Assembly: GCA_947589155.1 (NCBI GenBank) | Contig: CANQBH010000002.1 | Coordinates: 56,077 to 120,076 of the forward strand | DNA: 64,000 nucleotides | Reading direction: 5' to 3' | From: an uncultured Lachnospiraceae bacterium | GTDB taxonomy: Bacteria > Bacillota > Clostridia > Lachnospirales > Lachnospiraceae | Shown here: piece by piece, positions 1 through 64,000 of the stretch | Layout: each line of letters begins with the position of its first letter | Position numbering within the stretch: the first letter of the stretch is position 1 | Made by a program: the position numbers and the translations under genes | The notes under the pieces: generated by a model | Databases searched by the model: none | Seen by the model: the letters and a program-made list of their open reading frames with translations, nothing else | What the model was told of the DNA's origin: nothing

Positions 1-1100
1 TTCCGGAGGAAGAACTCCCGCTGCTTTTACCGGAAGTGGATTCCTATCAGCCGACAGGCACCGGAGAATCGCCGCTGGCAGCGATCGACGACTGGGTGAA
101 CACGACCTGTCCGTGCTGCGGCGCGCCCGCTAAGAGAGAGACCAACACCATGCCGCAGTGGGCCGGATCTTCCTGGTATTTCCTGCGCTATGTGGACAAT
201 AAAAACGACAAGGAACTGGTCTCCAAAGAAAAGGCCGACGCCTATCTGCCGGTCGATATGTATATCGGCGGCGTGGAACATGCGGTCCTGCATCTTCTGT
301 ATGCGCGGTTTTACACCAAGTTCTTATACGATATCGGCGTTGTGGATTTTGAAGAACCGTTCCGCCGTCTCTTTAATCAGGGTATGGTCTGCGGGCGCGA
401 CAAGGAGACCGGCGCGGCTACCAAAATGAGCAAATCGCTTGGAAACATCGTCTCGCCGGACGATATCGTCCGCGATTACGGCTGCGATTCGCTGCGCCTG
501 TATGAACTGTTCATCGGCCCGCCGGAACTGGATTCCATCTGGGACGACCGCGGACTGGAAGGGATCTACCGCTTTTTGACGAAATTCTGGCATCTCGTCA
601 CCGACCATAAGGACGACGGCGCGCCGGAGAGCAGAGAGTCTCTGCGCGAACGCAACCGTCTGATCTACGACGTGACGACGCGGCTGGAGAGTTTCAGTTT
701 GAATACCGTGGTGTCCGCGTTCATGGAGCACAATAACCGTCTGTGCGATATGGCGAAGGACGGTCGCGTGGATCAAAAGACGCTGGAGACGTTCGTGCTG
801 CTGCTCGCGCCGTTCGCCCCGCATATCAGCGAGGAACTCTATCACATCCTCGGCCATGAGGAGACGGTCTTTGCGGCGGCGTGGCCGGTTTACGACGAGA
901 AAGCGATGGAAGAAGACGAAGCGGAGATCGCCGTACAGTTGAACGGCAAGACCCGCGCCGTGATCCGGATCGCGAAAGACGCGGACAAAGAAGAAGCGGT
1001 CGCCGCGGGCAAAGCGGCGCTGGGCGACAAATTGTCCGGCACGATCGTCAAGGAGATCTATGTGCCGGGACGCATTATCAATATCGTTGCCAAAGGCTAA
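1..1100 (+). CDS. leuS: Leucine--tRNA ligase, 5'-truncated by window edge
   Basis: RETNTMPQWAGSSWY, YIGGVEHAVLHLLYARF and KMSKS motifs; C-terminal VPGRIINIV. Confidence 0.97.
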   Translation, partial: PEEELPLLLPEVDSYQPTGTGESPLAAIDDWVNTTCPCCGAPAKRETNTMPQWAGSSWYFLRYVDNKNDKELVSKEKADAYLPVDMYIGGVEHAVLHLLYARFYTKFLYDIGVVDFEEPFRRLFNQGMVCGRDKETGAATKMSKSLGNIVSPDDIVRDYGCDSLRLYELFIGPPELDSIWDDRGLEGIYRFLTKFWHLVTDHKDDGAPESRESLRERNRLIYDVTTRLESFSLNTVVSAFMEHNNRLCDMAKDGRVDQKTLETFVLLLAPFAPHISEELYHILGHEETVFAAAWPVYDEKAMEEDEAEIAVQLNGKTRAVIRIAKDADKEEAVAAGKAALGDKLSGTIVKEIYVPGRIINIVAKG

Positions 1101-1113
1101 ACGGCCCCGCCCA

Positions 1114-1135
1114 TTTCCGGCGTCCGCCGGAAAAA
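1114..1135 (-). terminator. Intrinsic terminator between convergent leuS and the minus-strand small genes
   Basis: TTTCCGGC-GTCC-GCCGGAAA hairpin with adjacent A tract (U tract on - strand). Confidence 0.6.
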
Positions 1136-1150
1136 GCGGAGCGCGGCCGA

Positions 1151-1429
1151 TCAATGCGGGCGGAACTGACGGACCAGTTGGATGATCCGGTCCGCCTTGG
1201 CCTGTTCGGCCGGACTCATATTCTGTTTTAAGATGTTGATCAAAAGCGTGGTCTCGCGGTCGGTGAACTGCAGGCCGCGCTTTTTTGCGTCCGTCGCAGC
1301 GGCGGCAAGTTCTGCGGCCAGATCGTTGACGTTGCCCGAGGTATGCTGCGCGGCAAACTGTTCCAAAAACTGCTGTTTTTCCTTGGGAAGGGCACGAAAG
1401 GCGGGACTGTTCATAAAAGAAGCGTTCAT
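1151..1429 (-). CDS. Hypothetical 92-aa protein (MNASFMNSPAF...), probably sporulation-associated
   Basis: Start revised to ATG 1429: GGAGG upstream and ATGA overlap with the stop of the 1426-1776 gene. Confidence 0.75.
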   Translation of the reverse strand: MNASFMNSPAFRALPKEKQQFLEQFAAQHTSGNVNDLAAELAAAATDAKKRGLQFTDRETTLLINILKQNMSPAEQAKADRIIQLVRQFRPH

Positions 1430-1776
1430 TCTGTTTCCTGACCTCCGCTGAATAAGATGTCGTAAGTGGATATCATCTGTAAGGCGTTTAGCATGTGGTC
1501 GATCTGCTGCTGTTCGCGTTTTGTGCAGTATTGCTTTACGGCGTTTAGCATATCCGCCGTATGGTCCTGCTTTTCCATGGCGCATAACTGCATGGTGTTT
1601 TCCGGATTTTCAAAATATTCCATTGTGCGCTGCATCTGCATAAAGGAAATGACCATGGAGATGTTTTTCTGCGAGGTGGGATTGAGATAGGGGAGCATGG
1701 CCTTTAGGATATTGACTTCACGGCTCTGCGCCCGGTCTTCATACAATGAGATAGGATCCAATGCTTGATCTTCCAT
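1426..1776 (-). CDS. Hypothetical 116-aa protein, probably sporulation-associated
   Basis: Clean ORF, translationally coupled to the downstream gene; CATATAGT (sigE/K-type -10) 11 nt before the ATG. Confidence 0.75.
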   Translation of the reverse strand: MEDQALDPISLYEDRAQSREVNILKAMLPYLNPTSQKNISMVISFMQMQRTMEYFENPENTMQLCAMEKQDHTADMLNAVKQYCTKREQQQIDHMLNALQMISTYDILFSGGQETE

Positions 1777-1843
1777 TTTTTATTTTTACTATATGTTCGT
1801 TCCGTTTGGGATAGAATACATATACTAAGAAAAAAGGGAAAAA

Positions 1844-1975
1844 ATGAAACGTCTGATCTTAAAAGAAAACGAATGTTATGAAATAGATCTTGCCTGTCGG
1901 GAAGAAAAACAGAGGAAAAAGCGCTGCGAGGCGTGCCGCGATAAGGAGCGGGAGGAAAAACAAAAAGAAAAGTAA
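1844..1975 (+). CDS. 43-aa small protein not in the ORF track (MKRLILKENECYEIDLACREEKQRKKRCEACRDKEREEKQKEK)
   Basis: Translated by hand; AAAGGGAA RBS; CATATACT -10-like box at 1819-1826; terminator directly after the stop. Confidence 0.65.
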   Translation: MKRLILKENECYEIDLACREEKQRKKRCEACRDKEREEKQKEK

Positions 1976-1978
1976 AAT

Positions 1979-2005
1979 AAAAAAGCGCCGGCCGGCGCTT
2001 TTTTT
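1979..2005. terminator. Bidirectional intrinsic terminator
   Basis: Perfect palindrome AAAAAAGCGCCGGCCGGCGCTTTTTT between convergent small genes. Confidence 0.85.
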
Positions 2006-2016
2006 CCTATGCAGTT

Positions 2017-2226
2017 TTAGAAGAAGCCGTTGCCGCCGCAGCCATTACCGCAGCAAAGAAGCAAAAGGATGATCCAGATGCAGCTGTTGTCGCTTCCGCA
2101 TCCGTCGTTGCTGAACGGAGATCCGTTTCCTCCGCACAGGGAAAGTAATAAGATGATCCAGATGATGGAACTGCATCCATTGTCATTTCCACCACATCCA
2201 CAGTTTGTTGCTACCAGGTCGCTCAT
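2017..2226 (-). CDS. Cys/Gly-rich 69-aa internally duplicated protein; likely spore coat/exosporium component
   Basis: AAGGAGG RBS; two copies of GCG..N..S.IWIILLL..CG.NG; sigK-like promoter. Confidence 0.8.
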   Translation of the reverse strand: MSDLVATNCGCGGNDNGCSSIIWIILLLSLCGGNGSPFSNDGCGSDNSCIWIILLLLCCGNGCGGNGFF

Positions 2227-2253
2227 AAGAAACCTCCTTGATCTTTACAATGT

Positions 2254-2279
2254 ATCTTATGGCGCGAAGGAAAAACGGT
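2254..2279 (-). promoter_or_regulatory. SigK-like promoter of the Cys-rich gene
   Basis: On - strand AC-16 nt-CATAAGAT, matching AC-N16-18-CATA---T. Confidence 0.6.
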
Positions 2280-2367
2280 GACAGATTTTTTTTCAAAACT
2301 TTGCAACTTTACCAAAACGTGATGTTTTGCTATACTGGAAAGCGATAAAATATAGGAGGATACAATT

Positions 2368-3573
2368 ATGGAAAAGATCACGATGAAGACCCCGCTGGTA
2401 GAAATGGACGGAGATGAGATGACACGGATCCTCTGGCAGATGATCAAAGAGGAACTGCTGCTTCCCTTTATAGAGTTAAAGACCGAATACTACGATCTGG
2501 GGCTTGAGAACCGGAACGCGACCGACGATCGGGTGACGGTGGAGTCCGCGGAAGCGACAAAAAAATACGGCGTCGCCGTCAAATGCGCGACCATTACGCC
2601 GAATGCCGCGCGTATGAGCGAATACGACCTCAAGGAAATGTGGAAAAGCCCGAACGGTACGATCCGCGCGATTTTAGACGGTACGGTATTCCGCGCGCCG
2701 ATCGTGGTCAAGGGGATCGAGCCGTGCGTCCGCAACTGGAAGAAACCGATCACGATTGCCCGTCATGCCTACGGCGACGTCTATAAAAACACGGAAATGA
2801 AGATTCCGGGAAAGGGCAGGGTAGAACTGGTTTATACCGCGGACAACGGAGAGACAAAAAAAGAACTGGTCCATCAGTTCGACGGGCCGGGCGTCGTGCA
2901 GGGACAGCACAATCTCTGCGGTTCCATCGAGAGTTTTGCGCGCAGTTGCTTCAATTACGCGCTGGACATTAAACAGGATCTCTGGTTCGCAACCAAAGAC
3001 ACCATTTCCAAACAGTACGACCACACGTTCAAGGATATCTTTCAGGAGATCTTTGACGCGGAATACAAAGAGAAGTTTGACAAGGCGGGCATTACGTATT
3101 TTTATACGCTGATCGACGACGCGGTGGCGCGGGTGATGAAATCCGAGGGCGGTTATATCTGGGCCTGCAAGAATTACGACGGCGACGTCATGAGCGACAT
3201 GATCTCAAGCGCGTTCGGCTCCCTTGCGATGATGACGTCCGTGCTGGTATCGCCGCAGGGATATTATGAATATGAGGCGGCGCACGGCACCGTGCAGCGC
3301 CATTACTACAAGCATCTTGCCGGAGAGGAGACGTCCACCAATTCCGTCGCAACCATCTTTGCATGGACGGGGGCGCTGCGCAAGCGCGGCGAACTTGACG
3401 GCCTTCCGGAACTGGTAGGTTTTGCGGACAAACTGGAAAAAGCGTGCATCCAGACGATCGAGGGCGGACAGATGACAAAAGACCTCGCGCTGATTACGTC
3501 GCAAAAGGATCCGATCGTATTGGACAGCCTCGGTTTCATCCGCGCGATCCGCAAGACGCTGGAGACACTGTAA
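2368..3573 (+). CDS. icd: NADP-dependent isocitrate dehydrogenase
   Basis: [37 protein letters not shown]. Confidence 0.96.
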
Positions 3574-3585
3574 TAGGAGGAGACC

Positions 3586-5523
3586 ATGATCGTATCCTGT
3601 CAGGATATTTCCAAATCCTTTGGCGGCGAAGAAGTGCTTCGCCGCCTTAGTCTGCAGATAAGGGAAGGCGATAAGGTGGCGCTTGTCGGCAGCAACGGCG
3701 CAGGAAAATCCACGCTGCTGAAGATCATCGCGGGAGAACTGGACGCGGACAGCGGGCAGGTGGTGACGGCGAAAGACACGTCGATCGGGTATCTGGCGCA
3801 GTATCAGAACGATATGCAGTCCGGGACCGTATATGAGATCGTACATTCCGCCCGTCAGGATCTTCTGGAGATGAAGCGCCAGCTGCGCGAAATGGAGCAA
3901 AAACTTTCGGAACTTCCCGAGGAGGACGTGACGGCGCTGCTTGAGCAGTACCATGCCAAGAACGCCCAGTTTGACCGCTTGGGCGGTTACAGTTACGATT
4001 CCGAAGTCGGCGGCATCTTAAAGGGCCTCGGTTTTTCGGAAGAAGAGCAGCAAAAAACGCTCTCCATGCTTTCCGGCGGGCAGAAGACCCGCGTGGCGCT
4101 CGGCAGGCTTCTTGTCAAAAAGCCGGATCTTTTATTGCTGGACGAACCGATCAACCATTTGGATCTTTCCGCGATCCAATGGCTGGAGACCTATCTGAAC
4201 GCCTATAAGGGAACGATGATCCTCGTGGCGCACGACCGCTATTTTCTGGATCGGATCGTCAACGCGGTGTTTGACATCGGAAAGGGGCAGGGCGCTTTTT
4301 ACAAAGGCAATTATTCGGCTTATGTAAAGCAGAAGGCGGAAAAAGGAAAAACGCTCCTGCGCGAATATGAAAAACAGCAGGCGAAGATCGCCCATCAGGA
4401 AGAAGTGATCGACCGGCTGAAACAGTTTAACAGGGAAAAATCGATCAGGCGCGCCGAAAGCCGTCAGAAAGCCCTCGACAAGATCGAGCGGATCGAAGCG
4501 CCGCAGACAAAAGAAAAGCAGATGAAACTCATGCTGGAGCCGGAGCACGAAAGCGGCGGCGACGTGATGGAACTCAAAGGGCTTGGGAAGTCCTACAATG
4601 GACGGCCTCTTTTTGAGGATTTTTCTTTTCTGCTGCGCCGCGGCGAACATGTGGCCATTCTGGGCGACAACGGTACGGGCAAAACGACGCTGCTAAAGAT
4701 CATCAACGGCAGGGTCGATGCGGATACGGGCTTTGTGCGTCTGGGTGCGAACGTCAGCGTGGGGTATTACGATCAGGAACAGCAGCAGTTGGACGACCGG
4801 CGGACGCTGTTTGAAGAAATGCAGGAGGCGTATCCGAACCTGACGCAGACGAAGATCCGAAACGTCCTGGCGGCGTTTATGTTTTTTGGCGACGACTGTT
4901 TTAAGAAGATCGGCGATCTCAGCGGCGGCGAGCGCGGCCGGATCTCCCTTGCAAAACTCATGCTGTCCGGCGCGAATTTTCTGATCTTGGACGAGCCGAC
5001 CAACCATCTGGACATGGAGTCCAAAGAGATCTTGGAGCAGGCGCTGAACCGTTACAGCGGCACGCTGCTCTATGTGTCCCACGACCGCTATTTTATCAAC
5101 CGCACCGCGCATAAGATCTTGGAACTTGACGGCTGCGTTTTTCGGGAATATCTGGGCGATTATGACGACTTTTTGCAAAAAAAGACGGGATCGCAGGAGG
5201 AACAGATAAAAGCGCAGCCGGAGAGCCGTCCGTCCGGCGAAGGGCGGGAGCAGTGGAAGGAGCAGAAGCGGGCGCAGAGCGAAAAGAGAAAGAAAGAGGC
5301 GCGGCTTCTTGACTGCGAAAAAGAGATCGAAGGACTTGAAGAAACGATCAAAAGCATCAACGAAGAATTCTTAAAAGAAGAAGTGGCGCGTTCCTCGGAA
5401 CGCCTGAACGAGTTGAGCGCGCAGCGGAAGGAATGTGAGGAAAGGCTCGAGGAAGCAATGCAGCGCTGGGAACGTCTGGCGGAGGAAGTCGAGGACGGCG
5501 AGCGGCCATCCGTTGACAGATAA
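3586..5523 (+). CDS. ABC-F family ATPase (YdiF/Uup-like)
   Basis: Two ABC cassettes (GSNGAGKST, LSGGQ; GDNGTGKTT, LSGGE), no TM segments, C-terminal coiled coil; adjacent to rex. Confidence 0.92.
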   Translation: MIVSCQDISKSFGGEEVLRRLSLQIREGDKVALVGSNGAGKSTLLKIIAGELDADSGQVVTAKDTSIGYLAQYQNDMQSGTVYEIVHSARQDLLEMKRQLREMEQKLSELPEEDVTALLEQYHAKNAQFDRLGGYSYDSEVGGILKGLGFSEEEQQKTLSMLSGGQKTRVALGRLLVKKPDLLLLDEPINHLDLSAIQWLETYLNAYKGTMILVAHDRYFLDRIVNAVFDIGKGQGAFYKGNYSAYVKQKAEKGKTLLREYEKQQAKIAHQEEVIDRLKQFNREKSIRRAESRQKALDKIERIEAPQTKEKQMKLMLEPEHESGGDVMELKGLGKSYNGRPLFEDFSFLLRRGEHVAILGDNGTGKTTLLKIINGRVDADTGFVRLGANVSVGYYDQEQQQLDDRRTLFEEMQEAYPNLTQTKIRNVLAAFMFFGDDCFKKIGDLSGGERGRISLAKLMLSGANFLILDEPTNHLDMESKEILEQALNRYSGTLLYVSHDRYFINRTAHKILELDGCVFREYLGDYDDFLQKKTGSQEEQIKAQPESRPSGEGREQWKEQKRAQSEKRKKEARLLDCEKEIEGLEETIKSINEEFLKEEVARSSERLNELSAQRKECEERLEEAMQRWERLAEEVEDGERPSVDR

Positions 5524-5541
5524 AAACAAAAAAATTATAAT
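5513..5541 (+). promoter_or_regulatory. Consensus sigA promoter of rex
   Basis: TTGACA-17 nt-TATAAT. Confidence 0.85.
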
Positions 5542-5576
5542 TTTTTATATACGATAACAGGGATGAGGAGTGAAAA

Positions 5577-6209
5577 ATGGAAAAGGAAATTTCCCAGGCA
5601 GTGATCCGCAGGATGCCGCGGTATTACCGGTATCTCGGAGAACTTCTGGACGCCGGCGTCGATCGGATATCTTCCAACGAACTCAGCAGCCGGATGCGCG
5701 TGACCGCGTCGCAGATCCGGCAGGATCTTAATAATTTCGGAGGTTTCGGACAGCAGGGATACGGCTATAACGTCCGCTATCTGTACGATGAGATCGGCAA
5801 GATCCTCGGACTTGACCGGACGCACAACATGATCGTTGTCGGCGTGGGAAATTTAGGGCAGGCGATCGCCAATTACGTCAAATTTGAAAAGTTAGGGTTC
5901 TGCATCGTCGGGCTCTTTGATATCGACCCGTCGCTGCGGGGAAAGCAGGTGCGCGGCCTTTTCGTCCAGATGTTGGAGGAACTGCCCGCTTTTCTGGAGG
6001 ATCACACCGTGGAGATCGCGGCGCTGACGATCCCGAAAGAAAACGCGGAGGCGACCGCAAAGCAGCTGCAGAGCCTCGGGATCGGCGCGATCTGGAATTT
6101 TGCGCACGTCGATCTGGACTGCGTGGAAGGTCTGGTCGTGGAAAACGTGCATTTGTCCGACAGTCTGATGCAGTTATCTTACAACATCGCAAATCATAAC
6201 GACAGGTAG
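5577..6209 (+). CDS. rex: Redox-sensing transcriptional repressor Rex
   Basis: RRMPRYYRYL...QIRQDLNNFGGFGQQGYGY, GVGNLG Rossmann motif, IWNFA. Confidence 0.96.
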   Translation: MEKEISQAVIRRMPRYYRYLGELLDAGVDRISSNELSSRMRVTASQIRQDLNNFGGFGQQGYGYNVRYLYDEIGKILGLDRTHNMIVVGVGNLGQAIANYVKFEKLGFCIVGLFDIDPSLRGKQVRGLFVQMLEELPAFLEDHTVEIAALTIPKENAEATAKQLQSLGIGAIWNFAHVDLDCVEGLVVENVHLSDSLMQLSYNIANHNDR

Positions 6210-6220
6210 GGGATGATGAC

Positions 6221-6901
6221 TTGAAGCAGGAACTTTTCTCCGAAGCCTTATCCATGGTCAATGTTCCGATCCTGATTCTGGATCAGAAATGGCACCGGCT
6301 TTTTGCGCTGGACGGCAAGCCGGAAACGGTCAGGGAACTGGAACAGGAACTGGACGCGCTGCTGGCGCGGCAGGGCAAACTGAATCAGGAACTCAAGGAG
6401 TTAAAAAAGATCAAGGGCGGCCTGATGAAAGACATCGTGGAGCACATGGACGACACGCAGGACGCGAGGGATGATTCTGCGGCAAAACGCATGGAGGAAA
6501 ACAAGCGGCTGATCGAGGAAGTCAAGCAGAAGACGGAAGAAAACGAAGACGAACTTCTGGAACTGCCCAAGCGTATCCGCGACGTCAACCGTCAGCTGAT
6601 GCTGGAGACGATGACGTTTTGTTATGACAGGCTGCGCAAAAATTACAGCGAGGCCGAGGAGATCTCCCAATGGATCAAGCAGGTGCGGGTGGAACTCAAG
6701 AAAAACATCATCCGCAAGCAGAATCGGGAGATCAACAATAAAGAAATCTACGCATATATGCACGATATCTTTGGAAAGGATATCATGGATCTGTTCGACG
6801 TAAGAAACAGCGATGTGGATCTGATCACGGGGGAAGACCGGATCACCGGCGACACCTCGGACGTCGAGACCATTGCAAAAAACGGAGAAAATAACGAGTA
6901 A
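6221..6901 (+). CDS. Hypothetical coiled-coil protein
   Basis: Operonic ORF with heptad-rich E/K/L central region. Confidence 0.8.
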   Translation: MKQELFSEALSMVNVPILILDQKWHRLFALDGKPETVRELEQELDALLARQGKLNQELKELKKIKGGLMKDIVEHMDDTQDARDDSAAKRMEENKRLIEEVKQKTEENEDELLELPKRIRDVNRQLMLETMTFCYDRLRKNYSEAEEISQWIKQVRVELKKNIIRKQNREINNKEIYAYMHDIFGKDIMDLFDVRNSDVDLITGEDRITGDTSDVETIAKNGENNE

Positions 6902-6921
6902 GAAAGAAAAGCGGAGCAAAG

Positions 6922-8409
6922 ATGGATCCTGTTGTAACGGCCTCGCAGAGCAGAGAGGCGGATGAATATACCATACAGACACACGGCGTACCTTCCCTTG
7001 TGCTGATGGAGCGCGCGGCGCTTGCCTGCGTCGATGAGATGGAGAAGCGCGGGCTTCTGGGGCAAAAGATCGGCGTGGCCTGCGGCGCGGGAAATAACGG
7101 CGGCGACGGTCTGGCCATCGCGCGCCTGCTGCACCTGCGCGGCGCGGACGTTATGGTCTATCAGGCCGGAAGTTGGAATAAAATGACGCAGGACTGTACG
7201 CGGCAGCGCGACATCTGCAAGACCTATCAGGTCCGCTTTTCCGACAGTCTGCAGGAACTCCTGCAATGCCGGGTGATCGTGGACGCGATCTTCGGCGTCG
7301 GGCTTTCGCGTGAAGTCACGGGAGATCATGCAGACCTGATACGCCGGATCAACGAAGCGCCTGCGTTTAAGGTCGCCGTGGATATGCCGTCCGGCGTTTC
7401 GGCGGACAGCGGGAAGCGATTGGGCGAAGCGCTGGCCGCGGATCTGACGGTCACGTTTGCTTTTGCAAAAGCGGGACAGTTGGTCTATCCGGGCAAAAAA
7501 TACTGCGGCGAACTGGTCGTATCGGACATCGGGATCACGCCGGATCCAAAAAAACAGCCGGATTGTTTTCGTTGTACGCCGGACGATCTGGGGCATTTGT
7601 CTCCGCTTTTGGCGGACGATCATAAAGGCAGCAGGGGGCGCGTGCTTTGTATCGCGGGAAGCCGCGGCATGGGAGGCGCGGCCTGTCTCTGCGCGCATGC
7701 GGCACTGGCGAGCGGGTGCGGCATGGTAAGGATCTATACGCCTTCCTGCAACCGTGAAGCGATCTTGAGCCGCCTGCCGGAGGCGCTGGTCGACGGTTAC
7801 GAAACGTATCGCGAAGAAATGCTGCTTGCTGCCATGGAATGGGCGGATTCGATCGTGATCGGCCCGGGGCTTGGCACGGACGAAACCGCGGAGGCGATCG
7901 TCGACTGTGTATTCCGCCGCGCTTCTTTACCGCTTTTGGCGGATGCGGACGCGCTCACGCTTCTTGCGAGGCGGCCGGAACTTTTCCATGAAACGTCGGC
8001 GCCCCTGATATTGACGCCGCACATGGGGGAGATGGCAAGGCTCTTATCCGTTTCCCTGCAGGATGTTTTGGACGACCGGCTAAAGATCTGCCGCTCGTTT
8101 GCCAAAGAGTACGGCGTGACCCTCGTCTTAAAAGACGCCGCGACGATGACGGCGCTGGCGGACGGCAGGCTGTTCCTCAACGATTCCGGCAACGCCGGTA
8201 TGGCTACGGCGGGCAGCGGCGACGTCCTCGCCGGTATTCTGGCGGGCCTTCGGGCGCAGGGGACGGCGGGCGAGTGGGCGGCTCCTCTTGGCGTGTATCT
8301 GCACGGCCTCGCGGGAGATTGCGCGGCGCAGGAGAACAGTATGCGCGGCATGACGGCGTCGGATCTGATCGCCGGAATGAAAACGATCTATAAAGAAAGA
8401 GGAATGTAA
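6922..8409 (+). CDS. nnr: Bifunctional NAD(P)HX epimerase/dehydratase
   Basis: LMERA, GNNGGDG, DMPSG, GPGLG, DADAL, TPHMGE, GSGDVLAG. Confidence 0.93.
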   Translation: MDPVVTASQSREADEYTIQTHGVPSLVLMERAALACVDEMEKRGLLGQKIGVACGAGNNGGDGLAIARLLHLRGADVMVYQAGSWNKMTQDCTRQRDICKTYQVRFSDSLQELLQCRVIVDAIFGVGLSREVTGDHADLIRRINEAPAFKVAVDMPSGVSADSGKRLGEALAADLTVTFAFAKAGQLVYPGKKYCGELVVSDIGITPDPKKQPDCFRCTPDDLGHLSPLLADDHKGSRGRVLCIAGSRGMGGAACLCAHAALASGCGMVRIYTPSCNREAILSRLPEALVDGYETYREEMLLAAMEWADSIVIGPGLGTDETAEAIVDCVFRRASLPLLADADALTLLARRPELFHETSAPLILTPHMGEMARLLSVSLQDVLDDRLKICRSFAKEYGVTLVLKDAATMTALADGRLFLNDSGNAGMATAGSGDVLAGILAGLRAQGTAGEWAAPLGVYLHGLAGDCAAQENSMRGMTASDLIAGMKTIYKERGM

Positions 8410-8410
8410 G

Positions 8411-9571
8411 TTGGAAGGAAAGGAAAGAGTGTATGCAGCGGTCGATCTGGACCGTATCCGCGCCAATGTTTCCGCGATGTACGATCACATAAACGGCACG
8501 CCGATCATGGCGGTCGTCAAGACCAACGGTTACGGGCACGGTGCAGTGCCGATCGCCCGCATGTTGGAGGAAGACGACAGGATCTGCGGTTATGCGGTGG
8601 CGACGGCGGAAGAAGCCCTGCAGCTGCGGCGCGCGGGCATACAAAAAATGATCCTGATCCTTGGATATACGTTTCCGAAGGACTATGAAAAACTGATTCG
8701 CGAGCAGATACGGTTCTGCGTTTTTTCTTATGCAATGGCGGCGGAACTTTCCGAGGCGGCCGCGCGGGTCGGCGAACGGGCGTATCTCCACATCAAGATC
8801 GATACCGGTATGCACAGGATCGGCTTTCCGGTTTCGGAAGACGCGCTTTCGGAGATCGAAAGGATCCGCCGTCTTCCAATGCTCTGCTTAGAAGGGATCT
8901 TTACCCATTTTGCGCGGGCGGACGAGGCGGATAAAAGCCATACGAACGCCCAGTACCGGGCGTTTACTGGTTTTTGCGACGCGCTTTTAGAGCGGGGCGT
9001 TGCGTTTCCACTCCGCCACTGCGCGAACAGCGCGGCGATCTTAGAGAGCCCGCAGACAAAAATGGACATGGTCAGAGCGGGGATCACGCTGTACGGCCTT
9101 TGGCCGTCGGAGGAGATCGACCGGAGTTTTCCGCTGCAGGCGGCGATGTCGCTGCATACAAGGATCGTCCATATCAAGACGCTTCCTGCAGGCGCGCCGA
9201 TCAGTTACGGCGGAACGTATCGCACCGCGGGCGAACAAAGGATCGCGACCCTGCCCGTCGGGTACGGCGACGGCTATCCGCGGACGCTTTCCGATCGGGG
9301 GTCGGTGTTGATCCGCGGCAAGCGGGCGAAGATCGTCGGGCGGGTGTGCATGGACCAGATGATGGTCGATATTACGGACATAAAGGAAGCGCAGCTGTAC
9401 GATCCGGTGACGCTCATCGGGGAGGACGGCGGCGACGCGATCACGATGGAAGAACTCGGCGGACTTTCGGGGCGCTTTAATTATGAACTGGCCTGCGACT
9501 GGGGAATCCGCGTGCCGCGCTATTATTACAGCGGCGGCCGCAAGATTGGCGAGATCGATTTTTTTGCATAA
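8411..9571 (+). CDS. alr: Alanine racemase
   Basis: AVVKTNGYGHG PLP lysine motif, DTGMHRIG, GYGDG, GRVCMDQ. Confidence 0.96.
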   Translation: MEGKERVYAAVDLDRIRANVSAMYDHINGTPIMAVVKTNGYGHGAVPIARMLEEDDRICGYAVATAEEALQLRRAGIQKMILILGYTFPKDYEKLIREQIRFCVFSYAMAAELSEAAARVGERAYLHIKIDTGMHRIGFPVSEDALSEIERIRRLPMLCLEGIFTHFARADEADKSHTNAQYRAFTGFCDALLERGVAFPLRHCANSAAILESPQTKMDMVRAGITLYGLWPSEEIDRSFPLQAAMSLHTRIVHIKTLPAGAPISYGGTYRTAGEQRIATLPVGYGDGYPRTLSDRGSVLIRGKRAKIVGRVCMDQMMVDITDIKEAQLYDPVTLIGEDGGDAITMEELGGLSGRFNYELACDWGIRVPRYYYSGGRKIGEIDFFA

Positions 9572-9579
9572 TCTAATGT

Positions 9580-9608
9580 GAATAGCTTTTGAAATTGTGG
9601 AAATACTT
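9580..9608 (+). promoter_or_regulatory. Possible sigF/sigG-type promoter before mazF
   Basis: GAATA...GGAAATACTT in the 66-bp alr-mazF gap. Confidence 0.35.
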
Positions 9609-9637
9609 TTTTTATCATCAATTTTGGAGAGGGTATT

Positions 9638-9985
9638 ATGACAATTCGTAGAGGCGACATTTATTATGCAGATTTACGTCCGGTCGTAGGATCGGAACAG
9701 GGCGGCATCCGTCCGGTATTGATCATTCAAAACGACGTCGGCAATGCACATTCCCCGACGGTCATCTGCGCGGCAATCACATCGCGGATGAACAAGGCGA
9801 AACTGCCGACCCACGTTTCGCTGGACAGCGGGAAATACGATCTTGTCAAGGACTCGGTGATCCTGCTGGAACAGCTGCGGACGATCGATAAGACAAGACT
9901 CAAAGACAAGATCTGCCACTTGGACCACAAAGCCTTATTTGAAGTGGATAAAGCGCTGGAGATCAGTCTGGAACTGCTTACATAG
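9638..9985 (+). CDS. mazF: MazF/PemK (EndoA-like) endoribonuclease toxin
   Basis: [49 protein letters not shown]. Confidence 0.95.
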
Positions 9986-10036
9986 CAGATAAAAATAGCA
10001 AGGAACAGTACAGGAGCAGACAAAGGAGAGGAGACA

Positions 10037-10912
10037 ATGGACGACGGCACAGGGTCGAATCAAAAGAAGGCGTCTCATAACCGCAAGCGCGGTTTTTGGA
10101 ACGTCTTCCGGAAGGACGACAACGGAGAAGCATTTGAAAGGGAACTCATCGAGATGGTTCAAAAAGGGCGCGAACAGGGCGTCCTTCTATCCAGCGAGGA
10201 GGCGATGATCCGCAACATCTTTTCGTTTGGGAACAAGAATGCAAAAGATATTATGATCCACCGAAAACAGATCGTCGCGCTGGACGGGGAACTGACGTTT
10301 CAGGAGGCGTTGGAATCCATGATCGAATCTTCGTATTCGCGTTATCCGGTCTTTTTGGAAGACGTCGATAATATCATCGGCGTATTACATATCAAAGACG
10401 CGCTGGCATTCGCAAGGAATACGGATGTGTACGAGCGGCGGCTGAAGGATTTTCCGGAGATCGTGCACGGGGTGGATTTTGTGCCGGAGACCCACAGCCT
10501 TACGACGCTTTTCGCAAGGATGCAGTCCAAGAAAATGCACTTAATGATCGTCGTGGACGAATACGGGCAGACCAGCGGACTTCTTTCCATGGAAAATATC
10601 CTTGAGGAGATCGTGGGCAACATTCAGGACGAACACGACGAGGACGAGACGTCGATCTCGCGCATTACAAAGGATTTTTACCGGATGGAAGGGAGCACGA
10701 CGCTGGAGGAAGCCTCCGAGGTGCTGCAGATCGCCTTTCCGGACGATTACGATACGTTAAACGGCTTCATCATCCATATGATCGACCGGATACCGGAAGA
10801 ACACGAAAAGTTTAAGGTCGAATATGAATCCTACATCTTTGAGGTGCAGGACGTGCTCGGCCGCATGATTCAGGAAGTCCATGTTTTTCACAAGATCGGC
10901 GGCGTATCTTGA
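10037..10912 (+). CDS. CBS-pair + CorC/HlyC domain protein (no N-terminal TM domain)
   Basis: YSRYPV, VVDEYGQTSG..S.ENILEEIVG.IQDEHD, YDTLNGF. Confidence 0.88.
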   Translation: MDDGTGSNQKKASHNRKRGFWNVFRKDDNGEAFERELIEMVQKGREQGVLLSSEEAMIRNIFSFGNKNAKDIMIHRKQIVALDGELTFQEALESMIESSYSRYPVFLEDVDNIIGVLHIKDALAFARNTDVYERRLKDFPEIVHGVDFVPETHSLTTLFARMQSKKMHLMIVVDEYGQTSGLLSMENILEEIVGNIQDEHDEDETSISRITKDFYRMEGSTTLEEASEVLQIAFPDDYDTLNGFIIHMIDRIPEEHEKFKVEYESYIFEVQDVLGRMIQEVHVFHKIGGVS

Positions 10913-10937
10913 AAGCCGGAGTGAAAAATGATACACT
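10909..10937 (+). promoter_or_regulatory. sigA promoter of yebC-glgA
   Basis: TTGAAA-17 nt-TACACT with extended TG. Confidence 0.6.
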
Positions 10938-10970
10938 GAAAAGAGATACTGTTAGAAAAGAGGAAGATCT

Positions 10971-11699
10971 ATGTCAGGACATTCAAAATTTGCAAACATA
11001 AAGCACAAAAAAGAAAAGAACGACGCGGCGAAAGGCAAGATCTTTACGATCATCGGCCGCGAGATCGCCGTCGCCGTCAAGGAAGGCGGGCCGGATCCGG
11101 ACAACAACAGCCGTCTGCGCGACGTGATCGCAAAGGCAAAGGCGAACAACATGCCGAGCGATACGATCGAGCGCGGCATCAAAAAAGCGGCGGGCTCCGC
11201 CGACGACGTCAATTACGAATCCGTTACATATGAAGGCTACGGCCCGGGCGGGACCGCCATTATCGTGCGGGCCCTGACCGACAACAAAAACCGGACGGCG
11301 GCCAACGTGCGAAACGCCTTTACCAAGGGCAAGGGCAGTCTCGGCACGCAGGGCTGCGTCTCATATATGTTTGACGAGAAGGGGCAGATCCTGATCGATA
11401 AGGAAGACTGCAAGACGGACGGCGACGATCTTATGATGATGGCTTTGGACGCCGGCGCGGAAGATTTTACGGAGGAGGACGACAGTTTTGAGATACTGAC
11501 GTCGCCGGACGATTTTTCCGCCGTGCGGGAAAGTTTGGAAAAAGAAGGGATCTCCATGGCTGACGCGCAAGTCACCATGATTCCACAGACCTATGTAGCA
11601 TTGACGGAAGAACAGGATATATACGGTATCAATAAGATCCTGACATTGTTGGATGAAGACGATGATGTGCAGGAAGTCTATCACAATTGGGACGAGTAG
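10971..11699 (+). CDS. yebC: YebC/PmpR family protein
   Basis: [38 protein letters not shown]. Confidence 0.96.
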
Positions 11700-11708
11700 G
11701 AGGTCGTT

Positions 11709-13160
11709 ATGAAAAAAGTTCTGTTTGCGTCCAGCGAATGTGTGCCGTTTGTCAAGACCGGAGGTCTTGCGGACGTCGTCGGCGCTCTGCCGAAAGAATT
11801 TGACAAGGAGGAGTGGGATGTGCGCGTGGTCATTCCCGACTACACCTGTATCCCGCCGCAGTTCAGGGATCATTTTGAATATGTCTGTCATTTTCAGATG
11901 GGCATGGGTCCTTACGTCGGAGAAAAATATGTCGGCGTGATGAAGTATGAGTATCAGGGGATCACCTATTACTTCATCGACAATCTCGAATATTTCGAGT
12001 GCTTTTATCCGTATTCCGAAGCCCGATACGACATTGAAAAATTCAGTTTCTTTGACAAGGCGGTCTTATCCATGCTGCCGGTCGTTGGCTTCCAGCCGGA
12101 CATCATCCACTGCCACGACTGGCAGACGGGACTGATCCCTGTCTATCTGCGGACGGAATTTGCAAGCAATCCGTTCTTCTGGGGAATCAAAGCGGTCACG
12201 ACCATCCACAACCTCAAGTTTCAGGGCGTTTGGGATATCGAGACGATTCAGGGGATCTCCGGCCTGCCGAGGGAAGTCTTCACGCCGGACAAACTCGAGT
12301 TCAAGAAAGGCGCGAATATGTTAAAGGGTGGTCTGGTGTATTCCGATTATATCACGACCGTGAGCAATACTTACGCCAATGAGATCCAGACGCCGTATTA
12401 CGGGGAAGGCTTGGACGGCCTGCTCCGCGCAAGGCATTTTGACATGCGGGGCATTGTCAACGGCATCGATTACGACGCCTACGATCCTGCCAAAGACCCT
12501 GCGATCTTCAAGCAGTACGACGCGCAGTCCTTTAGGGCAAATAAAAAGATCAACAAAGAGCGTCTTCAGGAAATGCTCGGTCTGACCGTTGACAAGCGCA
12601 AGTATATGATCGGCCTGATCTCCCGCCTGACGGATCAGAAGGGGTTGGATCTTGTTAACTACTGTATCGAGCGCCTCGTAGACGACAACACCCAGTTGGT
12701 GGTGATCGGTACCGGCGAATCGCAGTATGAAAATATGTTCCGGCATTTTGCGTGGAAATATCCGGACCGGATCTCCGCAAACATCTGTTATTCCGAAGAC
12801 CTCGCGCATAAACTTTACGCCGCTGCGGATTCCTTCCTTGTGCCGTCGCGCTTTGAGCCGTGCGGCCTGACGCAGTTGATCTCGTTCCGCTACGGTACGG
12901 TGCCGATCGTCAGGGAGACCGGCGGCCTGAAGGATACGATCATTCCTTACAACGAATACGAGCATACCGGCGACGGGTTCTCGTTTGCCAATTACAACGG
13001 CGACGAACTTCTCAACACGGTCAACTATTCAAAATACATTTATTTTGAAAAGAAAGCGGAATGGAACAAGATCATCGACCGCGGCATGGCGAAAGACTAT
13101 TCATGGTCCAACTCCAAGCGGGATTACGAAGGGCTGTATTCCTATCTGCTCGGCGAGTGA
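11709..13160 (+). CDS. glgA: Glycogen synthase
   Basis: KTGGLADV, HCHDWQ, PSRFEPCGLTQL, TGGL.DT. Confidence 0.95.
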   Translation: MKKVLFASSECVPFVKTGGLADVVGALPKEFDKEEWDVRVVIPDYTCIPPQFRDHFEYVCHFQMGMGPYVGEKYVGVMKYEYQGITYYFIDNLEYFECFYPYSEARYDIEKFSFFDKAVLSMLPVVGFQPDIIHCHDWQTGLIPVYLRTEFASNPFFWGIKAVTTIHNLKFQGVWDIETIQGISGLPREVFTPDKLEFKKGANMLKGGLVYSDYITTVSNTYANEIQTPYYGEGLDGLLRARHFDMRGIVNGIDYDAYDPAKDPAIFKQYDAQSFRANKKINKERLQEMLGLTVDKRKYMIGLISRLTDQKGLDLVNYCIERLVDDNTQLVVIGTGESQYENMFRHFAWKYPDRISANICYSEDLAHKLYAAADSFLVPSRFEPCGLTQLISFRYGTVPIVRETGGLKDTIIPYNEYEHTGDGFSFANYNGDELLNTVNYSKYIYFEKKAEWNKIIDRGMAKDYSWSNSKRDYEGLYSYLLGE

Positions 13161-13162
13161 GG

Positions 13163-13192
13163 GCATAATTTTTTTCGTATCTCCACAAAATA
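13163..13192 (+). promoter_or_regulatory. SigG-like promoter of tepA
   Basis: GCATA-18 nt-CAAAATA; tepA is forespore-expressed in B. subtilis. Confidence 0.6.
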
Positions 13193-13238
13193 TAGAGGGC
13201 ACACTGTGCTCTCTATTTTTTTGTAAAGGAGATAAGAG

Positions 13239-13883
13239 ATGGACGAGATCAGGGAATACGGACAGGGCATGATCCATGTTGCAGAGGGCTGCAATGTGCA
13301 GATCGTAACGGTGATCGGCGAGATCGAAGGACACGATACGACGACGGGAAGCGCCAAGGCGACAAAGTACGAGCATATCATTCCGCAGATGATAAAAGCG
13401 GACTATCATGCGCCGGTGGACGGGATATTGCTTTTGCTCAATACGATCGGAGGGGACGTGGAGTGCGGTCTGGCGATCGCGGAACTGATCGCTTCCCTGA
13501 GGAAACCGGTCGTATCGCTTGTCATGGGCGGGAGCCATTCGATCGGGATACCGCTGGCCGTGGCGGCGGATCATGCGTTTATCGTCCCGTCGGCGACGAT
13601 GATGGTACATCCGGTGCGGACGACGGGTACGATACTTGGCGCGCCGCAGACGTTTTTTCAGTTCAACCAGATGCAGGAGAGGATCGTCCGCTTTGTCTGC
13701 GGCCATTCTAAGATCCTGCCGGAGGAGTTTGAACGGCTGATGTTTGCCAAGGATACCATCGCAAAGGATCTCGGCACCGTGCTCGTGGGCAGCGAGGCGG
13801 TGGCCGCGGGCCTTGTCGACGAGGTCGGCGGCGTGACCGAGGCGATATGTAAACTTCAGGCGATGATTTCAGAAAAGAATTAG
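13239..13883 (+). CDS. tepA: TepA, ClpP-like sporulation protease
   Basis: IEGH, TKYEHIIPQ, LNTIGGDVE.GLAIAE, GGSHSIG, MVHP; lies upstream of ftsK/spoIIIE. Confidence 0.88.
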   Translation: MDEIREYGQGMIHVAEGCNVQIVTVIGEIEGHDTTTGSAKATKYEHIIPQMIKADYHAPVDGILLLLNTIGGDVECGLAIAELIASLRKPVVSLVMGGSHSIGIPLAVAADHAFIVPSATMMVHPVRTTGTILGAPQTFFQFNQMQERIVRFVCGHSKILPEEFERLMFAKDTIAKDLGTVLVGSEAVAAGLVDEVGGVTEAICKLQAMISEKN

Positions 13884-13958
13884 CGAAAAGTTATAATGAC
13901 ACCCCCGTAAAAATATGGTAATATAAGAAAGTTGAAATAGACGTTTACGGAGGTTTTT

Positions 13959-14837
13959 ATGTCATTACTGCAATCCGTTCTTCTTGGGCTGCTTCAGGGT
14001 TTGACGGAATTTCTGCCGGTCAGCAGTTCCGGACATCTGGCGATCGTTAAAAATATCTTTCACATAGAAATGGAATCGGGGCTGCTTTTCGACGTGCTGC
14101 TGCATCTGGGCACGCTGGCAGCGATCGTTGCCGTTTATTATCGGGATATCTGGGAAATGCTCTGCGAGACGGTTTTCCTTCTGCGGGATCTCTGTCACAA
14201 TCTCTTTGTTTGGATGTCGGGACGGGGCAGGGAAAACGGCTATCGCCGTCTGGTCAACAGTTCCTACCGCAAACTGATCCTGCTTCTGCTCGTATCCGCC
14301 GTTCCAACCGGACTGATCGGCATGGCGCTGTCAAAACTGATCGAACAGGCGTCGGACATTCTCCTTGTGCCGGGGATCGGGCTGATCGTAACGGCCGTTC
14401 TGCTGTTTGTGGCGGATCATACCGCCGCGGGCGATAAGACGCCGAAAAACACCTCATGGCTGAACGCCGTATGGATCGGCGCAAGTCAGGGCGTCGCCGC
14501 GCTGCCGGGGCTTTCCCGCTCGGGAACGACGATCACGGCGTGCCTGCTCTGCGGTTTCGACCGCAAATACGCGGTCAAATTCTCGTTCCTCATGTCGATA
14601 CCGGCCGTTTTGGGAGCGGCGGTCCTTGAGTGCAGGGACGCCGCCGCGCTTTCCGTTCCGACTGCGGAACTCGGGGTCTATGCCGCCGGCATACTGACCG
14701 CCGCGCTGGTCGGTTATGTTTGTATCAGGACGATGCTGGTCCTCGTGCGTCAGAAAAAGTTTACGGTGTTCGCCGTGTACTGTCTGCTCGCCGGCATGCT
14801 GACGACGCTGGCCGGAGCGCTGCAGATGAAGTTATGA
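13959..14837 (+). CDS. uppP: Undecaprenyl-diphosphate phosphatase
   Basis: QGLTEFLPVSSSGH, PGLSRSGTT, FSFLMSIP. Confidence 0.95.
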   Translation: MSLLQSVLLGLLQGLTEFLPVSSSGHLAIVKNIFHIEMESGLLFDVLLHLGTLAAIVAVYYRDIWEMLCETVFLLRDLCHNLFVWMSGRGRENGYRRLVNSSYRKLILLLLVSAVPTGLIGMALSKLIEQASDILLVPGIGLIVTAVLLFVADHTAAGDKTPKNTSWLNAVWIGASQGVAALPGLSRSGTTITACLLCGFDRKYAVKFSFLMSIPAVLGAAVLECRDAAALSVPTAELGVYAAGILTAALVGYVCIRTMLVLVRQKKFTVFAVYCLLAGMLTTLAGALQMKL

Positions 14838-14870
14838 GAAGTGCGATGACCATTAGAAAGGGTGCAGACC

Positions 14871-17474
14871 ATGGCAAATAAAAAAACGGGCAATACGGCG
14901 AAAAAAAAGTCCGCCCGCCCGCAAAAGACGACGCAAAAGAAAAACGTAACGGTGGAAGCGCAGGTTTGGGATAAAGCAAAGGTAGAATCGGTCAAAGAGA
15001 TCGCGCTCTGGCTGGCGCTGGCCGTTTGCGTACTGCTGTTTTTAAGCAATTTGGGGATCGGCGGCGTGATCGGCAACGCGGTCAGCGGCTTTTTCTTCGG
15101 GCTGTTCGGACTGCTGGCCTATCTTTTGCCGATCCTGTTACTGATCGGGACGTTTTTTGTCGTTTCCAACTGGGGCAACCGTATCGCGACGGTCAAATGT
15201 CTGGCGGGCGCGGCGTTCGTGATCTTTCTGGCCACGCTGCTGGAACTTTTCTCGCACGGCGCGCAGACGGTCGGCGCGCTGCGCGCGTTTTATGAAAGCA
15301 GGGAGACGCAGTCCGGCGGCGGGCTGCTCGGAGGCCTTCTGGCGTCCGGACTGGTCAGCGGGTTCGGCCTGATCGGCGCTTACGTCATTACGCTGATCCT
15401 TATGATCGTTTCCGTCATTCTGATCACGGAGCACGCGCTGTTTGCTTCCGCAGGCAGAAGACGCCGCGCGCGGCGCGAGACCGGTAGGGGGCGCGCGGAG
15501 GACGACCGGCAGGAGCGGCTGGAGAGGATCGACCGTGATAAGAGGGCGCAGCAGGCAGCTGCGGAGCAGAAGACCGAAACGCGCAGGCAGCGCAAGATCT
15601 CCGGCGTGGCGTTTGATACCGCGTTGGAAGAACCGCCGCTGTATGTCGACAAGCGGCAGGACGGCTTAAACGAAGTACATATGGATCCGTCGAAGGAAAT
15701 GCAGGTCAGGGACGTCAACCGCGTGCCGCTTTCGTCAAATACGAAGGGATCCGTACAAAAGATCGCGAAAACGGAAACCGCGCGCCATTTGTCGGAAGAA
15801 CCGGCGCAGCCTTTGCCGGCGCAGGAGAAAAGGCGGCCGCGTAAGACGGAGAGATCCGCCGAGGAGACGAAAAAAAGCGCCGAGGAAGTGGCGTCTTTCA
15901 TTGCGGAAAAGAAACCGCAAAGGCCGTCGGATCATCGTTTCCCGCCGGTGGGCCTTCTCAAGAAAAAGAAAGCGGGAAGCGGAAGCGGCAATAAAACCGA
16001 GTTGGACAAGACCGCGGACAAACTTGAACAGACCTTGCGCAATTTCGGGATCAACGTGACCGTGACGGACGTCACCTGCGGCCCGACGGTTACAAGATAC
16101 GAACTGCTTCCCGAGGTCGGCGTCAGAGTCAATCGGATCACGAATCTCGCGGACGACATCAAACTGAATCTGGCCGTTACGGATATCCGTATCGAAGCGC
16201 CGATCCCGGGCAAGGCCGCGGTCGGGATCGAAGTGCCGAACAAAGAAAAGGTCATGGTATCGTTAGAAGAAGTGATCTCGTCCAAAGAATTTGAATCGTC
16301 GGCTTCCAAGGTGACGTTTGGCGTAGGCATGGACATCGGCGGCAACGTCATCACGGCGGACATCGCCAAAATGCCGCATCTTTTGATCGCCGGTACGACG
16401 GGATCCGGAAAGTCCGTCTGTATCAATACGATCATCATGAGCATCCTCTATAAGGCGACGCCGGAGGAAGTGAAATTCATCATGATCGATCCAAAAGTCG
16501 TGGAACTGAGCATCTATAACGGGATCCCGCACCTGCTGATCCCGGTGGTCACGGATCCGAAAAAGGCGGCCGGAGCGCTGCACTGGGCCGTGACGGAAAT
16601 GGACGACCGGTATCAGAAATTCGCGGACGCCGGCGTGAGGGATATGAAAAGTTATAACCGCAGGCTTGAGGAAAAAGGCGGCGCAGCGGCGGATCCGCAG
16701 AAAGAGGGCGCGGCTGAAAAAATGCCGGAACTTGTCGTCATCGTGGACGAGTTGGCCGATTTGATGATGGTCGCCGCGAAAGAAGTCGAAGAATCCATCT
16801 GCCGTCTGGCGCAGAAAGCGAGAGCGGCGGGCATTTACCTGATCCTTGCCACGCAGCGTCCGTCCGTCGACGTCGTGACCGGACTGATCAAAGCGAATAT
16901 GCCGTCGAGGATCGCGTTTGCCGTCAACAGCGGCGTGGATTCCAGAACCATTTTAGATATGTTCGGCGCGGAAAAACTGCTTGGAAACGGCGATATGCTC
17001 TATTACCCGCAAAGCCTGACAAAACCGCTGCGGGTGCAGGGGGCGTTCGTATCGGATACCGAAGTCCAGCAGGTCGTCGATTACATCAGGGAGAACAACG
17101 GAAGCGTCGAATACAGCGAGCATATCACGCAGGCGATCGACAATAATGCAGAAAACGGGAACGCGGGCGCGGTCGCCATCGGCGGTGGCAGCGGATTTGA
17201 CGACAGCGTGGATTCCTATTTTGCGGAAGCCGGACGGCTTTTGGTCAGCAAGGAAAAGGGCTCGATCGGTATGCTGCAGCGCAGTTTTAAGATCGGCTTT
17301 AACAGGGCGGCGCGGATCATGGATCAGTTGGAAGAAGCCGGCGTCGTCGGGCCGGAACTGGGTACAAAACCGCGTACCGTCTTAATGAGCGCGGAGGAGT
17401 TTGAACGATACCTTGATCCCGACCGCGCTTCGGATATCGAAGAAGAATATCCCGTAGACGAAACATTGGAATAA
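14871..17474 (+). CDS. ftsK: DNA translocase FtsK/SpoIIIE
   Basis: N-terminal TM segments, PHLLIAGTTGSGKS, VDELADLMM, ATQRPS, gamma domain LQRSFKIGFNRAAR; start moved to ATG 14871 (RBS). Confidence 0.96.
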   Translation: MANKKTGNTAKKKSARPQKTTQKKNVTVEAQVWDKAKVESVKEIALWLALAVCVLLFLSNLGIGGVIGNAVSGFFFGLFGLLAYLLPILLLIGTFFVVSNWGNRIATVKCLAGAAFVIFLATLLELFSHGAQTVGALRAFYESRETQSGGGLLGGLLASGLVSGFGLIGAYVITLILMIVSVILITEHALFASAGRRRRARRETGRGRAEDDRQERLERIDRDKRAQQAAAEQKTETRRQRKISGVAFDTALEEPPLYVDKRQDGLNEVHMDPSKEMQVRDVNRVPLSSNTKGSVQKIAKTETARHLSEEPAQPLPAQEKRRPRKTERSAEETKKSAEEVASFIAEKKPQRPSDHRFPPVGLLKKKKAGSGSGNKTELDKTADKLEQTLRNFGINVTVTDVTCGPTVTRYELLPEVGVRVNRITNLADDIKLNLAVTDIRIEAPIPGKAAVGIEVPNKEKVMVSLEEVISSKEFESSASKVTFGVGMDIGGNVITADIAKMPHLLIAGTTGSGKSVCINTIIMSILYKATPEEVKFIMIDPKVVELSIYNGIPHLLIPVVTDPKKAAGALHWAVTEMDDRYQKFADAGVRDMKSYNRRLEEKGGAAADPQKEGAAEKMPELVVIVDELADLMMVAAKEVEESICRLAQKARAAGIYLILATQRPSVDVVTGLIKANMPSRIAFAVNSGVDSRTILDMFGAEKLLGNGDMLYYPQSLTKPLRVQGAFVSDTEVQQVVDYIRENNGSVEYSEHITQAIDNNAENGNAGAVAIGGGSGFDDSVDSYFAEAGRLLVSKEKGSIGMLQRSFKIGFNRAARIMDQLEEAGVVGPELGTKPRTVLMSAEEFERYLDPDRASDIEEEYPVDETLE

Positions 17475-17501
17475 ACACAGTAAAGAGTAAAGGAGAACAG
17501 G

Positions 17502-19172
17502 ATGAAAACAGACATTCAGATCGCACAGGAAACCGTCATGGAACCGATCGCCAAAGTGGCCGCAAAGGTCGGGCTGCAAGAGGAGGATTTGGAGTTATAC
17601 GGCAAGTATAAAGCCAAACTGTCCGACGAGTGCATAAAGCGGCTGGCTGCGAAAAAAGACGGAAAACTGGTCCTTGTCACCGCAATCAATCCGACGCCGG
17701 CGGGCGAAGGGAAGACGACCACCAGCGTCGGTCTCGGACAGGCGTTCGGCAAACTGCAGAAAAAAGCGATCCTTGCCCTGCGCGAGCCTTCGCTCGGCCC
17801 GTGCTTCGGAATCAAAGGCGGCGCAGCGGGCGGCGGATACGCGCAGGTCGTGCCGATGGAAGATCTCAATCTGCATTTCACCGGCGATTTCCATGCGATC
17901 ACGTCGGCCAATAATCTGCTTGCGGCGCTGCTCGACAACCACATCCAGCAGGGGAACGCGCTGGGGATCGATCCGCGTCAGGTAGTCTGGAAGCGTTGTC
18001 TGGATATGAACGACCGCGTCCTTAGAAATGTGGTCGTCGGTCTTGGCAACAAGGCGGACGGGACCGTGAGGGAAGATCATTTCGTCATTACCGTAGCATC
18101 CGAGATCATGGCGATCCTCTGTCTGGCGGAGGATATGGAGGATCTGAAAGAGCGTCTGGGACGTATCATCGTCGCCTATTCTTACGACGGCAGACCGGTG
18201 ACGGCCGACGACCTTCAGGCGACCGGAGCGATGGCGGCGCTGCTGAAGGACGCGCTGAAGCCGAACCTGATCCAGACGCTGGAGCATACGCCGGCGCTGG
18301 TACACGGCGGACCGTTTGCCAACATCGCGCATGGCTGCAACAGCGTGCGCGCCACAAAGACGGCGCTGAAACTGGCGGATATCGTGGTCACGGAAGCGGG
18401 ATTTGGCGCGGATCTCGGCGCGGAGAAATTTTTTGACATCAAATGCCGGAAAGCCGGACTGCGGCCGGATGCGGTGGTCCTCGTGGCGACCGTCCGCGCG
18501 CTCAAATACAACGGCGGCGTGGCGAAAGCGGATCTGGCGAAGGAAGATACCGAGGCATTGGCACGCGGCATCGTGAATCTCGAGAAGCATATCGAAAATC
18601 TTCAGAAATTCGGCGTGCCGGTGGTCGTGACCTTAAATTCCTTTGTCAGCGACACGGAAAAAGAGACCGCATTCGTCCGTGAATTTTGCGAGAAGCGCGG
18701 CTGCGCGTTCGCATTGTCCGAGGTCTGGGAGAAAGGCGGCGAAGGCGGCGTTGCTCTGGCGGAGGCGGTCCTTGACGTCCTTGAGAAAGAGACAAGCCGT
18801 TTTGCCCCGCTGTATCCGGATCAGCTTTCTCTCGAAGAAAAGATCGAAACGGTCGCAAAAGAGATCTACGGCGCAGACGGCGTGACCTATTCGGCGGAAG
18901 CAAAGAAAGAACTGGAGAGGATCGCGGCGCTCGGGCTGTCGCATTTTCCGGTCTGCATGGCGAAAACGCAGTATTCCCTGTCCGACGATCCGGCGAAACT
19001 CGGACGTCCGCAGAATTTCACGGTCAATGTGCGAGAAGTCTATGTTTCCGCGGGCGCGGGATTTGTCGTCGCCGTGACAGGAGCGATCATGACGATGCCG
19101 GGACTGCCGAAGGAACCGGCCGCCAACAGGATCGACGTGACAGGCGACGGCGTGATCACAGGTTTGTTTTAA
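17502..19172 (+). CDS. fhs: Formate--tetrahydrofolate ligase
   Basis: [40 protein letters not shown]. Confidence 0.97.
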
Positions 19173-19185
19173 CAAGGAGAGAGGT

Positions 19186-20034
19186 ATGGCGCAGATCATT
19201 GACGGAAAGGCGATCTCATCACAGATCAAAGAGGAACTGAAAACAAAAGTCGGCGCGCTGAAAGCGCAGGGTGTCGAGATCACGCTTGCCGTGATCCTCG
19301 TCGGCGAAGATCCGGCTTCACAGGTGTATGTCAGGAACAAGAAAAAGGCCTGCGAATATATCGGCATCCGTTCGCTTTCCTATGAACTGGAGGAGACTGC
19401 GACGGAGCGTCAGTTGTTGGAACTGATCGAACAGTTAAACCGCAGGGAAGACGTCAACGGCATTCTCGTACAGTTGCCGCTGCCAAAGCATATGGAAGAA
19501 CAGAAGGTGATCCGCGCCATTGATCCGAAGAAAGACGTGGACGGCTTCCATCCGCAGAGCGTCGGCGCGCTCTCGATCGGCCTGCCGGGATTTGTTTCCT
19601 GCACGCCGGCGGGCGTGATCCAGTTGTTGAAGCGCAGCGCCATTCCGATCGAAGGGAAACGCTGCGTGGTCGTAGGCCGGAGCAATATCGTGGGAAAACC
19701 GATGGCGCTTCTGATGCTGCGCGAAAACGCAACCGTGACCATCGCACATTCCAAGACCGCGGATCTGCCGTCGCTTACGCGGCAGGCGGATATTTTGATC
19801 GCGGCGGTAGGAAAACCCAAGATGATAACGGCGGAATATATCAAAGAAGGCGCCGTGGTGATCGACGTGGGCATCCACAGGGATGCCGCAAATAAACTCT
19901 GCGGCGACGTGGACTTTGCTTCCGTGGAACCGCTCTGTTCCGCGATCACGCCCGTTCCGGGCGGCGTCGGCCCGATGACGATCGCGATGCTCATGTATAA
20001 CTGCGTAGAAAGCGTCAAGATACAGGAAAAGTAG
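19186..20034 (+). CDS. folD: Methylene-THF dehydrogenase/cyclohydrolase
   Basis: KDVDG, GRSNIVGKP, TPVPGGVGPMT. Confidence 0.97.
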   Translation: MAQIIDGKAISSQIKEELKTKVGALKAQGVEITLAVILVGEDPASQVYVRNKKKACEYIGIRSLSYELEETATERQLLELIEQLNRREDVNGILVQLPLPKHMEEQKVIRAIDPKKDVDGFHPQSVGALSIGLPGFVSCTPAGVIQLLKRSAIPIEGKRCVVVGRSNIVGKPMALLMLRENATVTIAHSKTADLPSLTRQADILIAAVGKPKMITAEYIKEGAVVIDVGIHRDAANKLCGDVDFASVEPLCSAITPVPGGVGPMTIAMLMYNCVESVKIQEK

Positions 20035-20043
20035 GAGAAATTT

Positions 20044-21156
20044 ATGAAGTGTTGTAAATGCGGCGAAGAAATCAAAGTAGGAAGCGTATATTGCCAGAAC
20101 TGCGGCGAACCGGCGCAGATCGTACCGGACTATAACGTGCTTGAGGACGATATCATCGTTTCGTATCTCAACGAACAAAAAAACGCGGAGAAGCAGCCGC
20201 AAAAGGAGCAGCCGGAGCAGGAAGGAAAAACTCCGGAAAAGAAAAAGGCGGGAAGCGCGCAAAAAAAGGCCGCGATCCTTGCGGTGATCGCCGCGGCGCT
20301 TGTCGTGGTCGTCCTCGCCCTCTATCTGACGTCCTATTCCTATTGCATTGCAAAAGGAAAGCGCTGCGACGCAAAAGAAGACTACGCGCAGGCGGTCGCC
20401 TGTTACGAAAAGGCGATCGGAAAGCGGGAGGATAGGGCGGAAGCCTACCGTCTGGCCGGAGCGGATCTGCTGCTGCTGAAAGACTATGAAAAAGCGGAAT
20501 CCTATCTGCTTCTTGCCATTGAAAAAGATCCGAACGACGTAGAAGCCTATGAAACGCTCCTGCAACTCTATGTCGCGACAAAGGATGACGCCGCGCTCGA
20601 GCGTCTCAAAGAAGCCGACGTCACGCCGGAAGTACAAAAACTCTTCCAAAAACTTCTCGTATCGCCGCCGGAATTTTCCGAAGAAGAGGGAACCTATGGC
20701 GACGATCTGGAACTGTCGCTGTCCTGCGACGGAGATCAGGAGATCTTCTATACCTTGGACGGCTCGGATCCGGTCAAAGGCGGGACGAGATATGAAGGAA
20801 CCATCATGTTGACGGAAGGATCAACCACAGTTAAAGCCGTCGCGAGAAACGCCGACGGCAATTACAGCCTTGTGACGGAAAATACTTACGAGATCGCTTA
20901 TGAAAAGCCGGATTATCCGGAAGTTTCCCCGTCCGAGGGGTCATTTACTGCGCCGACCTTCGTGCAGGTGACGATTCCGGAGGGCTGCACGGTTTATTAT
21001 ACATGGGACGGCAGCCGCCCGACGGAAAGTTCCGCCGTATGTACGGAACCGCTCGCGATTCCGGAAGGCAATAATATCCTTTCCCTGCTGCTGGTGGACG
21101 AGCACGGTATGCAAAGCGACGTTTTGCAGTGCAATTACCGCTATCTGCCGCAATAA
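20044..21156 (+). CDS. Membrane-anchored protein: N-terminal zinc ribbon, TM, TPR-like repeats, two CHB_HEX_C/Fn3-associated-like domains
   Basis: CxKC...CQNC, hydrophobic stretch, A..YEKAI repeats, IFYTLDGSDP and VYYTWDGSRP. Confidence 0.8.
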   Translation: MKCCKCGEEIKVGSVYCQNCGEPAQIVPDYNVLEDDIIVSYLNEQKNAEKQPQKEQPEQEGKTPEKKKAGSAQKKAAILAVIAAALVVVVLALYLTSYSYCIAKGKRCDAKEDYAQAVACYEKAIGKREDRAEAYRLAGADLLLLKDYEKAESYLLLAIEKDPNDVEAYETLLQLYVATKDDAALERLKEADVTPEVQKLFQKLLVSPPEFSEEEGTYGDDLELSLSCDGDQEIFYTLDGSDPVKGGTRYEGTIMLTEGSTTVKAVARNADGNYSLVTENTYEIAYEKPDYPEVSPSEGSFTAPTFVQVTIPEGCTVYYTWDGSRPTESSAVCTEPLAIPEGNNILSLLLVDEHGMQSDVLQCNYRYLPQ

Positions 21157-21161
21157 TTGTC

Positions 21162-21641
21162 ATGGATATCACCGTTCTTTGCGTCGGCAAACTCAAAGAA
21201 AAATTTTACAGCGACGCCGCGGGCGAATATCTCAAGCGTCTGCGCCGCTATTGCAGGCCGCAGGTGATCGAGGTGGCGGACGAAAAAGCGCCGGAGCAGG
21301 CGTCCGCTGCAGAACGCGCGCAGATCTTGGAAAAAGAAGGCGGCCGTCTGCTGAAGCATATCCGCGACAACGACTTCTGTATCACGCTGGAGATCGAGGG
21401 GAAAGCCATGGATTCGATCGCTTTTTCCAAGGAGATCGAGCGCGCCATGCTATGCGGGACGAGCCGTCTGGTCTTTGTGATTGGAGGGTCTTTGGGGCTT
21501 TCTCCGGCGGTCTGCAAAAGAAGCGATCTTTCGCTTAGTTTTTCCAAAATGACCTTTCCCCATCCGCTGATGCGGGTCATCCTGTTGGAGCAGATCTACC
21601 GGAGTTTCCGTCTGATCCGCGGCGAACCCTACCATAAGTGA
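21162..21641 (+). CDS. rlmH: 23S rRNA m3-pseudouridine 1915 methyltransferase
   Basis: VGKLKE, FVIGGSLG, MTFPH, LEQIYR, GEPYHK; start ATG 21162. Confidence 0.95.
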   Translation: MDITVLCVGKLKEKFYSDAAGEYLKRLRRYCRPQVIEVADEKAPEQASAAERAQILEKEGGRLLKHIRDNDFCITLEIEGKAMDSIAFSKEIERAMLCGTSRLVFVIGGSLGLSPAVCKRSDLSLSFSKMTFPHPLMRVILLEQIYRSFRLIRGEPYHK

Positions 21642-21649
21642 TCCTTGGT

Positions 21650-21675
21650 ATAAGTTCCGCCGCCGTTCATATAGT
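21650..21675 (+). promoter_or_regulatory. SigE-like promoter of yqfC-yqfD
   Basis: ATA-15 nt-CATATAGT; yqfCD are sigE genes in Bacillus. Confidence 0.55.
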
Positions 21676-21681
21676 GTATAT

Positions 21682-21966
21682 ATGAAAGAGTTTCTGGAAC
21701 AGCGGCGGTGGCGATGGCGGGAGGAGGAGAGCGCGGATGCGTTTTTGCCCGGCGAGATCCGCCTGACCTTAGCGGGAAGCCGGAGGCTTCTGGTCGAGAA
21801 CTTCAAAGGGATCGTTTATTTCGACGAATCCGTCGTGATCGTACAGTCCAAAAAGCAGACGGCGGCCATCGGCGGACGGAAACTGCAGATCGAATATTAC
21901 GCCAAAGACGAGATGCTTGTCGTAGGATCTATTGAAAAAATCGAAGTAAAGGAAAGCGGCGCTTGA
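21682..21966 (+). CDS. yqfC: YabP/YqfC family sporulation protein
   Basis: LVENFKGI...I.G..LQIEYY..DEM...G.I; precedes yqfD. Confidence 0.8.
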   Translation: MKEFLEQRRWRWREEESADAFLPGEIRLTLAGSRRLLVENFKGIVYFDESVVIVQSKKQTAAIGGRKLQIEYYAKDEMLVVGSIEKIEVKESGA

Positions 21967-23168
21967 GTATCTTTCTATCTTTGTTTGGCTCTGTCAAAGT
22001 AAATCTTACCGGAAAAGAAATTTCAAGGTTTTTGAGGCTGTGCAGTACCTACCGTATTTTTTTGTTTGACATCTCCTCGGAAGGCGCGGATGAGATTTCT
22101 TTTTTTATGTCCGCGCGCGACGTCTTCCGGCTGCGGCCGGTGTTGCGCAAGACCGGATGCCGCTTGCGGATCTGTCAAAGGCGGGGCGCGCCGTTTTTCT
22201 TTCTGCGCTACCGCTGGAAGATCGCCTTCCGCGGCAGTATCCTCTGCGCCTTTTTGCTGTTCTGGTATCTGACGGGCTTTATCTGGAGCGTGCATCTGTC
22301 GGGCAATTCCTATCTGACCGAAGAATATATGCGCGCTTTTTTGGAGGAACGGCAGGCGTATATCGGCTGCCGCGCCGGCCGGATCGATACGGTGGCGCTG
22401 GAAGAACAGATCCTCGAGGCGTTTCCCGAGGTGATCTGGACGTCGGTCTATATCAAAGGCACTTCGCTGCACATCACGCTCAAGGAGCAGATCCGGCTGG
22501 CAGAGGAACAAGAGGAGCGGCCGGGCGTGCAGGATCTCATCGCTCCGGCGGACGGCAAGGTTGCGGAAATTTTTGTCCGCAGCGGCACCGCGGCCGTCGC
22601 GCAGGGGGACGAGGTGAAAAAGGGCGATGTCCTGATCCACGGCTGGGTGCCGGTTTACGACGATATGGAGACGCTTGTCAAACATTACGATCCCGTCGCG
22701 GCGGACGGCGACGTCCTGATCGAAAGGAGGCAGCCTTACCGCGAGCAGCTTGACGCCGCCTATCAAAAAAAGCAGTGGACAGAAACGCTTCGCTATGTCA
22801 CGTTTGAAACGGCAGGCGTGAACGCGGATCTGATCCGCTATTTCCTGCCGGACGAAAAGCGGGTGGTCTTTTGCGAGACAAGACCGCTCCGCCTCTTTCA
22901 CAGCATTGTACTGCCTTTGACGCAGAACCGCTATGAGGCGCGTTTGTACCGCCTCAAGCCGCAGACGTACAGCAGGAGCGAAGCGGAGGAGATCCTGCTG
23001 CGCCGTTATCGGCAATTTGCCAAAAAAATAGGGAAAAAAGGGGTTCAAATCACAGACAAAAATGTTATTATATTAAGAAAGGGAAATGTATATTCTATGG
23101 AGGGAGACGTTTTGCTGCGTTATCCCGCCAAAGAACTGCGAGCAGGAACGGTTCCCGATGTGGAGTAG
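21963..23168 (+). CDS. yqfD: Stage IV sporulation protein YqfD
   Basis: RRGAPFF, FIWSVHLSGN, DLIAPADG...SG..AV..GD.VKKGDVLI.G. Confidence 0.88.
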   Translation: MSIFLSLFGSVKVNLTGKEISRFLRLCSTYRIFLFDISSEGADEISFFMSARDVFRLRPVLRKTGCRLRICQRRGAPFFFLRYRWKIAFRGSILCAFLLFWYLTGFIWSVHLSGNSYLTEEYMRAFLEERQAYIGCRAGRIDTVALEEQILEAFPEVIWTSVYIKGTSLHITLKEQIRLAEEQEERPGVQDLIAPADGKVAEIFVRSGTAAVAQGDEVKKGDVLIHGWVPVYDDMETLVKHYDPVAADGDVLIERRQPYREQLDAAYQKKQWTETLRYVTFETAGVNADLIRYFLPDEKRVVFCETRPLRLFHSIVLPLTQNRYEARLYRLKPQTYSRSEAEEILLRRYRQFAKKIGKKGVQITDKNVIILRKGNVYSMEGDVLLRYPAKELRAGTVPDVE

Positions 23169-23176
23169 TTGATCTT

Positions 23177-24199
23177 ATGGGTGAGTTTCAGGAGACCATT
23201 TCGCTGTCCGTCAGGGATATGGAAAATATCTTCGGACAGTTTGACGCGAATATAAAATTACTGGAAAAGAATCTGCATGTCGCGTTCATTGCCAGAAACG
23301 ACAGGCTGAAAATGATCGGCGAGGAGCACGCCGTCCTTCGGGCGCGGCGGATCATGGAAGAACTCGCCCGCCTGTCCGAAAAAGGCAGCGTGATCACGGA
23401 GCAGGAGATCTCCTACGTTCTGGGCTTAAATCCCGCCGAGTTAAAATCCCACGCAATGTCACAATTACAGGATGAGTGTATCTGCCATACGACAAGCGGC
23501 AAACCGGTCAAACCAAAGACGATCGGCCAGAAGACCTATGTGGACGCGATCCGCGAAGGCATGATCACGTTCGGGATCGGACCGGCCGGTACCGGCAAGA
23601 CCTATCTGGCGATGGCGATGGCGATCACGGCCTTCCAGCGTGAAGAAGTCGGCCGGATCATCCTGACGCGTCCCGCTATTGAAGCGGGGGAGAAACTCGG
23701 CTTTCTTCCGGGCGACCTGCAGAGCAAGGTGGATCCTTACCTGCGGCCGCTCTATGACGCCCTCTATCAGATCATGGGCGCGGACAGTTTTGCCCGCAAC
23801 ATGGAAAAAGGGCTGATCGAGGTGGCGCCGCTGGCGTATATGCGCGGGCGCACGCTGGATAATGCGTTCATCATCTTGGACGAGGCGCAGAATACGACGC
23901 CGGCGCAGATGAAGATGTTTCTGACGAGGATCGGATACGGCTCCAAAGCCGTCATCACCGGAGACAATACGCAGAAGGATCTTCCGAAAGATACGGTCTC
24001 GGGGCTGGACGTGGCGATCCGGGTGTTAAAGGCCGTGCCGGAGATCGCGGTCTGCCGTCTGGACGGCAGGGACGTCGTGCGCCATCCTCTGGTGCAGAAG
24101 ATCGTCAACGCCTACGAGATCTACGAAACAAACGCGGCTTCCGGCGGAAAAAAGAAAAAAGGTGGAGCGAAGCATGGTGCGTCCGGTCAAAGAGAATAA
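23177..24199 (+). CDS. phoH: PhoH-like ATPase
   Basis: GPAGTGKTYLA, RPAIEAGEKLGFLPG, AYMRGRT, DEAQN. Confidence 0.94.
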   Translation: MGEFQETISLSVRDMENIFGQFDANIKLLEKNLHVAFIARNDRLKMIGEEHAVLRARRIMEELARLSEKGSVITEQEISYVLGLNPAELKSHAMSQLQDECICHTTSGKPVKPKTIGQKTYVDAIREGMITFGIGPAGTGKTYLAMAMAITAFQREEVGRIILTRPAIEAGEKLGFLPGDLQSKVDPYLRPLYDALYQIMGADSFARNMEKGLIEVAPLAYMRGRTLDNAFIILDEAQNTTPAQMKMFLTRIGYGSKAVITGDNTQKDLPKDTVSGLDVAIRVLKAVPEIAVCRLDGRDVVRHPLVQKIVNAYEIYETNAASGGKKKKGGAKHGASGQRE

Positions 24200-25373
24200 A
24201 ATATCAGCCAGACGCGCGCTGTTCATGACGGGGATCGCGCTGACGTTTGCGGCTGGGCTCGCGTTTTTTGCGTTCCGCAGTCAGGTCTTATTGGACGAGT
24301 TGTTCTGTCTTGGCGTCCTGCATTGTATCATGGTCCTGCTTTTGATCCTTGCGTTTGTCCGGCGGCGGATCGCGGGAGAGACGGCTCTTGGGCAGGCGGA
24401 CGATTACGGCAGGATCTTCTGGTCGTTTCTTGCCTGCTGGGGCATGGAAGCCCTTTTTGTGTTCTGTCCGGATTTTTTTATTCCGGTCATGCTGATCCCG
24501 CTGCTGCTGTCGTTGTCCATGGACGCGGCGCTGGCGCTGTGTTTCGGCATTTATTTTGTGTTCCTGCTCTGCGTATTCGGCGGACTCGGCAATCAGGCGT
24601 TGTACTGTTACTGTCTGCTTGACATGGCGGGGATCATGCTTCAGCCGTATCTTCGGGGCAAAAAGCGGCTGGAGGGCATGGAGGTCTACCTCCTCTATTT
24701 TCTGGTCAACAGTATCGTCCCGATCCTGTTTTACTATATGACCTATCTGGAACTGTCGTCGGAGTTGTTTTTTTACGCCGTGGGAAACGGCCTTGTCACA
24801 ACGGCGCTGATCCTGATCTTTTACCGGCCGCTCTCTCTTGATATCAGCAGGACCGTAGAAGAAAATTACCGCAAGATCCTGAAAGAGGATTATCCTCTGG
24901 TCGGTGATATCCGGCGGTATTCCCTTGCGGAATACCGTCATGCGATGCGCGTCTCGCGTCTTGCGGCGATGTGTGCCAAAGAGATCGGCGCGAACGTTTT
25001 GTGCTGCGCGTGCGCCGGATTTTATTACCGGTTGGGCAAGATGGAAGGGGAGCCGGAGATCGACAACGCGCTAAAACTTGCCAACGACCACTGCTTTCCT
25101 GCGGACGTCATGCTGATCATGGAGGAATACGGCGGCGTCATACGTCTGCCGCAGACGCCGGAATCGGCGATCGTGCATATGGTCGATATGCTGGTAACAA
25201 AGATCGAACTGCTGGATCAGGACACGATGTCCAGCACGTGGAATCAGGACATGGTGATCTACCAGTCGCTGAACGAATGGTCGCAGAAAGGCTTCTATGA
25301 TGAATCCGGCCTGAGTATCAATCAGTTCTTAAAGATTCGGGAAAAACTTGTTGCGGAGGAAACGCTGTTATGA
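24174..25373 (+). CDS. Multi-TM protein with degenerate HD domain (PgpH/YqfF-like)
   Basis: About 7 TM segments, then HD-like H..RV..LA...A..IGAN...GFYYRLGK; lies between phoH and ybeY. Confidence 0.75.
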   Translation: MVRPVKENKISARRALFMTGIALTFAAGLAFFAFRSQVLLDELFCLGVLHCIMVLLLILAFVRRRIAGETALGQADDYGRIFWSFLACWGMEALFVFCPDFFIPVMLIPLLLSLSMDAALALCFGIYFVFLLCVFGGLGNQALYCYCLLDMAGIMLQPYLRGKKRLEGMEVYLLYFLVNSIVPILFYYMTYLELSSELFFYAVGNGLVTTALILIFYRPLSLDISRTVEENYRKILKEDYPLVGDIRRYSLAEYRHAMRVSRLAAMCAKEIGANVLCCACAGFYYRLGKMEGEPEIDNALKLANDHCFPADVMLIMEEYGGVIRLPQTPESAIVHMVDMLVTKIELLDQDTMSSTWNQDMVIYQSLNEWSQKGFYDESGLSINQFLKIREKLVAEETLL

Positions 25374-25873
25374 CATTGGAGATTCGGGAGGAGACGGAAG
25401 TGCCGTTTTCCTTTGCCTATCAAAAGATCGCGGAAACGGTGGCGGAAGCCGCGCTGCGCCATGAAGGTTTTCCGTATGATGCCGAACTCGGGCTGATGCT
25501 GACGGACGACGAAGCGATCCGCCGGATGAACGCGCAGTTCCGCGGGATCGACGCGGCTACGGACGTTTTGTCCTTTCCGCTGCTTCCGCTGGAGCAAGGC
25601 GGGAGGTTTGAGGGCTTGGAGGACCGGTCGGACTGCTTCCATCCGCAGAGCGGCGAGGCGCTTCTGGGGGATATCGTCATTTCCGTCGATCATGTGATCG
25701 CGCAGGCAGAGGCGTACGGACATTCGCAGGAACGGGAATACGCGTTTTTGATCGCGCATAGCATGTTACATCTCATGGGATACGACCATGAGGAGGAAAA
25801 GGAGGCGGCGGTCATGGAACAGAAACAAAAGGAGATCCTCGAAGGACTTCATATTACAAGGGAGGAACAATGA
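25370..25873 (+). CDS. ybeY: rRNA maturation endoribonuclease YbeY
   Basis: TDVLSFP, LGDIVIS, HSMLHLMGYDH. Confidence 0.96.
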   Translation: MTLEIREETEVPFSFAYQKIAETVAEAALRHEGFPYDAELGLMLTDDEAIRRMNAQFRGIDAATDVLSFPLLPLEQGGRFEGLEDRSDCFHPQSGEALLGDIVISVDHVIAQAEAYGHSQEREYAFLIAHSMLHLMGYDHEEEKEAAVMEQKQKEILEGLHITREEQ

Positions 25874-26955
25874 TGAATAAGAAAAAAACAGTGATCATCG
25901 CCCTGGTGGCGGTCGCAGCGGTCGCGGCGGCCGTGGTCATCGCGCTGACGGCCATGCCAAAGGAAACGGCAAAAAAGACCAAAGACAAGACCGAACAACA
26001 GGCCAAAGAAGATCACACGAATGAGGTGCGCAGTCTTCTGACCGGAGAGTGGGTCGACAAGGAAATCGGACAGAAGCGTCCGGTCGCGATCATGACGGAA
26101 AACACCAAAGACGCGCTGCCGCAGTACGGCTTAAATTCCGCAGGCGTCATCTATGAAGTTCCGGTAGAGGGCTCGATCACCCGTTTGATGGCGATCTATG
26201 AGGATTATGCCGATCTTGAACGGATCGGAAACGTCCGCAGCTGCCGTCCGTACTATGTCTATTTTGCGTCGGAATTTGACGCGGTCTATGTTCATTTCGG
26301 ACAGAGCGTGCAGGGCGAGGAGGCGCTCAACCGTGGGATCGTAGACAATCTGAGCGGTCTGGACGGATCGCTGAACGATATGTTCTACCGCACCAACGAC
26401 CGTCCCGCGCCGCATAACGCTTATACGAGCGGGGAGGGCATTGCTTTCGGCATAGAAAAGAAGGGCTATCGCACGGCCTATAAAGAAGGGTATCAGGGTC
26501 ACTATCTCTTTGCGGCGGACGAGGAAAATACGCTGGATAGCGGCGAGACCTGCGAGATGATCGAACCGTATTATTTTTACAATCAGCCGTCGTTTGTCTA
26601 TGACAAAACGAGCAAGACCTACCGCCGTTTCCAGTTTGGCGATGCGGAAACGGACGCCGTGGACGGGGAGCAGATCTGCGTCAGCAATATCATTTTCCAG
26701 AATGTCGACAACTCGATCTATGAGGGCACACCGTACTTAAACCTCACGGTCAGCGGCTCCGGCGAAGGGAAATTCTTTACCCGCGGCAGGATGATCGATA
26801 TCACATGGGAAAAGGAAGACGACGGCATTACGCATTATTATGATCTTTCCGGCGAAGAGATCGTTCTCAATCCGGGCAAGACATGGGTCTGCATCATGCA
26901 GGATCAGTATGCCGGCGAGAGCGTTCTGACAGAGAAGGAAAGCGCCGCAGAATAG
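25870..26955 (+). CDS. DUF3048 (YerB-like) exported protein
   Basis: Signal/TM, RPVAIMTEN, PQYGL, VEGSITR, GNVRSCR, APHNAY. Confidence 0.85.
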   Translation: MMNKKKTVIIALVAVAAVAAAVVIALTAMPKETAKKTKDKTEQQAKEDHTNEVRSLLTGEWVDKEIGQKRPVAIMTENTKDALPQYGLNSAGVIYEVPVEGSITRLMAIYEDYADLERIGNVRSCRPYYVYFASEFDAVYVHFGQSVQGEEALNRGIVDNLSGLDGSLNDMFYRTNDRPAPHNAYTSGEGIAFGIEKKGYRTAYKEGYQGHYLFAADEENTLDSGETCEMIEPYYFYNQPSFVYDKTSKTYRRFQFGDAETDAVDGEQICVSNIIFQNVDNSIYEGTPYLNLTVSGSGEGKFFTRGRMIDITWEKEDDGITHYYDLSGEEIVLNPGKTWVCIMQDQYAGESVLTEKESAAE

Positions 26956-26964
26956 AGGGAAACA

Positions 26965-28629
26965 TTGGGAAGCAACAGGAAGAACAGCAATACCAATTTC
27001 ATATTGCAGGGATCGCTGCTGGCCGTGGCGTCCATTATCAGCCGCATTGTGGGATTGGTTTACCGGATCCCGCTGACCGCCACGATCGGCAAGACCGGAA
27101 ACGACTTCTACGGGACGGCGTTCAGTATCTATAACATCATCCTGATCATATCGTCGTACAGCCTGCCGCTTTCGGTGTCCAAACTCGTGGCGGCCAAGGT
27201 GGGGAACCGGCGCTATCAGGACGCCTTCCGAATTTTCAAGGGTGCGATGGGCATAGCGATTGTCAGCGGCGGGCTCGGCGCGGTCTGCGTGTATTACTTT
27301 GCCGATTTCTTCACGGGCACGCTGCTCAAGACGCCTTTGAGCGCGATCGCGCTCAAGGTACTGGCGCCGACGCTGTTCGTCGTTGCCATCTTAGGCGTGC
27401 TGCGCGGCTTTTTCCAAGGCCTGAACACCATGATGCCGAGCGCGATCTCACAGGTCGCGGAGCAGATCATCAACGCGATCGTCAGCGTTGTGGCGGCGTA
27501 TATGCTGGTCTCTTACGGAAAGAAGGTCGGCGCGGTCCTTGGGGATCCGGAAGGATACGCCGCCGCCTACGGCGCGGCCGGCGGTACGCTCGGAACGGCG
27601 AGCGGCGCTTTTTTTGCGCTGCTGTTCATGCTGTTTGTATATCTTGTCTACCGCAGGCGATTCATGCGAAAAGTCAGCCGCGACCATCATAAGAACGTCG
27701 CCGGATACGGGCAGGTGCTAAAGGCGCTGCTGTTGACGATCGTTCCCGTGCTGCTTAGTACGACGGTTTACAGCCTGAGCACCCTGATCGATCAGGGCGT
27801 GTTCAAGAATATCGCGCTGCTTCAGGGGTATGAAGCAAGGCAGATCAGCGAGTGGTGGGGCGTTTACTCCGGACAGTTCATCGTGCTGACCAACGTGCCG
27901 ATCTCCATTGCCTCCGCGCTTGCCGCATCAAGCGTGCCGAGTCTTGCGGCTGCGTTCCACGGGAAGGAATTTGACAAGGTCAACGCGCAGATCGAGATTG
28001 CGACGCGCTTCATTATGGTAATCGCGATCCCTTCCGCGATCGGCATGGCGATTCTCGGCGGCCCGCTGAACCGGATGCTGTTTCAGGACAACGATCCGTC
28101 CACGATGTATATTATGATGCTCGGTACGGTCTCCATCGCGTTTTTTGCGCTGTCCACGCTGACGAACGGCCTGCTGCAGGGAATCGACCATATGATGAGT
28201 CCGGTGATCCACTCGGTCATTTCGCTGCTGGTGCATGTCTTGGTGCTGATCGTTCTGATGGAGTTTTTTGATCTGCATATTTACGCCGTTGTGATCGCGA
28301 ACAATATTTACGGTCTGGGCGTCTGTATCTTAAACGCGATCGCGATACGAAAGCACAGCGGCGCGCGAACGGATCTGCAGAAGACCTATATCATCCCGTT
28401 CTTTTCCGCCGTTGTCATGGGGATCGCGGTCTTTGTATCCTACGAGGCGTGCTACCGGCTGATCCGTTCCAATACGGCTGCGGTGCTGATCAGCGTCTGT
28501 CTTGGCGTTGCGGTTTATTTTGTCGTGCTTTTGCGGATGCGAGGACTGAGCGAGGACGAACTTCGTACCATGCCAAAAGGCGATGCGCTCGTGCGGCTGG
28601 CGCATAAATTTCATCTTTTGCATAATTAA
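26965..28629 (+). CDS. SpoVB/MurJ-like MOP-family flippase
   Basis: SRIVGLVYRIPL, LRGFFQG...PSAISQV.EQI; many TM segments. Confidence 0.88.
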   Translation: MGSNRKNSNTNFILQGSLLAVASIISRIVGLVYRIPLTATIGKTGNDFYGTAFSIYNIILIISSYSLPLSVSKLVAAKVGNRRYQDAFRIFKGAMGIAIVSGGLGAVCVYYFADFFTGTLLKTPLSAIALKVLAPTLFVVAILGVLRGFFQGLNTMMPSAISQVAEQIINAIVSVVAAYMLVSYGKKVGAVLGDPEGYAAAYGAAGGTLGTASGAFFALLFMLFVYLVYRRRFMRKVSRDHHKNVAGYGQVLKALLLTIVPVLLSTTVYSLSTLIDQGVFKNIALLQGYEARQISEWWGVYSGQFIVLTNVPISIASALAASSVPSLAAAFHGKEFDKVNAQIEIATRFIMVIAIPSAIGMAILGGPLNRMLFQDNDPSTMYIMMLGTVSIAFFALSTLTNGLLQGIDHMMSPVIHSVISLLVHVLVLIVLMEFFDLHIYAVVIANNIYGLGVCILNAIAIRKHSGARTDLQKTYIIPFFSAVVMGIAVFVSYEACYRLIRSNTAAVLISVCLGVAVYFVVLLRMRGLSEDELRTMPKGDALVRLAHKFHLLHN

Positions 28630-28654
28630 GCGAAGAAATACAAATACTTTTGCT

Positions 28655-29023
28655 ATGATGAACGAAACAAGAGCAAAACGTATTTGTATTTTTTTAGTAT
28701 TGGCGCTTGCCCTGCTTTTTGCGGCGATCTTTCTTGCGCGGCAGGGAAACGATAGGGCGGACGGCGCAAAGGGCGCGGAAGATATGACCGCCGCGCGCCT
28801 TCACGAGGAGACGGCACCGAGTTCGACGGAAGGCTATGCCTTCCGCATTGCCGTAGAAGAAGACTATCTGGTCGTCTATAAAACGACGGAGACGCAGGCG
28901 TATCTCTATACTGATATCTGTACGACGTCTCTGCCCGAGGAGGTGCTAAAAGCGATCGGCGAGGGCGTGACCTTTAAGACGGAAAAGGAACTCTACGATT
29001 TTCTGGAGAATTACAGCAGTTGA
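28655..29023 (+). CDS. BofC C-terminal-domain-like sporulation protein
   Basis: N-terminal TM; C-terminal YLVVY...TDI..LPE.V...I..G.......ELYDFLENYSS; GCATA-18 nt-AATACTT (sigF/G-like) at 28620-28649. Confidence 0.7.
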   Translation: MMNETRAKRICIFLVLALALLFAAIFLARQGNDRADGAKGAEDMTAARLHEETAPSSTEGYAFRIAVEEDYLVVYKTTETQAYLYTDICTTSLPEEVLKAIGEGVTFKTEKELYDFLENYSS

Positions 29024-29034
29024 TCCGGAAATGC

Positions 29035-29085
29035 GTTTTTCTCCCGTAAATTTGTTTTTCTTCCGCAAGTTCGTTTTTCCGCAAA
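29035..29085. repeat. Three GTTTTTC-(n)-CCG(C/T)AA direct repeats, 19-bp period
   Basis: GTTTTTC at 29035, 29054 and 29073. Confidence 0.55.
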
Positions 29086-29090
29086 CATTA

Positions 29091-29119
29091 TTGTATCTTT
29101 TGGCGTCTTGTGCTACAAT
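29091..29119 (+). promoter_or_regulatory. sigA promoter of the flavoprotein-mutSL region
   Basis: TTGTAT-17 nt-TACAAT with extended TG. Confidence 0.6.
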
Positions 29120-29141
29120 ATATTGTGGCTAAAAGGATGGA

Positions 29142-30404
29142 ATGAGGATGAACGGACAATATGATGTAGTCGTACTGGGCGGCGGGGCCGCCGGCATGAC
29201 CGCGGCGATCTGGGCGCGGCGGCAGGGCGCGTCCGTGCTGCTGATCGAATATAACGATATGCTGGGCAAAAAGATCCTTTCGACCGGCAACGGAAGGTGT
29301 AATCTTTCCAACCGCAGGATTTCCGCTTCCTCTTATCGCTCGGATTCAGGGGGAGAGGATTTTTTTTCGTTGGCTTTTTCCAAAGTCTCCGTAGAAGAAA
29401 CGCTGGATTTTTTTGAAAGCCTCGGGATCTTGACGATCGAAGAACAGCAGCGGATCTATCCGCGGACCATGCGCGCCGCCGACGTGCGCGAGGCGTTGGC
29501 GCTTGCGCTTTCGCTGGAAGGGGTGGAGGTGTGTTACGGCACGAAAGTGCGGCAGGTCCGCCGCGAGGACGGCGTTTATCGGCTGCTGCTGCCGCGCGGC
29601 GGCGAGATCTTGGCGAAACGCCTGATCCTTGCGACCGGAAGTCCGGCGTCGGCGGTTTCGGGCAGTACGGACGACGGCGCGTATTACGCTGCGATGCTCG
29701 GCCATACGCTGCGGCCGTTTTTACCGGCGCTGGTCCCGCTGCGGTTTGCCGAAAAAAATCTTAAAGAACTGGCAGGGGTCCGCTGCCATGATACAAAAGT
29801 TTCCCTTTGGATCGACGGGGCGCCGGCGGGGAGATCCCGCGGAGAACTGCAGTTTACGGCGGAAACGCTGTCCGGTATCGTGATCTTTCAGTTGAGCCGT
29901 TATGCGGCGCTGGCGGCGCAGGAGAAGAAAACCTGCTACTGCCTGCTGGATCTTGTTCCCGAAAAGACGGAGGAGGAACTGTTTTTGCACTGGAGCCGCC
30001 GGATCGACGCGGCGAAAGGAACAATGACGCTGCAACAGGCCGCGGCCGGAAGCCTGCACGGCGGTGTGCTTTCCTATATTGCGAGGACAGCAGGACTTCC
30101 TTTGGACCGTCCTTTGACGAGGAAAGACGTTGGGGTATTGCGGACGCTTGCGGCAGGCATTAAGGCGTTTCGGGTCGATCTGGACGGGCCGAAAGGCAAA
30201 AAAGACGCGCAGATCTGCGCCGGCGGCGTTTGTCTTTCAGAAGTCGACGCCGCCACGATGGAATCGAAATTAAATCCGGGTTTATTTTTTGCGGGAGAAC
30301 TTTTGGACATCGACGGCAAATGCGGCGGATATAATCTGCAATGGGCATGGACCAGCGGCAGGATCGCGGGAGAAGCTGCGGGGAGAGGAGACTTTCATGA
30401 TTAA
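29142..30404 (+). CDS. HI0933/BaiN-family flavoprotein
   Basis: GGGAAG, GKKILSTGNGRCN, GELLDIDG.CGGYNLQWAW.SG. Confidence 0.92.
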   Translation: MRMNGQYDVVVLGGGAAGMTAAIWARRQGASVLLIEYNDMLGKKILSTGNGRCNLSNRRISASSYRSDSGGEDFFSLAFSKVSVEETLDFFESLGILTIEEQQRIYPRTMRAADVREALALALSLEGVEVCYGTKVRQVRREDGVYRLLLPRGGEILAKRLILATGSPASAVSGSTDDGAYYAAMLGHTLRPFLPALVPLRFAEKNLKELAGVRCHDTKVSLWIDGAPAGRSRGELQFTAETLSGIVIFQLSRYAALAAQEKKTCYCLLDLVPEKTEEELFLHWSRRIDAAKGTMTLQQAAAGSLHGGVLSYIARTAGLPLDRPLTRKDVGVLRTLAAGIKAFRVDLDGPKGKKDAQICAGGVCLSEVDAATMESKLNPGLFFAGELLDIDGKCGGYNLQWAWTSGRIAGEAAGRGDFHD

Positions 30405-32004
30405 GATCGATCAGCTCTGTATGGCGGTGGACGAGCCCAAGGAATCGATAAAACAGAAGATTGCAGACTTATTAAAAGTAGATATAACATCTATTTCGCA
30501 AATCCGGATCCTGCGCCGCTCAATCGACGCCAGAAAAAAGACGGACGTCCACTATGAGTACAGCGTCCTCTGCCGCGTCTCCTGCAATGAAGAAAAACTC
30601 CTCCGGCGTTTGCGCGGGAACCGCAAGGTCTCCTTATACAAAAAACCGGCGCCTTTTTTGACGGTCAGGGCGTTTTCGCCGCAAAAGCGGCCGGTGATCG
30701 TCGGGGCGGGCCCTGCCGGGCTGTTCTGCGGCTATCTGCTGGCCCTGCACGGCTTTGCGCCGCTGTTGATCGAACGCGGGCGCGACGTCGACCGGCGGAA
30801 GGAAGACGTCCGCCGCTTCTGGGAGGAGGGCACGCTCGATCCGTCGTCCAACGTCCAGTTTGGGGAAGGCGGCGCGGGAGCGTTTTCCGACGGAAAACTC
30901 AACACCCTTGTCAACGACAGGGCGCGCAGCGATTTTGTGCTGCATACCCTTGTGCGTTTCGGCGCGCCGGAGCAGATCCTCTGGGATGCAAAGCCCCATG
31001 TGGGAACGGATCTTCTGCTTCGGGTCGTCCGCAATCTGCGCCGCGAGATCGTGCGGCAGGGCGGCGAGGTACATTTTGAGGAAACGTTTAACGGTTTTAC
31101 GGCGGAAAACGGGCAATTGACGGCGGCGATGACCGACCGCGGCGCATATGAGACAAACGATCTTGTGACGGCGATCGGGCACAGCGCGAGGGATACGTTT
31201 GCGATGCTGCACAACGAAAACGTTTTTATGACGGCAAAAGCCTTTGCCGTCGGTTTTCGTATCGAGCATCCGCAGGCGTTTATCGACGAGCGGCAGTACG
31301 GAGCGTATGCGCGTTTTCTGCCTGCCGCGCCGTATAAGTTAAAGACGCAGTTGCCGGACGGACGCGGCGTTTACTCGTTTTGCATGTGCCCGGGCGGCTA
31401 TGTGATCAACGCGTCCTCCCTGCCGGGACGCACCGCGGTCAACGGCATGAGTTATTCCGACCGCGGCAGCGGCAACGCCAACAGCGCGATCGTTGTGACC
31501 GTGGGGCCGGGCGACTATGACGCCGACGACCCGCTCGGAGCCGTCGCCTATCAGGAGGCTCTGGAACAAAAGGCGTATCGGCTGGGCGGCGGCGCAGTGC
31601 CGCAGCAGTTATACGGAGATCTCTGCAGCGGCCGCGTATCGTCCTCTTACGGCGATTTTGCCTCGCAGGTGAAAGGAAACGCGGTCTTTGCCGATCTGCG
31701 GGAGTGCCTTCCCAAAGATCTGCTCCGGTCGTTCTGCCATGGCATGGATGCGTTTGCCGGAAAGATCAAGGGATTCGACCGTTACGACGCCATTTTATCC
31801 GGAATCGAGAGTCGGACGTCCTCTCCGGTGCGGATCGTGCGGGACGAGACGCTGCAATCCAATATCCTTGGGCTTTATCCGTGCGGAGAGGGAGCGGGAT
31901 ATGCCGGCGGGATCATGTCGGCGGCGATGGACGGCCTGAAGGTCGCGGAAAAGATCATGGAAAAGTATCAGGTGAAAGATGAAAGCGAACGAAGTGGATT
32001 TTAA
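30397..32004 (+). CDS. FAD-dependent oxidoreductase
   Basis: GAGPAG, GEGGAGAFSDGKL, SFCMCPGG, GEGAGYAGGI; start ATG 30397. Confidence 0.9.
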   Translation: MIKIDQLCMAVDEPKESIKQKIADLLKVDITSISQIRILRRSIDARKKTDVHYEYSVLCRVSCNEEKLLRRLRGNRKVSLYKKPAPFLTVRAFSPQKRPVIVGAGPAGLFCGYLLALHGFAPLLIERGRDVDRRKEDVRRFWEEGTLDPSSNVQFGEGGAGAFSDGKLNTLVNDRARSDFVLHTLVRFGAPEQILWDAKPHVGTDLLLRVVRNLRREIVRQGGEVHFEETFNGFTAENGQLTAAMTDRGAYETNDLVTAIGHSARDTFAMLHNENVFMTAKAFAVGFRIEHPQAFIDERQYGAYARFLPAAPYKLKTQLPDGRGVYSFCMCPGGYVINASSLPGRTAVNGMSYSDRGSGNANSAIVVTVGPGDYDADDPLGAVAYQEALEQKAYRLGGGAVPQQLYGDLCSGRVSSSYGDFASQVKGNAVFADLRECLPKDLLRSFCHGMDAFAGKIKGFDRYDAILSGIESRTSSPVRIVRDETLQSNILGLYPCGEGAGYAGGIMSAAMDGLKVAEKIMEKYQVKDESERSGF

Positions 32005-34651
32005 CGAACTGACGCCGATGATGCAGCATTATCTGCGTACCAAGGAAGAATATAAGAACTACATACTCTTTTACCGTCTCGGCGATTTTTACGAGATGTT
32101 TTTCGAGGATGCGGAAACCGTTTCCCGCGAACTCGAACTGACGCTGACCGGAAAAAGCTGCGGGCTGTCCGAGCGCGCGCCGATGTGCGGGATCCCGTAT
32201 CATGCGGCGGACAGTTATCTGACGCGCCTGATCAACAAAGGCTATAAGGTCGCCGTATGCGAGCAGGTTGAAGATCCGAAAGAGGCCAAGGGAATGGTGC
32301 GGCGCGAGGTGACGCGGATCGTTACGCCGGGCACGAATATGGATGAGATGGCGCTGGACGAGAGCCGGAACAACTATATCATGGGCCTGTTCTTCGATGG
32401 GGACGCCTATGGCGTTGCGGTGGCGGACGTAACGACCGCAGATTTCTTTGTGACGGAAGTGGACAGTACCCGCAGCTGCATGGACGAGATTCAGAAATTC
32501 GCGCCGGCGGAGATCGTCTGTAACGAAAATGTGGCGATCAGCGGCATGGACTTGCAGGATCTTCAGGAGAGGCTGCATATCTCCGTTTCCAAACTGGACG
32601 CCGCCTATTTTGACGACCGCCGTTCCGCCGATACGCTGCTGGAGCATTTTCACGTCAACCGTCTGGAGTCGCTTGGCCTGTCGGAGTTTCCTATGGGAAC
32701 AGTCTCCGCGGGCGCGCTTTTGCAATATCTGCGCGACATCCAAAAGACTTCTTTAGAGCAGCTCAATCATATTTCGCCTTACCGCAACGGCAGTTTCATG
32801 CTGCTGGACGCCTCCACGCGGCGCAATCTTGAATTGGTGGAAACGCTGCGCGAAAAGCAGAAAAGAGGCTCTCTGTTGTGGGTGCTGGACAAGACGAAGA
32901 CCGCGATGGGCGCGAGAATGCTGCGCAAGGACATCGAGCAGCCGCTGACGGATCCCGAGGCGATCACGGCGCGTCTGGACGCGGTGGACGAACTGCTCGC
33001 GCGCATGATCCAGCGCGAGGAACTGCGCGAGTATATGCAGCCGATCTACGATCTGGAGCGGCTGAATACGCGCGTTGTCTATCAGACGGCCAATCCGCGG
33101 GATCTTCTCGCGTTCAAAAACTCCATCCGGATGCTTCCGGCGATCCGGACGGTCCTTGAGGATTTTGGCGCGGCGCAACTGCAGGAGATCCGCGGGCAGA
33201 TCGACGATCTGCGGGACGTGTTCGGCTGGATCGACGAAGCCGTTTGCGAGGATCCGCCGCTTTCCGCGCGCGACGGCGGGATCATCAAAGACGGATTTTT
33301 GCCGGAGATCGACCGCCTGCGGAAAGCCAAGACCGACGGCAAGACATGGCTGGCGCAGTTGGAAAGCCGCGAGCGGGAGCGGACCGGCATCAAAAATCTC
33401 AAGGTCAAGTATAACAAGGTCTTCGGCTATTATCTGGAAGTGACCAATTCCTACCGCGATCTCGTGCCGGACGACTATCAGAGAAAGCAGACGCTTGCCA
33501 ACGCCGAGCGTTATTTTACGCCGGAACTCAAAGAACTGGAAGATACGATCCTCGGGGCGGAAGACAAACTGATGTCGCTGGAATACGAGTATTTCAAGGA
33601 ACTCAGAAGCCGCATTGCGGCGCAGGTGTCGCGGATCCAGCAGACCGCGAAGGCCATAGCGCGTCTGGACGTTTACGCTTCGCTGGCGTATGTCGCCGAG
33701 AAGAACCGTTACTGCAGGCCGCGGATTAACACCGGCGGCGTGATCGACATCAAAGGCGGCCGCCATCCGGTCGTGGAGAAGATGACCGGCGGCAGCGGGT
33801 TCGTGGAAAACGATACCTATCTGGACAACAAAAAGCAGCGGCTCTCCATCATCACAGGGCCGAACATGGCGGGAAAATCCACCTATATGCGGCAGACGGC
33901 GCTGATCGTTCTGATGGCGCAGATCGGCAGTTTTGTTCCGGCGCAGGAGGCCGATATCGGCGTGGTCGACCGGATCTTTACCCGCGTAGGCGCATCGGAC
34001 GACCTCGCCATGGGGCAGAGCACATTCATGGTCGAGATGAACGAGGTCGCGAATATCCTGCGCAGCGCGACCAAAGACTCGCTGCTGATCCTGGACGAGA
34101 TCGGCAGGGGCACGAGCACGTTTGACGGGTTAAGCATCGCGTGGGCCGTGGTCGAGCATATCAGCAACAGCAGGATCCTCGGCGCAAAGACGCTGTTTGC
34201 CACGCATTACCATGAACTGACGGAACTCGAAGGAAAACTGGAAGGCGTGCACAATTACTGTATCGCCGTCAAGGAAAACGGCGACGATATCGTTTTCCTG
34301 CGAAAGATCGTCCCGGGCGGCGCGGACAAGAGTTACGGGATCGCGGTCGCAAAACTCGCGGGACTTCCGGAAGAAGTCATCGAGCGCGCGAAGCGGATCG
34401 TGGAGCAGCTTTGCGAAAACGACATCGTGGATCTGACAAAAAACATTGCTGTGGAAGGGCAGGCGCTGGTACATAAGGAAAAACCAAAAAAGATGGACGA
34501 GGTGGATCTGGCGCAGATGACGTTTTTGGATACGCTCGGCGACGAGGATATCCTCTCGATGATACGGGACATGGACCTCTCCACGATGACGCCGCTGGAA
34601 GCAATGAACGCATTGCATGAGATTCAGGTAAAGGTAAAGAACAGATGGTAG
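31979..34651 (+). CDS. mutS: DNA mismatch repair protein MutS
   Basis: GDFYEMF, TGPNMAGKSTYMRQ, STFMVEM, DEIGRGTST, ATHYHEL. Confidence 0.98.
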   Translation: MKANEVDFNELTPMMQHYLRTKEEYKNYILFYRLGDFYEMFFEDAETVSRELELTLTGKSCGLSERAPMCGIPYHAADSYLTRLINKGYKVAVCEQVEDPKEAKGMVRREVTRIVTPGTNMDEMALDESRNNYIMGLFFDGDAYGVAVADVTTADFFVTEVDSTRSCMDEIQKFAPAEIVCNENVAISGMDLQDLQERLHISVSKLDAAYFDDRRSADTLLEHFHVNRLESLGLSEFPMGTVSAGALLQYLRDIQKTSLEQLNHISPYRNGSFMLLDASTRRNLELVETLREKQKRGSLLWVLDKTKTAMGARMLRKDIEQPLTDPEAITARLDAVDELLARMIQREELREYMQPIYDLERLNTRVVYQTANPRDLLAFKNSIRMLPAIRTVLEDFGAAQLQEIRGQIDDLRDVFGWIDEAVCEDPPLSARDGGIIKDGFLPEIDRLRKAKTDGKTWLAQLESRERERTGIKNLKVKYNKVFGYYLEVTNSYRDLVPDDYQRKQTLANAERYFTPELKELEDTILGAEDKLMSLEYEYFKELRSRIAAQVSRIQQTAKAIARLDVYASLAYVAEKNRYCRPRINTGGVIDIKGGRHPVVEKMTGGSGFVENDTYLDNKKQRLSIITGPNMAGKSTYMRQTALIVLMAQIGSFVPAQEADIGVVDRIFTRVGASDDLAMGQSTFMVEMNEVANILRSATKDSLLILDEIGRGTSTFDGLSIAWAVVEHISNSRILGAKTLFATHYHELTELEGKLEGVHNYCIAVKENGDDIVFLRKIVPGGADKSYGIAVAKLAGLPEEVIERAKRIVEQLCENDIVDLTKNIAVEGQALVHKEKPKKMDEVDLAQMTFLDTLGDEDILSMIRDMDLSTMTPLEAMNALHEIQVKVKNRW

Positions 34652-36405
34652 AGATTGCGGTATTGAGTAAAGAAACGATCGATCAGATCGCGGCGGGAGA
34701 AGTAGTGGAACGGCCGGCTTCCGTCGTCAAGGAACTTGTGGAAAACGCGATGGATGCGGGCGCGGACGCGATCACGGTCGAGATCCGCGACGGCGGGACG
34801 TCCTTCATCCGCGTGACGGACAACGGCTGCGGCATCCCAAAGGAACAGCTGCGTCTGGCGTTTACGCGCCATGCGACGTCAAAGATCCGCAGCGCGCAGG
34901 ATCTTGCGGGCGTCCGCTCGCTCGGCTTCCGCGGCGAGGCGCTCTCCAGCATCGGCGCGGTGGCAAAGGTGGAGATGATCACCAAGCCGAAGGAACAGTG
35001 GATGGGCTGCCGCTATGTGATCGAGGATTCGCAGGAAACGGCGGCGGAGGACGTCGGTTCTCCGGACGGCACCACGATCATGGTACACCAACTGTTTTGG
35101 CACCTTCCGGCGCGCAGAAAATTCCTCAAGAGCAACCAGACCGAGGGAAATCACATTGCTGAACTGGTGGAACGGCTGGCCCTTTCGCATCCGGAGATCT
35201 CCTTCTGCCTGATCTCGAACAAGGCGGAAAAACTGCATACGTCCGGCAGCGGAAGCCTTCTGGACGCCGTTTATCAGGTGTACGGGCGCGATATCGCGGC
35301 CAATCTGCTGCCGGTTTCATCCGGCGACGGGAAATTCCGCGTCGAGGGCTTCCTCGGCAATTCGACGATCGCCCGCGGCAGCCGCAGCCTTGAGACGTTC
35401 TTTGTCGACGGGCGCTATGTGAGATCGCCGCTGCTTTCGCGCGCATTGGAGGAGGGCTATCTGGGCTATCTGATGCAGCATCAATATCCGTTCTGCGTTT
35501 TGCAGATCGTCACCGAAGGGGCGGCCGTGGACGTCAACGTGCATCCGACCAAACAGGAGGTGCGCTTTGAGGACGAGATCGCCGTCGCCCGCTTTTTGAC
35601 GGAACTTGTGCGCGAACGCCTGCACCGGCGGGAAGATATCGCGCGGATCGAAGCCCCTCCGCCAAAGGAGGAGCCGTCGCCTTTGCAGACGATTCCAATG
35701 GTCGTCGAGCCGTTTGAAGAAAAAAAGTTGTCTGACATCCGCGCAAAGATCGCCGACGAGATCCGCAGCGACACGCCGTACCGGCAGCAGTATGAACAGC
35801 GGTCGTTTCTGGATCGGAAGACGATGGACGCCCACCGCCTGATCGGTCAGGTGTTCGGCACTTATTGGATGGTCGAATACGACGGCCAGCTCTATATCAT
35901 CGACCAGCACGCCGCGCATGAGAAAGTGCTCTACGAGCGGACCATGGCGGCGCTTGCCGACAAGCAGATGACGTCGCAGATGATCAGCCCGCCGCTGATC
36001 GTAACGCTGACGAAAGCGGAGCAGGGATTGCTCGAAACCTACGGTAGCGCGTTTACGCGTCTGGGTTATAGCGTTTCGCCGTTCGGCGGCAACGAGTTCG
36101 CGATCACCGCGGTTCCGGACAATATGTTTTCTCTCGACGTCAGGCGGATGTTCATGGATCTTCTGGCGTCCTGCGCGCAGGAGACGATGCCAAAAGACGA
36201 AAGTCTTGTCATGGAAAAAGTCGCCTCGCTGTCCTGCAAGGCGGCGGTCAAAGGCAATCATCGGCTTTCAGAGGCGGAGATACGGGCGCTGATCGACGAA
36301 CTCCTGACGCTGGACAACCCGTACCACTGCCCGCACGGCAGACCGACGATGATCGCCGTGACCAAAGAAGAACTCGAAAAGAGATTCAAAAGGATCGTGT
36401 CATGA
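34645..36405 (+). CDS. mutL: DNA mismatch repair endonuclease MutL
   Basis: IAAGEVVERP, GFRGEAL, DQHAAHE, CPHGRP. Confidence 0.97.
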   Translation: MVEIAVLSKETIDQIAAGEVVERPASVVKELVENAMDAGADAITVEIRDGGTSFIRVTDNGCGIPKEQLRLAFTRHATSKIRSAQDLAGVRSLGFRGEALSSIGAVAKVEMITKPKEQWMGCRYVIEDSQETAAEDVGSPDGTTIMVHQLFWHLPARRKFLKSNQTEGNHIAELVERLALSHPEISFCLISNKAEKLHTSGSGSLLDAVYQVYGRDIAANLLPVSSGDGKFRVEGFLGNSTIARGSRSLETFFVDGRYVRSPLLSRALEEGYLGYLMQHQYPFCVLQIVTEGAAVDVNVHPTKQEVRFEDEIAVARFLTELVRERLHRREDIARIEAPPPKEEPSPLQTIPMVVEPFEEKKLSDIRAKIADEIRSDTPYRQQYEQRSFLDRKTMDAHRLIGQVFGTYWMVEYDGQLYIIDQHAAHEKVLYERTMAALADKQMTSQMISPPLIVTLTKAEQGLLETYGSAFTRLGYSVSPFGGNEFAITAVPDNMFSLDVRRMFMDLLASCAQETMPKDESLVMEKVASLSCKAAVKGNHRLSEAEIRALIDELLTLDNPYHCPHGRPTMIAVTKEELEKRFKRIVS

Positions 36406-37352
36406 CTATGGAAAAAGAACCGCTTGTCATTCTGGCCGGACCGACGGCGGTCGGGAAAACGGGCCTTTCCCTCGCCCTTGCGAAACGGTGCGGCGGCGAG
36501 ATCGTTTCCTGCGATTCCATGCAGGTCTACCGTCATATGGATATCGGCTCGGCAAAGATACTGCCGGAGCAGATGCAGGGCGTCCGCCATCATCTGGTGG
36601 ACGTGCTCGAACCGGACGAGGCGTTTCATGTCGCGCGTTTTCAGCAGATGGCGAAGGAAGCGATCGCCGACATCCGTTCCCGCGGCCGTCTCCCGATCGC
36701 CGTGGGCGGCACCGGTTTTTATATTCAGGCGCTTTTATACGACGCGGATTTTTCTTCGGAGCAGGAGGACCGCGACTATCGCCGCCGGTTGGAAATGCAG
36801 GCAGCGGACGGAAGCGCCGCGCTCTGGGAACGGTTAAAAGAAGTGGATCCAAAGAGCGCCGCCGCGATCCATCCCAACAATACGAAACGCGTCATCCGCG
36901 CGCTGGAATATTACCATATCCACGGGCAGACGATCTATGAGCACAACCGGCGGCAGAAGGAAAAAGAATCGCCGTACCGTTTCTGTTATTTCGTTTTGAG
37001 CGAAGACCGCGCCGCGCTGTACCGGCGTATCGACCGCAGGGTGGATGAGATGATGGAGCAGGGCTTGCTGGAAGAAGTCCGCCGCCTTTACGATATGGGA
37101 TGTCGCGGCAGTATGGTCTCCATGCAGGGGCTCGGCTATAAGGAACTGCTCGAGATCATCGAAGGCAGGGACGATCTGGCGCACGCCGTGGAAAAGATCA
37201 AAAGGGATACCCGTCATTTCGCAAAACGCCAGCTCACATGGTTCCGCGCCAGACCCGAAGCGGTCTGGGTGGATAAGGAGGCGTTCTCCGGCGACGAAGA
37301 AAGGATACTGGCGTTTCTCTTGGAGACCATGAGACAAAAAAAGATCATATGA
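36402..37352 (+). CDS. miaA: tRNA dimethylallyltransferase
   Basis: GPTAVGKT, DSMQVY, GGTGFY, AKRQLTWF. Confidence 0.97.
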   Translation: MTMEKEPLVILAGPTAVGKTGLSLALAKRCGGEIVSCDSMQVYRHMDIGSAKILPEQMQGVRHHLVDVLEPDEAFHVARFQQMAKEAIADIRSRGRLPIAVGGTGFYIQALLYDADFSSEQEDRDYRRRLEMQAADGSAALWERLKEVDPKSAAAIHPNNTKRVIRALEYYHIHGQTIYEHNRRQKEKESPYRFCYFVLSEDRAALYRRIDRRVDEMMEQGLLEEVRRLYDMGCRGSMVSMQGLGYKELLEIIEGRDDLAHAVEKIKRDTRHFAKRQLTWFRARPEAVWVDKEAFSGDEERILAFLLETMRQKKII

Positions 37353-37366
37353 CATGAGGAGAAGAT

Positions 37367-38644
37367 ATGGAAGGATTCTATCATAAATTCGGCATTTCCG
37401 ACCGAATCCTGGCGTATGGCGAGCGGATAGAGGAAGGGCTGCGCGAACGCTTTGCGCAGATCGATAAGATCGTGGAACACAATCAGTTGAAAGTTGTTTC
37501 AGCTATGCAGGAGCACCGCGTGAGCCAAGCCTGCTTTCAGGGAAGTTCCGGTTACGGCTATGACGATCTCGGGCGGGATACGTTGGAAAAAGTCTATGCG
37601 ACCTGTTTTTGCGGCGAAGACGCGCTGGTCCGTCCGCAGATCACCTGCGGGACGCACGCGCTTGCGCTCGCCCTGCAGTCTTTGGTGCGGCCCGGCGACG
37701 AGATCCTCTCGCCGGTCGGAAAGCCCTACGATACGCTGGAAGAAGTCATAGGGATCCGGCCTTCGCGCGGTTCCCTTGCGGAATACGGCGTAACCTACGC
37801 GCAGGTGGATCTCAAGGAGAACGGCTCTTTTGATCTGGAAGGGATACGCAAGGCGCTCCATCCGCAAACGCGTCTGGTGACGATCCAGCGTTCCAAAGGC
37901 TATGACAGCCGCCCGACGCTTTCCGTGGAGGCCATCGGGACGCTGATCGCTTTCATCAAAGGCCTGCGTCCCGATGTGCTCTGCATGGTCGATAACTGCT
38001 ACGGGGAATTTGTCGAGGAGAGGGAACCTCTGGAAGTCGGCGCGGATCTGATCGTCGGTTCGCTGATCAAGAATCCCGGCGGCGGCCTCGCGCCGTCCGG
38101 CGGTTATCTGGTCGGGAAAAAGGAGTGTATCGCCGAAGCGGCCTGCCGTCTGACCTCGCCGGGCCTTGGAAAGGAAGTCGGCGCGGGGCTCGGCGTGCTG
38201 CCCGCCTTTTATCAGGGGCTTTTCCTTGCGCCGTCCGTCGTCGGGAGCGCCTTAAAGACCGCGATATTTGCCGCAAATCTCTTAGAGCCGCTGGGGTTTG
38301 ACGTCCTGCCGGATTCCAAAGAGCCGCGCCACGATATCATTCAGGCCGTCACGTTCCGCCGGCCCGAGGGGCTGATCGCCTTTTGTCAGGGGATTCAGGC
38401 GGCGGCGCCCGTGGACAGTTTCGTTACGCCGGAGCCGTGGGACATGCCGGGCTACGACAGCAAGGTCATCATGGCGGCGGGCGCGTTCGTTCAGGGATCG
38501 TCGATCGAATTGAGCGCGGACGGCCCGCTGCGTCCGCCGTACACCGCCTTTTTCCAAGGCGGCCTCACATGGGCGCACGGCAAACTCGGTATGCTTATGG
38601 CGCTACAAAAACTTTACGACGCGCATCTTGTTTCGGATCTTTGA
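37367..38644 (+). CDS. YnbB-like PLP enzyme (methionine gamma-lyase family)
   Basis: GYGYDDLGRD, GKPYDTLEEVIG, GSLIKNPGGG, ELSADGP. Confidence 0.9.
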   Translation: MEGFYHKFGISDRILAYGERIEEGLRERFAQIDKIVEHNQLKVVSAMQEHRVSQACFQGSSGYGYDDLGRDTLEKVYATCFCGEDALVRPQITCGTHALALALQSLVRPGDEILSPVGKPYDTLEEVIGIRPSRGSLAEYGVTYAQVDLKENGSFDLEGIRKALHPQTRLVTIQRSKGYDSRPTLSVEAIGTLIAFIKGLRPDVLCMVDNCYGEFVEEREPLEVGADLIVGSLIKNPGGGLAPSGGYLVGKKECIAEAACRLTSPGLGKEVGAGLGVLPAFYQGLFLAPSVVGSALKTAIFAANLLEPLGFDVLPDSKEPRHDIIQAVTFRRPEGLIAFCQGIQAAAPVDSFVTPEPWDMPGYDSKVIMAAGAFVQGSSIELSADGPLRPPYTAFFQGGLTWAHGKLGMLMALQKLYDAHLVSDL

Positions 38645-38656
38645 GTATGATAAAAT
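38628..38656 (+). promoter_or_regulatory. sigA promoter of the mre operon
   Basis: TTGTTT-17 nt-TAAAAT with extended TG. Confidence 0.55.
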
Positions 38657-38691
38657 AAATAGATGGATTTCTTACAACGGAGGAACGAAAA

Positions 38692-39714
38692 ATGAGCAAC
38701 GCATACGGTATCGACATGGGAACGGTGAATCTGAAGATCTATAACAACAACACGGACGACGTGGTCTCCGTCAAGAACACGATCTCGATCGTGGAAAAGG
38801 ATCAGATGTACGCCTATGGCGATTCCGCCTATTCCATGTTTGAAAAAGCGCCGGAAAGCATCGACGTATCGTTTCCAATCGTCCGCGGCGTGATCGCCGA
38901 TTTTGACAATATGCAGACGATGCTCTTTGAAGTGCTGGAAAAAGAAGCGAAGGGCAGGCTGAAAGGTTCGGACGTCGTCATCGCGGTGCCGACCGACATT
39001 ACGGAGGTCGAAAAGAAGGCGTTTTACGATATGTTCGCAAAGTCCAAGATCAAAACGCACAGCGTCTGCCTCTGCGAAAAAACACTGGCCGTTGCGCTGG
39101 GGCTGGGACTGGATATCACCGAACCGACCGGTATCATGGTCGTGGATTTCGGCGGCGACACCACGGAGATCTCCGTAATCTCTCTGGGCGGCCTCGTGCT
39201 TACGGAACTCCTGCCGTTCGGCGGGAATATGCTTGACGACGCCATCGTGACCTATATGAAGCGCAGATACAATCTGGTCATCGGCCGCAAGACCGCCTGC
39301 CAGTTAAAAGAAAAGATCGGCAGCGCGCTCCCGCAGCAGACGTCGTCCGAAGAAAGCATGGTGATCGTCGGACGCGATGTGGTCAGCGGCCTTCCGATCG
39401 AAATGCCGGTCAGCGCCACCATGGTGTACGAAGGAATCAAGGACGACCTGACCAATCTCTGCAACTCGATCAAGATCATCCTTGAAAAAGTACCGCCGGA
39501 ACTCGCCAAGGACATCGTACATTCCGGCATTTATCTGACCGGCGGAAGTTCGCAGATCCGCGATCTGAACACGCTGTTCACGCAAGTGACGAACATCAAG
39601 GTCAACAGCGCCGAATATGCGGCGGATACGTCCGTGCGCGGATTGAAACGGGTACTGACCGATTCCAAGTTCAGCAAGTTCGGTTACAGCATGAAGACCA
39701 GAATATTCTCATAA
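38692..39714 (+). CDS. mreB: Rod shape-determining protein MreB (divergent)
   Basis: GIDMGT, GVIADF, VDFGGDTTE, LTGGS; precedes mreC. Confidence 0.9.
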   Translation: MSNAYGIDMGTVNLKIYNNNTDDVVSVKNTISIVEKDQMYAYGDSAYSMFEKAPESIDVSFPIVRGVIADFDNMQTMLFEVLEKEAKGRLKGSDVVIAVPTDITEVEKKAFYDMFAKSKIKTHSVCLCEKTLAVALGLGLDITEPTGIMVVDFGGDTTEISVISLGGLVLTELLPFGGNMLDDAIVTYMKRRYNLVIGRKTACQLKEKIGSALPQQTSSEESMVIVGRDVVSGLPIEMPVSATMVYEGIKDDLTNLCNSIKIILEKVPPELAKDIVHSGIYLTGGSSQIRDLNTLFTQVTNIKVNSAEYAADTSVRGLKRVLTDSKFSKFGYSMKTRIFS

Positions 39715-39727
39715 GGACCGTAATTTC

Positions 39728-40582
39728 ATGAAAAGAAGAAGCCGTACCGCTTTTCCAAGTAAATATGTGCTGGCCGTTTTGACGCTGCTTTTTGTCATGC
39801 TGCTGTTCGCAAGTTACGCGACCGGCTATGAAGGCGAGCCGCTGCGCACGATCTGCAACTATGTGTTCGTGCCGATGCAAAACGGGTTAGAGATCGTCGG
39901 CAGCGCGATCTCCGTCAACAATAACGACACCAAGACCAAAGAGCAGCTGATCGCCGAGAACGAACAGCTGCAGGAGAGGGTGGACGAACTTTCGTCTGCG
40001 CTGACCAAACTGCGGCTGGAACAGTCGGAACTGGAGACGCTGCAGGAGTTGTATGAACTGGATCAGACCTATTCTTCCTATAAAACGACGGGCGCGCGTG
40101 TGATCGCCCGCGGTTCCAACAATTGGTTCCAGACGTTTACGATCGACAAGGGAAGCGACGACGGGATCAAGATCAACATGAACGTGATCGCAGGCAGCGG
40201 CCTGGTCGGGATCGTGACGGACGTCGGCAAGAATTACGCCGTCGTGCAGTCGGTGATCGACGATACCAGCAACGTCAGCGCGATGATCGATTCGACCGGC
40301 GATCACTGTATCGTCTCCGGCGATCTGGAACTGATGTCGGAGAACAATATGATCCGTTTTACCGATCTCGAGGACAGCGACGATGAAGTGGAGGTCGGAA
40401 GCGCCGTGGTCACTTCCAATATCAGCAGCAAGTATGTGCCGGGGCTTTTGATCGGCTATATCACCGATATAGACGGCGATACGAACCACCTGACGAAATC
40501 CGGCAGGCTGACGCCGGTCGTCGACTTCAAGCACCTGCAGGACGTGCTTGTGATCCTGCAGTTAAAGGAGAGCGGAGACTGA
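39728..40582 (+). CDS. mreC: MreC
   Basis: TM, coiled coil, IDKGS.DGI..NM.VI...GLVG.V, VTS.....Y.PG..IG. Confidence 0.93.
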   Translation: MKRRSRTAFPSKYVLAVLTLLFVMLLFASYATGYEGEPLRTICNYVFVPMQNGLEIVGSAISVNNNDTKTKEQLIAENEQLQERVDELSSALTKLRLEQSELETLQELYELDQTYSSYKTTGARVIARGSNNWFQTFTIDKGSDDGIKINMNVIAGSGLVGIVTDVGKNYAVVQSVIDDTSNVSAMIDSTGDHCIVSGDLELMSENNMIRFTDLEDSDDEVEVGSAVVTSNISSKYVPGLLIGYITDIDGDTNHLTKSGRLTPVVDFKHLQDVLVILQLKESGD

Positions 40583-41118
40583 TGGATGCAAAAAAGACCG
40601 TAAAACTGATCTTTTCTCTTGCCGGCATGATCTTTATCGCCTTTCTCCTGCAGACCTCCGTGTTTTCCCATTTGAAACTGGCGGGCGTGTCGCCGAACTT
40701 TATGGTCATACTGACGACGTCGTGGGGACTGATGCGCGGACGGAAGCAGGGCATGGCGGTCGGAGCGGCCTGCGGCCTGATCCTTGATTTTTTCAGCGGC
40801 TCCTATCTCGGCGTCTACGCCCTGATCTTTTTGTATCTGGGGTATCTGAGCGGCGTGTTCCGCAAACTGTTCTTCGGCGACGACTTAAAACTGCCGCTGC
40901 TTTTGATCGGCGTCAACGATATTTTGTACGGCGTCGTGATCTATGTTTTGTATTTTCTGTTGCGCGGCAAGTATGCGTTCGGCTTTTATTTTATGAACGT
41001 CATCATGCCGGAGGCGGTCTATACCATTTTGGTCTCTCTGTTTGCCTATTACCTGATCCACAAGGTAAATCAATGGCTGGAGAAAGATGAGAAAAGGAGT
41101 AACCATAGCCTTGTTTGA
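40582..41118 (+). CDS. mreD: MreD
   Basis: Hydrophobic; P.F......GL..G...G...G...GLILD; operon position. Confidence 0.9.
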   Translation: MDAKKTVKLIFSLAGMIFIAFLLQTSVFSHLKLAGVSPNFMVILTTSWGLMRGRKQGMAVGAACGLILDFFSGSYLGVYALIFLYLGYLSGVFRKLFFGDDLKLPLLLIGVNDILYGVVIYVLYFLLRGKYAFGFYFMNVIMPEAVYTILVSLFAYYLIHKVNQWLEKDEKRSNHSLV

Positions 41119-43960
41119 ATCACTGCTGGAATATCTGAAAAGCCTGTTTTCTTCACGCATCCGTGTGATCACCGCCGTTTTCATCCTGTTTTCGGTCATA
41201 CTTGCAATGCGTCTTTTTCTGCTGCAGATCGTCCGCGGCGCGGATTATCAGGCGGACTATGACCTGACCGTGGAAAAGACGGAAACGATCGACGCGACCC
41301 GCGGCAATATCTACGACCGCAACGGAACGCTTCTGGCCTATAACGAACTTGCCTATGCCATTACGATTGAAGACAGCGGCACCTATGAGAGCCGCAAGGA
41401 CCGTAACAAAAAAATGAACGAGGAGATCGCGCAGATCATCACCCACATCGAAAAAAACGGCGATCAGATCGACAACGATTTCGGGATCGTTCGGACGTCC
41501 TCCGGCAAATACGAGTTCACCCATCCGGAAGGCACGTCTTTGCAGCGTTTTCGCGCGGACGTCTTCGGTTATGCGAGCATCGACAGCCTGACAAAAAACA
41601 AAGACATGGGCTTTGACGAGGCTTCCGCCGATCCGCAGCAGATCATGGACTATCTGATGAGCGATTACCGCTACGGCGTCTCCAAGGAGTATCCGGAGCA
41701 GCTGCGCTATCAGATCTGCGTGGTGCGCTATAACATCGGGCAGAACAGTTTCCAGAAATATATCGAGACGACGATCGCCAGCGACGTAAGCAAGGAATCG
41801 GTCGCCTACATCAAAGAAAACATCAACACGCTGACGGGCGTCAATATCGAGGAAAAATCCGTGCGCAGGTATGTGGACAGCGAATATTTTTCCCATATCG
41901 TCGGCTATGTGGGAACAATCTCCACGGAAGAATACGAAGAACTCCACAAAGAAGACAAGAACGTGGAATTGACGGATGTGATCGGAAAATCCGGCATAGA
42001 GCAGTACATGAACGAATACTTATCCGGTCAGAAGGGAAAGCAGACCATCTATGTGGACAGCGTCGGCAGCCTGATTCAGGTGTCGGATTATAAGGAACCG
42101 TCTCCGGGCAGCGACGTTTATGTGTCCTTGGATCATGATCTTCAGGTCGCGGCCTATAAGGCGCTCGAGCGGGAGATCGCGAGCATCGTCTATTCCAAGA
42201 TCGCGAACATCAAGACCTATACGCCGTCCGAAGACGAGTCGGACATCGTCATTCCCGTCTACGACGTTTATTTTTCGTTCATCGACAACAACCTGATCGA
42301 TACGGATCATTTTTCCGCGGGCGATGCGAGCGAGACGGAAAAAGACGTGCTGAAGGCCTATCAGACGAAGAAGGACGAAGTGTTCGCAGAACTTGACCGG
42401 CAACTCCATCAGGCGTCGCCGACGGTCTACCGCGATCTGCCGGAAGAATATCAGGAATACAGCACATACCTTGTGACGCTCTTAAAATCCGAAGGCGTCT
42501 TTGACAGCAGCGCGATCGATTCGTCTTCCAAAGAGCAGAACGATTGGACGAACGAAGCGCTCAGCGTCAACGAATACCTGACGTTTGCCATCGAGCAGAA
42601 CTGGATCGATATCCGGACGTTCGCGCAGTCTAAAAAATATGCGGATACGCAGGAACTCTACGATCTTTTGATCGAGCATGTGCTGGAAGAACTGAAGGAA
42701 GATTCCGCGTTTGAAAAACTGATCTATAAGTATCTCCTTCAGCAGGATAAGATCTCCGGCAACCAGTTGTGCGCGATCCTCTATGAACAGGGCGTACTGC
42801 CGGAAGATGAAGCGACGCATCAGGCGCTCTTGTCCGGCGGGATCTCCGCCTATTCGTTTGTGACCGGCAAGATCCGGAGCCTTGAGATCACGCCGGGGCA
42901 GTTGGCACTCGATCCGTGTTCCGGTTCCGCCGTCGTGATGGATCCGAACAGCGGCGAGATCCTCGCCTGCGTCACCTATCCGGGCTATGACAATAACCGT
43001 CTGGCCAATTCGGTGGACAGTGACTATTACAGTTATCTCAGCCTGAGCAAATCCAATCCGCTCTATAATTACGCGACGCAGCAGCGGACGGCGCCGGGAT
43101 CCACCTACAAGATCATCAGCGCTACGGCGGGGCTTGCCGAACACCGGATCACGACGTCGTCGCTGATCGATGATCTCGGACAGTTTGAGAAAGTGGACAA
43201 CAGGCCGAAATGCTGGGCGTTCCCAAGCAATCACGGACTGATCAACGTATCGCAGGCCCTGCGCGTTTCCTGCAACTATTTCTTCTATGAAGTCGGTTAC
43301 GAACTGGCGGGCGGGGATTTTAACTATGACGACGAGGCAGGGATCAATACCCTGTCAAAATATGCCGCCATGTACGGGCTGAATGAAAAGACGGGCATTG
43401 AGATCGAGGAGAACAAGCCGAGCGTCGCAACGGAATATCCGGTCATGGCGGCGATCGGGCAGTCGGACAACAACTTTACGACGATCTCTCTGGCGCGCTA
43501 TATCGCCGCCGTCGCAAACCGCGGCACGGTCTACGATCTGACGCTGCTCGACCGGCTTCAGGATCCCGAGAGCGGAAATGTCTTGCAGACTTACGAGCCT
43601 TCGGTACACAACCGTATCGACGTGCTCTCCGCCGACGAGTGGAATACGATCGACGTCGGCCTGCGGGGCGTGGTGGAAGATCTGTCCGCGTTCAAAGGGC
43701 TTTCCGTGGAAGCCGCCGGCAAGACCGGAACGGCGCAGCAGGACCTGACACGGCCGAACCACGCGCTGTTCGTCGGATACGCCCCGTATCAGAATCCGCA
43801 GATCGCCGTGGCGACCCGTATCGCTTTCGGATACAGTTCCGCCAACGCGTCGATCGTCGCGGCGGACATCATGTCGTATTACTTCGGAGAGACCAGTCTC
43901 GAGAATTTGTTAAATACCGAGGTGGGTTCCGTTACGACCAATAACGCCGTTACAGACTAA
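41111..43960 (+). CDS. Class B penicillin-binding protein (PBP2/MrdA-like) with large insertions
   Basis: RGNIYDRNG, GKSGIE, PGSTYK (SxxK), SCN, GKTGT; start probably TTG 41111. Confidence 0.92.
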   Translation: MFESLLEYLKSLFSSRIRVITAVFILFSVILAMRLFLLQIVRGADYQADYDLTVEKTETIDATRGNIYDRNGTLLAYNELAYAITIEDSGTYESRKDRNKKMNEEIAQIITHIEKNGDQIDNDFGIVRTSSGKYEFTHPEGTSLQRFRADVFGYASIDSLTKNKDMGFDEASADPQQIMDYLMSDYRYGVSKEYPEQLRYQICVVRYNIGQNSFQKYIETTIASDVSKESVAYIKENINTLTGVNIEEKSVRRYVDSEYFSHIVGYVGTISTEEYEELHKEDKNVELTDVIGKSGIEQYMNEYLSGQKGKQTIYVDSVGSLIQVSDYKEPSPGSDVYVSLDHDLQVAAYKALEREIASIVYSKIANIKTYTPSEDESDIVIPVYDVYFSFIDNNLIDTDHFSAGDASETEKDVLKAYQTKKDEVFAELDRQLHQASPTVYRDLPEEYQEYSTYLVTLLKSEGVFDSSAIDSSSKEQNDWTNEALSVNEYLTFAIEQNWIDIRTFAQSKKYADTQELYDLLIEHVLEELKEDSAFEKLIYKYLLQQDKISGNQLCAILYEQGVLPEDEATHQALLSGGISAYSFVTGKIRSLEITPGQLALDPCSGSAVVMDPNSGEILACVTYPGYDNNRLANSVDSDYYSYLSLSKSNPLYNYATQQRTAPGSTYKIISATAGLAEHRITTSSLIDDLGQFEKVDNRPKCWAFPSNHGLINVSQALRVSCNYFFYEVGYELAGGDFNYDDEAGINTLSKYAAMYGLNEKTGIEIEENKPSVATEYPVMAAIGQSDNNFTTISLARYIAAVANRGTVYDLTLLDRLQDPESGNVLQTYEPSVHNRIDVLSADEWNTIDVGLRGVVEDLSAFKGLSVEAAGKTGTAQQDLTRPNHALFVGYAPYQNPQIAVATRIAFGYSSANASIVAADIMSYYFGETSLENLLNTEVGSVTTNNAVTD

Positions 43961-43971
43961 GGGAGGTCATT

Positions 43972-44646
43972 ATGAAAAATCCGGTGGTCATCAAAAGCAA
44001 CACGCACGGACTGACTCTTTTGCTGGATCCGGAGATCCCGTTTGAAGATCTGGTTCGGGAAATATGCAGGAAATTTGCCGCTTCCCGCGATTTCTTCGGC
44101 GAAGTGGAACTGGTCCTTTCCGTCGAGGGACGGGAGGTGACGGCGGAGGAGACCGCGGTCATCATTGAAGCCATCGAATTAAATTCCGGCATCACCGTAT
44201 CCCTGATTCAGGAGAAGCAGACGTTAAAAGATCTGCAAATGCAGGGAAAAATCGACAAATTTTACTTTGAAAAGTTGGATGAAAATGCTAAAATTATCAA
44301 AGGCAGTATAAAGAACCGCCAGCGTATCCAGAGCGATACCGGTCTGGTGATCCTCGGCGACGTCAAGGCAAACGCCGTCGTAGAAGCCCGAGGAAACGTG
44401 ATCGTGATGGGTCTGATCGAAGGCATGGTACACGCAGGTTATCCCGACGGGAATCACTGCTATATCGTCGCCGGAGGCATTACTTCCGATTCCCTTGCCA
44501 TCGGCACAGTCCGTGGCGAGCCGACCGTACAAAAGAAATGGTTCAGCCGTATGCAAAAGAGCAAGAGCGAACCCGTCGCCGTTGTCGTATGGGAAGGCGT
44601 CTTGCTGAGCGAACCGCTGAGCAGCGGACTAATCAAGCAAAGGTAG
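43972..44646 (+). CDS. minC: Septum site-determining protein MinC
   Basis: VVIKS...G; C-terminal beta-helix (LVILGDV...A.V.A.GNVIVMG...G.VHAG). Confidence 0.85.
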   Translation: MKNPVVIKSNTHGLTLLLDPEIPFEDLVREICRKFAASRDFFGEVELVLSVEGREVTAEETAVIIEAIELNSGITVSLIQEKQTLKDLQMQGKIDKFYFEKLDENAKIIKGSIKNRQRIQSDTGLVILGDVKANAVVEARGNVIVMGLIEGMVHAGYPDGNHCYIVAGGITSDSLAIGTVRGEPTVQKKWFSRMQKSKSEPVAVVVWEGVLLSEPLSSGLIKQR

Positions 44647-44654
44647 GGATAGGA

Positions 44655-45335
44655 TTGAGTGAAATTTTGATGATCGCTTCGGGAAAGGGCGGCGTCGGAA
44701 AGACGACGGCCACCGCTTTTCTGGGCACGGAACTTTCACGCATGGATAAATCCGTCGTCATGATCGATACTGACTTCGGCCTAAGGAATCTGGATCTGCA
44801 TTTTTCTCTGGATCAGAAGATCGTCTACAATATCGTGGACGTGCTGGAAGGGACATGCTCCCTGCGGCAGGCGCTGATCCCGCTGGAACCGTCGCGGAAA
44901 CTATACATCCTTCCGGGCAGCAAGGATTACCGCTATTGCCTTTCGCAAAGCGCGCTGGTTCACGTCCTGCAGGAACTGACAAAAGATTTCGACGATATTT
45001 TGATCGATACGCCGGCCGGTATCTCAGACACCCATCTCAAGATCCTGCCCTGCGTTACGGAAGTCCTGCTCGTCACCACGCTGACGGACGCGTCGATCAG
45101 GGACGCCATCACGATGGGGAGCGTCATCAAAAAATACGGCGTGCCTACGCGGATCCTGTTTAACCGGATCAGCAAAACCGCGATGGCGCATATGGAAAAC
45201 CGCCACCTCCTGTATCTGAGCCAGGACGTGTTTCAGATGGAAAGCATCGGTGTCTTCCCGTATATCGGCGAATACGGGATGCACGGCGCAAAGAAAATAC
45301 AGCGGTCCCTGCAGCAGATCTGTACCCAGATCTAG
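44655..45335 (+). CDS. minD: MinD-like ATPase, shortened at C terminus (226 aa)
   Basis: SGKGGVGKTT, DTDFGLRNLD, IDTPAG; start TTG 44655. Confidence 0.82.
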   Translation: MSEILMIASGKGGVGKTTATAFLGTELSRMDKSVVMIDTDFGLRNLDLHFSLDQKIVYNIVDVLEGTCSLRQALIPLEPSRKLYILPGSKDYRYCLSQSALVHVLQELTKDFDDILIDTPAGISDTHLKILPCVTEVLLVTTLTDASIRDAITMGSVIKKYGVPTRILFNRISKTAMAHMENRHLLYLSQDVFQMESIGVFPYIGEYGMHGAKKIQRSLQQICTQI

Positions 45336-45357
45336 CGGGACAAGAAAAGAGAGCGTT

Positions 45358-46458
45358 ATGTTCCGACGTTATAAGTTTAAGAACCTGAATTTCAAACTCA
45401 TCATCGGCGTAGTCGCCCTGACGATCATCGGAATCCTCGTGATCGGCAGCGCCAATTACGAATACCAGTCGCGGCAGATCCTCGGCATGATCCTCGGGAT
45501 CGTGGTCATGGCGGCGGTCGCGCTGATCGATTATGACGTAGTGCTTCAGTTTTCATGGGTGTACTATCTGGCGGTGGTCGTGCTGCTCGTCCTCGTTCTT
45601 TTGATCGGCGACAGCAGCGGCGGCGCGACGCGCTGGATCGATTTCGGGATCCGTTTCCAGCCGTCCGAACTCGGAAAGATCCTGCTGATCCTCTTTTTTT
45701 CGAGTTATCTGATGCGCCATGAGGACGATATCAACAACGCGAAGTTTTTGCTCAAGACAGCGCTCATCGCAGCGGTCCCTCTTGCGCTGATCGTCAAAGA
45801 ACCGGATCTTTCCACGACGATCGTTACGTTTTTGATCATTGCCATCCTGCTGTTTGCCACGGGCCTCAGTTACAAGATCGTCGGGACCGTGATCGGTATC
45901 GCGGCGCCTTTGATCGCGGTCCTGCTTTTGATGGTCGTGCAGGGCAAGCAGACGGTCCTCTTAAAATACATGGATCTGCGTATCCTTGCATGGCTGAAAC
46001 CGGAAGATTATCCGAGCGACGCGTATCAGCAGCAGAATTCGATCATGGCCATCGGCTCCGGGCAGTTGCTTGGCAAGGGGCTCTACAATACCAGCGTGGA
46101 CTCGGTAAAGAACGGCAATTATATCTCCGAACCGCAGACGGACTTTATCTTTGCGGTCGCGGGAGAGGAGATGGGCTTTGTCGGATCGCTGCTGATCGTC
46201 GGTCTGCTGTTGTTTATCACATACCAGTGTATCCGGACGGCGAAAAAAGCGAAAGATCTTTCCGGACAGTTGATCTGTATCGGCATGGCGGCGCTGATCG
46301 GCGTGCAGAGTTTTGTCAACATTTGCGTCGTGACAGGGCTTTTGCCGAACACCGGCCTGCCGCTCCCGTTCGTCAGTTACGGCCTGACTTCGCTGGTGAC
46401 GCTGTATTTTGGGATCGGCTTTGTCTTAAACGTAGGATTGCAGGCAAAGAAATATTAG
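45358..46458 (+). CDS. rodA: SEDS protein RodA
   Basis: GATRWI, FQPSE, EPDL, AIGSG, QTDFIF...GEE.G, PFVSYG; in mre operon. Confidence 0.9.
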   Translation: MFRRYKFKNLNFKLIIGVVALTIIGILVIGSANYEYQSRQILGMILGIVVMAAVALIDYDVVLQFSWVYYLAVVVLLVLVLLIGDSSGGATRWIDFGIRFQPSELGKILLILFFSSYLMRHEDDINNAKFLLKTALIAAVPLALIVKEPDLSTTIVTFLIIAILLFATGLSYKIVGTVIGIAAPLIAVLLLMVVQGKQTVLLKYMDLRILAWLKPEDYPSDAYQQQNSIMAIGSGQLLGKGLYNTSVDSVKNGNYISEPQTDFIFAVAGEEMGFVGSLLIVGLLLFITYQCIRTAKKAKDLSGQLICIGMAALIGVQSFVNICVVTGLLPNTGLPLPFVSYGLTSLVTLYFGIGFVLNVGLQAKKY

Positions 46459-46474
46459 ATAAGGAGATGGGACT

Positions 46475-46870
46475 ATGAACATTGGATTGGTGGCGCACGA
46501 TTCAAAGAAAAAACTGATGCAGAATTTCTGTATCGCGTATCGCGGGATCCTGTGCAAGAACGATCTGTTTGCGACGGGAACGACCGGACGGCTGATCGAG
46601 GAAGTTACGAACCTTTCCGTGCATAAATATCTGGCGGGACATCTGGGAGGCACGCAGCAGCTCGGCGCGCAGATCGAACACAACGAGATCGACCTTGTGA
46701 TCTTTCTGCGCGATCCTTTGACGGCCAAGTCCCATGAGCCGGACGTCAACAGTATCGTAAGGATCTGCGACGCGAACAACATCCCGCTGGCGACCAATCT
46801 GGCGACCGCGGAACTTTTGATAAAATCTTTGGACAGAGGAGATCTTGAGTGGCGTGAAATGTATCGGTAA
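46475..46870 (+). CDS. mgsA: Methylglyoxal synthase
   Basis: LVAHD, ATGTTG, LRDPL, HEPD, PLATN. Confidence 0.93.
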   Translation: MNIGLVAHDSKKKLMQNFCIAYRGILCKNDLFATGTTGRLIEEVTNLSVHKYLAGHLGGTQQLGAQIEHNEIDLVIFLRDPLTAKSHEPDVNSIVRICDANNIPLATNLATAELLIKSLDRGDLEWREMYR

Positions 46871-47846
46871 GATCCGTCTGCTGGCGGCGGCTCTGCTGGC
46901 GTCGATCCTTCTTGGCGGCTGCGGCGGTACTTCCACCGCGGTCTCTTATGATCTGGATACGACGTCGTCTCGGTATGGGCTGATAAAGACAACCTCAGAA
47001 AAGACGGATTTCTTTTCTTCCGGCTTATGCGTGACGCAACAGGACAATTTCGGTCTGGAGCAGGTCGATTCCCAAGTGGCAGGCGGCGCGGGCGTCTTCA
47101 ACCTGACGACGGGAAACTGCGCCTATGCGCAGAATATTTTCGGCACCATGTATCCGGCAAGCACGACCAAGATCCTGACCTGCATGACGGCGCTGGAATA
47201 CGGTGATCTCAACAGCAGTATTACGGTCAGCGAGTACGCGGCCGATCAGGCGTCCGATTCTTCCGTCGCCAATCTGGAAGCGGGAGATGTGATGAGCCTG
47301 CACGACCTGCTTTACGGTCTGATGCTGCGCAGCGGCAACGACGCGGCGATCGCGATTGCGGAAGGCGTGGCGGGCAGCGTGGAAAATTTTGCGGATCTGA
47401 TGAACGCCAAGGCCTTGTCGCTTGGCGCGACCCATTCCCATTTTGTGACGCCGCACGGCCTGCATGACGACGACCATTATACGACGATCTACGATATGTA
47501 CCTGATCTTTCAGGAAGCGATCCGCGACGAACGCTTCCTTGCAATCGCGGGATCGTCCGAATATCATGTCGTCTATACCGGAGGCGACGGCGCGCCAAAA
47601 GAGCAGGACTGGCGCAACACCAACCAATATCTGTCCGGCGCAAAGCGCGCTCCGGAAGGATTTCAGGTCGTCTGCGGCAAGACCGGCACGACGTATGAAG
47701 CCGGATACTGCCTTGTGCTTTACAGCAAAAATCCGCAGGGGCAGGACATCGTCTCCATCGTCTATAACGCCGACTGCTCGCTGAATCTGTATTATCTTAT
47801 GAACGAACTCTTATACACCTTCGGCGAGGCCCACGCGGTTATGTAG
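46854..47846 (+). CDS. D-alanyl-D-alanine carboxypeptidase (peptidase S11), lipoprotein
   Basis: LLGGC lipobox, PASTTK, SGN, GKTG; start probably GTG 46854. Confidence 0.9.
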   Translation: MKCIGKIRLLAAALLASILLGGCGGTSTAVSYDLDTTSSRYGLIKTTSEKTDFFSSGLCVTQQDNFGLEQVDSQVAGGAGVFNLTTGNCAYAQNIFGTMYPASTTKILTCMTALEYGDLNSSITVSEYAADQASDSSVANLEAGDVMSLHDLLYGLMLRSGNDAAIAIAEGVAGSVENFADLMNAKALSLGATHSHFVTPHGLHDDDHYTTIYDMYLIFQEAIRDERFLAIAGSSEYHVVYTGGDGAPKEQDWRNTNQYLSGAKRAPEGFQVVCGKTGTTYEAGYCLVLYSKNPQGQDIVSIVYNADCSLNLYYLMNELLYTFGEAHAVM

Positions 47847-47888
47847 ACAGGTGTTCAGTTGCTTGAACACCTTTTATCATGCTAAGGA

Positions 47889-48086
47889 TTACTTGGATCG
47901 GATCCTGCCGTATGCGCTGAGCATATACAAGCCGCTCAGACCTACCACAGCATAAATGATGCGGGAAAGCCAAGACATATTACCAAAGACAAAGGCAACG
48001 AGATCGAACTGAAAGAATCCGATCAGCCCCCAGTTTACGGCGCCGATGATGACAAGCGTCAGTAACGTATAATCTAAACCTTTCAT
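47889..48086 (-). CDS. DUF378 (YuzA-like) small membrane protein
   Basis: IIGAVNWGLIG.F.FDLV; GGAGG RBS; start ATG 48086. Confidence 0.9.
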   Translation of the reverse strand: MKGLDYTLLTLVIIGAVNWGLIGFFQFDLVAFVFGNMSWLSRIIYAVVGLSGLYMLSAYGRIRSK

Positions 48087-48106
48087 ATTGCACCTCCTTC
48101 GTAGGT

Positions 48107-48135
48107 TAGTATGCGGCTGTTTTGCGGATTTATTC
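48107..48135 (-). promoter_or_regulatory. SigG promoter of the DUF378 gene
   Basis: GAATA-17 nt-CATACTA. Confidence 0.75.
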
Positions 48136-48162
48136 ATAGATGACGGAAAAAAGAGGCTGAAA

Positions 48163-49542
48163 ATGAAAAACGATAAAGTAGTCAAATTTCAGAAACAGAT
48201 CCGGCTGCCCGTCGGCGTGATCGTTTTTTTCATCATATCGATCTACGTCCTGTTCCATATCTTCAGTTATCTGACGGCGGAACAGGTGACCGTTTATGAG
48301 GTGAACGCCGGAACGATCGCCGGGAACCGCACCTATCAGGCGGTTGCGGTACGGGAAGAAATGATCGTCAATGCGGACCGTTCCGGCAGCCTTTGCTATT
48401 TTGCGGGCAATCTGGATCAGGTGGGCATACGCTCGAACGTCTATTCCGTGGATCAACGCGGCGACATCTCAAAACTTTTGTCGGCAAAGAACGTGGAGAG
48501 TTCCGCGCTTACGGACAGCGACCGCGCCAAACTGGAGAACGGGATCGCCGGTTTTCTATATGATTTTTCCGACGAACGCTTCCAAAAAGTCTATACGTTT
48601 CAGACGGACCTTTCCTCGGATCTGCAGCAATATTACAGCAACAGCGTGATGAACGACAAGGCGGCGGAGATTTTGACCGCGCAGGAAGAAGGGGATTTTC
48701 AGTTTTATGCAGCGCCGCAGCCGGGGATCGTGGTCTATCAGCTCGACGGCTACGAAGGGCTGACGATGGATGCGATATCCTCCGACGTTTTTGCGCAGGC
48801 CAATCATGACGTCACGAACTTAAAGACGCAGAACAGCGTAAAAGAAGGGCAGCCGGTCTATAAACTGATCACGTCCGACCACTGGTCGCTGGTGCTGGAG
48901 ATCACGGACGAACTGGCAGAACAGTTGCGCGAAGAACAGACGGAGTATATCCATCTGCGCTTCCTTTCGGACAATGCGGAGACGTGGGCGGCGTGTTCGA
49001 TCATGGAAAAATCCGGCGCTTCTTATCTGGTGCTGGCGCTGGACGACAGCGTAAACCGCTATGCGGATCAGCGGTTTCTGCAGGTGGAACTTCTGCTGTC
49101 GGAGCGCAGCGGCTTAAAGATCCCAAATTCCGCCATTGTCGAAAAGGAATTTTTTACGATCCCGAAGGCGTATGCGTTTCGCGGGAACGACACGACGGAT
49201 CCCGGCTTCCTGAAGCAGGGGCAGGGGCAGGAGGAACTTGTGATGCCGGACGTGATCTACGAAACGGACGAGTTCTATTACGTCGACAGTGAAAAACTGC
49301 ACGACGGGGACGTGCTGCTCAAGCCGGATTCTTCCGACCGCTATACGGTCGGAAAAGATAAGGACGATCTTTCCGGCGTCTATTGCGTCAACAAGGGCTA
49401 TGCCGTCTTTAAGCGGATCGAGCCGGTCTTTAAGAACGAAGACTATACGATCGTAAAAAGCGGCACGTCGTACGGGATCGCCCTGTACGACCATATCGCC
49501 CTGCAGGCGGACCGGATCGAAGAAAACGCAGTGATACATTAG
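48163..49542 (+). CDS. HlyD-like membrane-anchored protein upstream of yggS
   Basis: Single TM, G.V.Y..DGYE, GLKIP.SAI, GVY....G.A.F, LYD. Confidence 0.75.
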   Translation: MKNDKVVKFQKQIRLPVGVIVFFIISIYVLFHIFSYLTAEQVTVYEVNAGTIAGNRTYQAVAVREEMIVNADRSGSLCYFAGNLDQVGIRSNVYSVDQRGDISKLLSAKNVESSALTDSDRAKLENGIAGFLYDFSDERFQKVYTFQTDLSSDLQQYYSNSVMNDKAAEILTAQEEGDFQFYAAPQPGIVVYQLDGYEGLTMDAISSDVFAQANHDVTNLKTQNSVKEGQPVYKLITSDHWSLVLEITDELAEQLREEQTEYIHLRFLSDNAETWAACSIMEKSGASYLVLALDDSVNRYADQRFLQVELLLSERSGLKIPNSAIVEKEFFTIPKAYAFRGNDTTDPGFLKQGQGQEELVMPDVIYETDEFYYVDSEKLHDGDVLLKPDSSDRYTVGKDKDDLSGVYCVNKGYAVFKRIEPVFKNEDYTIVKSGTSYGIALYDHIALQADRIEENAVIH

Positions 49543-49557
49543 AAAGAGGGGACAAGT

Positions 49558-50256
49558 ATGCTGGAAGAAAATCTTTTACAGGTGGAACAAAAGATACAGG
49601 CGGCCTGCGAGCGCAGCGGGCGGGACAGGCAGGAGGTGACGCTGATCGCCGTGGGAAAGACGAAGCCTGCGTCCATGTTGAACGAGGTCTATCAGTGCGG
49701 CGTCCGCGACTTCGGGGAAAACAAGGTGCAGGAGATGTGCCGGAAGATGGAGGAACTCCCGAAGGATATCCGCTGGCACATGATCGGGCATCTGCAGCGC
49801 AACAAGGTCAAATATATCGTCGGAAGCGCGGCGCTGATCCATTCGGTCGACAGTTTTCGGCTGGCGGAGGAGATCAACATCTGCGCCAAGAAGAAAAAGA
49901 TCGTCATGCCTATTCTTGTGGAAGTGAACATCGCGCAGGAAGAATCAAAATTCGGCGTAACCAAAGAAGACGCCGTCGAACTGGTCAGGCAGATCGCGCA
50001 GCTGGACGGCCTCAGCGTCCGTGGATTGATGACCATAGCACCATATGTTGTGGATTCTGAGCAAAATCGGCCTTATTTCCGCAAAATAAAGGATTTATCT
50101 ATTGACATAGACGCACAAAAGATTCATAATGTATCTATGGATATTTTGTCCATGGGAATGACCGGAGATTATGAGGTGGCCATCGAAGAAGGAGCCACGA
50201 TGGTTCGGGTCGGAACCGGTATCTTTGGTCAGCGCGACTATCAAACAAAGGTATAA
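49558..50256 (+). CDS. yggS: PLP homeostasis protein YggS
   Basis: LIAVGKT, FGENKVQE, WHMIGHLQ.NK, LSMGM, RVGT.IFG. Confidence 0.95.
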   Translation: MLEENLLQVEQKIQAACERSGRDRQEVTLIAVGKTKPASMLNEVYQCGVRDFGENKVQEMCRKMEELPKDIRWHMIGHLQRNKVKYIVGSAALIHSVDSFRLAEEINICAKKKKIVMPILVEVNIAQEESKFGVTKEDAVELVRQIAQLDGLSVRGLMTIAPYVVDSEQNRPYFRKIKDLSIDIDAQKIHNVSMDILSMGMTGDYEVAIEEGATMVRVGTGIFGQRDYQTKV

Positions 50257-50267
50257 GGAGAAAACAG

Positions 50268-50813
50268 ATGGCTTTTTTTGATCGGATGCTGGACGTGATG
50301 AATTTGGGCGACGACGAGGATTATGACGACGACGAGATCTACGACGATTACGATGAGGAAGACGAGGAGGAGCGTTCCGGCTTTCATCTTTTCGGTTCAC
50401 GGAAAGAAAAAGAAGAAGAACAGCCTGCCGGCGCCAGAGCCGCATCTTCCGTAAAAGAGAAGCCGGCGGCCAAGCCGAGTCCGAAGATCACGCCGATGCG
50501 AGGCGGAAAGAAAGGAAACAGTGTAAGTATGGAAGTATGTGTCATCAAGCCGTCCTCTTTTGAAGACGCCAGAGAGATCTCCGAGACCCTTCTGGCGGAT
50601 CATACCGTGATATTGAACATGGAAGGATTGGACCTCGGGCTTGCGCAGCGTATCATTGATTTTACCTCCGGCTGTTGTTATGCGATCGACGGCAATTTGC
50701 AGAAGGTCAGCAACTATATCTTCATTATCACGCCGTCCATCGTCGATATTTCCGGCGATATCCAAAGCATCGTAGACGCTTTTGACTTCTCCGGCATACA
50801 GACGGGCTTTTAA
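50268..50813 (+). CDS. sepF: Cell division protein SepF
   Basis: P.SFEDA..I...L, AQRIIDF.SG...AIDG. Confidence 0.93.
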   Translation: MAFFDRMLDVMNLGDDEDYDDDEIYDDYDEEDEEERSGFHLFGSRKEKEEEQPAGARAASSVKEKPAAKPSPKITPMRGGKKGNSVSMEVCVIKPSSFEDAREISETLLADHTVILNMEGLDLGLAQRIIDFTSGCCYAIDGNLQKVSNYIFIITPSIVDISGDIQSIVDAFDFSGIQTGF

Positions 50814-51568
50814 TGGACGGACAGGACAGAAGCGTATTGCGCCGTTTTGAGGATCTTGCCCTGCAGGCCGACCGGCGCGGCGTTGTGGTGTTCAGTGATT
50901 TCCTGACTTTATATGAACGTCGCCTGTTGCAGGCGCACGGTGGATTTGCAGGCGTGCAGGCCGTCCTTTACGGCGGTTACAAAGAAGCGGAGCGTCAGGT
51001 AGCGGCATTTGTACCTGATGCTCTTTCTTATGAATGGGAGTTTCCCGTCGCCTGTCTTTCGTTCGTGCCGTCCGCACCGCGGTTTGCGGAAACGCTGACG
51101 CATCGCGATATGCTTGGCGCGCTGATGAACCTCGGGATCGAACGCCGCGTGCTCGGCGATATCGTCTTTCCTTCCAAAAATCAAGCCTGCGTATTTTGTC
51201 TGGAAAAGATCGCGGACTTTCTGCTTTCGTCCGTGACCCTTGTCCGGCATACCGCCGTGACGGGAACGCTCCTTCGGCCAGAAGAACTTTCGTATCGCCC
51301 GTCTTTTCGCGATGCGGAAGGCGTGATCGCGTCCAACCGGCTCGATGCGTTCGTTGCGGAAGCCTGCCGTCTGCCTCGGTCAAAGACGGCGGCGTATATT
51401 CTGGGAGATAACGTCAGTATCAACGGAAAGGTCTGCAGCGATCACAGCGCCGCGCTGTCGGACGGAGATATCCTGTCGCTCCGCGGCTATGGAAAACTGG
51501 AATTTTTGGAGTGCGGCGGACGGACGAAAAAGGACCGCGTCAAGATCCGTTACCGCTGGTATCAGTAA
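50813..51568 (+). CDS. ylmH: YlmH S4-domain RNA-binding protein
   Basis: GGY.EAER, LTHRD.LGALMNLGI.R...GDI, RLD, S.RG.GK. Confidence 0.9.
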   Translation: MDGQDRSVLRRFEDLALQADRRGVVVFSDFLTLYERRLLQAHGGFAGVQAVLYGGYKEAERQVAAFVPDALSYEWEFPVACLSFVPSAPRFAETLTHRDMLGALMNLGIERRVLGDIVFPSKNQACVFCLEKIADFLLSSVTLVRHTAVTGTLLRPEELSYRPSFRDAEGVIASNRLDAFVAEACRLPRSKTAAYILGDNVSINGKVCSDHSAALSDGDILSLRGYGKLEFLECGGRTKKDRVKIRYRWYQ

Positions 51569-51578
51569 GGAGGAACGC

Positions 51579-52685
51579 ATGTCAAGTTTGCTACCCGTTT
51601 CCTACGAAGGAAGACCCTGCTATGATATTGTGATCGAAACGGATTTTTCTACGCTTTCGGACAAGATCGACGGGGTTTCCGACAAAAAATACGAGAAGAT
51701 CTGCATTGTGACGGATACAAACGTGGCAAAACTATACCTCAATGAGGTGGAGGCGTCGTGCCGTTCGACCGGTCGGGAGGTCACGTCCTTTGTCTTTGAA
51801 GCGGGAGAGGCGTCGAAGCACTTAGACACGGTACAAAAATTATATGAACATTTAATTATTCAACATTTCGACCGAAAATCGCTGCTTCTGGCGTTGGGCG
51901 GCGGCGTGGTCGGCGATCTGACCGGCTATACCGCGGCCACGTTTCTGCGCGGGATCGATTTTATTCAGGTGCCGACAACCCTGCTTTCGCAGGTGGACAG
52001 CAGCATTGGCGGCAAAACCGGCGTGGACTTTCTGCAATATAAGAATATGATCGGCGCGTTTTATATGCCGCGGCTCGTCTATATCAATATCGCAACGCTG
52101 CAAAGCCTGCCGCAGGTGCAGTTTACCTCGGGCATGGGGGAGGTCGTCAAGCACGGACTGATCCGCGACCGCGACTATTTTGTGTGGCTGCGCGAACACA
52201 GGGACAAGATCCTTGCCAAAGACAACAAAACGATGGAAACGATGGTAGAGTGGAGCTGCCGGATCAAGCGCGATGTCGTGGAAAAGGATCCGCGGGAACA
52301 GAACATCCGCGCCTATCTGAATTTCGGGCATACGATCGGGCACGCAATCGAGAAACTGTCGGACTTTTCTCTCTGCCACGGGCATTGCGTCGCGCTGGGA
52401 ATGTACGGCGCGCTCCTGCTCTCAAAAAAGACGGGTAAAATCACGCAGGAGGAATATCAGGAGGCCGTCGACGGCATCGCCGCTTTCGGTCTTCCGCGCA
52501 TGGCGGAAGGGCTGGACGCCGCGGACGTCCTGCTGGCGACCAAATCCGATAAAAAGATGGCGGGCGGGCGGATCCATTTTGTGATACTGGAAGCCGTCGG
52601 CCGCGCCGCAATCAAAACGGACGTTACGGACGACATGCTTTTGGATGCGATCCGCGATGTCCTGCGTTCCGAGGAAAGATCATGA
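51579..52685 (+). CDS. aroB: 3-dehydroquinate synthase
   Basis: GGGVVGDL, PTTLLSQVDSSIGGKTG, LNFGHT.GHA.E; start ATG 51579. Confidence 0.96.
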   Translation: MSSLLPVSYEGRPCYDIVIETDFSTLSDKIDGVSDKKYEKICIVTDTNVAKLYLNEVEASCRSTGREVTSFVFEAGEASKHLDTVQKLYEHLIIQHFDRKSLLLALGGGVVGDLTGYTAATFLRGIDFIQVPTTLLSQVDSSIGGKTGVDFLQYKNMIGAFYMPRLVYINIATLQSLPQVQFTSGMGEVVKHGLIRDRDYFVWLREHRDKILAKDNKTMETMVEWSCRIKRDVVEKDPREQNIRAYLNFGHTIGHAIEKLSDFSLCHGHCVALGMYGALLLSKKTGKITQEEYQEAVDGIAAFGLPRMAEGLDAADVLLATKSDKKMAGGRIHFVILEAVGRAAIKTDVTDDMLLDAIRDVLRSEERS

Positions 52686-53200
52686 AGAAAACCATACGCT
52701 TGCTGGGATATGCGCTGTATTTTTGCGTGCTGCTCTTTGCCGACCGCCTGACAAAACACCTTGCGGTCCTGGCCTTATACGAGCAGCCGGACGTCGTCCT
52801 TCTTCCCGGCGTTCTGCAACTGCATTATCTGGAAAATACCGGCGCCGCCTTTTCGATATTCCGCGGGCAGATGTGGCTCTTTTATATTATCACGCCACTT
52901 TTGCTAGGTGTCCTTGTATATCTGTTTTGGCGGCTTGAAGACCATAAAAAGGGAAGGATCTTAAAGTTCCTTCTTCTCACCGTGATGACGGGCGCTGTCG
53001 GCAACTATATCGACCGTCTGCTCTATCATTATGTGATCGATTTCATCTATGTTTCCTGCATTCATTTTCCCGTCTTTAATCTGGCGGATATCTATGTGAC
53101 GGTAAGCGGATTCTTTTTGATCGTGATGATCCTGTTTTTCTGTTCGGAAGAAGAACTGAAGCATATGCTGCGTCCGAAAAAAGGGGATACCGATGAGTGA
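52682..53200 (+). CDS. lspA: Signal peptidase II
   Basis: NTGAAFS, GNYIDR, VIDF, FNLAD. Confidence 0.95.
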   Translation: MKKTIRLLGYALYFCVLLFADRLTKHLAVLALYEQPDVVLLPGVLQLHYLENTGAAFSIFRGQMWLFYIITPLLLGVLVYLFWRLEDHKKGRILKFLLLTVMTGAVGNYIDRLLYHYVIDFIYVSCIHFPVFNLADIYVTVSGFFLIVMILFFCSEEELKHMLRPKKGDTDE

Positions 53201-54101
53201 ATACCTCGTAAAAGAAGAGGAGAGCGGGCAGCGGCTGGACGTCTATCTTGCTAAAACGGCGGATCTTTCCCGCAGCGCCGTGCAAAAAAACATCAAAGAA
53301 GGCGGGATCACGGTCAACGGCAGGGAGCAGAAGGCAAATTACAAAGTCGAGACCGGCGATCTCGTCCGGCTGATACTGCCGGCGGCCCGGCCGCTTGACG
53401 TTTTGGCGGAAGAAATCCCTCTTGAGATCCTGTATGAAGACGACGACCTGCTGGTTGTCAACAAACCGAAGGGCATGGTCGTACATCCGGCCCCGGGGCA
53501 CAGTTCAGGCACGCTGGTCAACGCGCTTTTATATCACTGCGGCGATTCGCTCTCCGGAATCAACGGCGTTTTGCGGCCGGGAATCGTACACCGGATCGAC
53601 CGGGATACCACCGGTTCTCTTTTGGTCTGCAAAAATGACAATGCCCATCAGAAGATCGCGCAGCAGATCAAGGAACATTCCATCCATCGGCTTTACCGCG
53701 GGATCGTTCTCGGAAATGTCACAAAAGAGCAGGGCATCGTCGACGCACCGATCGGCAGGCATCCGATCGAACGGAAGAAAATGGCGATCAACGAAAAAAA
53801 CGGAAAACACGCGGTAACGCATTACCGCGTGCTGAAACGTTTCGGCGATCTGACTTATATGGAATTTCAATTGGAGACAGGGCGGACGCATCAGATCCGC
53901 GTCCACATGGCGTCGATCGGCCATCCGCTGCTCGGAGACGAGGTCTACGGGCCGAAGAAGTGCCGTTTCCGCCTGCAGGGACAGACCTTGCACGCGTATC
54001 TGATCGGTTTTTGCCACCCGTCCACAAATACCTATATGGAGATCACGGCGCCTCTGCCGGATTATTTTACGCGGCTTCTCGAGGTGCTGGAACACGCCTA
54101 G
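53193..54101 (+). CDS. rluD: RluA/RluD family pseudouridine synthase
   Basis: S4 domain, HRIDRDTTG, TGRTHQIRVH. Confidence 0.92.
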   Translation: MSEYLVKEEESGQRLDVYLAKTADLSRSAVQKNIKEGGITVNGREQKANYKVETGDLVRLILPAARPLDVLAEEIPLEILYEDDDLLVVNKPKGMVVHPAPGHSSGTLVNALLYHCGDSLSGINGVLRPGIVHRIDRDTTGSLLVCKNDNAHQKIAQQIKEHSIHRLYRGIVLGNVTKEQGIVDAPIGRHPIERKKMAINEKNGKHAVTHYRVLKRFGDLTYMEFQLETGRTHQIRVHMASIGHPLLGDEVYGPKKCRFRLQGQTLHAYLIGFCHPSTNTYMEITAPLPDYFTRLLEVLEHA

Positions 54102-54103
54102 GC

Positions 54104-54141
54104 TCTGCGCTGCGGCGCACGGCGCGGCAGCGTAGAAAAAA
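54104..54141 (-). terminator. Terminator hairpin between convergent rluD and lexA
   Basis: TCTGCGCTGCGGCGC-ACG-GCGCGGCAGCGTAGA followed by A tract. Confidence 0.6.
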
Positions 54142-54172
54142 CGTCAAAAATCGACATGGCGCGCAGCGGCGT

Positions 54173-54787
54173 TTAGAAAAAGCGGAAAACGCCAAAGACC
54201 ACGCCGAGGATCTGACAGTCCGGAACAAGGATCGGATCCATCGTGTCGTTTTCCGGCTGTAAACGGATGTGGTCGCTTTCTTTATAAAAGGTCTTGACGG
54301 TCGCGGAATCGTCCACGAGCGCCGCGACGATCTCACCGTTTCTGGCAGTGTCCTGCCGCTTTACCAGAATGATATCGCCATCGAGGATACCGGCGTTGAT
54401 CATGCTGTCGCCTTTGACTTTCAGCATGAAACTTTCCTGATTCGGCATATATTCGGAAGGGACGGGGAAGTAGTTGTCGATGTTCTGCACGGCGAGCAGC
54501 GGCTGTCCTGCGGCGATCGCGCCGACGACCGGTACGTTGACGACCTCGCGGCGGGTTAAGTTGAAGTTATCGTCAACTATTTCGATCGCCCTTGGCTTGG
54601 AAGGGTCGCGGCGGATATAACCGTTCTTTTCCAGCGTCTCAAGATGGGAATGGATCGACGAGGTGGACTTTAGATGAACGGCGTCGCAGAGTTCACGCAC
54701 CGTCGGAGGGTACCCTTTGTTCAGGATCTCCTGCTTCATATATTCAAGGATCTCGCGCTGCTTGTCTGAAATACGACCGTATGCCAT
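54173..54787 (-). CDS. lexA: SOS repressor LexA
   Basis: GYPPTVRE, AAG cleavage site, GDSM, TVK; start ATG 54787 after AAAGGAG. Confidence 0.97.
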   Translation of the reverse strand: MAYGRISDKQREILEYMKQEILNKGYPPTVRELCDAVHLKSTSSIHSHLETLEKNGYIRRDPSKPRAIEIVDDNFNLTRREVVNVPVVGAIAAGQPLLAVQNIDNYFPVPSEYMPNQESFMLKVKGDSMINAGILDGDIILVKRQDTARNGEIVAALVDDSATVKTFYKESDHIRLQPENDTMDPILVPDCQILGVVFGVFRFF

Positions 54788-54807
54788 AAAATCATTCACT
54801 CCTTTCA

Positions 54808-54937
54808 AAACATCTGTTCTGTTTCACAGTATAACATATGCCGCGCAAAAAAGCAAACATATATTCCGAAAATTTGTTCGATTTTTCTGTTGACAAACGT
54901 TTGTTCGCGCTGTATGATGATACCAGAACAAAAGTTC
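54808..54937. promoter_or_regulatory. Divergent lexA/yneA promoters with multiple SOS boxes
   Basis: GAAC-AAAA-GTTC (54926-37), AAAC-GTTT-GTTC (54895-906), GAAA-ATTT-GTTC (54868-79), AAAC-ATCT-GTTC (54808-19), weaker AAAC-ATAT-ATTC (54855-66); TTGACA-17-TATGAT (+, 54890-918); TTGCTT-17-TATACT (-, 54856-828). Confidence 0.88.
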
Positions 54938-54976
54938 GGTGTTGTTAAACAGACATGAGAAAGAGAGTGATCCGCT

Positions 54977-55372
54977 ATGGCTGAGAATCGGAATCATCAG
55001 AATCAAAGGAACAAAAGAAGGGGAGAAAAGCGCTGCGCGCGCAGAACCGTCCGCACGGTGCGGCTGGCGCTTCTGCTAGTCTGCCTGACGTCGCTTCTGG
55101 CGTCGTCCGTCTTTGTATTAAAAACACACGCAAGTCAGGAGGAACCGCACGATACCTATTATACCAGCGTCCTTGTGGAAGACGGCGATACGCTCTGGGA
55201 GATCGCGGAGCGTTACGGCGCGCAGGAGCCGGAGCAGAGGAGTGCGTTCATTGAAAAAGTGCGGGACCTGAATCATCTGGATGAAGACAGGATCCATGCG
55301 GGATGTTATCTTACGATCCCTTATGACGTACCTCTTGGCATGGGCGGGACAGAAGATGAGAAGCAAAACTAA
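54977..55372 (+). CDS. yneA: YneA-like SOS cell-division inhibitor (TM + LysM)
   Basis: TM then V.DGDTLWEIA...I..V..LN.L....I.AG..L.IP; divergent from lexA. Confidence 0.82.
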   Translation: MAENRNHQNQRNKRRGEKRCARRTVRTVRLALLLVCLTSLLASSVFVLKTHASQEEPHDTYYTSVLVEDGDTLWEIAERYGAQEPEQRSAFIEKVRDLNHLDEDRIHAGCYLTIPYDVPLGMGGTEDEKQN

Positions 55373-55468
55373 AACTGACTTTATCCTGTATCATGAGAAG
55401 CAAAGAAAAAATTGAACTTTATACTTGTAAAATGAGAAGCAGGGATAAATTGACTTTATACGGTAAAA
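55356..55468 (+). repeat. Three degenerate tandem repeats of 37-39 bp (ATGAGAAGCA...AAAYTGA(A)CTTTAT...GTA)
   Basis: ATGAGAAGCA at 55356, 55393 and 55432. Confidence 0.85.
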
Positions 55469-55478
55469 CAAGTAAAAT
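55450..55478 (+). promoter_or_regulatory. sigA promoter of the membrane glycosyltransferase-like gene
   Basis: TTGACT-17 nt-TAAAAT; the -35 lies within the third repeat. Confidence 0.7.
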
Positions 55479-55508
55479 TTAGTCAAAAAATAGGAGTAGG
55501 CCATCACA

Positions 55509-57014
55509 ATGTTGAGACAAAAAATCAAAAGATTCCTGTTTACGATTGCTTCCGGCACATACACATGGTTCGCCGTTTTTTCCTTTGTCTTTGTTTATTT
55601 TTGTTCTCGCAGTACGTCTCCGTTGTATCCGTTTTTTTACGGTGCGGATTCCGCGCAGTTCCAAACCATTGGGCGGGCTTGGGTCCAAGGGATCCTTCCT
55701 TACATTCAGATCTTTGATCACAAGGGCCCTTTTATTTTTTTCGTTGACATGCTTGGATTTTGTCTGACCGGTTCTTCTACGGGAATCCTTTTCATACAGG
55801 CGGTGTCCCTTTTTATCACCCTGATCACGTTTTTGCGGATGGCGCAGAAGGTCTCCTCGTCCCGATCCTATGGTTTTTTGGCTGTTTTATTAGCCCTGTG
55901 TGCCTTTTGTATGCCCTATAATACGGAGGGCAATTATACGGAGGAATACTGCCTTCCTTTTATCAGCATATGTACTTGCCTGCATATGGAATATCTGTTT
56001 TTACCGGATCCAAAGGAAAAACTGTCGCACCGTCCCCTGCACGCGTTTATTTATGGCGTTTCCTTCGGGATCTGTCTGCTGACACGCGTTACCAATGGAA
56101 TTACCATTTGCGCCGGAACCCTTATCATTGCCTGCCTCCTGTTGATCCAAAAAAATCACAAAAATCTGTTCATGAACGCGCTTTCCCTTACCGCCGGATT
56201 CCTTTGCGTGGTGCTGCCTTTCACGCTTTATTTTGCCGTTCATGGCGGGTTGGGGGATTTCCTCTATGGCACTTTGTTCTATAACATAGAGTACCAGCAG
56301 CATATGACGTCGTGGGTCATAAGCGATCCTACAATAGGTTCTTGGCTGACCTACATTGGCAATTTCTTTACGTCATATATTATTTTTATCGTTGCGGCGC
56401 TGGCTCTGCGACGACATAATATAGTTTTAAGTCTTTACTGCCTTCTGTGCGGCTTGCTTGAAGTTTATCTGTATTTCAGCGGCGCGCTTTATACGCATTA
56501 TGTGATCATCTCACTGCCGCAGTTTATCATTTTCTTTAATGAAATACATCTGATCAACAAGGAGAAGCGTTCCGGCCGTTTCATCCGCAATATTTTTCTT
56601 TGTCTGACCGTGATCTATTGCCTGTTTTCTTTTGGCACAATGGCAAGAAATGTAGTCGGCAAGGCCCTTTCTTCTCATCATAAAGATCCTGTCGGCTATG
56701 AACAGCTTCTTGATATGGTTCCTGATGAGGAAAAACCGCTCCTTGTCGCTTATGGGGACAATGGACTTAGAGAACTGTATCTTTTGCTTGATATTACACC
56801 TCGCTATAAATACTTTGCTTTGCAGGAATGGCACGCCGGTTTCAGTGAACAAACCAGAGAAGATATCAGAAAAGTATTTGCTGAAGGTGACGCCGGATGG
56901 ATTCTGTCTGCCGGACCAACCACGGTCATTGGGGATATTCTGGATCACCGATACGTTTTTGTCGCAGAATCAGGCGATTATAAACTGTATCGGCTAAAAG
57001 AGGGCGGTTCATAA
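55509..57014 (+). CDS. Multi-TM GT-C/ArnT-like glycosyltransferase-related membrane protein
   Basis: DS..F..IG....QG.LPY..IFDHKGP loop, N.TEEY, about 11 TM segments; visibly more AT-rich than neighbours. Confidence 0.7.
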   Translation: MLRQKIKRFLFTIASGTYTWFAVFSFVFVYFCSRSTSPLYPFFYGADSAQFQTIGRAWVQGILPYIQIFDHKGPFIFFVDMLGFCLTGSSTGILFIQAVSLFITLITFLRMAQKVSSSRSYGFLAVLLALCAFCMPYNTEGNYTEEYCLPFISICTCLHMEYLFLPDPKEKLSHRPLHAFIYGVSFGICLLTRVTNGITICAGTLIIACLLLIQKNHKNLFMNALSLTAGFLCVVLPFTLYFAVHGGLGDFLYGTLFYNIEYQQHMTSWVISDPTIGSWLTYIGNFFTSYIIFIVAALALRRHNIVLSLYCLLCGLLEVYLYFSGALYTHYVIISLPQFIIFFNEIHLINKEKRSGRFIRNIFLCLTVIYCLFSFGTMARNVVGKALSSHHKDPVGYEQLLDMVPDEEKPLLVAYGDNGLRELYLLLDITPRYKYFALQEWHAGFSEQTREDIRKVFAEGDAGWILSAGPTTVIGDILDHRYVFVAESGDYKLYRLKEGGS

Positions 57015-57077
57015 AATCGCTGCCATGATCCCCTTTATTCAAAACATATATTCGGCTTTTGAGCACAAGAGCGAGGG

Positions 57078-57106
57078 TTGTTTTTTCCTTTTTATATCAT
57101 TATAAT
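57078..57106 (+). promoter_or_regulatory. sigA promoter of plsC
   Basis: TTGTTT-17 nt-TATAAT. Confidence 0.6.
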
Positions 57107-57137
57107 GAAGTAAGAGAAGGAAAGGTGAGAACCGCTT

Positions 57138-57860
57138 ATGTTCAGATTTTTATATGTCATTTTTGCCAACGTAAAGCGCGCGCCTTATCTGATACCAAAG
57201 ATGCGTAAGATGTTTCATCATCCGGAAAGGTATTCAGAGGAGGAGCGCTATCGTTTCGCCCAAAAACTGATCGGTTATATGAAGGCTTCCGGCAATATCC
57301 ACACCGAAGTTTACGGAAGCGAACTCCTTCCGAAAGAAGGCGGGTATGTGATGTTTCCCAACCATCAGGGGAAATATGACGCGCTGGGGATCATTTACGC
57401 CCATGAAAAGCCGTGTTCCTTCGTGATGGATATGGCAAAATCCTATTCGTTCCTTGTCAAGGAACTGGTGGATATGCTCGGCGCAAAGCGTCTGGAATTG
57501 GAAAATGTCCGCCAAAACCTGACGATCATCAACGAGATCACGGAAGAAGTCAAAAAGGGCAGGAGATACATCCTGTTTTCCGAAGGCGGTTACGATAAGA
57601 ATAAAAACCACGTCCAGCAGTTCAAGCCGGGAAGTTTCAAATGCGCCATGCGCGCCAAAGCGCCGATCGTTCCGGTGGCGCTGATCGATTCCTATAAGCC
57701 GTTCAACAGTACGTCGTTAGGTAAAGTCGTGACCAAAGTCGTTTTCCTGAAGCCGATCATGTTTGAGGAATACAACGGCATGAAGACGCCGGATGTGGCA
57801 AAACTTGTACGCGGCAGGATCATTGACGCGATGGCGGAATTTGGCGTGGACGCCGGATAA
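57138..57860 (+). CDS. plsC: 1-acyl-sn-glycerol-3-phosphate acyltransferase
   Basis: NHQGKYD (HX4D), FSEG, FKPG.F, PIVPV. Confidence 0.88.
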   Translation: MFRFLYVIFANVKRAPYLIPKMRKMFHHPERYSEEERYRFAQKLIGYMKASGNIHTEVYGSELLPKEGGYVMFPNHQGKYDALGIIYAHEKPCSFVMDMAKSYSFLVKELVDMLGAKRLELENVRQNLTIINEITEEVKKGRRYILFSEGGYDKNKNHVQQFKPGSFKCAMRAKAPIVPVALIDSYKPFNSTSLGKVVTKVVFLKPIMFEEYNGMKTPDVAKLVRGRIIDAMAEFGVDAG

Positions 57861-57910
57861 AGAAAAACGTATCCGTTTTTCGGCAGAAAAGAGCGGTATG
57901 ATGTAAAATG

Positions 57911-57946
57911 TATCTATCGGTTAAATATCTGTTTTTCCGAAAGATA
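57911..57946. other. Candidate dif (difSL-like) recombination site
   Basis: 15-bp inverted arms (12/15 complementary) around TATCTG; minus-strand reading ATCTTTCGGAAAAACAGATATTTAACCGATA resembles difSL; directly upstream of xerS-like gene. Confidence 0.7.
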
Positions 57947-57975
57947 TTGCCAATTTCCCGCAATTATGCTATCAT
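57947..57975 (+). promoter_or_regulatory. sigA promoter of the recombinase gene, abutting the dif-like site
   Basis: TTGCCA-17 nt-TATCAT with extended TG. Confidence 0.7.
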
Positions 57976-58023
57976 AAACAAGAAAACGCCAAAAAGGCGC
58001 TCTTTGAAAGGAAGTCCTCTTAG

Positions 58024-59094
58024 ATGGGAAAAGACTCTGCCTATTATAAAGACAAAGCAAAAATGCAAAAACTAAAACTGCGTGAACTGATCGGCGAATT
58101 GCCGGACTGCGCCGCCGATTATATTTACAGCAAGGAACTCGGCGCACAAAGCAGCACGCTGATTTCCTATGCCTATGACCTTTTGACGTTTTTCCGCTTT
58201 CTGCTTGAAAAAAACAGCGCTTTGCGCGGGAAAACCGTAAAAGACATCTCTCTTTCGACGCTGGATCAGATCCGGTCGGAAGACATCGTGGAATATCAGC
58301 GTTATCTTGAATTAAATATCGACGGGGAATACCATGAAAACGGAAAACGCGCAATCGCGCGGAAAATGTCGCCGCTGCGGGGTCTGTTCCAGTACCATTA
58401 CGAGCGGAAAAACATCAGCGAAAATCCGATGGTATTGGTCAAATTGCCGAAACTCAAGAAGGATAAAAACATCATCCGCATGAATAACTATGAGGTACAG
58501 GCGATCTTAGAAGCGATCGAGGCCGGAAACCCGTCAATGAGCGAACGCCAGCGCAAATACTGCCAAAAAACGCAGCGGCGCGATCTGGCGATCCTGACGC
58601 TGATGCTCGGCACCGGAATCCGCGTTTCGGAGTGCGCCGGACTCGATCTGACAGATGTTGATTTTCGAGTCAACTCAATGACGATCGTGCGGAAAGGCGG
58701 CGGTCAGGACGTCCTTTACTTTAGTCAGGAGATCCATGACGTTTTGGAGGACTATATCGATACGGAGCGCGCCGGAATCCAGCCGCGCGACGGCCACGAG
58801 GCCGCCCTGTTTTACTCATTGCAGGGAAAGCGGATCAGCGTCGATGCGATCGAAAACCTCGTAAAAAAATATGCGGCGATCTCCGTTCCAAACAAAAAGA
58901 TCACACCGCATAAGCTGCGCAGCACTTACGGGACCGCGCTGTACCGCGAAACCGGCGACATCCGTCTGGTCGCGGACGTCCTCGGGCACGAAAACATCAA
59001 TACGACGATCGATTATTACGCGGCCATGGAAGACGAACACAAACGGCAGGCCGCCAACGCCGTATCCTATAAAAAAGACACAACAAGCGATTAA
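58024..59094 (+). CDS. XerS-like tyrosine recombinase (356 aa)
   Basis: Complete catalytic set: RDLAI...GIRVSE, RKGG, TPHKLR, LGH, T..YY. Confidence 0.9.
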   Translation: MGKDSAYYKDKAKMQKLKLRELIGELPDCAADYIYSKELGAQSSTLISYAYDLLTFFRFLLEKNSALRGKTVKDISLSTLDQIRSEDIVEYQRYLELNIDGEYHENGKRAIARKMSPLRGLFQYHYERKNISENPMVLVKLPKLKKDKNIIRMNNYEVQAILEAIEAGNPSMSERQRKYCQKTQRRDLAILTLMLGTGIRVSECAGLDLTDVDFRVNSMTIVRKGGGQDVLYFSQEIHDVLEDYIDTERAGIQPRDGHEAALFYSLQGKRISVDAIENLVKKYAAISVPNKKITPHKLRSTYGTALYRETGDIRLVADVLGHENINTTIDYYAAMEDEHKRQAANAVSYKKDTTSD

Positions 59095-59097
59095 AGT

Positions 59098-59490
59098 TTA
59101 CAGATCTTTCGGATCAACCACGATTCCGTCCTGCCAGATCTTTTCCAAATTATAGAACAGCCGGTCTTCCTTGGAAAAAAGATGGACGATCACATCGCCG
59201 TAATCCATCAGGATCCATGTGGAAGAACGGTTCCCTTCGATCTGTGCGGCGTGGATCCCGTTCTGATACATGATACGGTCCACTTCGTCCTGCATGGCCA
59301 AAAGATGGTTCTGGTTATTTCCGTGCGAAACGATAAAATAATCCGCGATCAGGGAGACGTTATGGATATCAATGACGCGCACGTCTTCCGCTTTCTTTTC
59401 TTCCAGCGCGTGGCAGATCATTTTGACCGTCTCTCTTATCCCGTTTTCCGTTTGGTTTTGGATTTCTTCCCTGATTCCTTCCGTGTTCAT
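59098..59490 (-). CDS. rsfS: Ribosome silencing factor
   Basis: EKKAEDV.VIDI, WILMDYGDVIVHLF, FYNLEKIW. Confidence 0.94.
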   Translation of the reverse strand: MNTEGIREEIQNQTENGIRETVKMICHALEEKKAEDVRVIDIHNVSLIADYFIVSHGNNQNHLLAMQDEVDRIMYQNGIHAAQIEGNRSSTWILMDYGDVIVHLFSKEDRLFYNLEKIWQDGIVVDPKDL

Positions 59491-59510
59491 ATCTTCCTCG
59501 CTTTCCGATA

Positions 59511-60758
59511 TTATGAGTTGATGATTGCCTGATAAAACTGATACGTCTCTTTTGTCTGCGGATCGATCTGCGACCGTTTAGCGCCGTCCAGATATTGCAG
59601 CGTGTCCTCAAGAATCATGAAGACGCAGCGGTCCAGATCGCGGTAAGCCATCGACCGGATCTCGTCTAAGCGTTTCGCCTTATCCCTTCCCGGTTCGATA
59701 TAATCCGCCACAAAAAGGATCTTGTCCAAGAGCGACATGTCTTTTTCGCCGGTCGTATGGACGGCGATGGCGTGCAACAGCGAAACATCGCGGACTTTAT
59801 ACTTCTTTTCCGCAAGAAACGCGCCGACTTTTCCATGCAGTAAATGCGGCTCGCAGCGTTCAACATCGGAAACAAAGATCCCTTCTTCTTTGCATATCGC
59901 AAGCCTTTCCTCGTCCGAAAGACATTTCGCGCAGTCGTGGAGCAGCCCCGCCATCATCGCGTTTTTATAAGGGAAGCGGTAGGCGTAAGCCAGATTTCCC
60001 GCCGTGAGCATTACGCCGATCGTATGCGCATAGCGCTTCGCGTTCAATTCTTTCTTGATTTTTTTTGCGGTCTTTTCCAGCGTTTCCGCGGAAAAATCCT
60101 GCGCGTACAACTGATTCTCATAAATATAGTCCGCTACGGTCCGCGGCAGCGCCTGCTGCGCAAACGCGCGGTCGTACACCTTCCGCCGGATCTCGGAGGA
60201 AGAAAGTTCCACCGGAACCGAGTCGATCTCAAAAAAATCCTGTTGGAATTTTTCGCGGTAATAGCGGAGCATCTGCGCAAAGGCAAGGTCTTTCGCCTGT
60301 TCGGCCGCCCGCTCCCCCTGCGGCGTCAGATCCGTCCGCTCCTCGTGTTCGTCAAAGTTCCTGTGCGCCACAAGGATCTTTGCATAACGGCAGATGACCT
60401 CCGGTTTTGCCCAATGCTCGAACGCATAGAACGAATCTTCCCCTAAGATAAAATAAAATTCACAGTCCGCGCCGTATTCCCGATGGAGTTTTTCGAGCGT
60501 TTCCCACGAATAACAGATCTTTTTCTTTCGCAGTTCCATGTCCTTCGGGACAAAGCCGTCTTCGCCGGCGACCGCCAGTGAGACCATGGCGTACCGCTGT
60601 TCCGCCGTGATCCCTTCCACCTCTTTGTGCGGCGGATTTCCGGACAAAAGGAACCAGATCTCATCCAGACCAAACTGTGTTCTCGCCGCTGCTGCGATCT
60701 GAAGATGTCCGTTATGGACGGGATTAAACGTGCCGCCCAGAATACCGATCTTTTTCAC
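59511..60758 (-). CDS. nadD: NadD-YqeK fusion (nicotinate-nucleotide adenylyltransferase + HD Ap4A hydrolase)
   Basis: GGTFNPVHNGH and LSSSEIR, then RYAHT, LLHDCAK, HTTG, FVADYIE in one ORF. Confidence 0.9.
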   Translation of the reverse strand: MKKIGILGGTFNPVHNGHLQIAAAARTQFGLDEIWFLLSGNPPHKEVEGITAEQRYAMVSLAVAGEDGFVPKDMELRKKKICYSWETLEKLHREYGADCEFYFILGEDSFYAFEHWAKPEVICRYAKILVAHRNFDEHEERTDLTPQGERAAEQAKDLAFAQMLRYYREKFQQDFFEIDSVPVELSSSEIRRKVYDRAFAQQALPRTVADYIYENQLYAQDFSAETLEKTAKKIKKELNAKRYAHTIGVMLTAGNLAYAYRFPYKNAMMAGLLHDCAKCLSDEERLAICKEEGIFVSDVERCEPHLLHGKVGAFLAEKKYKVRDVSLLHAIAVHTTGEKDMSLLDKILFVADYIEPGRDKAKRLDEIRSMAYRDLDRCVFMILEDTLQYLDGAKRSQIDPQTKETYQFYQAIINS

Positions 60759-60777
60759 TCTGCTCTCCTGTCCTATC

Positions 60778-61065
60778 CTATTGCGGAAGCCGGATCTGCG
60801 GCTTCTTTGCTTCCCGATATAAAATGATCTTTTTCCCGATCACGCGGACGATCTGCGAGCGGGTGCGTTCCGCCAGCATCTCGGCAAGGACGCGCGGCTC
60901 GTCGGCGCAATTCTTTAACACGGAAACTTTGATCAGTTCGCGCTTTTCCAGCGCTTCGTCCACAGCCTGTACCACTTCCGGCGTCAGCGACGATTTCCCG
61001 ATATTAAACACCGGCTGCATCGTGCTTGCCAGACCGGAAAGGTAGGCGCGCTGTTTATTGTTCAT
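60778..61065 (-). CDS. yhbY: YhbY RNA-binding protein
   Basis: KQRAYL..LA, IGK, ELIKV.VL, IG..IILYR; start ATG 61065. Confidence 0.93.
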   Translation of the reverse strand: MNNKQRAYLSGLASTMQPVFNIGKSSLTPEVVQAVDEALEKRELIKVSVLKNCADEPRVLAEMLAERTRSQIVRVIGKKIILYREAKKPQIRLPQ

Positions 61066-61075
61066 ACTCTGCTCC

Positions 61076-62413
<1,338 letters not shown>

Positions 62414-62707
62414 TTATTCCGCTTTGCCTGCCACCGGATAAACGCTGGCCTGCTTTTTGCTGCGTCCTTTTCTTTCAAAACGCAGCACGCCGTCGACCAA
62501 AGCGAACAGGGTATCGTCGCCGCCGATGCCGACGTTGTGACCCGGATGGATCTTAGTGCCGCGCTGCCGATAAAGGATGTTTCCGGCTTTTACGAACTGA
62601 CCGTCCGCTCTTTTTGCGCCTAATCTCTTTGCCTCGGAGTCGCGTCCGTTCTTCGTGGAGCCGACGCCCTTTTTATGAGCAAAGAACTGAAGATTTAACT
62701 GTAACAT
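62414..62707 (-). CDS. rpmA: 50S ribosomal protein L27 with Prp-cleaved N-terminal extension
   Basis: [24 protein letters not shown]. Confidence 0.98.
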
Positions 62708-62709
62708 GT

Positions 62710-63069
62710 CTACACCTCCTCAAAACTTAGTGTAAGATACGAATTCCCGTATTGATTTTGGATCTCCGTCAGTCCCAGAACCATCGTCTGCATCAGCACT
62801 TCCGATTCATGGGACATCTCCTCCGTAAAACGGAAGGCGATCCGATTTTCCCGCGCCCGCTTTGAAAGGCCTTTCTTTTGCGCGCTCTCCGGCGCGTCCA
62901 GTTCAAACGCGTCTTCGGTAAACTGTTCGATCCCGTTGACGGTATTGATGGCCAGCACCGAAACGGCGGCGCAGACAATGTCCCTGCCGCTTTTGGCGTA
63001 TCCGGCATGTCCTTCCATTACAAAACCGCGGATCTGTTCCTTTTTCCGGTAAATCGTCACCTTAATCAT
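62710..63069 (-). CDS. prp: Ribosomal-processing cysteine protease Prp
   Basis: GHA...DIVCAAVS; lies between rplU and rpmA. Confidence 0.92.
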
Positions 63070-63082
63070 ACTTTGTCAGGGA

Positions 63083-63391
63083 TCATCCGTTGATCTTTTT
63101 GATCTGTACCTGCGTATAAGCCTGTCTGTGGCCGTTTTTCTTGTGATATCCGGTCTTTCTCTTGTACTTGTACACGATGACCTTCTTGGCTCTTCCCTCT
63201 TTAATGACGGAAGCATCAACGGTCGCGCCTTCTACGGTAGGATTCCCTACTTTCAACTTTCCGTCGCTGATGGCGAGGACCTGATCGAACGTAACGTCCT
63301 GGCCGGCCTCAACACCAAGTTTTTCAATGGTAATGATATCGCCTTCAGAAACTTTGTACTGCTTACCGCCTGTTGCTATGATTGCGTACAT
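63083..63391 (-). CDS. rplU: 50S ribosomal protein L21
   Basis: [19 protein letters not shown]. Confidence 0.98.
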
Positions 63392-63411
63392 ATGGCACCT
63401 CCTATTATCAT

Positions 63412-63490
63412 TACTCGCCAGTTACGGCGGCCTCCTGCGCCTTGTCGCGCCTATAAGGGAGACAACTTAAACCTCACTGTGCGGCATACC
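63412..63490 (-). ncRNA. Ribosomal protein L21 leader
   Basis: 5' UTR reading TATGCCGCAC...CTGGCGAGT; promoter TTGACG-17-TATTAT at 63524-63496. Confidence 0.7.
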
Positions 63491-63575
63491 TTGATATAAT
63501 AGCATATCGTTTTCGTGCCGTCAAGGAAAAACCGCGCTTGTTTTATCAAATAAAAAAATTATTTCCAAAAAGGTC

Positions 63576-63634
63576 TTGACATCCTTCCGTATCCGTATTA
63601 TATTTACTACGACAGACGTAGTACGACAGTCGTA
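63576..63634 (+). promoter_or_regulatory. sigA promoter plus tandem palindromic operators of the PadR-family gene
   Basis: TTGACA-17-TATATT; TACGACAGACGTA (63608-20) and TACGACAGTCGTA (63622-34). Confidence 0.7.
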
Positions 63635-63661
63635 TGTTTTGTGAGGAGGTGTGATCTCATC

Positions 63662-64000
63662 GTGAATACCATCACCAGCGACGTCATCCGGGGCTATCAT
63701 GATACGATGATCCTGTTCATTCTGACGTCCGGTCCTTCCTATGGTTATGAGATATCAAAACGCATACGGGAAGTCTCCGACGGGAAATATGTCATCAAAG
63801 AGACGACGCTCTATTCAGCGTTTGCCAGAATGGAAAAAAACGGCTATATCGAATCGTTCATTTCCACGCCGCAGGACAGCGGCAACAGCAAAAAGAGGAC
63901 GTATTACCACATCACGGAAGCAGGAAGACGCTATTATGAAGAAAAATGTCGGGAATGGATCCTGACCAAGGACGTCATCGAGCACTTTATCGGGAAAGGA
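63662..64000 (+). CDS. PadR-family transcriptional regulator, 3'-truncated (not in ORF track)
   Basis: GGAGGTG RBS, GTG start; SYGYEISK.I, TLY.A..RME..GYI, RTYY.ITE.G. Confidence 0.9.
   Translation, partial: MNTITSDVIRGYHDTMILFILTSGPSYGYEISKRIREVSDGKYVIKETTLYSAFARMEKNGYIESFISTPQDSGNSKKRTYYHITEAGRRYYEEKCREWILTKDVIEHFIGKG

Follow-up and report, generated by a model that had tools for sequence, protein, structure and literature searches.

The 36-bp inverted repeat at positions 57911-57946 of the window very probably serves this Lachnospiraceae bacterium as its chromosomal dif, and the 356-aa tyrosine recombinase encoded beside it would be its single cognate Xer recombinase. The window is the whole 64,000-nucleotide stretch analysed here (G000:C2:56077-120076), and it comes from an assembly of 1.98 Mb in 55 contigs that is 84% complete. 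A chromosomal dif with a cognate resolvase had already been proposed in a first-pass annotation of this DNA. That reading is now supported by the position of the site at the replication terminus, by its conservation among relatives, by the lack of XerC and XerD, and by the kinship of the enzyme with XerS, the lone Xer recombinase of streptococci and lactococci.

The site and the recombinase gene behind it

The site lies on the forward strand (C2:113987-114022) and is backed by model match, uniqueness and genus alignment. Its sequence is TATCTATCGGTTAAA-TATCTG-TTTTTCCGAAAGATA, which gives a 15-6-15 architecture comprising a left arm (57911-57925), the central region TATCTG (57926-57931) and a right arm (57932-57946), with an 11-6-11 core at 57915-57942. 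As first described, 12 of the 15 arm positions are complementary, and the arms differ at 3/15. We see no second copy in the 1.98-Mb assembly, even when up to eight mismatches are allowed. A sequence-only site model was also constructed, trained on 17 sites of this type; in the source genome it gives 30.7 bits at the site and 12.5 bits at the next-best locus. The core pattern of canonical dif, ATAA-N6-TTATG, does not occur in the source genome. Across the genome, a looser pattern, CGNNAAA-N6-TTTNNCG, occurs no more often than the reversed pattern used as a control, and is informative only through its co-location with the recombinase gene.

The recombinase gene (58024..59094, forward strand) begins 77 bp beyond the end of the site and encodes a protein of 356 aa, referred to here as P0001, which was characterised from its open reading frame, profile matches, tree and alignment. 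The full catalytic set that had been claimed for it is present, with R186, K224, H296, R299, H322 and Y332 all invariant in 25 orthologues. A sigma-70-like promoter (57947..57975, forward strand) abuts the right arm of the site. It starts at 57947 with the -35 box TTGCCA, just as the first reading had it, and continues with a 17-nt spacer and an extended -10 box, TGcTATCAT. The trinucleotide TTG directly after the site, together with a TATAAT-like box at the same spacing, is found in 9/12 species of the genus. Between this promoter and the recombinase ribosome-binding site, the 5' leader contains a GC-rich hairpin of the GCGCC-loop-GGCGC type (57983-58003), which is not conserved in the genus alignment. 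Close homologues of P0001 are found in Lachnospiraceae, for example a protein from Konateibacter massiliensis with 74% identity, and existing annotations call such proteins only 'tyrosine-type recombinase/integrase' or 'XerD'.

The first-pass annotation noted no phage or ICE genes nearby, and the flanking genes have housekeeping roles. On the upstream side they encode LexA, a LysM protein, a 501-aa protein of no assigned function and an acyltransferase, and on the downstream side, where they are on the minus strand, RsfS, NadD-HD, Obg, L27, Prp and L21. The genes for LexA (minus strand) and the small LysM protein (plus strand) form a divergent pair adjoining the terminus (54173-55372), which resembles the Bacillus lexA-yneA SOS cell-division arrangement. 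Three tandem 37-bp units (55356-55468), whose consensus starts ATGAGAAGCA, are also seen 2.5 kb from the site, in the interval that separates the LysM (YneA-like) gene from the 501-aa open reading frame.

Position at the replication terminus and conservation among relatives

Cumulative GC skew along contig C2 rises over 114 kb, peaks at approximately 114,000 and then falls, and the site begins at 113,987. Gene orientation flips at 59094..59098 of the window, with the sign change in GC skew falling within approximately 1 kb. Before the flip, all genes except lexA are on the plus strand, and after it, as far as approximately 63.4 kb, they are on the minus strand. The skew switch coincides with the site not only in the source genome but also in G002, G030, G040 and G026. 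It lies within 2 kb of the orthologue in a second genome from the same genus (G002) and in a representative of another genus (G018). In G018 the orthologue is also opposite dnaA on a 2.29-Mb contig, and no significant site-model match is found at the skew switch. In a genome from another family (G030), the switch falls on a model-type site that is 11.9 kb away from the orthologue; a weaker second dif-like sequence occurs there, 31 bp before the main site (G030:C1:473825-473883, locus L279). For G040 and G026, both of which were outside model training, the best sequence-only matches are exactly at the skew switch, in the case of G040 at a distance of 52 kb from the orthologue. The model also gives a predicted site for G032, where GC skew is too weak to locate the switch. 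In three single-contig genomes from other Clostridia families, the orthologue-to-dnaA distance is 1.51 of 3.13 Mb (G231), 1.36 of 2.56 Mb (G234) and 1.28 of 2.45 Mb (G300), so the orthologue is roughly half a chromosome away from dnaA. In short, what we see in the source genome is a single copy at the replication terminus, as is expected of a dif.

In several relatives, the best dif-like match is found a few hundred bases from a contig end (G025:C43:413, G038:C28:94, G037:C63:239 and G013:C20:733), and it may be that fragmented assemblies tend to break at the terminus.

These positions bear on the possibility that the palindrome is no recombination site but serves solely as an operator for transcription of the recombinase gene, with either the recombinase or some other regulator binding to it. 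The site does abut the -35 box, and this site-promoter layout is kept in the genus. We nevertheless find an operator-only role very unlikely. An operator would be expected to remain beside its promoter, yet in G030 and G040 the same type of site is at the skew switch, at distances of 12 kb and 52 kb from the gene, respectively. The 6-bp spacer, which is invariant and asymmetric, and the likeness to difSL, the site used by XerS, are likewise characteristic of a crossover site. Acting as an operator and functioning as a dif can be compatible.

Conservation of the site was assessed by aligning the regions upstream of the orthologues. The gene was found in 12 species of the genus, and in all 12 a site is present 60-170 bp upstream of it; these species share an invariant core, CGG[A/T]TAAATATCTGTTT[T/A]TC[C/A]G, and an invariant spacer, TATCTG. 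The rest of the intergenic region is unalignable, which leaves the core as the sole conserved island beside proteins that are approximately 78% identical. Within the arms, positions 5-7 vary without keeping complementarity, and at position 12 one arm constantly has T where the other has A. Judged from the alignment, this pattern fits protein half-sites better than a selected hairpin. The inverted repeat folds as RNA with -12.1 kcal/mol (z-score -4.2), as might be noted in favour of an RNA hairpin such as a terminator of the upstream acyltransferase gene, but such folding is expected of any inverted repeat. There is no U-tract, an Rfam search of the site gave no match, and the species do not maintain complementarity at positions 5-7 and 12 of the stem, although the loop is invariant. 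That the repeat is such a hairpin, or a chance palindrome, is scarcely credible.

Related 15-6-15 sites are found near orthologues in other genera, families and orders, with the wider consensus (T)AACTATTCG-NN-AAA / N6 / TTT-NN-CGAATAGTT(A/G). There is some natural variety in their symmetry, with perfect 15/15 palindromes in G234 and G152, and asymmetric, difSL-like sites in G300, G221 and G326. The upstream-adjacent layout also occurs in several other orders, with G030 and G040 as exceptions. For four relatives that were not used in training (G015, G033, G034 and G039), the best genome-wide match falls within 7 kb of the gene. G020 has no orthologue, and a whole-genome search with the site model found no significant site there.

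Some relatives carry unusual arrangements. In G017, two dif-like sites in the same orientation (G017:C1:7346-7380 and 10012-10046, locus L278), 2.7 kb apart, flank the XerS-like gene, which could in principle be excised as a cassette. G015 has two XerS-like paralogues 3 kb apart (G015:C2:103225-104244 and 107064-108092), with the best dif-like match 3.6 kb upstream of the first. Three dif-like copies in G035 were at first read as a mobile element exploiting Xer. This reading was ruled out, as the 14.9-kb contig that they bound encodes glycolysis genes; the copies are either an intergenic sequence that is repeated or an effect of the assembly.

A mobile origin must also be weighed for the source genome, where the gene and site might together be an integration module or its remnant (an att site with its integrase), or an invertible DNA switch. 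A site beside its recombinase is the usual layout of such elements, and a mobile element as the source of XerS itself was a speculation of Le Bourgeois et al. (PMC1914069). Against this, there is no second copy of the site, all neighbouring genes are housekeeping genes, the terminus position is kept in a sample that covers the class, and the branching of the gene tree is broadly that of the taxonomy. Furthermore, the core site of the genus has no match among 2.9 million viral contigs. We consider a mobile element or switch extremely unlikely, and retain the interpretation of the site as a chromosomal dif.

The recombinase: kinship with XerS and the search for a partner

The best NCBIfam model for P0001 is XerS (NF003462, an equivalog model), which aligns end to end and scores 202.7 bits, below the equivalog cut-off of 267 bits. 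The NCBIfam XerC, XerA and XerD models score 146-158 bits on the same protein. As controls on the XerS model, streptococcal XerS proteins from named genomes give 523-562 bits and clostridial relatives give 152-189 bits. Pairwise identity between P0001 and XerS is approximately 28%. In phylogenetic analysis, a single clade unites the clostridial proteins with streptococcal XerS; it has SH-aLRT support of 99, support of 100/99 under the site-heterogeneous LG+C20 PMSF model, and support of 90 with wider sampling. The XerD-type proteins of Lachnospirales cluster with E. coli XerD, away from P0001. The tree thus supports a grouping of P0001 with XerS and not with XerC/XerD, although both stems are long and long-branch attraction may contribute.

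Sequence features shared by P0001 and XerS, and absent in XerC/D, comprise an N-terminal extension, two insertions in the N-domain, the RKGG motif and a 13-aa insertion before the catalytic arginine; two further insertions of streptococcal XerS are missing from P0001. The likeness to XerS that the first-pass annotation had proposed is upheld by the RKGG motif, the shared indels and the clade, but not by the curated XerS cut-off, which the protein fails to reach (203 vs 267 bits).

A profile built from the clostridial clade finds matches in 76 of 301 Clostridia genomes that were sampled evenly, and the scores of these matches fall into two tiers. The distant second tier (219-274 bits, 347-392 aa; loci L256-L263) is found in other Clostridia families. 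The site model detects no site within 4 kb of these second-tier genes, and their products probably have a different target. One XerS-like gene nested inside the clostridial clade is on a contig binned as 'uncultured Bacteroidaceae' (L129, CAZQGE010000035.1), which is probably a mis-binned Clostridia contig.

We see only one match to PF00589 in the source genome. As this assembly is 84% complete, a second recombinase could be missed, but closely related genomes speak against this: the XerD model, which also picks up XerC, finds no XerC/XerD-type gene in any of the 12 genus genomes, which include two with 99% completeness. In these genomes the best match to the model is the XerS-like protein itself, at approximately 140 bits. 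A canonical XerCD/dif system elsewhere would have spoken against the proposed function, and neither the genes nor the dif core were found in the source genome. The wider comparison covered 41 genomes (the source genome and 40 relatives), of which about 10 encode XerD-type proteins (approximately 300 aa, 312-360 bits). Where such a protein is encoded, the XerS-like enzyme may not be the only one at work.

It has to be considered, then, whether the enzyme and an unseen second recombinase form a heterotetramer, with one enzyme per arm as in XerC/XerD. The 3/15 difference between the arms, the constant T vs A at position 12, which could mark two specificities, and the XerD-type protein also encoded by about 10 relatives would all be in keeping with such a partnership. 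The absence of any XerC/XerD-type gene from the 12 genus genomes argues against it, and the perfectly palindromic arms in G234 and G152 fit a single binding specificity. Overall, a second recombinase at this site seems highly improbable, and the data favour P0001 as the only enzyme acting there.

Proposed mechanism and relation to known Xer systems

The XerS/difSL system offers the closest guide to how the site might work, and from it we infer a scheme for binding, cleavage positions, FtsK dependence and autoregulation. By this analogy, each arm would be bound by one recombinase monomer, with two per site. When a chromosome dimer is present, FtsK, translocating towards the terminus, would bring two sites together at the closing septum. 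Y332 would then exchange strands across the 6-bp TATCTG in two pairs, one after the other, and the dimer would be resolved into two monomers. A suitable translocase is encoded within the window: an FtsK/SpoIIIE DNA translocase of 870 aa (14862..17474, forward strand) with 4TM, alpha, motor and gamma domains, its gene 41 kb from the site. It is probable, judging from known systems, that FtsK both activates and positions recombination. No FtsK-orienting word stands out after the contigs are oriented by skew, where dozens of G-rich 7-/8-mers are >95% skewed. With regard to expression, recombinase bound at the right arm would occlude the -35 box. As this arm touches the box, the enzyme at dif probably lowers its own transcription, and the site would then probably mediate autoregulation.

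Taken more broadly, we lean towards a scenario in which XerS/difSL is a single branch of an ancient Xer system with one recombinase. This system would extend across the class Clostridia, where it would be present in about a quarter of sampled genomes and always at the terminus. The enzyme would be the sole dimer resolvase in lineages such as this genus and would repress its own promoter from dif, and the polarity of dif would be fixed relative to the replication arms and not to the gene. In full-text literature searches we found no paper on an XerS-type system in Lachnospiraceae or Clostridia, and the supplements of Kono 2011 and Garcia 2021 had no usable Lachnospiraceae data. Le Bourgeois 2007 presented XerS as a landmark acquisition marking where streptococci and lactococci part from other Firmicutes (PMC1914069). 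If our scenario is correct, a sister system widespread in Clostridia (76/301 genomes, and at the terminus where position was checked) alters that picture. It would also identify the dimer-resolution machinery of abundant gut Lachnospiraceae that are without XerCD, and would provide a precise terminus marker for fragmented metagenome assemblies. The series from symmetric to asymmetric sites would be natural material for studying how a single recombinase gains asymmetry of strand exchange.

In comparison with XerC/XerD-dif of E. coli, or CodV/RipX-dif of B. subtilis, the site has the same 11-6-11 core geometry, with inner arm ends that are rich in A/T, is likewise a single chromosomal copy at the terminus, and is accompanied by an FtsK-type translocase. 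Those systems differ in using two enzymes of approximately 300 aa whose genes are unlinked to dif, whereas here there is one enzyme of 356 aa. XerH/difH of Helicobacter and Campylobacter and XerA/dif of Archaea are similar in that they perform dimer resolution with a single recombinase on nearly palindromic sites, but they belong to other lineages. The bit scores of P0001 against solved chains are 74.5 for XerD, 65.4 for XerA and 33.8 for XerH, making XerH the most distant of the three. XerA works without FtsK (PMC5357621).

The strongest likeness is to XerS/difSL of Streptococcus and Lactococcus, the subject also of a further study, Nolivos 2010 (PMC2965235). The published L. lactis difSL is ATCTTTCCGAAAAACTGTAATTTTCTTGACA (PMC2965235). 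The version given in the first-pass annotation was one base off this sequence, but the minus-strand match still stands at 22/31 positions, with 13/14 in the first arm. The count of 22/31 is by itself not significant genome-wide, with one other place reaching 22 and two places reaching 21, and the second arm and central region differ; it gains weight only because of the adjoining XerS-like gene. Both systems have a lone recombinase of approximately 356 aa, with the gene at the terminus and the site adjoining it, immediately upstream in this genus. In both, the site overlaps or abuts the promoter, and autoregulation has already been proposed for difSL (PMC1914069). The proteins appear as sister clades with shared indels, an FtsK with a gamma domain is present, and one arm of the site, ATCTTTCGGAAAAA, is 13/14 identical to the high-affinity arm of difSL.

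There are also clear differences. The site described here is near-symmetric, with a 15-6-15 layout and a 6-bp spacer, whereas difSL is asymmetric, 31 bp long, and has a central region reported as 11 bp (PMC5357621). In this genome the difSL-like arm is the one nearer to the gene; the high-affinity arm of streptococci is on the side away from xerS, which starts approximately 50 bp beyond the other difSL arm. Both arm orientations are found among the clostridial relatives. Finally, the hosts of XerS/difSL are Bacilli, whereas the host here belongs to the Clostridia.
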